The position numbers and the translations under genes were made by a program. A stretch of DNA of 35,715 bases, taken from NCBI RefSeq assembly GCF_000143415.4, contig NW_003314437.1:96348-132062 (forward strand), in the 5' to 3' direction. This DNA is from Selaginella moellendorffii. Its lineage: Eukaryota; Plantae; Lycopodiophyta. Numbering within the stretch: position 1 is the stretch's first letter; each line of letters starts with the position of its first letter. Of this stretch, positions 1-35,715 are shown piece after piece. The notes beneath the pieces were generated by a model that was given only the letters and a program-made list of their open reading frames with translations, did no database searches and was not told the DNA's origin.

Positions 1-1040
1 TCATTTTGAAGGGAAGAAGATATATAAGTTGATTAAACACAATTTTTATTAGAGGAATATGAAGGTTGATATCTCTCGAGTATTATAAATCATGCGAGCT
101 TTATCAGTGAGTAAAGGTGCCACGGGAGAAGTCTAGCGGACTTTTGCAACCTTTACCTATTCCTCAGAGCCGTTGGTGTAGTACCTCTATGGACTTCATC
201 ACTTGTTTGCCACAAACATAGAGGCAAAAGGAGCAAGTATGAGTCATAGTGGATTAGTTGACGAAGTATGTGCAGTTGTTAGCTCTTTGGAAGACTGCCA
301 CTACCTTAGACTTAGCTACGGTCTACTTGGAGAAGGTTTTTTCTGATTTTGGTTTGCCAAAGGACATCATTAGTGCTTGAGATTCAAAGTTCATAAGTGG
401 ATTTTTGAAGAGTTTTGTGAAGGTTATGCAAGTGACTTTAAAACTCTCATGTGAAGATCATCCTTAGACGGATGGGCAAACTAAGTGTGTGAATCAGGTG
501 GTGGAGGATATACTATGTTGTGGCGTTAGTCAAAGGCAAGGACAGTGGGATTTATATCTTTTGTTGGTGCAATTTGCTTACAACAATAGCCAACACAGTG
601 GAACCAAGTTAAGTCTTTACTTTGCCATGTTTGGAATGCATCCCTGAACAACAGTGGAGTTGGGATTGCATTTGCATAAGGATGTTCAAGACAAGCTTGG
701 TTCAAAGGCAACTGACCTAGCCACAGAACTTAATGAGATTCTAGTGATGTGCAAATGGAATTTGTAGGTAGCTCAAGATAGAGCGGAGAAGTTTGTTAAT
801 GAGCATCGCCAATTCCGGGAATATAAGGTGGGTCATTTTGTCTTCATGCAAGTGATCTTTCCGTCAAATGAGCGGTGGAACACATTAGTGCCTTTATGGA
901 TAGGGAAGAGTGACAAACTTTCCCATTAATATGCTGGTTCATATGAAATGCTGGAATGCGTTCATAAAGCGGCTTATTGAGTGTGACTACCAACTAGGGT
1001 GAAAATTCATCCGGTATTTTATGTCAGCCAGTTAAAAGAT
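1..1040 (+). pseudogene. Degenerate Ty3/gypsy integrase (Zn-finger tail, rve core, GPY/F motif)
   Basis: Manual translation gives SMDFITCLP (~185-210), FGLPKDIISA*DSKFISGF, HP*TDGQTKCVNQVVEDIL (~460-515) and AGSYEMLE...AAY*V*LPTRVKIHPVFYVSQLK (~930-1037). These match gypsy integrase motifs, with many stops and frameshifts. Confidence 0.9.
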
Positions 1041-1173
1041 GTACTATCTCAGAGTGACAGGTCTAATGCCTCCTTGATGTATACAGCTATGGAAGATGGA
1101 CTAGGAGCTTGAGCAGGGTTCCCTAAAAAGGGTGATCACTAATACAACTCATCTTTGGGACAAAGACTTTATT

Positions 1174-1192
1174 GGGGGGCGGGGGGGAAGAA
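1174..1192 (+). other. Polypurine tract (PPT) of gypsy element
   Basis: ggggggcgggggggaagaa lies directly before TGTTAAG, downstream of the integrase. Confidence 0.8.
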
Positions 1193-1193
1193 T

Positions 1194-1693
1194 TGTTAAG
1201 TGCCAACTTTGACCATGTGGTCAACATTAGTCAAAGGGAGGCTTAAAGGTATATTAGGCATGTTAGGGTGAAGTACTTAACCTACCTTATGGCTCATAGT
1301 GGAGTGGTGGCATAGAGGAGCTTTTGAGGTAGCTCAGGGTGGTTGGGTGGTGAGGAACCTCAAGAGGTGGCATAGCATAGGCTAGAGAAACTAAATCATT
1401 GTTGTTTTGCACCGGATCATAATATTGATATTGGAGCCCAACTCAATTCTCATGGCTGACGAGTGGGGCAAAAATATTCTGAAGGAATATTCAATATGGT
1501 GGATCTAGAGGGAGAATTAAGGTTTGGTAGACCCTAAGAGAAGGACCATAGTGACCAGAGGGTGGCCTAAGTATGATCGTGGGCGATCATTCCCTAACAA
1601 GGGGAGGATTGTCAAGCACCAAGTCAGGATAATAGGATAAAGAAAGGGCCCTGCAATCAAGTGATCAAGAGTGTAAGGGATAGGATCCTAACA
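1194..1693 (+). mobile_element. 3' LTR (composite type, copy 1)
   Basis: Starts TGTTAAG and ends CCTAACA, follows the PPT, and is colinear with 25778-26300 along its whole length. Confidence 0.9.
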
Positions 1694-2229
1694 GTTTATG
1701 TCAGTGGGAAGTTTTTTTCCAAGGAGTCGGCTGAATATGATGTAATATCCACTCTAGTAGTCTTCACTATTTGCATATTCAAAAAATTCTCCTGATAGAG
1801 CTGGAAACATGCTGGCACTTTAAAGTTCGTGCATTACTGGAGTCTTGGTTCTAATTGAGATAATCAAGATAGTGAAACTAAAAAAATATTTAGTGAGCTA
1901 TTTGCAGAATGATAAGATCAGGGATTTTGAAAAGTTCTGTCGCTCAAATGTAAGCTTCTTTGTTTTCATTGTTGCAAAGTGCAAAGATCTGAGTCAATTT
2001 TTAAAAATTCAATTTGAGTCAGCTGAAAAAGAGGACAAGGAGCACAACAAGAAGCAATGATGAGAAACTATACAATTTGAAAGGATGGCACGTTCCACTA
2101 TTTATCAACCTTTTTTTCCATCTTCCCTCAAGCGTAGGATCATGGAAAATCTCTAATTCTGTGCAATACTCGTTGACATTTTCGTGCTGAAAACCATATC
2201 TTGCTGCAGGGGAACAGCTTGAAAAGCCT

Positions 2230-2450
2230 GACATAAACTTTAAACGGCTAGTATCCTTAAGACAACTCTATATTAAGGACAAGAAGCTTAAATCCTTGCC
2301 CAGCTCTGTAAGCTAAGAAGGTAAGTCTTTATGATTGATCATCCATTTATTTTCTATCCTAATCCTTTAGTGCTGTGAAGGGTATGAAACAATCTTCATC
2401 ACCTTCCTACAGCACTCTAGAATTTGAATATTGAGATGCTTTTCAGATAT
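2230..2450 (+). pseudogene. Leucine-rich-repeat gene fragment
   Basis: NFKRLVSLRQLYIKDKKLKSLPSSVS* and LPTAL*NLNI fit the LxxLxxLxL..LxxLP plant LRR pattern. Stops are present and the fragment runs into a gap. Confidence 0.5.
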
Positions 2451-2453
2451 CAC

Positions 2454-3159
2454 NNNNNNNNNNNNNNNNNNNNNNNNNNNNNNNNNNNNNNNNNNNNNNN
2501 NNNNNNNNNNNNNNNNNNNNNNNNNNNNNNNNNNNNNNNNNNNNNNNNNNNNNNNNNNNNNNNNNNNNNNNNNNNNNNNNNNNNNNNNNNNNNNNNNNNN
2601 NNNNNNNNNNNNNNNNNNNNNNNNNNNNNNNNNNNNNNNNNNNNNNNNNNNNNNNNNNNNNNNNNNNNNNNNNNNNNNNNNNNNNNNNNNNNNNNNNNNN
2701 NNNNNNNNNNNNNNNNNNNNNNNNNNNNNNNNNNNNNNNNNNNNNNNNNNNNNNNNNNNNNNNNNNNNNNNNNNNNNNNNNNNNNNNNNNNNNNNNNNNN
2801 NNNNNNNNNNNNNNNNNNNNNNNNNNNNNNNNNNNNNNNNNNNNNNNNNNNNNNNNNNNNNNNNNNNNNNNNNNNNNNNNNNNNNNNNNNNNNNNNNNNN
2901 NNNNNNNNNNNNNNNNNNNNNNNNNNNNNNNNNNNNNNNNNNNNNNNNNNNNNNNNNNNNNNNNNNNNNNNNNNNNNNNNNNNNNNNNNNNNNNNNNNNN
3001 NNNNNNNNNNNNNNNNNNNNNNNNNNNNNNNNNNNNNNNNNNNNNNNNNNNNNNNNNNNNNNNNNNNNNNNNNNNNNNNNNNNNNNNNNNNNNNNNNNNN
3101 NNNNNNNNNNNNNNNNNNNNNNNNNNNNNNNNNNNNNNNNNNNNNNNNNNNNNNNNNNN
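2454..3159. other. Assembly gap (others at 15658-15868, 19246-19345, 25344-25736, 26915-27014, 30814-31241)
   Basis: Runs of N. Confidence 1.
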
Positions 3160-3929
3160 CTTTCAGTAAATTTTGAGGCTATCAGCGATTGAAAACACTC
3201 TAGTGGCTACTTTGCTCTGCAATTAATGTGTCCTCTAATCAGAGCCCGATAGACGAGCTATGGTTAGCAAAGAAATGGCAAAGTGGTTTCTGTCTAGGCT
3301 TCATTGTTATGTCAATGGTTTTGCAGCAGTGTTTCGTCCAAAACATAATGTTAAGACAGGCGGATAATCATTATGAGCCTTGGAACTGCCTCTCACTGCT
3401 ACCTACACTCCGGTGCCTCGCTGCTCCTTGGAGTTGGAGTTGGCAACGAGCCGAACAATCTCACCACTGGCAACAGCGCACGTAGTTGGGGATGTGTTTG
3501 ATCTCTCTTATTGCCTTAAGATTTTCTTGCTTTGGATAATGAAGAGTGTGAGGAAGAGGCTAGCTTCCTGTATGTGCCTAAGTGTCCTATGAAGAAGTGG
3601 CATATTTGTGCACACAAGAGAGGTTATTTAAGCTTTCTTTATCTAAAACTTAAGCAGCAAGTTGGTGGAAGGAAATAGTATGTTCAAGGCGTGAATCCTG
3701 TATAGAATGGATGAGTGACATTGTAATATGCCCTCAATACGTTGCTTGAGAAGCAAGCAGAGCACAAGAGAGCAATTTTTCCCAATTGATCTTTCTCATT
3801 TTTTCCTTTCACTTCCTATTTTTTCTTTCTTAAAGCTATTAACATGTTTCCGTTTTGTAAGTGTCAGAATTATGTTTGCAATGTCTTGACCTTCAAAGTA
3901 TTTATTTCAATGAGGGTGAGGAAAGATCA

Positions 3930-4261
3930 CATTACAAAGAGGCCGTAAAAGCAAACTAACGGAATGGTTTAAACTAAACAAGACTGGGATGTTCCTGGAG
4001 AGAAATGCTTCAAAGAGTCGTTGACATTTCAGATGCCTACAAAAGTAAGGTATCTATTCAGTGTCATGTACTTTTTTTGCAAACTCATTGATCCCAAAAA
4101 AACTATGGGATAAATTCAAGGAAGGCATGTGTGAAGACCTAACACGAATTCACAACAACTATGAAACAGCAGTGCAACATGGATTGCATGAAATGTCCAT
4201 ATTACTCCAGGAACATGGCAAGAAACTTTCCAACTACAAATTACCAGACCCAGTATATTAA
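3930..4261 (+). mobile_element. Helitron RepHel fragment (Rep-helicase linker region)
   Basis: MPTKVRYLFS...PKKLWDKFKEGMCEDL...GLHEMSILLQEHGKKLSNYKLPDP resembles the Helitron P.LW..F...SED...L...GKSL.DF.LP linker. Confidence 0.75.
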
Positions 4262-5620
4262 ACAACAATCGAAACAAGCTGTGTATATTTTTTAAGAGGC
4301 TAGCCATAAAGAAAAAACAAAACTCGCCCTCCCATTAGTCCATGTGTCACCTATATCATCGTATTCCTCACAAACCCTAGCAATTCCAGCTGCAAGATGG
4401 TACCAAATTCAACTGAGAAGTATTTGGATGTCAATTCTAATCTAAAAGACGAAATAAAACATTCTAATACTTCCTCTGGCGAGATTAACACCATCTCGGA
4501 AATTCAGCGAGGTTATACATCAGGTTAGATTTGGATTCTATGTTCCGTTTGTGAGGACATGCTCGCCAAGAATATGTTGAGGCATTTGCCAAAGACCTCC
4601 TGGGCTTCTTCAAGCCGGGATCTCTTTGAGTATTCCATATCAATCTTTTCGTCCCTCCAATAACCGATCAAATAGCCTCTGGAGCTTATTGCATAAATCC
4701 GACCTACGCATACTTTATTGTCTAGTTTACAGCATTGTGCTGAGACGGGCATGCTCTGAATGAGCTCTCTAGCTTGTAGGTAGTCCTTCAATGCTTTCTC
4801 TCGATAAAGAGATTATCTATTCAGTGACCAAGACGAGGAGGACATGACATGACTCATGCCCTCGAGTTGAGAGTGGCCATCATCGGCCTGCTGATGCTGT
4901 GGATTGTGGTCGCTCTCGTTGCTGGTTTGTAAGAACCTCACCTGGATAAACTTCCGACTCGATCAATCACAGGCGAGATTCCATAATAAGTGACTCTCGT
5001 TTGCTGTTTGTGCTGGTCCTTCGGCACCTCACAAGCGGTAGCAGGAGAAGCTAAAGGAAGCAGGCCGAAGAAAAGAAAGTCACTCACCATGTCGAGCTAT
5101 CCCTTTCCACCTGGGTGAGTTCTGTTGCTTCTTCGTCTTTGTCGCCTTGTGCTAGAGAAGAAGCAAATCTGTGAGTGATGATTTCCCGTTTCATTCTTGC
5201 AATGGAGAGTCTAGACTCAACACTGAGTTGTGAGCAAAGCCTTGGGAGCAAACATTATGTTGAGGAGATGATCCAGAAGAAGCTTCTCAGCTTTCCACTA
5301 TTGAATTTGACAGGTACTTATCTGCTCTCTGCTCTTTGTTTCATTTTTCTGGTTGATGAATGCTTGCTAGCACTCACAAAGCGGCAGAAAGTGGGCGATG
5401 ATTCATACCAGGCTACTATCAAGATGAAAACGGAGGAGATGCTAGCAGTTCTGGAGTCTCTGAGGCTTGCTACGGATTGGAAGGTTGAGGATGAAAGCCA
5501 GGAGGATTTCCTTTTTAAGGGTTTTCATGTCTGGCTGTATGGCTGCCACATCATCAAAATTCCATGTATATTCTATAAAAAAGAATATACTTTTGATATA
5601 CCTTATAAAATGTATAAATA

Positions 5621-6925
5621 CTAGAAAGGAATCTAGCTCCACTGGAATATTGTCACATTGGTGACATGAATTTCTGTATACAATGTTTTCCATATAGACA
5701 TTATGGTTCTGGAGCACACCTTGTCCCTCGCATTGTTCGATGGACATTGTAATTTGTTTCTTTGATGAGCAACCGTGGCCAAAAACTGGTCTTAACAAAT
5801 AGATACCCATATTCTGTAATGTTTGTCCCTAAGATTTTGCAAGCTGTTATGGAAAACACAAGCCTTATTGGGATTGTTGTTATTTGAAGATAAACGGTCA
5901 GTTTGTTTTAAAGAGATTCTTGGTAGGACTTTTTTTCCTTTCATACCATAGTGCCTTGGTTATAATTAGTTTAGTGCCATTACAAAGGCCTTTTTAGTGT
6001 CAATGTTGCATAATGCATCTGATTGTTCTGTGTATCTTGTGTGAAGGCATTCCAGATGGTGTTACTAAGTTTAAGAATTCTATAGGGTAATCCAACATCT
6101 CTTTGTCCAAATCTGTTTTTATGATGTCAATGCTTCTGTATGTTATTGTTCTGCCAGTCATTCTCAAAAGGACTTGGTCATTCACTTGTAGAGAGAGATC
6201 ATTTAAAGTCATGAGAATAGCTTTCTCCAATGGGTTGTATGTGTTTTCCAAACACATTTTCTATCATTTGTTCTCTAGTGGTGAAAGTTAGAGGTAATTT
6301 TATAACTTCCTAGTTGAATCCTTGGAGGCTAGGTAGGTTATCATTTTTGAGCCTCACAAGTCATCTGGACCATTCCTTTTCTTCAGAGTTCACCTCATGT
6401 TTAATGATTACAAGATATTGGTGAGGATTTCACACTGTTTTGGACCATTTTTATGTGATGGGCTCTTTTTAAAACAGGTAATGTCAGTCTGAAATCTACT
6501 CCTGTTACTAATGTGATGCCACCAAAATCTGTATCACAGTTTGTTATGTCATGCAAGACCCTTTAAAAGCATGAATTGGTTGCTTATCTTGTCCCTTATG
6601 AGCAGTTCAACTCTCCTTATGACCTCGGGAGGTGCTGAATTTTCTCGCAGGTCCAAGTGCATGTTTCTGTGATTGGTACCAGTAGCTTAAATGTTGAATG
6701 AGCCATTCGACCTCCTATAAAAAGAGTACTCTGTCCACTTGACTACTAAGACTTTTATGTGATAGGCAGTGGCATATTTTATCAGTGTGCTAAAAAGATA
6801 TGATTTCCCTGTGCCTCCGACTCCATCAACAAAGAATAATCTTTTTATTTATTTTTTGTTCTGTATGTCATTCAAGACATTGTTAAAAATGTGAAGCTGT
6901 TCTATGTTCAGTCTGGTTTTAGTAA
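5621..6925 (-). mobile_element. Helitron 3' part: degenerate PIF1-like helicase plus 3' terminus
   Basis: Walker A LFFVDGVGGTGKS (~6802-6840), YPIEFLNLVTPSGMPSH, GLCNGT, GIYLLRPVFGHG and C-terminal NIVY. These are followed by a decayed hairpin and CTAG|T at 5624-5621. Confidence 0.88.
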
Positions 6926-7755
6926 TTCAGCTTCATCAGGAAAGCATGGCTGAGGTAACCTTATCTGCGTATCATGTATCAATGTAACTTGAGAAAGAGA
7001 GAAGTTGGCTGTGGTGGCTCTCTGAGATTTAGCTGCAGCTTCTACTTTTGCTGGCCTTTCAGACACTTTGGACGGATGTTAGTGAAGACTAATAAGGTAC
7101 ATCCAAAATTCGATAAATTGTACTTTGGAAGGGCTTGAATTTCGCTCGTTTGTTCCCGAGTATTTTCTTTGTCAACTTAGGAACACACAGGGTATCAAAA
7201 TGGTCGCTTTGGAGATATGTTTGCCTAGGGTACGTCATCTGTTTGAAATCCAGGCCCTAGAATTTTGTGATACCCCCATGTAAAAAAGTAAATGTAGACT
7301 TAGAAAAAGTGCTGAACAAGCAAATTACAAGTGTAAATTAGCAGCAAATTAATAAATTACAATTCAAGTCCAGTAAATTAGCAACCAGTCGACTGGTAGA
7401 CAAAAATGACGTGGCATTGGCGACACTTTAGTTGGCAAATTTTGGTCCCAAGCTATCAACTTGAACAATAGTTGAAAGGAAGCATTAGACCTTAATTTGC
7501 AGCTGCTGAGTTTACTGCAGCCATTGAACTGCAGCAAAACATATGTAAAACATAAACTAGCACCAGCTAACAAAAAGCAAACTTTACCTGTGCATCTGCA
7601 AGTCGTATTGCTTCTAAACTGTTTCGTGCTACATGAGATTTTAAACCCCAGACCACAGCGTTCTCATATATGTATTCTCAAGCACAAATTTTAAAAAATT
7701 ATTTATCACCTTCTGGTCATTGTGAGATTTTAAAATCTTGTAAAGAATACATGAT

Positions 7756-9164
7756 TTAATATTTGGGATCTGTTCCAAGGTTATTGACCCATTCCTGCTC
7801 AATTTCTAATTGGAATTCGAAAGGTATATCATTTTTCAAGCGAGCATATACCATGTAAGCATACGCGTTGAAGAGCCACTTATCAAACCCAATTTTACTG
7901 AAGATGGAGGTGTCTTTCAAGTTAAAAACAAGTGGCCAACTTGTTCTTGCGGGATCAAAAGTGGTTTGACGTGTTAAATATGCAGCGGCCAATGGGGGAA
8001 GTTCCCAGTACGTGTCAAGTATGGACTCGAGGAGATGAAAGTTCTTCACATGTTGCTCGTAAGAGATGGGAGCATTGGTTTTCCCAAAGTCGTCGTAAGC
8101 ACGACCTTGCTTTCCCCACCATGCTCCTCCTTGACTGCAGAGATCTGATATGTTTACTGCATTTTCCCACATTTTCTTCCTCAAATTTCTGGTTTCAGCT
8201 TCCTGACTGTTTGTGGAGCAAGTGTGTCCTCCCCCTAGCGGTTGTAAAAGGAAAATGATTTCGAAACAGGAACTATGCAAACATACCATTGCTTACTTGG
8301 TCACAAACTTGTCGGAGTGAATATTGATCACCATGTCCAGTGTCACAATTGTCATTAAACACTAAATGTTTAAATCCTGCCCGGCTTGCCTGGCTCATTC
8401 TGAAGAAACAACTAAATATCCATCAGTTTCTATTACAAAGCACTGGGAAAAGATTAAAACCTTTTGAGATGATTTTGGTGGTCATCAAAAAACACTAGAA
8501 TTTTGCTCCTATCAGCATCTTGCCGAAGGTGTCTATCCCAACGTACATATCCAAAATCCACAAATTTCTCTCCGGTAAGGTACTCGCAGTTGGAGTCAAC
8601 ATATGCTCCAAGGCCATCTTCTAAATGTGACAAAGGGTATTTGGGACTAATTGAAATAATTCTCGCGTCAGGCATTGCTTGGCGTAAAACCCAAGTTGTG
8701 TGACCCCTCAGACCACCACTCTCGATAATAATCTGTGGTTCAAGTTGACGAGCCACAAACCAAAGTCCAAAAGAGTGATCTAGCCTCATTCCAAGCACAT
8801 TTTTCTTGATAGGTCTTTTGCTATAAGTTGACAGAAACTCGTGGAGTCCTGCGAGAAGGTGGGCTTCGCCCCACTCGACTTGTTTGGTGGAACTGTCAAG
8901 AATCAAATGATCAATTTTTAGGGACATTTGATAACTAATGCAGAACAATTACTTGCAATGAGGTACACCGAGAAACCCAAACTCGTCGGTAGATTCGGCA
9001 AGTGGATGAAGAAAAGGATGGTGCCCAGGATACAAGTAATAGAATTTACTCGTCCAGGAATCCACGTATTTCCACTCCAGAATCCACTCTGAAAAGAGCA
9101 TTATTATGCAGCCTAGAAGCAGCCCCCAGAGACATAGTAATCCCGATTTTGTTCTCATTCCCAT
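7756..9164 (-). CDS. Intact 4-exon conserved plant protein, N-terminal TM anchor, putative class I SAM-dependent methyltransferase-like fold (411 aa)
   Basis: Exons 9164-8953, 8892-8461, 8399-8287 and 8234-7756 total 1236 nt in frame, with GT-AG introns of 60, 61 and 52 nt. The protein has a hydrophobic N-terminus and the motifs RPIKKN..GM..DHSFGLWF, IIESGGLRGHTTW, VFFDDHQ, YWELPP and FDPART. Confidence 0.85.
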
Positions 9165-10509
9165 GAAAAGCTAGTTAAAAGCGGACATTAGAAATATTTG
9201 GAAACGGAAAGCATGGAAAAAGAGGTTAGGGATTTGTAGAGTCTTTCCAAATGCCAAATCACGTTGACGTTAAGGAAAAGATGGACAAAAAAACGTTTTC
9301 ATTCCCAAAGCTTCCGCTCTCCCAAAGCAAGACACATGAAGTCAGAAACCTACAGAACACTAAAGATGCTGAAGATATAGAATATAAATGACTGCTCGAC
9401 CACATCTAAACCCTGAGAAGCATTTCAAACGTCTATCTTGCAACTGTACCTTCTGTTGTTTTCCAGCTCTACATATTATAATCTGTGATAGATGTTCTGC
9501 TGTTCATCGAAGCATGGGAGCCTCTGCATGAAGGTGAAAGAAAATGACTCTCTTTCCAGATTTTGCCATCAAATTCCACCGACTGGATTGGTGGAATTTG
9601 GAAATACAGCCGCAAGTGCTGCGTACGAGGCCTTTGTTCCTTGCACGTGCAAAAGACCTATGCCCGGATTCATGAAATCAAGAGAGAACAAGCTTCTTTC
9701 GTATTCGGGATACTTTTCTTCAGAAGCAAGAATTTGTACAGCCATCTGTGCGTTTATAGTGAAGGCAAGATGATTCTTCCGCTCTTTTAGTCATGAAATT
9801 TGATACGAAACAGGATCTCCTTCTTATCCATCACATTGAGAAAGTTATTGCAAATCCTCAGCCCTTGGTCCAAAGTCTGCCTGGTCTGCTGTACTGAAGT
9901 GGGAGAAGATGAGCCAAGGCAAAATGTTTGCTGAAGATTTCCAGTACCAGCAGGGTAACAACTTGTTTGAGCTGATGATGCTGCAAGTGCTACTTGCGTT
10001 GAGGAGCTCACGTTCACTTTTGTGAGCGGTCCAGCATCGGCATCTCAGACCGAGATTGCAGCTAGGGAGAATGCTGGAGCCTATGGGGTCATTTTGAGAT
10101 CATTCCATCATCTATGATGATAAGATGACGGTCATATGATTATCAAGCATCAGTGGCTATTTCCGCCTTGCTTTTCGTTCCATAAGAAAAAAAACTTTTA
10201 AAAGATTTGTTTTCTCTGTTACGCTTTTGTGATTTACTTATTTTTGTGATTCTTTGTGACAAATTACTACTTACAAAGAATACTCAAACCAGTGTGGTGT
10301 GGTGGCGGTGAGTGAGTGAGTAGTAATTTATACAATTGTCCTGATTCTGTGAGAAAAACTAAAAGTACTCTAGAGGTTCACATACTAACTAACATGTTAC
10401 GACATGTCAACCTCAAATCAATCTATAGTTTGAGCAGCATTAGTTTGGAACATGCAAACACCTGCGTGATCCTCTTACCAATTCGAAACATTATTTACAT
10501 AGTCTGTGT

Positions 10510-10697
10510 GACATGAGAATGTCTCACACTTCTGCACAAAGTGTTGGAGCAATTCAACACCACTCTTCAGTCACAACTCTAGCAAGTTCTTCAGCAACAA
10601 TAGTAGCCCCTTCCTTTAGGCCAAAGATTAGTATGCCAGCAAAATTTGATGGTATGTAATGTGAAGTCTGTGGCTTCCTCAACTAAGTTAGGTTTTG
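10510..10697 (+). pseudogene. Ty3/gypsy Gag fragment interrupted by an LTR insertion
   Basis: 10621-10695 reads PKISMPAKFDGM*CEVCGFLN*VRF, matching the retrotransposon Gag motif PKISLP.KFDG...RGF.NQ. The 5' boundary is approximate. Confidence 0.65.
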
Positions 10698-10913
10698 TGT
10701 TAGTTACGAGCTTTGATCATGTAGTCAATGTAAGGTAAGTTCAAGGGTATATTAAAAATAGACTTAGGGTAAAGAATTTAACCTACCCTAAGGGCTCACA
10801 ACTTTTGAGGTAGCTTAAAGATGGTTGAGTGGTTAAAAACCTCAAGAGAAGGCATAACATAGTTTAGGTGAGGCTGATTCTCTATCTTTGTTATTTTGCA
10901 CTGGCTTATAACA
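10698..10913 (+). mobile_element. Short simple LTR (copy 3; homologous to module A of the composite LTRs)
   Basis: Runs TGTTAG...TATAACA and aligns with 25778-26010 (ttaacctaccct, ttttgaggtagct, aacctcaagag). It is followed by PBS-like tggtattagag at 10915 and an ATG GCC start at 10938. Confidence 0.8.
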
Positions 10914-11231
10914 TTGGTATTAGAGGAGTTGGTTGTGATGGCCAACCAAAATGAATGCCAGAATCCTAATGTCAATAGTGGTGCTGATGGCAGTGTTGAT
11001 GGAGTTGGTGAGGTTTGGACTATCCGTAATGTTGTTTATAAGCTACAAGTCTTCAACAAAAATCAACAAGAGATGCAAGAGGATGCTTTAAGTAAGACTT
11101 CCTTAGTGGATCAAACTCAAGATTTCAACTTTTTCCATTGATGGTGAGTGCATGGCTTAGCTAGCCAATGTGAAAAAGTTCTTAGGTGCCAAATTGTAAG
11201 CAACAAAAGAAAATGACTTGAGAGACAATCC

Positions 11232-11445
11232 GTAAGGGTTCAAATATATATAAAAAGGCCCATAAACAAAAGTGCACCCTCTTTTTCAATTGGTTAAGGG
11301 TCTTGGAATATTTGGGGTTAAATGTTTTTACTTACGTAGTTGAAATTGACATTTGGTAGTCCAGTTTGCTTTGGTTGGGTTCAACCCAAGGTGTAGGGTA
11401 TCAAAAGAGCAAAATTCTCAAGAGAGCTACAACTTTTAGCTTCCA
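11232..11445. mobile_element. Possible DNA-transposon/MITE terminal fragment
   Basis: Contains gggtatcaaaa (also at ~7190) and gagctacaactttta, which resemble plant DNA-transposon subterminal motifs. It abuts the Helitron end at 11446. No TIR partner was found. Confidence 0.25.
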
Positions 11446-11472
11446 CTAGCAGGGATCCCAGCTCTGCTGGGA
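11446..11472 (-). mobile_element. Helitron 3' terminus (hairpin + CTAG|T)
   Basis: Minus strand reads tcccagc-aga-gctggga tccctg CTAG then T, the canonical Helitron 3' end. Confidence 0.85.
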
Positions 11473-11845
11473 GTAATAGAGAATATTTTTAATTTATAAA
11501 AATGTAGTTGTAATTGTAATTTTTCAGTCTATTTCTTTTTTTTTTTTGCTTTCTCTTGGCATGTTTATTTTATAGGTTGCTACTGAGACTTACAGCTTTG
11601 ATTCCAATTTGTGTATTCTATAGCTTTATCAGGTTTGCAAGTCCTTCATTCACCTCTGTTTTGCAGCCTTTTAAATGCTACACAGCACCAGTCCAGTCTC
11701 CTGCTGGTCTTATTGCTCTCTACATGATGACCACTCGAGGTATGTGGTCTTTTCCTTGACGTGATCGCTCGATTCCTCATCATTTAGTTTATAAAGTTTT
11801 TCGGTAGTGCTTCTTTTTTCATTGAGCAATTTCTTTGAAGCTGAG

Positions 11846-12331
11846 GTAGAGCTCCATTCCTGAGAATTGTGCTTAAGAACTTTCATAGAAGGGTCACCAA
11901 ACTGTCACTACTGCCATTTCTGCATGATGTTCGTGATTTTGCAGCTTAAACTTGTTGTGAGAAAAACCAGTTACTGCAGGAAAAAAATGACTAAAAAAGC
12001 AGGCACCAGACACCAAGAAAAAGAAAAAGAAACAAAAAAGTGATCAAAAGAATCATTGAACAAGAGCAAGGTTAGCCAGAAACTTGCTTAGAAATCTTAG
12101 CCGGCATGAACAAAAAAGTTCCTTACTTTGTTACTACTACCAGTTGCTACTGAGACTTACAGCTTTGATTCTAAGCTGTGCCTTTTACAGCTTTGGTTTT
12201 TCTCATGACCAGCTTAAGCAAGAAAATCACAAACATCATGTAGCAACAAGTTGGTGACCCTTGTGCGGAAATCCACATTTGCAGCTAAGTTCTTAAGTGT
12301 TGTGTCATAACTCTCAGGAATGGAGCTCTAC
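11846..12331. repeat. Imperfect inverted repeat (arms 11846-11969 and 12194-12331)
   Basis: Complementary blocks gtagagctccattcctgaga/tctcaggaatggagctctac, cttaagaact/agttcttaag, aagggtcaccaa/ttggtgaccctt and gagaaaaacca/tggtttttctc occur in mirrored order. Confidence 0.85.
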
Positions 12332-15300
12332 GTCGGCTGCATTCAAAACTAAAGAATGATTGAAATCAGCAAACATGACAACAGATGATGTACCTGCTGA
12401 CAAATCTCGCAAATGGTGTCCTCGTTGCACCAGTGCTACACACATTAGAAACTTGAGGAGTCTCTTGATTAGAATCTTGGAGGGGTCAGGAAAACTTCCT
12501 AGCAGAGAGTAGAATTTTAAACCTTGGGAGAAAAGAAATCTTGGATGACAAAAGCAAAGTACCTTGAGCATGTTGCATTGCATAAAATCCTGTCTTGGCT
12601 TCTTAAGACAGGAGGACACTGTGTACATCCAAAATGTTTAAGTCATGTCAAAAGTGTTTCTAAGAAGGATTTTCAGATAGAGACAGACTTGGATAGGACA
12701 TTTAGATTCATACCTTGTCAAGATGCTCTCCATGTGCTTGAAAAAACTTTGGGAGGATGTAACGAGAAGGATTCCAAGCTGATTGCATTACTTGCATGTG
12801 CTTCTTGATGGCTTACAATCACTGGCCATCGAATGACAAGGAGTGGAAGAATTGGTGACAAAATAAATGGAAAGTGTGTAAACCTTACTGTTTTAGTCAT
12901 TTTCTTGCAAAAGAATTTTGAACTAGAGAGGATAAATGTTGGTAATTTAGTGTTCTACATTCTTTTTCAAGTGTTTTAGGTTTTTGTCGTGATGAAGCAA
13001 GAGTAGTTACAACATTTTACAAAATTCAAATAAGATTTGGAAGATGATAGTGGTTGAATTTCCATATTTATGGGAATTTGTTTTAGGACTCAGAGCATTA
13101 CTTCCTGGCAGACATTTTGAATAAGTCACGTGTTAAATGTTCATCACAATAGTGAAATAGATTGTGCTCCCTATTTTTAACCAAGAAAAAAATGTCATCA
13201 TGTGGCTGATTTCCTAAAGAAAAATCCATGATGTGCTTGAGAAAGTGAAGATAAACATTTCCAATTTCATACAAACTTTCCTTCATACAAAATTTCTTCT
13301 TTAGGCCACATCCAGACTATTCTGTAAGAGTTTCAAAACTTCTGTAATTAAAAAAGAAAAAAAGTATTCTACTGAATTGTACCTCATACAAGATGATATG
13401 CTATGTATTCTCATGCCTCCACTGTTCTAATTCATCTCTGTCGCCTCTGTATTTCGAAGGAAACACTATTTATAAAAACTCTGCATTTATGGTTACCCTT
13501 TTCTCCAATGGACCTAATGACGACATGTTCAAGACAGAGTCAAACTGGTAGGTATTCTTAAAGAACCATAGAACTGAACACCATCTCTTTAAGGGCAATT
13601 TATGAGGCGCTTGTGAGGCTCTGAAGTGTTAATCTCCTCTGGATATCTTTCAATAACGAGAAAAAACCTTTAAACTATGAAAGGTACTTTTTCACTTCTT
13701 TCATGTTTTATGGAGTCAAGTTACAGCTTCTGGAATTCTATGAGCAGCATCTGAGGAATGTCTAGGGAATGAGAAATAGTAAGGTGTAGTATGATATTTT
13801 CTTGTTCTAATAAATAGTTAAATAGGAGTACATTGTACTGCCTGTTGTAGCCTTTGTGGCTTTGCTTGACTACAAAACAATGCTTACAAAGTCACAATGA
13901 CACAAGCAGATATTTCGTAAAGATGTATTGTATTTTGCTATTTAGAGACATATATTAATAATATTATAATATAATATTATACTATATAATTTAAATATTA
14001 ATAATATTTTATATAAAATTAAATAATGGATCCTATACAAAAAATAATTATTTTAATATGTACATATTAATGTTATCTCCATGTTTATATTTAAAACATT
14101 AATATTTTTATATAATATGTTAATCTGTAATCATGTTCTCCTTTATATAATTGCTGAATAGTAAGTAGTGTTGAATCATTCAATAGTAATGTTTTTATAA
14201 ATTGGAATGTATAGTTTTATTATAAAGCATTAGTAGAGATTTGTCTTAATACAATTATATCTCTAATATAATTATTATCTTTGGATGTACCTCTTTTCAA
14301 ACACCTCTAATGTAGTGTGAATATCTAGATAGACTTACTTATGTTCATTTATAAATATAAATCAAGATACATAATAGAAATTCTCTTGTTCTTTATTAGA
14401 CTATGAAAGTTAAAGGCAGCATTATAGTTCAGATAAAAAAAATTAAAGGTCAGTATGTAATCAAAAAATTAATTTCCCCAAACCTATTTTTGGCAGTATA
14501 TAATTCTTTGGTTTTGTGAAAACTCAATTGCTTTTAGATCATGGCATCAATCTTGTATATGTGTTTAGGGTTTTGTATATTTTTATAAAGGCAATAAAAA
14601 AATTCAAATTTGAATTTAATGATGATTAAAAAATGATCGTATTTTTTCCAAAACTTGCATTTTTTTATCTTTTTGCATTATTGTGGATTTCCTTAGAGGT
14701 GAAGAGTAGCAAAATTAAGATAAATTTAACCTTGTATACAATAAAAAACTTTAACATTGTAAAATTAGAAAAGAAGATGTATTTATCTTAGGTATGCTAT
14801 ATCTCCAAGCAGAGCTGGGGTCTCTGCTAGTCAAATCATCATCATCAAACTCTTTATTTAAAGTTGCTATTTTGGCATCGGCGTCACATATTCCATTTTT
14901 CGAATATCCATTTTTACTTATGGCAGATGCTCTCAATTCAACGATCCAGATTTGTGACGCTCCAAAGCAATGGTGCGGATTGTTACATGGTGGCAAAGAG
15001 CTTGGTTTTAGGTTTAAGAAACGGTTAATATGGCTGTCCGTATCTGGAGCATATTGGATGCTAAAATTTTATTGTGGGAGAAGAAGCGCATCGGATGAGA
15101 AGTAGAACTTTCCCATCCCATATACTGTACATCCAAGACCTCAAGAAGAAGGTGACATCAGAGGTGATTTTTGTTTCAGAATTTCTGAACGATACAGGTA
15201 TTGCTCAGAAGAAAAAACAAATTTACTGCTTCTCTAGGTACTCTAACATTCAAGCGAATCCAGGGTGCCTTGCAGCATTTTTCCAGTCCAGTGAAGCTGA

Positions 15301-16623
15301 TCAATGGCATCGCAGCAAAATCCAGTGAGTTTTGTTTTAGAAAAAAAAATGACTACCATCTTTGGATATGCCTGTACAGCTTGCTTTGTGTAGCTCTAGG
15401 AGATGTAGTCGAGGTTCTGGTTGGAATAGGTGGAGAGGCAAGAGCTCAGGCTGGGAAGCACATCCTTGGAAGCTCTCCAAACAGGATCCAATTGATGCAC
15501 ATGTCTGCCTGGGTGGAGGTGCGCTCTCTGTTCCTCATTACCAGAGCTCACTGCCACAGATTCTGGAGAGTGCAAGAGACTGTTGGACTTCCAGGGAGTA
15601 GTTAGTGGAAAAGGTAGCTGACCTGTTTCATCACTTTGTTTCATTTCTGTGCTGCTGNNNNNNNNNNNNNNNNNNNNNNNNNNNNNNNNNNNNNNNNNNN
15701 NNNNNNNNNNNNNNNNNNNNNNNNNNNNNNNNNNNNNNNNNNNNNNNNNNNNNNNNNNNNNNNNNNNNNNNNNNNNNNNNNNNNNNNNNNNNNNNNNNNN
15801 NNNNNNNNNNNNNNNNNNNNNNNNNNNNNNNNNNNNNNNNNNNNNNNNNNNNNNNNNNNNNNNNNNNNGGGAAATGACAGCGATGAAGGCAAAATTGACA
15901 GCGCTGGTATGGTTTGGCAGCTTCAATCAAATCCAGTAAAAGATGAGAGGTGGCAGATGAACAGAAAAATAAAAAAACTGGGCAAGTTTGGGATCTCACC
16001 AGTATGGGGAAGACTGGGTAATGCTTTGCGTGTTTGTGTTTTTTCCAACCATGCTGTTCGTGATTCCAGCGGAAGTTCTCGAAGGCCAAGTTAATCTTTT
16101 GAGAGTTGAGCTAGGAGAAGTTCAACTCACAAAGCTCTTGGGAGGAAAGAGGTGGATCAGATGCCATGGTAAACACGTAAACCTCCTATTTTCTTTCATT
16201 TTTTTCTTCAGGAATTCCATCTCTTGTTGCCAAGCCACTGGCGTGTAGGGAATTAAAATGCCTGATTTGGTAAATTCATGAAGCCTTGTTCCGCTTTTCC
16301 TGGCGAACACTGTAGGTACTCCAAAGGCCTCAGCTACAATTCTATACTGGACTGGGACAGCAACGCTGCTTCTTGATCTTCCTCGCATTTGTTATTATTC
16401 TTCTCAGAACTAGATAGCCACAATTTTCACTAAAATCTAAAACAAGCACTGACTAAAGTCACGCAGATCCGAGTTCATTAAAAATCCTGGACCGCATAAG
16501 GTGCTGGTATAGTAGCATAAATTTTTTTTTTATGATGCTAATCAAAATCTCTCTCTTTTGCACTTCTTTTTAGGTGAAAGTTATTCTTTTTTCTGACACA
16601 GAAGAGCGTGCATTTCCATTCAG

Positions 16624-17880
16624 AAGAGAAGCGGCCAAGAAGGACTCCGAGTTGATGTCTTTCGGATGTGTTTTGTGGAGGCAAGAGGAAGCTTCGATTT
16701 TGAAAAGCTGGTAGTTTTAGTGATAATCACGTGAATTGATTTATGCTTTTGCGTGTGGAGCAGGTTTGGATTAGAGTTGGCACCGGCAGTAGTTTTCATC
16801 AAAGATCCAGGTGTCCAGCCCATAACTGTTTATGGTAAAAATCTTCTTTTCGGCAGCTTTGAGATTATTTCTTTCAATTTGCGGGTAAATTGCAGGTAAA
16901 TTGCGTGACTCCTTCATGGAAACTGTGGAAGAACATAAAGTTCATGGTAAGTACTATGTAGGCTCTTCCTCCTTTTGCTATCTTTTGAATTGCAATTTGA
17001 TGTGCGTGCTTTTATTTCTTCCTCAGCTGCAAAGCATCACGGCTTCCAAACTTGGATGTGATCCCGCGGACTTCTCTGCAGCTGGAAAAGATGTAGAAAC
17101 ATGGTACTGCATTGTGGTTGCTGGAAGGCCTGATTTTCAGCTTGATCAACTCTGCAGTGTAAGATTTTCTTTCTTGTTGTTTCTAGCTGACGAGTTTCTC
17201 ATTTTAGACGATGAGAATTGTGCAAGATGAGCTCGTGTAAGTGAGGACATTGATAGCCAAAATTTTGCTGCTGCCACTGCATACAAAGACAAGCATTTGA
17301 GCCTATCATGGCTTGACGGCGAAATGCAAAAGGTGGATACTTATATAGCTCGCTGGTTAATTAATCCTTGTTTTTGTGCAGAAATTTTGCTATTACTGCC
17401 TCCCTTCTGAACCCGTCCATGAGACTTGCAGGCCGAGGCAGTACCAAGTGCAAGATGTGGCAAGGATTTTGATGATACGTTTTAGAAGAGATCCAACATC
17501 AAAAGCCGGTGGTGAAGAGAATCAATACCTGGTGGTGTTTGAATTATGAGGAGCCAGATTTAGCATCGATGCTTATTGCTCCATACAGTGATGCAAATGA
17601 AATCTCGGAGGTTAGTTGGTTTCATTTAGACTTTTTTCTCTTTTCTTTGCTATACCAAAGAGTTTTTCTGCAGGTTTTATCGTGAATTTCTAATAGTGTT
17701 CATGATGGCAACACAAATGAAATTCCATTCTTTGTAAGTGTTGTGGTGTTTTGAAAGTTTGGAGAACTCTTGACTGTGGGATTTTGTTAGAATACTAAGT
17801 CGATGCCTGCGTTAATACCCGAGGAGCAAGCAGTCTTGATGCTCTCTTCAACACGGAATGCTGTGAGTAGAATGAGGAGA
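16624..17880 (+). pseudogene. Multi-exon fragment of plant DnaJ/thioredoxin-like (DNAJC16-like) gene, C-terminal half
   Basis: Exons read APAVVFIKDPGVQP, LQSITASKLGCDP...TWYCIVVAGR, LSLSWLDGEMQK and KFCYYCLPSE..HETC, separated by short introns. An in-frame TGA at 17683 replaces an expected Trp. No J-domain is visible. Confidence 0.75.
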
Positions 17881-18569
17881 TTTATAAATAAAAGTTTGTT
17901 TACAAATTACAGATTGTGCATGTTATTAGCTTCTATGCACTATTTGGAAGAACAAAAAGGGAACACTACATTTAATAGAGTATGCATGACTGTAAGCTTT
18001 TAATTTTGTTGATGTTTCTTGTAAAAAAAATTATAAATTGAGCTAAAGGACAAAAGAAAATGTAATTCAAAATAAAGATATTACATAAACAATCAAAAAT
18101 TAAAAAAATATTTTAGAAGAAACTAAATTTTCTTTTCAAGATAAGAGCTTCAAATAGACTTGTTACATAGTTAGAGAAATTTTTCTGAGAGTTCATATCA
18201 ACTTTCTTTCTAAGCATTATTGGTTGTACAAAACTTTTGGTTCCATACTAGAGGGATGGCTGGCTGGATCCCTCCTGGGTTGAGAGGGAACAAGGCCCCA
18301 TAGTACTAGCAATCACAACTTGAACAGATGTGTAGGAAGCTGGTATATCTATCACATGTAGCCATAAAGATTCAAAAACTACAACAACTTTTGCTTGAAG
18401 CACTTGAAAAGAATGTGGTAGACAGCAACAAACCTGTACAGCGTCGTGAACAGCCGGATGTCTGCCAGAGTGAGCGAGTTGCCACACAAAAATCTCAAGC
18501 ACTGAAGGTGTTTCTCAACAGTTTCGAGTTGTTCCCTGTATTATAGAATTAAAAATGAACAATTTTAGA

Positions 18570-18880
18570 ATGGATTAGCAATGGGTTTAAAGAAGATAGC
18601 AGAAAAAGAGATGCTAAGAGATAGCGAGCTCTTGATAAAGAAGAGATTGAGCTTGCAATCTTGATAAGCAGGATTGAACCACTTACACAGATATCCCAAG
18701 AAAACAAAAGTCGTGATGTAGCACACTAAGGACACAGCAAGCAAGGCATTATACCTGTGAAGTGTGCATCTTGTTGTATGTATAAAAGGTAAAGAAACGA
18801 GGAAGAACATTACCAGAACTGACTCTCTTTGGCAATCCATGCAGCATTCCAGTTGTATGTCGAGAGTCTTCCTGCCAGAA
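18570..18880 (-). pseudogene. Serinc (serine incorporator/TMS) gene fragment
   Basis: WNAAWIAKESQFW [intron] YNALLAVSLVCY...KWFNPAYQDCKLNLFFI matches the plant Serinc segment WN..W...DEQFWY.ALL...WFNP...DC.LN.FFI. Only two exons are present. Confidence 0.75.
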
Positions 18881-21800
18881 GAACAAAGAAACTATGGTTA
18901 TAAATCCAAGAGAAAAGCACTAGATTTACTGTCAGCATCCACAATGTCATTGGGAAGAAGGATGAGGCAAAGCACAGTGAGACCAGACCAGACGATAAGA
19001 GCTTGATCATTCAGTTGCCACGATGCCAAGAGTCCCTGTGATTGCTTTGGTACTTCCCAAAGCTCTCATGTGTAGAACAGCTTGTGTGCCAAACAAATCC
19101 TTGCCAGGCGAGTAAGGGAAGTGATTAATCCCTGGTCCAAGCGAAACAAAAGTAGGTGTTGTTGCAAATCACAAGAACTTACACGGGATTTTCTCACGGT
19201 GAGGTCATGCAGCATCCATGCGAGCAGCAAGGAGAGTGCGAAGAGNNNNNNNNNNNNNNNNNNNNNNNNNNNNNNNNNNNNNNNNNNNNNNNNNNNNNNN
19301 NNNNNNNNNNNNNNNNNNNNNNNNNNNNNNNNNNNNNNNNNNNNNTACCCGATTCTTGCCAATCGGCAAGAGATGCTGCTCGCTAATCCCTCACAAGCCT
19401 GGCAAGCGTAAGCTGTGCAGCCGGACGCTAGACAAAATGTCACCCACATCATCAGATGCTCGCTGGATCAAGAAGCAAAACCTTAGAATTTGATTACATT
19501 GTCCCTCGCTTTAGATTTTTTTTTTATAACACTAATGCCATGTTGTTCTGTTGTAGATTTTCTATCGTTACAGAACTGAAAGGCAGAGAGTTTATGGTTG
19601 CAGTATTCTTGCAGTGATCTGGGTGGGATAAAATCCTAAATTTTGTGTTGTATAGCTGTTTACAGTTTTGGAGCCTATTGAAATATCCAGTGTTTGCTCG
19701 AAATTTCCCAGCAAGGAGCGCACTGGCAATGCAGCAGCTTTGTGCACTGGCGCTCTCAAGTTATCGTCACTGCAGCCACTGATATGAACGTGACTGGCCG
19801 CTCAATCGATCAGATGCCATATCTGAGCGCCAATGCCATACCATTTTAAGGTTTCTATTTCCTCCAAGTTGTCCAGATAGCCAGCTGAGTAAATCCCAGG
19901 CTGTTCCCTGGGAATCCACAGCAGTGTGGCAGTCACTGCCTTCCAGACATTCTCGAGTTTTCTCAAAAAGTGGTACCATGAGACGGTGCTCAAGCCGGGA
20001 CAGCCTCCACTTCCACCGGGATCTTTGGCAACGTGGCTGCTTTTCTCAGAGGCTTCAAGTCTGGAAGACCGACTACATTGCAAAGTTGAGTGATCTTGTA
20101 CTTTCTTTCGCTTGTTTAACTGTCGCTTTTTCTTGGTTTCAGGTTTAATCGAGTGGGTTTACAAGGCGTTTCTGTTCTGGCAGCATGCAAATTTGTAAAG
20201 ACAGCTTTGAGACAGGATGGCCGGAGAGCACTGTTGTGCTCATTGGACGAAATTTGTTTGCAGGGTTAACTGGAAAGAGCCACTTGAAGCTCCAAGCCCG
20301 CTGTGAACAATCCCAAAGCTCTCAAGCAGTATGTGCCCCTCATCGTCAACAACATAAAAGTGTCCCTTGTGAGGTGGTCTACACAGGATAAGATCGTTCT
20401 TCTTACCAGTAAGCAATTGTCTTAGTTTTCTTGTTGACACTGGTTTTTTCTGATATGACAGTTCACGTTTCTAACTGTCCTCTACATTTTATATGGGAAA
20501 GACTCCAGTCTCGACATGGAAGAGACTTTCTCCTTCTACTACATTGTCAACCAAGGCATTCAGGCTCTCCCCATCAACTTCCTCGACACTGCCTACAACA
20601 AAGCCATATACGTTGTACATAGCTTTGTGACGTTTTCTCATTTTCAGGCCGAGGCAAAAGCTCATCAAGCTTATCCAGGACGTGATCAACCAACGCTTCT
20701 GGAAAGTCGCAGGAAACAAGCATTCTTTCGTTGCTCATTGATTGTTTTGGTCTTGGCAAAGACCTAGACACAAGTGGGAAGTTTTGTAAGGGTAAGCTTA
20801 TAAAGCTGATAGTGTGGAGACATCTTATTGGGATAAGGAGGTTAGATATACCCCTTCAAGGGATAAATTTCTTATAATGCGATATAGTAAGTCAATGTCA
20901 TAAAAGGACACCCAAACACTCTAAAACACCAGAAAGCTGTGTTTGATATCATGAGGGCATTAAATAAAGCCCAAAGGAATAGCTCTCTAGTGAATAAGGG
21001 AATCTATTTGAATTGGACAAAGCCAAAAAAGAATTTTATCAAAGCTAGTGACAGGCTTATAAAGGCCAATAAGTTGTAAACGACTAAATTTTCCATTCTA
21101 CTTTAGTCACTTAACCACACCTCCGACCACTTGGAGGACTCTCAATCACAACCTCCATAAGTCTATTTCAGGACTTGGGACTTGCTAGCCCCGAGAATGG
21201 CATCCATGCCACTCAACATTTGCACTTGGTCCAAGTGCTCCACGTGTCCGATCCCATGACCGACCCTCAAAAGTACCACTGACATGGGAGCATGTTACGC
21301 TAAGGCCAAGCCCAATCACCTTCGCCACACTGGTAGTCCAATACCACTTGTATCACAGTTTTGGCTCTCCAAGACTAGGCAAACTATCCATGAGTGGTCA
21401 TCTCAGATCCACTCCTTAGCATCCTTAGGATGCCCACTGACAAGGGGAATAACCTTCCCCAATATCCCTCTGTCATTCCCCACTAAGTCCTTTTCTGCCC
21501 CTGGCCGTGTTTGCCAACACTGCCACTGGATCGAGGCCCACAGGCCCGACCACTAAGTCCCACGGTCCTCTGGGACTTCCTCACCACACGACTGTGTCCT
21601 TGGTCACTACCCCAGAGGACTGCTCCTCTTCCTTTCCATAGTCTGGGCATTTGGGACCACATTTCGGAACACCGTGGCCTTACGCGAGCCACCTGGGTAC
21701 TCTCCCCGCCTTCCGCCCTTGGGTGCTCTAGCCATGGGCTTAGAGCGAGGTTCCGTTGAGCCACGCCTGGTATCCAAGTAGGTAGTGCCACCCACACTTG

Positions 21801-22097
21801 GACTGGGAGCATCAGCTAGTCGATCTCCCGGGGGAACTAGAGCTGGCTTTTGAACACTTCACCAAGCTACCCCGCTTGTCGGTCCGTGTTCACTCTAGTC
21901 TTGGACTTCCCAGTGGTCAACTCATCACCCAACACTGGGTCTGGCCTTCCTGGGCCAAACTGGCCTTTCCTGGCCAAACTGGCTCCACTGGGCTCCAACC
22001 CCCACACTCTCCCTACTATACTTTTGGAACCCCCCGCAGAGCCCCCCCCTGGGGGGATGATCGCTTTGGGCTTTCACCCAACTGCCTGTATTAGTAT

Positions 22098-22660
22098 TCG
22101 GACTCGGACTCGGACTCGGGCTCGAACTCGGACTCGGACTCAGTCTCGGTCCCGGTTTTGGACTCGGACTCAGTCTCGGTCTCGGTCTCAACCTCGGTCT
22201 CGGTTCCATCTCAGACTCCATCTCGGACTCCATCTCGGGTCCATCTTGGACTCCATCTCGGACTCCATCTCGGGTCCATCTCGGGTCCATCTCGGACTCC
22301 ATCTCGGGTCCATCTCGGACTCCATTTCGGGTCCATCTCGGACTCCATCTCGGACTCCATCTCAGACTCCATTTCGGACTCCATATCGGACTCCACTTCG
22401 GGTCCATCTCGGACTCCATCTCGGACTCCATATCGGACTCCACTTCGGGTCCATCTCGGATTCCATTTTGGACTCCATATCGGACTCCATATCAGACTCC
22501 ATTTCGGGTCCGTCTTGGACTCCATATCGGACTCCACTTCAGGTCCATCTCGGACTCCACTTCGGACTCCATATCAGACTCCACTTTGGGTCCATCTTGG
22601 ACTCCACTTCGGGTCCATCTCAGACTCCAACTCGGGTCCGCCTCGGACTCCATCTCAGAC
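22098..22660. repeat. Compound tandem array: 6-mer (CTCGGA) grading into 12/11-mer (CTCGGACTCCAT / CTCGGGTCCAT)
   Basis: Read directly: about 17 hexamers at 22098-22205, then about 38 units of 11-12 nt. Confidence 0.95.
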
Positions 22661-24069
22661 ACTTCCACGTGTCATGTGTTGGTCCTTTTTGGGTCCCTTT
22701 TTGGAGCCTTGCTTATTGGTTGCCTCGTGCTTGCTCCTCGAGCACTCTGTTGGGAGTTCCACTCCCGCTCTTGACCTTCCAAGTTGGAGCTTTTAGTCCA
22801 AACGTGTTATGCTCGTTTGGCTTTCGCTTCAGCCACTACCACGTGGCACCCTTTTTGGCTCCACTTTGGGGCCTAGGGATTTTGTGTCTCACAACTCCAC
22901 CACCCATAGACGAAGTTTGATGTCCTCATCGAACGGTAAACCCTCTTATAAAGTAACACCCGCATGTATTACCAGTTCCATCCTTGGCACCCAGCCAATA
23001 TTTGTCTATGGTTTGACACCAAAGGCTCACCATGCCTTGTCCATCCTCTAAGGAGTATAGTTTCTCCAATATAGAGACTTATTCGGCCACCTGGGGTGGT
23101 TTGCTCCCTTTTATTGGTTCAGTTCTCGCTAAACTCGTTAGAGACATCGTCTCTAACTCAATTCCACTACTCATTCTCGAGTAGTCTCAGATTCTATCGA
23201 CATAACCTTTGCACTTTGGAACGTTTACTTTTGACTTTTTGAAGTCAATTTCCTAGGTGTCTCCGACACCTTGCATTGCACACATTGTGCAAACCCACTT
23301 CCCTATCCTAGGAAGTCCTCTACTTGAGGGCACCATCCTCGTCTTTTCTATTTTGTGCCACCCTTTGGCATTACGTTCCCATTATCATCGTTTGTGCTAG
23401 GGCTGTCCACAACCCTATTCTTTGGCTACTTTGCCGCTCCTCACTTGGAGCTTTTACTTTGCCAAATTGGAGCACTTGGGAATCTAACCTTGGAAGTCCA
23501 TTTCCTTTCCCACAATCTGTTAGCATCAAACACATTAGTGTTCCTTGGCTAACCTTGCCATTTGGATTCCTCCCATTAAATTCCATGGCCCAAACTTAGC
23601 CACTAGTCTTTTGCTCCTATCCATTGATTGTTGCATCAAGCAACAAAGGATCACTACCTCCCTCCTTGAGGTATTCTTTTGGTTCCATAGCAAAGCTCCG
23701 CTTTGCCAAGTCCGGAAGGTGTTCACCCCTAGTACGTCTCTTTAGCATTTTCTGCTGTGGGCTATATCCACGGCCCAACTCTGTGACCCTCCCACGGGTC
23801 TTTTATAGAGACTACTTTCCTCGGACTCACTATGTCATTACATTGACATATCTCATTTCCCTAAGGTGTCCTTCTCACTTGGTCACCTTGACCAAGCCAC
23901 ACCATCATTAATAGTTCCAATCAACACTTTGAACTTGGAACTTTATCCCTTCACCTCACAAGGACCTTGTCCTTGTTTTGGCCATAAGATCACCTAATGA
24001 TCTAACCTTGGCACCTTAACAGGTTTGGCCATAGGTACTAGGTCTTCTAGACCTTTAAGTTGTTGACCA

Positions 24070-24340
24070 TGACCCCGGGGGCATCCCCCACACTTGGCGG
24101 TGTGCCCAAGCTAGCCCTTCCGGCCAAGGGTCCATAGCAACTGAGATTGGGTGTCCCCATCTCATTCACCACGTCCTTGGTGCCATTCGCACCAAAGTGT
24201 TCAAGTTAGATATGCCGAACCACACTAACCAATCTAACCGTGTGTCACGACTCCGGAGCATCCCCCACTTGGCGGTGTGCCCAAGCCAGTCTCCTCACTG
24301 AGAGTCCATGACCACCGAAATATGAATGTCCTCATATTCC
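24070..24340. repeat. Diverged ~90-bp direct repeat (24070-24162 and 24247-24340)
   Basis: Both copies share the core gcatcccc..cacttggcggtgtgcccaagc and a downstream gtccat...tgtcc.cat. Confidence 0.7.
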
Positions 24341-25777
24341 AAACCATCACCATGCCCTAGTGATTTGGGACTCAAACCCAAGCACTAGAGGGTCGGGACT
24401 CGAACCCAACCTCCGTATATGCATCTACGGACGGCATCACCCAGGATGCTTGGCATGATTCATCATGCTGGTGCACCAACTTATATTTAAAGCGCGCTAC
24501 AGATCACAGCTTAGGAACCTAGTTCCTCCACACTGCCAAGTCCTCTCACTTGACAAGTCTGTGATCATGCATGGACTCCTCCATGCTTGGCCCATGGCTC
24601 ACCCTTTTTGAAGTTATCACCTTCAACTAGGGTATTTGTTCGCCCGACTTGCCAATCTCGCTTGGCAAGTCTTCCGACCACTGTAACATGGTTCCTGCAT
24701 AAGCGTGAAAGTCCTTGCCCATCGACTTTCGTTCAAAGCCCTCTCTTTGAACACTCGGGAACTACTTCCCTAACCTTGATAGCCTTGCCTCATGGCAAGC
24801 TTCAAGACCACGCTTCTGCTGCGCCACTCTGATTTTGCGCGTTCCATTGAACCATTTACACTTTGGCCTTTCTAGGTACTAAGCTACTTAGAATCGTCTT
24901 TGGGAACCTTGAAGGAACTCTGTCCCTTAGCTTGCTAAGGCCTCCTTTTTTGCAAGCTTTATAGTTGCCATATAGTCTAACATGGACAATTCCATATTTT
25001 AGACTCCCTATGGCATCACGGTTGTTAGCAACAACATCCTCGAGCACCCTCTTGATTCTCCACTCCCCACTTGCATAACCACCGTTGGATATGCCCTTCA
25101 ATTTCTATGGTTCAGTTCTATCCCAATACTACTTGCCTTTTGGCCCCATATGTTTCCTTTGGTTATTCTCCTCCAGATTAGGAGGATAGCTTTGCACATT
25201 TTACTATGCCTTAGCAAGTATTCTTAGAGATGAACCTACCCGATAGCTTAGGGAGTGTTCCTCAATCTTGGCTATGCTCACCTTATAATCCCATACATCG
25301 GGATTAACGTTGTGCTTATGGGCCTTACATTCGACCTATATGTNNNNNNNNNNNNNNNNNNNNNNNNNNNNNNNNNNNNNNNNNNNNNNNNNNNNNNNNN
25401 NNNNNNNNNNNNNNNNNNNNNNNNNNNNNNNNNNNNNNNNNNNNNNNNNNNNNNNNNNNNNNNNNNNNNNNNNNNNNNNNNNNNNNNNNNNNNNNNNNNN
25501 NNNNNNNNNNNNNNNNNNNNNNNNNNNNNNNNNNNNNNNNNNNNNNNNNNNNNNNNNNNNNNNNNNNNNNNNNNNNNNNNNNNNNNNNNNNNNNNNNNNN
25601 NNNNNNNNNNNNNNNNNNNNNNNNNNNNNNNNNNNNNNNNNNNNNNNNNNNNNNNNNNNNNNNNNNNNNNNNNNNNNNNNNNNNNNNNNNNNNNNNNNNN
25701 NNNNNNNNNNNNNNNNNNNNNNNNNNNNNNNNNNNNGGATCTTATGATCCTCCCCATACGTCATGAGGCACCATACA

Positions 25778-26300
25778 TGTTAGGCGCCAGCTTTGACTAC
25801 GTGGTCAATGTCGGTCAAAGGGAGGCTCAAGGGGATATTAAGGCATGTTAAGGTAAGGGACTTAACCTACCCTAGGGCTCACAGTGGAGCGGTGGCGCAG
25901 TGGAGTTTTTGAGGTAGCTTGGGGTTGATTGGCTGGTGAGGAACCTCAAGAGGTGGCGTAGTATAGTCTAGGGCAACTAGATCTTTGTCTTTTTGCGCCG
26001 GATCATAACATTGGTATCAGAGCCCAGTTCGATTCTCATGGCTGACGAGAGGGGCAGGAATATTCTGAAGGAATATTCAACATGGTGGATCTAGAGGGAG
26101 AACCAAGGTTTGGTAGACCCTAAGAGAAGAACCATGGTGACCGGAGGGTGGCCTAAGTATGATCCCGGACGATCATTCCCTGACGAGGGGGAGGATTGTT
26201 AGGCACCAGGTCAGGATAATAGGATAAGGAAAGGGCCTTGCAATCAAGTGATCACCCCTTTAGCCAGTTGGCTTAGGGTGTAAGGGATAGGATCCTAACA
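25778..26300 (+). mobile_element. 5' LTR (composite type, copy 2)
   Basis: TGTTAGG...CCTAACA perfect 7-bp inverted termini, followed by a PBS. Homologous to 1194-1693. Confidence 0.92.
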
Positions 26301-26301
26301 A

Positions 26302-26313
26302 TGGTATCGGAGC
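26302..26313 (+). promoter_or_regulatory. Primer binding site (tRNA-iMet type)
   Basis: tggtatcggagc lies 1 nt after the LTR end. A second, perfect TGGTATCAGAGC lies inside the LTR at 26012-26023. Confidence 0.85.
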
Positions 26314-26910
26314 CATATTGTGACATCTACGGGTGTCAAGACGGATCCAAGGAAGGTGGCTGTGGTGGAAAACTGGCCTACACCGACTACAGTGGCCGAG
26401 TTGCGCAGTTTTCTTGAGGTGGCTATTCCTTTGACGCAGATGCTACGCAAGAATGTGCCATTCGAGTGGAAGATGCCACAAGAGGAGAGTTTTGTGGCAC
26501 TGAAACGATTGTTGAGCGAGGCTCCAGTGCTTTGCATTGCTGATCCATCGAAACCTTACGAGGTGACATGCGATGCGAGTGGTTATGCACTGGGAGGAGT
26601 TCTCATGCAAGAGGGACAGCCTATTGCATATGAGAGTCGAACTTTGAATTCTGCTGAGCAACGCTATTCCACATATGAGCAAGAGTTACTCTCTATTGTT
26701 CATGCTTTGCGGACGTGGCGGCACTATCTTTATGGTGCAGTGTTCGTGGTGTTGACAGATCACAAACCACTTGTGTATCTTTTCACACAGAAGGAGTTGA
26801 CACTAGGCAGCTCGTTGGATGGTCAAACTCATGGAGTTTGGGGAGTTTCCTATTGAGCATCGTCGCGGGAAAGTCAAATGTGGTGGCGGATGCTTTATCT
26901 CGTGTTCGTC
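26314..26910 (+). pseudogene. Ty3/gypsy RT C-terminus/RNase H fragment
   Basis: HIVTSTGVKTDPRKV..WPTP...LRSFL, TCDASGYALGGVL, YEQELL, TDHKPL and NVVADALSR. Frameshifts occur near 26810 and 26870. Confidence 0.93.
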
Positions 26911-27014
26911 ATGTNNNNNNNNNNNNNNNNNNNNNNNNNNNNNNNNNNNNNNNNNNNNNNNNNNNNNNNNNNNNNNNNNNNNNNNNNNNNNNNNNNNNNN
27001 NNNNNNNNNNNNNN

Positions 27015-27538
27015 TGACATGTATTTCCTCGACACAGGTTGGCTTCTTCTTTTATTGACATTGCTGCTGACAATATGGTTGCCGTTTTTCTGTGAAAAGA
27101 TGTTGGAGGGAGAAAGATCCATCAGAACCAAAACTATCCATGCGTAAGGAACTTAAGAGAAGGCGGCAAGAGTAACGTGCCACGCCATTCGTGCTAGACA
27201 AGCAACGGGATGCGGACAAGAGCTTGGTTTCATCTCACGGAGGTATCTGCAGAAAACCTTGGACCTCTCCAAATTTTCCCTGTCAAACTCATGCTACAGA
27301 GTTTCAAGCTCACGTTCAGCCGCTAGGCGAGAAGATGTTTGAGGCTAGAGTAAGCGACGTATTCAACTATGGATACACGCTAGAAGCCTCCATCGATGGG
27401 AAGCTCTTCCATGGGCTGCTCCTCTCGTACAAGCCTGGCTTTGCTCAGGCAGTGCAATCTTACATCCTCAGTTACTCTCTAATGCCAGGAAGGAAGACAT
27501 CACAGGAGGAAACCACAGGACGTCCAAAAAGGCTGTAG
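27015..27538 (+). pseudogene. 3' fragment of plant kelch-repeat protein gene
   Basis: DMYFLDT (end of a kelch repeat), [intron] KLSMRKELKRRRQE* with a stop at 27173, [intron] FEARVSDVFNYGYTLEASIDGKLFHGLL, which resembles the C-terminal domain of plant kelch proteins. Confidence 0.6.
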
Positions 27539-27876
27539 TAAAGGCCAACCGAGCAAAGAGGAGTTCAAAGAAACCATGGATATCCATACCTGCTCTTCCT
27601 ATAATTATTAAAGTTTCACAAAGTCTTTATTACACAGCCTCACCTTTTTTTTGTTCTTCTGGATTATCAATTGTTTCTTCTTTGTCTACACAATACAAAA
27701 GATTGTTTTTTAGTAATGTGCTTTTTTTTTGTTAGTTTACCTTCTTTATAATCTTCTATGAACACGGACGTGAAAAGGTGATACACTGCTAGAATCCTTC
27801 CTAATCGACTCTCTTTTGCAGAGTGGGTGCTAATACATGGTCCCTACTTTACACTTCTATAACGCAAAAGCTACAG

Positions 27877-28352
27877 GCTTGCCACAAAGAGGGGTATAAA
27901 CTGGTGAAGTGCAATGATTTCCCTCCTCGGAAACGGTAGTGTGGTTGCTCTAGGATCTGACTGGCCTGTAAGCCTGTCAAATACTTTTTCTTCGGCGTTA
28001 CATGAATGGTTTGTCTCAAGGTGGTAGCAGTGAATCCACTTGGAGGAAACCGTACAGCCGTGGAGAGAACACTTCAGGCTGGAGTCATCCCGAGGAAAGG
28101 ATTTCTGCATGGGACGTAGTGGCAGGGTAAGAGATAACAGATGAGAAACTGAAATGCAGTTTTTGTTTTTGGATTCACAGGTACACATCCTCGGCTGTGT
28201 ATGCAGCTGCATTGGAGGATTTGGTTGGGTCGCTGACGCCAGGAAAGTTTGCTGACTTTGTGGTGTTGTCCGAGTCTCCTTTTGGACAGGGCACCGGCAT
28301 TTTTCCTCCAGTGGTTGTGTTCGTTGGTGGAAATTTTGCCTTCCCTTCTTAA
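27877..28352 (+). pseudogene. 3' fragment of amidohydrolase-3 (LAF3-like) gene
   Basis: VALGSDWP [intron] VNPLGG..TAVER [intron] YTSSAVYAAALEDLVGSLTPGKFADFVVLS...VFVGG. Disrupted, and the 5' part is absent. Confidence 0.8.
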
Positions 28353-28401
28353 GGCGTTATTCCATAATTATTTGGTCTTTTAAATATAGCATATTTGCGA
28401 G

Positions 28402-28525
28402 AAGATTGGTGAGGAGAAAGCAGCCAGAATCATCAAGCAGCTGGTAAAGACCTTCAAAGAGATTTATTTGAGGGGCGTGGTTCACCAGAATCTCAAGCTC
28501 GACAACATTCTTTCCAAGCTAAACA
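28402..28525 (+). pseudogene. Ser/Thr kinase (CDPK-like) subdomain VI fragment
   Basis: EEKAARIIKQLV...RGVVHQNLKLDNIL, a decayed HRDLK.EN.L motif. Confidence 0.65.
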
Positions 28526-29249
28526 TGCATGACAAGTGGTGATCAGCACCTTTAGGAGATATCACAACAGCGAAGTACATGGCAGCTGAGGTGGTGGAGA
28601 ACAAGGATTGGAGCTCTACATGGCAGCCATCGAAATGTGGGGGCTAGGAGCAATTTTATACAAGACGCTGGGAAAGGGAGGATACCAGCCAATGGAAGCA
28701 TTTGATCTCGTGTGACAGGGGGCGACCTCTGTTTCGGATCCACGGCCAACATCTTAGAAAAGGAGATCCTCCACTGCAAACAAGCAAGGACCAATCAGGT
28801 TCAGGTTCGATCAGGTTCTGCAACACCCATGGATTTGTCAAAAATTGCAGCATTAAGACCGACAAGCTGTGAAGGAGTGGTGTGAAAAGGAGTGCTCCCG
28901 GCCTTGAGAACAACTTGGGCATGAAGAAAGTTCGAGTGGCTTAAAAGAAAATGCCAGCAGTAAGTTCCTATTTCCTTTTCACCATTACTAACTTCATTTG
29001 CTTGCGTTTTTCTTTTTTGTATTCTCCGGACATCAACATCTCTTATGTCTATGGCTGGAAAACATTTTCAGTGGCTGCCGAGAACAACTGCAGAATGAAA
29101 ACAAGTTGGAACGAAAAGGAAAACGAGGGAGTTGAAATGTAAAGAAAGAATTGTAAAACGTTTATTGATATATAAATAAAGATCAAAGTTGAATCGAGAT
29201 CTTTCACTAATCATCCAATATATTAAACGAAAGAGCCTCATTGATCATT

Positions 29250-29468
29250 GCAGTAGGTGGCTCTAATTTTATATATATATATAAAATATTGGAAGTTTCA
29301 AACAAAATAATGTAAAATATGCAGCTTATTCACAATGAAATATTTTAGATACTGCTCAAGCAACGGAGATAAAAATCAGAAAACAAACACAATTCTAAAT
29401 GCAATGAGCAACTAATGGGTGGTCTTGATAAATTATTAAAAGAGATAAATCCCTATGCTAATGCATTT
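29250..29468 (+). mobile_element. Helitron RepHel N-terminal fragment, copy 1
   Basis: Direct repeat of 30440-30661, encoding decayed NIGSF...ILD...LDKLLKEINPYANAF. Confidence 0.75.
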
Positions 29469-29636
29469 GAGCTAATAGACAACTCAATATGAGTAGATTC
29501 ATTGATGAATGTGTAATAAGTCTGTTATTTACACTAATAATTTGTGCATTGATACATGGAAAATTTCAATCATGTTGAATCTACATACTGTGCCATGAAA
29601 AAACTTTCCCGGATTTTGTACATATTAAAGAGCGCT

Positions 29637-30032
29637 CTACATTTCCCTGGTGCTGCTGTTGTTGTCACATATGCAACCAGGAAACAGGTTGTCAAAATAT
29701 TAAATAGTCTTCGTGCTTTGGGATGGGAGCGGGAACTCTTAGAGCTGGGCCTGTCCTCACTTTGAGCAGCATTTTCACTTGAAACACAAATTCATCCCAA
29801 GATATATTCCCAGCTCCATAGCTATCAATGAGCCGAATAAGCTTTCGCCTGGAGGAAAGTGGAACGAAAGTTAGAGAATTGGAGAAACTATAAACATAGC
29901 ATGAAGCCATGTTTCCATCATGTGTGAACATGAAGACAGCCACTGCGTAATCCACAGCCGAGAGCCTGTTTTGGTACCTGGTGAGCGTTGAAAGCTCCTC
30001 ATAAATTGCCAATGTTGAATGCGAGTACACAC
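29637..30032 (-). pseudogene. 3' fragment of plant O-fucosyltransferase-family (DUF246/GT106) gene
   Basis: YSHSTLAIYEEL...QNRLSAVDYAVA..FTHDGNMA, RKLIRLID..GNISWDEF and terminal PGCIC. It carries internal deletions and a frameshift. Confidence 0.8.
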
Positions 30033-30236
30033 CTGGAAAGTTCTTCTTCAGTGACCTATCTATGTGAAATTGGTGATAGTCTGTCTACTACTGGCAATTC
30101 CTGTCATATGATTTCTTGTGTTCTTGTAACTACTGTTAGTAGCACAGTGAGACAAAAAAATAAAAAAAAAAAACAAAAAAAAAAAAAAAAATGGGTTTAA
30201 TGTCAGAGAATGAAAATGGTAAATGTGAGCAACATT

Positions 30237-30672
30237 CTTGGTAAGATGGAAAAACAATGCATACTTTGTAAGGCCCTTTTTTTTTATGGTGGAAAATGTT
30301 TTCAATTGTAATTGTGACAGGAGAATAGCAACTGAAAAATTACATCCTTTTCCATGCTTTCTCCAAAGACTATTAATTTTAAAGATTTAATACAAAATTA
30401 TAGTAGTGCAGCATCAATAGGTGCAAACATTGAAGAGATTGCAGTAGGTGGCCGTAACTATTTTAAGATATATGAACAAATTTAACATAATATTGGAAGT
30501 TTCAAACTAAATAATGAAAAATATTCACAATTATATATTTTAGATACCTCTCGAGCAATACAAATAAAAATGAAAAACAAACACAATTCTAAATGCCATG
30601 AGCAACTAATGGGAGATCTTGATAAATAATTAAAAGAGATAAATCCCTATGCTAATGCATTCACAATGTTGT
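30237..30672 (+). mobile_element. Helitron RepHel N-terminal fragment, copy 2 (Zn-finger + AQLYI.D region)
   Basis: LGKMEKQCILCKALFF..E..NCNC and ASIGANI...FKIYEQI*HNIGS...YSQLYILD...LKEINPYANAFTML. Confidence 0.82.
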
Positions 30673-31796
30673 CGAAAATAGAGAATCAAGTGTTAAATTC
30701 AACAAAAATTCAAGGAGGTTTACTATATATATATATATAAAAAGCAATTAGATAACTGATCCAAGATGATACAATGCACCAGGTTCAAATGACCGCTTCT
30801 ATGATTGAGACAANNNNNNNNNNNNNNNNNNNNNNNNNNNNNNNNNNNNNNNNNNNNNNNNNNNNNNNNNNNNNNNNNNNNNNNNNNNNNNNNNNNNNNN
30901 NNNNNNNNNNNNNNNNNNNNNNNNNNNNNNNNNNNNNNNNNNNNNNNNNNNNNNNNNNNNNNNNNNNNNNNNNNNNNNNNNNNNNNNNNNNNNNNNNNNN
31001 NNNNNNNNNNNNNNNNNNNNNNNNNNNNNNNNNNNNNNNNNNNNNNNNNNNNNNNNNNNNNNNNNNNNNNNNNNNNNNNNNNNNNNNNNNNNNNNNNNNN
31101 NNNNNNNNNNNNNNNNNNNNNNNNNNNNNNNNNNNNNNNNNNNNNNNNNNNNNNNNNNNNNNNNNNNNNNNNNNNNNNNNNNNNNNNNNNNNNNNNNNNN
31201 NNNNNNNNNNNNNNNNNNNNNNNNNNNNNNNNNNNNNNNNNTTATCATGCAATTCCAAAACTTTCAGTCTGAAATGAAGAAAAGAGAAACTCCATAACAA
31301 TGTTTATATTTTTTAAATTTAAAAGATGTGTGCACTTTAGGTGAGTTTTTAAATATATATTAAATATATTTTTAACATCATCATATTTGAGTGGAATTAT
31401 GTAATGCATACTTTATTAAGATAAAAAATTATAGAGATTAATAAATCATCAAATGATAATAATTTTATCAATTATATAGATATTTTTAAAAGAAAATATA
31501 AAAGTAGTTATTAAAAAAATGACTCATCTAGCCATGGGATCCCACAATGAGAAATTTGATTTATAGAAATCCAAGACTTCTTTCAATAATCAGAATTTTA
31601 AATATGATATAATGTGCTGAGTTATATTTATTATGTTATGATGTGTGTTGGTGATAGAATCAATTGTAGAAAAGATTTTTAATATAAAGATTATGTTATG
31701 TTTAACTATATATCTTATAATTATGATTATGTTAAAAAGTACAATTACACTTACAACTCTTTGAAATTATTAAAATATCAGAAATAAACACAATGT

Positions 31797-31823
31797 TCCC
31801 AGCGTAGCTGGGACTTTTGCTAG
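31797..31823 (+). mobile_element. Helitron 3' terminus (hairpin + CTAG|T)
   Basis: tcccagc-gta-gctggga cttttg CTAG then T, at the end of an AT-rich tract. The stem is identical to the end at 11446-11472. Confidence 0.88.
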
Positions 31824-32654
31824 TACTCCCTTATTTAAACGTGCTATTGGCATATGGCATCCGGTGTCTTTTATTCCATTTTTAGAATATTATTTCTGAA
31901 TATGCTTATAATCTAATGGCTGAAATTCAAAAACTTCAAATAGATGGCATGGATGAAGTGCTAAAGGGGTGGCAACGCTTCAATTAATGACGCTCCAAAT
32001 CAAGTGAAATTTTTTAGGGCAATCGGGCAAATTCATACAGGACAAGCTGCCTTTGGTGGGCGTGTGCATACCATTTGCGAAAGCCAGGATCGTGGATTGC
32101 TCATCGCTATTCGCAACACACGCACCTTGCCTGGGACAGGTCAAAGGTGGACAGTCTGAAGAACATAAGCTCCAGCTCCATGACGACTTCCCCACTGGCA
32201 ACCACTCCTGTTCGCCACATTTTCTGTGCCATACAGTCTTGTTGAAGGAAGGATATTTATACTCACTCAGTGGTCATGTCATTGTTTGAAATGACTTTGG
32301 AAGATCAAGAGACTGCGATGGTCTTTCATAGATTATTGCAAACCCAAGGTGCAAAAAAACCTTTGTCGTTGGTTTGTCTCTAAACATTTTTGCTGTGTGC
32401 TGGCCAGATCCTCGCCCCTGTATTTCCCATCCAGCCAGATTCCAAAGTCTCTGCAAGCCACAAACGTTCTCCAGGAGCTGGCTGTGAGGTGGAAGAAGCA
32501 ACGCATCCACAAACTCCATGGTTTCATGTGACTCCATGAACATGTCAAGGATGTGTCCAAGCTTGCTAAGTGCAACATGCTGCATGCGCTATTGGTGAAC
32601 AACCGATCAAGGTAGATTTAAAATTCTTTACTTTTTTCTGAAGACAATTTGCAG

Positions 32655-33327
32655 GGACTGCTGAATGCTGCAGCTATGGCTAGGCTGGCGCTTGGAGAAG
32701 CTTTGACGAATCTTGTTTGGGCTAAGGTACTCTCATCTTAATTGTGTTTACACACCTTATGATCTGTTTAACTTTGCAGGTTGAACTTGATTCCGAAATA
32801 TATGTACAATCCTGCTGTTGCTCTTCGTGACACTGTGATCGAGCTTGAGGTTGCAATAGAAGGTGGAAAGGACAGCTTGTCAATGGCTGTTCAAGCAGGT
32901 GGTGAAACTGTCAAGGCACTTGCGAATCTCGTCATTAGTCGTATGTGACTTGTTCAGACATTACACTCATCGTCACCCCTGATTTGAAGGTACTGAAATT
33001 CATATCCTTTCATTCAAATCTGATTACTTGCTTCTTCCAGATTGGAGAGGAAGTTGTTCTTTTGTTGGGACTGGCAAAGGTCGTCTAGGAGGTTTTGCAC
33101 TGGCCCAATTTTTTGATCAGGTCAGACAAACTGTGGTTTTCTTTCCTTGCTAGCTTCCACTATGCAGATTAGTGATACTTGCCTGGACGTTGAAATATTT
33201 AAAACGTGCCTTCAATGCGACACAGGTGATCATGTCATTCATCGGTTTTCTTTTTTAAACAATCTGGATTTTTCTGCGGACAGACCTTATTGGCAAGAAA
33301 CTTATTTCTGCAGGACATGATATCAGA
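32655..33327 (+). pseudogene. Internal multi-exon fragment of FGAM synthase (PUR4/PurL)
   Basis: AMARLALGEALTNLVWAK, AIEGGKDSLSMA, DITLIVTPDLK, RLGGFALAQFFDQ and LISAGHDI, separated by short introns. Frameshifts are present and both gene ends are missing. Confidence 0.9.
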
Positions 33328-33699
33328 GTTATAGTTTCATTGCTATCGTTTCATAGTTTCATTGTCTTTGCGAGAAATTATGGCATTGAAGTAGACATTC
33401 GGACACTCTAAGCATATCCATGGGAGGAGCTATTGCTACAGAAGTCGGGGATGAGACCACTGAACCATTAGAATCAGAAACAGATCAAGCATCAACTTAA
33501 ATGCAGTCAAAGACGTGTTCACAACCTTGAGCTTCAGGTATCCTCTATCCCTGCTTCATTGTAAGAGAGCGCCAGTGCTGAGAATTTCTTCTGTAACTTT
33601 TCCACCCCATACACCAGGGATGCATGAAGAACTGGGCATTCCAAGCTTTTTACACTATGCAGAAAGGAATCATACTATTCAACCAGAAGCCTTGCATGA

Positions 33700-34520
33700 G
33701 TATTGATTTCCTTATAAAAGCCAAGAAGTGGAGAAAATTCCTGAAGAGGTTGCCAGGTTCCTCCTGAGTGCCACAGGTCTCAACAGAGGCAGGATCCGAG
33801 TTGGCAACGTAAAATCTGGCTGGAAAATTATGGTTATGGTAACAAAGTTTTGAGTAATTTTGGACAAGGTATCAATGCTTTATCAATTACAGATTTTTAT
33901 TACTGCTGCAACAGATAGAGATAGCGGCATTATGCATCTTGCATTTGAACTGGTGGAGAAAGTTCAGAAATAACTTTCAACACATTACTGAAACCAAGAA
34001 CACAATATTCACAGACTGTGAATGGCATTCTTGCGTTCATAAGAAAACAAGTTTAGTGACGATATCAGCCTCAACACTCTCGCTTTTCTGCGTTTTTGCG
34101 CCTTGGTGAAGGAGAGCTCAGTACTTTCAGATAGTAACAAACACCAAGTTGTTCTGTGCGACTTCATTGGAATCATCAAAAGACAGCAATCAGTGATTTT
34201 GAGAAGTAAGTTTGTTATTACTCTCGTTACCACAGGCTGACGATTCATTCAGATGAGATTGTCAGTAAATTGTCATAACAACCAACGAGTTTATATGCCC
34301 AAGCAGACGTGTTTGCTTATGGCAAGGTCATTAAGGAATCTCTCGCAGTCTAAATGTTTCTTTCTTCATATCCCCGAGGAACCTTGAGCAGAAGGTGTTC
34401 TGGATTATTAGATTCTTCATAGAGTAAGTTCCTGAAGGTTCATTCCTTGCAGCTCTACAGTTACCTTGTTCTTGCAGACTTTCACAGGCAACCGTCCATC
34501 CCTAAGTGTGCTGTATTATA
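33700..34520 (+). pseudogene. Highly decayed divergent protein kinase-like fragment
   Basis: HLAFELVE (hinge-like), QVVLCDF (DFG-like) and ADVFAYG (subdomain IX-like) occur in the correct order, with many stops. Confidence 0.4.
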
Positions 34521-35715
34521 GATCCAGATTACAAATGATCAAATCCAGATTTTGATTTGATATCAAGTGATGTTATCAAATTATCATCTATGTGCTGTTA
34601 TCTTCAGAGATGTAGGCAATAACAGCATCAATGCAGGGAAGAATGCTGTATCCGCCATATGTGTATAAGTTTTGGAAAGCATTGCCATAGTTGCTCAAGA
34701 AAGAGAAAGAGATTGAAAAACACTAGAGGAAAAACTCATGCATATGTACCATCATTCCCGCCCAGCAAGTGTCTGGTAAATCTGAGAGAAAAGCTTTCAC
34801 ACTTCCACCGGGACCAAGTATGGAAGGAAAAAAAACAATTTTTTTTTATGATCTAGAGCTACATGCTAACGATGAAATTCACGCCTTGCTGTGTCAGACA
34901 AATGACCCAACCTGCGTAGTATCAAACTTGTAAGAAATGAGTACTACTTACATGAACAACCCCTGAAAATCAGTGTTGGCAAGGATGCATTCATGTCCCA
35001 GGCAATCTATGAGAAGATCCTCTGGTGTTTCAATCCCACAAACAGCAACAACAACCAGACAACCAACTTGAGTTCCTTCAACTCAATCACGAAGTAGACT
35101 GTCTCTCAGTTTCTCCGAGTGACCAAGTCAGCTTGCAGGGAGACTTGTGATGCTACAAATATTACACCTGGTGAATCAATCCTTTTAAGAGTGAATTGGC
35201 TGGGAATTGAGTAAGCATGTGCATGGCCTTGCCACCAGTTTTCACCATCTATGCTCAGGTTACTACAAGCAAAAGCTTTGTTAGCTTCTTCTCAGAGATG
35301 AAAGAAAAACTCGAGCTAGCTTCTGCAGTTCCATAAGCTAAGGAGTCCTTTCTGGTACATCCAAGCACATGAAGTTCCTTGGGTAAAAAATTGATAGCAT
35401 AGACTGATTTTGTTTTTGAGTTGTATTTGTTATTATCACAGATTCAACAGCTGAAAGGGTGCTAAATCTTATCAAGTGGTGGGCTGTTCAATGAGCACGA
35501 TAAAAATTAAAATAGTAGAGAAAAAGGAGAAACCACATGTCATACAAATAGCAGATAGCTTAAAAAAATAAAAGTTAGAATTTATGCTAGGGTCCTCCCA
35601 TGATAAATTTAAATGATGATGTAAATTTTTTTTAAAAATTTCACAATAATCTTAATAAATTCAAATAATACAGCTTTTTAATTATTAATAACGTAGCTAC
35701 TGAATAGTTATATTA

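Follow-up and report, generated by a model that had tools for sequence, protein, structure and literature searches.

A composite gypsy/TRIM block in Selaginella moellendorffii, best explained as a recombinant joined within a shared PBS

The window (the whole stretch of DNA analysed here, 35,715 nucleotides of Selaginella moellendorffii contig NW_003314437.1, positions 96,348 to 132,062) carries a 523-bp block in which two LTRs of different size enclose a PBS, a short spacer and a PPT, and which is followed by a second PBS. The modules and motifs that a preliminary description had placed here, coordinates included (A, PBS, ATG GCT, PPT, B and second PBS), are all present in the sequence. The block, referred to below as copy 2 of the composite, and the coding fragment behind it are laid out as follows:

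25778-26010, plus strand: module A of copy 2, a complete 233-bp LTR, TGTTAGG...GGATCATAACA, with TG...CA ends
26012-26023, plus strand: inner PBS, TGGTATCAGAGC, with a single T between A and the PBS
26024-26184, plus strand: TRIM internal domain, 161 bases, leader-like, with a short ATG GCT ORF at 26038
26185-26196, plus strand: inner PPT, GAGGGGGAGGAT, abutting B and kept in copy 1
26197-26300, plus strand: module B, a 104-bp LTR, TGTTAGGC...GGATCCTAACA
26302-26313, plus strand: outer PBS, TGGTATCGGAGC (11/12), with a single A between B and the PBS
26320-26914, plus strand: gypsy RT connection/RNase H fragment, directly behind the outer PBS and cut by an N gap

Module A of copy 2 has a TATA-like box near 25834-25841. 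The motif TATATTA, about 57 bases into A, is kept in all three A copies of the window (3/3); a T at position 25834 is missing from copy 2 and present in the majority of public contigs (see below). As had been claimed, A and B resemble each other at their termini only: the tips are alike at 12 of 13 bases at the 5′ end and at 10 of 11 at the 3′ end, whereas the interiors align with a score of 23.5, no better than shuffled sequences (15.5 ± 6.4). The notion that B is an internally deleted A was ruled out, the two interiors being unrelated. Affiliation of the block with Cassandra, or with LTRs derived from 5S or tRNA sequences, was also rejected, since Rfam and ARAGORN gave no such match across the window, with E values up to 1 admitted.

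The inner PBS is of the tRNA-iMet type. The segment directly 3′ of it, CCAGTTCGATTCTC (26024-26050), may extend the complementarity to plant tRNA-iMet past the usual 12 bases. The junction between A and the TRIM part falls inside the PBS: the base separating LTR from PBS is the T typical of A, the first base past the PBS is already of the TRIM type, and contigs of the A type part from the window directly after 26022.

The contig that carries copy 2 is 1178 bases long (25737-26914) and has N runs on either side (25344-25736 and 26915-27014). No PPT precedes the A module of copy 2 and the outer PBS is present after B, which bears out the 5′-LTR position ascribed to this copy. The outer PBS runs into mid-pol, with neither leader nor gag in between; the segment 26320-26914 matches Pfam RT_RNaseH (1.7e-33) and RT_RNaseH_2 (1.8e-32). 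Relative to most public contigs this RT piece has a private deletion of in-frame size at 26416, where the contigs have about 40 extra bases (GTATGGCTAGTTACTACCGACATTTCCAGCATAAGTTTGCA-like) encoding ...ASYYRHFQ.... Past the second N gap the sequence is unrelated; it includes a kinase-like fragment and no integrase. The kinase-like frames (28390-28869) are broken by stops or small introns and match Pfam Pkinase at E 1.7e-5, below the curated cut-off; they are a host gene or pseudogene just past the gap that ends the copy-2 contig. On the other side, the 41 bases before copy 2 were considered as an inverted piece of the TRIM; their best local alignment, to the PPT region in reverse complement, was dismissed as not significant (score 22; shuffles 15.9 ± 2.2, maximum 27).

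The same composite is found a second time in the window, within a 2.4-kb contig and with A, PBS, spacer, PPT and B in the same order as in copy 2:

111-1109, plus strand: decayed integrase-like frames with several stops, whose translations end in an HPVFYVSQLK-type motif
1171-1193, plus strand: gypsy PPT before copy 1, TTGGGGGGCGGGGGGGAAGAAT, the same motif as the consensus of the loose ends before A in contigs
1194-1693, plus strand: composite copy 1 (A, PBS, internal, PPT, B), with no PBS afterwards
1194-1424, plus strand: A of copy 1, abutting the gypsy PPT
1426-1437, plus strand: inner PBS of copy 1, TGATATTGGAGC, decayed by three transitions
1438-1595, plus strand: internal part of copy 1, a TRIM interior
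about 1596-1609, plus strand: PPT of copy 1
1610-1693, plus strand: B of copy 1, with a 20-bp deletion

Aligned end to end, the two copies are 83% identical (BLAST E 7e-159), and their flanks are unrelated. Identity by module amounts to 83% in A, 90% in the spacer (26024-26184 against 1438-1598) and 93% in B; divergence is thus greater in A (17%) than in the spacer and B (7-10%). The differences are transitions for the most part, a pattern expected in old methylated repeats. Both composite copies are old and dead.

Copy 1 had been described as sitting in the 3′-LTR position, behind an integrase. The position itself is borne out by the PPT before the block and by the lack of a PBS after it. Support for the integrase is thin: the HPVFYVSQLK-type motif, integrase-like in appearance, comes with a weak Pfam match to SH3_Tf2-1 (E 0.007), and the short, decayed pieces of the integrase core gave no match in Pfam or PDB.

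The preliminary description had also assigned the block the architecture of a TRIM. The order LTR, PBS, short interior, PPT and second LTR is there, and so are a non-coding interior of 161 bp and a total length, 523 bp, below about 1 kb. In the strict sense the block is not a TRIM. In place of two near-identical short LTRs it has A (233 bp) and B (104 bp), alike at their tips only, and no TSD surrounds the unit in either copy: to the left of copy 2 stands ...CATACA and to its right ATGGT (from the PBS), while copy 1 has the PPT before it and GTTTA after it. Two LTRs as unrelated as A and B would not outlast a single replication cycle, which would homogenise or eliminate the pair. Because the interiors are unrelated, the A...B unit is not the product of one normal cycle and could not have kept both of its ends had it replicated alone.

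Viewed as an LTR, the block shows a PPT before the copy in 3′ position (1171-1193) and a PBS after the copy in 5′ position (26302-26313). The pattern of a three-LTR complex, in which a middle LTR is preceded by a PPT and followed by a PBS, is found in A of copy 1 (with its decayed PBS) and again in B of copy 2. The earlier proposal that the whole mini-element replicates as one unit agrees with all four junction contexts; the element that it calls for, bounded by two composites and flanked by a TSD, is absent from the window, the partner end of copy 1 lying outside the window and that of copy 2 in the N gap.

The third A copy of the window is of another kind:

10698-10926, plus strand: copy 3, a diverged A-type LTR and PBS (TGGTATTAGAGG), 64% identical to A

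The LTR part of copy 3 (10698-10913) has the same tips as A and is followed by an ordinary, different leader with ATGGCC and no TRIM part. Neither a partner LTR for copy 3 nor further pieces of B or spacer were found in the window at E up to 10. The segment just before copy 3 (10578-10697) reads by eye as a decayed gypsy gag, PKISMPAKFDG...CGFLN.VRF; if this reading holds, the A′-type LTR at 10698 is nested in another element. The 71-aa frame of this segment had no Pfam match, and no downstream continuation of it was found.

The usual surroundings of A were read from Logan contigs matched to 25737-26914, which stem from three runs of one sample and one older run, all of the same coded organism. 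Thousands of contigs match this interval; their depths were not read as copy numbers, contigs giving neither copy numbers nor RNA ends. The consensus preceding A is the gypsy PPT (...TTGGGGGGGAAGAAT). About 25 contigs (one run, X1) depart from the window immediately behind the inner PBS; their consensus, AAGTTGGTTGCGATGGCCGACC / AAGTTGGTTGCGATGGCCGACCAAGCTGAA, resembles the leader of copy 3. Contigs that leave directly after A (26010) show low agreement, as random flanks would give. Because the contigs have the PPT before A and a different leader or random flanks after it, A by itself is the usual LTR of its family. The data lend no support to the composite as "the LTR of a gypsy family", as had been stated; A is a complete, free-standing LTR of a very abundant Ty3/gypsy family.

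Contigs also bear on the remainder of the block. In several of them (three runs, one sample) the end of B is joined back to the PBS-spacer segment, from 26295 to 26006 and from 26299 to 26010, a step back of 290 bases; further joints run from 26308 to 26031 and from 26312 to 26071, with spacer-like letters in between in the last case. The joints of period 290 imply that B-PBS-spacer-PPT-B units exist, single or arrayed, with a length of 394 bp and LTRs of 104 bp, and the contigs place the TRIM interior behind B and a PBS. As read from these contig sequences, the PBS-spacer-PPT-B part of the block is the interior and one LTR of an independent 394-bp TRIM. A-only elements, which the preliminary description had proposed to count, are on record in the contigs and as copy 3, and independent B units as B-PBS-spacer joints.

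A TRIM of S. moellendorffii, SmoRetroS4 at ADFJ01000100:60349-60741, has been published with a length of 393 bp and an LTR of 104 bp (Gao et al. 2016, PMC4717578, Table S16). It is among the subfamilies with tandem arrays, and the same paper lists a gypsy element, SmoLTRA4 at ADFJ01000078:22401-26773, of 4,373 bp with an LTR of 104 bp, 98% LTR identity and 1,218 aa (Gao et al. 2016, PMC4717578). The B-PBS-internal-PPT-B unit deduced from the contigs agrees strikingly with SmoRetroS4 in size, and in size only, at 394 against 393 bp with LTRs of 104 bp, the length of module B. The likeness extends to the existence of a gypsy relative with an equal LTR size and to membership in a subfamily that forms tandem arrays. 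The TRIM part is thus SmoRetroS4-like and probably already published, the match being by size only. The block differs from SmoRetroS4 in having an unrelated 233-bp gypsy LTR as its left LTR. The start of the spacer resembles an A-type leader, including its ATGGC start, and the TRIM therefore descends from a gypsy element within that broader lineage.

Taken together, we consider the composite to be best explained as a gypsy/TRIM recombinant joined inside a shared tRNA-iMet PBS. Its most likely origin is template switching by reverse transcriptase, and copies 1 and 2 would have arisen separately. In its specific form, namely that the two copies are parts of separately formed gypsy and TRIM hetero-complexes of the three-LTR type joined at the PBS, we give this explanation about an even chance. 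Gypsy and TRIM RNAs, having LTR tips and the tRNA-iMet PBS in common, would be co-packaged in one particle. Minus-strand DNA that has reached one PBS would continue on the other RNA at the identical PBS, and the second strong-stop transfer would then be completed. A start on the TRIM RNA would yield B-PBS-gypsy-PPT-A-PBS-TRIMint-PPT-B, the right end of which fits copy 1; a start on the gypsy RNA would yield A-PBS-TRIMint-PPT-B-PBS-gypsy-PPT-A, the left end of which fits copy 2. Both products would be three-LTR hetero-complexes of the type proposed by Sabot and Schulman. If, in the case starting on the TRIM RNA, the plus strand were primed at the upstream gypsy PPT, the block would be placed at both ends of the product, that is, a composite LTR would result.

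The ingredients of the recombinant, namely A-only elements, independent B-PBS-spacer units and a junction within the PBS, have all been observed, and three-LTR hetero-complexes account for both copies equally well as does a composite LTR. This last equivalence cuts both ways, as both copies show exactly the contexts of a composite LTR, and two switching events are hardly more or less parsimonious than one origin with later amplification. Neither complex is seen whole (the left end of copy 1 lies outside the window and the right side of copy 2 in the N gap), and SmoRetroS4 is identified by sizes only. For the switch itself the PBS would have to be still intact when minus-strand synthesis ends, and this may call for a third RNA or for RNase H digestion that stays incomplete. 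The composite-LTR alternative holds that one switching event put A-PBS-TRIMint-PPT-B at both ends of a gypsy, which then multiplied as a sub-family. Plus-strand synthesis would be primed at the upstream gypsy PPT and transcription would start and end in A; the outer PBS and the outer PPT would be used, with U3 and R coming from A and the remainder forming an extended U5. Such a scheme appears workable on paper with no new enzyme activity. It fits the junction contexts (4/4), the existence of two copies that are 83% alike in unrelated flanks, and the retention of the TATA-like box in all three A copies. We nonetheless regard it as possible but doubtful. The window shows neither an element with the composite at both ends nor a TSD, and most A-type elements, to judge from the contigs, end in A alone. 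The outer PBS of copy 2 leads into mid-pol on a 1.18-kb contig between gaps, so the B-PBS-RT junction rests on one short contig. The unequal divergence of the modules (17% in A, 7-10% in spacer and B) also speaks against a block inherited as a whole. Finally, copy 2 departs from a strong contig majority at 14 sites, and copy 1 has the majority letter at 12 of these. The two minority letters common to both copies (25893 and 26038) are CpG transitions, which can recur, and they are the only derived letters that the copies have in common. A private composite lineage is not visible from this comparison.

Two further explanations dispense with a switch during reverse transcription. Neighbouring insertions of an A-type gypsy, the TRIM and a SmoLTRA4-like element could have been turned into shared-LTR arrays by unequal or illegitimate DNA recombination after integration, using the roughly 25 bases of identity formed by LTR tip and PBS. 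Complex elements derived by recombination, and tandem TRIM arrays, are common in plants (PMC4717578, PMC13570524, PMC1950507), and copy 2 bears additional damage, with a PBS-to-RT deletion as well as the deletion at 26416. The homology is very short, and the same exact junction within the 12-base PBS would have been needed twice. Moreover, since no PBS normally stands behind a 3′ LTR, a pre-existing A-TRIMint-B chimera would still have to be supposed. We therefore hold this route to be improbable. Even less credit can be given to the idea that the assembly fused reads from different repeats into contig 25737-26914. The contig is only 1178 bases long between N gaps, and copy 2 has many private letters relative to the contig majority; the A-PBS-spacer-PPT-B order is, however, independently present in copy 1, on a 2.4-kb contig. 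At most the B-PBS-RT junction would be artefactual, and an assembly chimera as the source of the block is very improbable.

The recombinant reading has precedents. Complex retrotransposons with three LTRs, formed by template switching, have been published (Sabot and Schulman 2007, PMC1950507), as have tandemly arrayed TRIMs (Gao et al. 2016, PMC4717578) and, in a survey of sugar beet, TRIM chimeras with LTRs donated by other families (Mob DNA 2026, PMC13570524). Like the complexes of Sabot and Schulman, the block has one LTR bordered by a PPT and, at its opposite end, by a PBS, and for both a single aberrant cycle of reverse transcription with two RNAs can be proposed. Those complexes join two copies of one family via homology in R, whereas the block joins two families, one of them a 394-bp TRIM, at the PBS, and shows neither TSDs nor whole complexes. 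Among the arrayed and chimeric TRIMs (PMC4717578, PMC13570524), arrays of the L3I2 type occur, copies with an extra LTR donated by another family are reported, and template switching is invoked as the cause; in these respects the block is like them. It differs from these TRIMs in that the LTR donor is a coding gypsy family and in that the same chimera occurs at two loci, in LTR-like positions. The block is thus a further case of retroelement recombination of a known kind; a Russian-doll LTR is possible but unproven.

The block represents a physical link between a coding gypsy family and a TRIM that have LTR tips, PBS and leader in common. This link supports, without proving, a role of the gypsy lineage in packaging and copying the TRIM, a matter still unsettled for nearly all TRIMs. 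A bolder reading, to which we lean less than to its opposite, is that the block is a heritable LTR, and that a gypsy sub-family replicates with the TRIM interior and a second LTR in its U5. Were this so, each RNA would possess two PBSs, two PPTs and four att-type ends; cDNAs limited to A, limited to B or of TRIM size could be shed, and helper element and parasite would have a direct route of interconversion. If inherited as an LTR, the block would be an unusual one, with inner priming sites of a working type.

Searches for further copies outside the window were made with both protein and DNA. With the 178-aa RNase H ORF as query, a protein word search found no match of the same family, the best matches having 46-59% identity at comparable coverage; one match reached 68% over a third of the query. 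An exact-product look-up found none, and no further DNA copies were found in two metagenome scans. Two other repeats lie within the window. In a GC-rich array at 22098-22660 a 12-base unit, TCCATCTCGGAC, recurs about 39 times, with additional periods of 23, 35, 47 and 59; the 4-kb stretch around the array has a GC content of 45-55% and a strongly negative GC skew. At 29313-29467 and 30508-30661, two AT-rich sequences of about 155 bases repeat each other directly at a distance of 1194-1195 bases, one segment of the repeat being 95% and another 76% identical; the pair may represent a local duplication or mark the two ends of a further small element.
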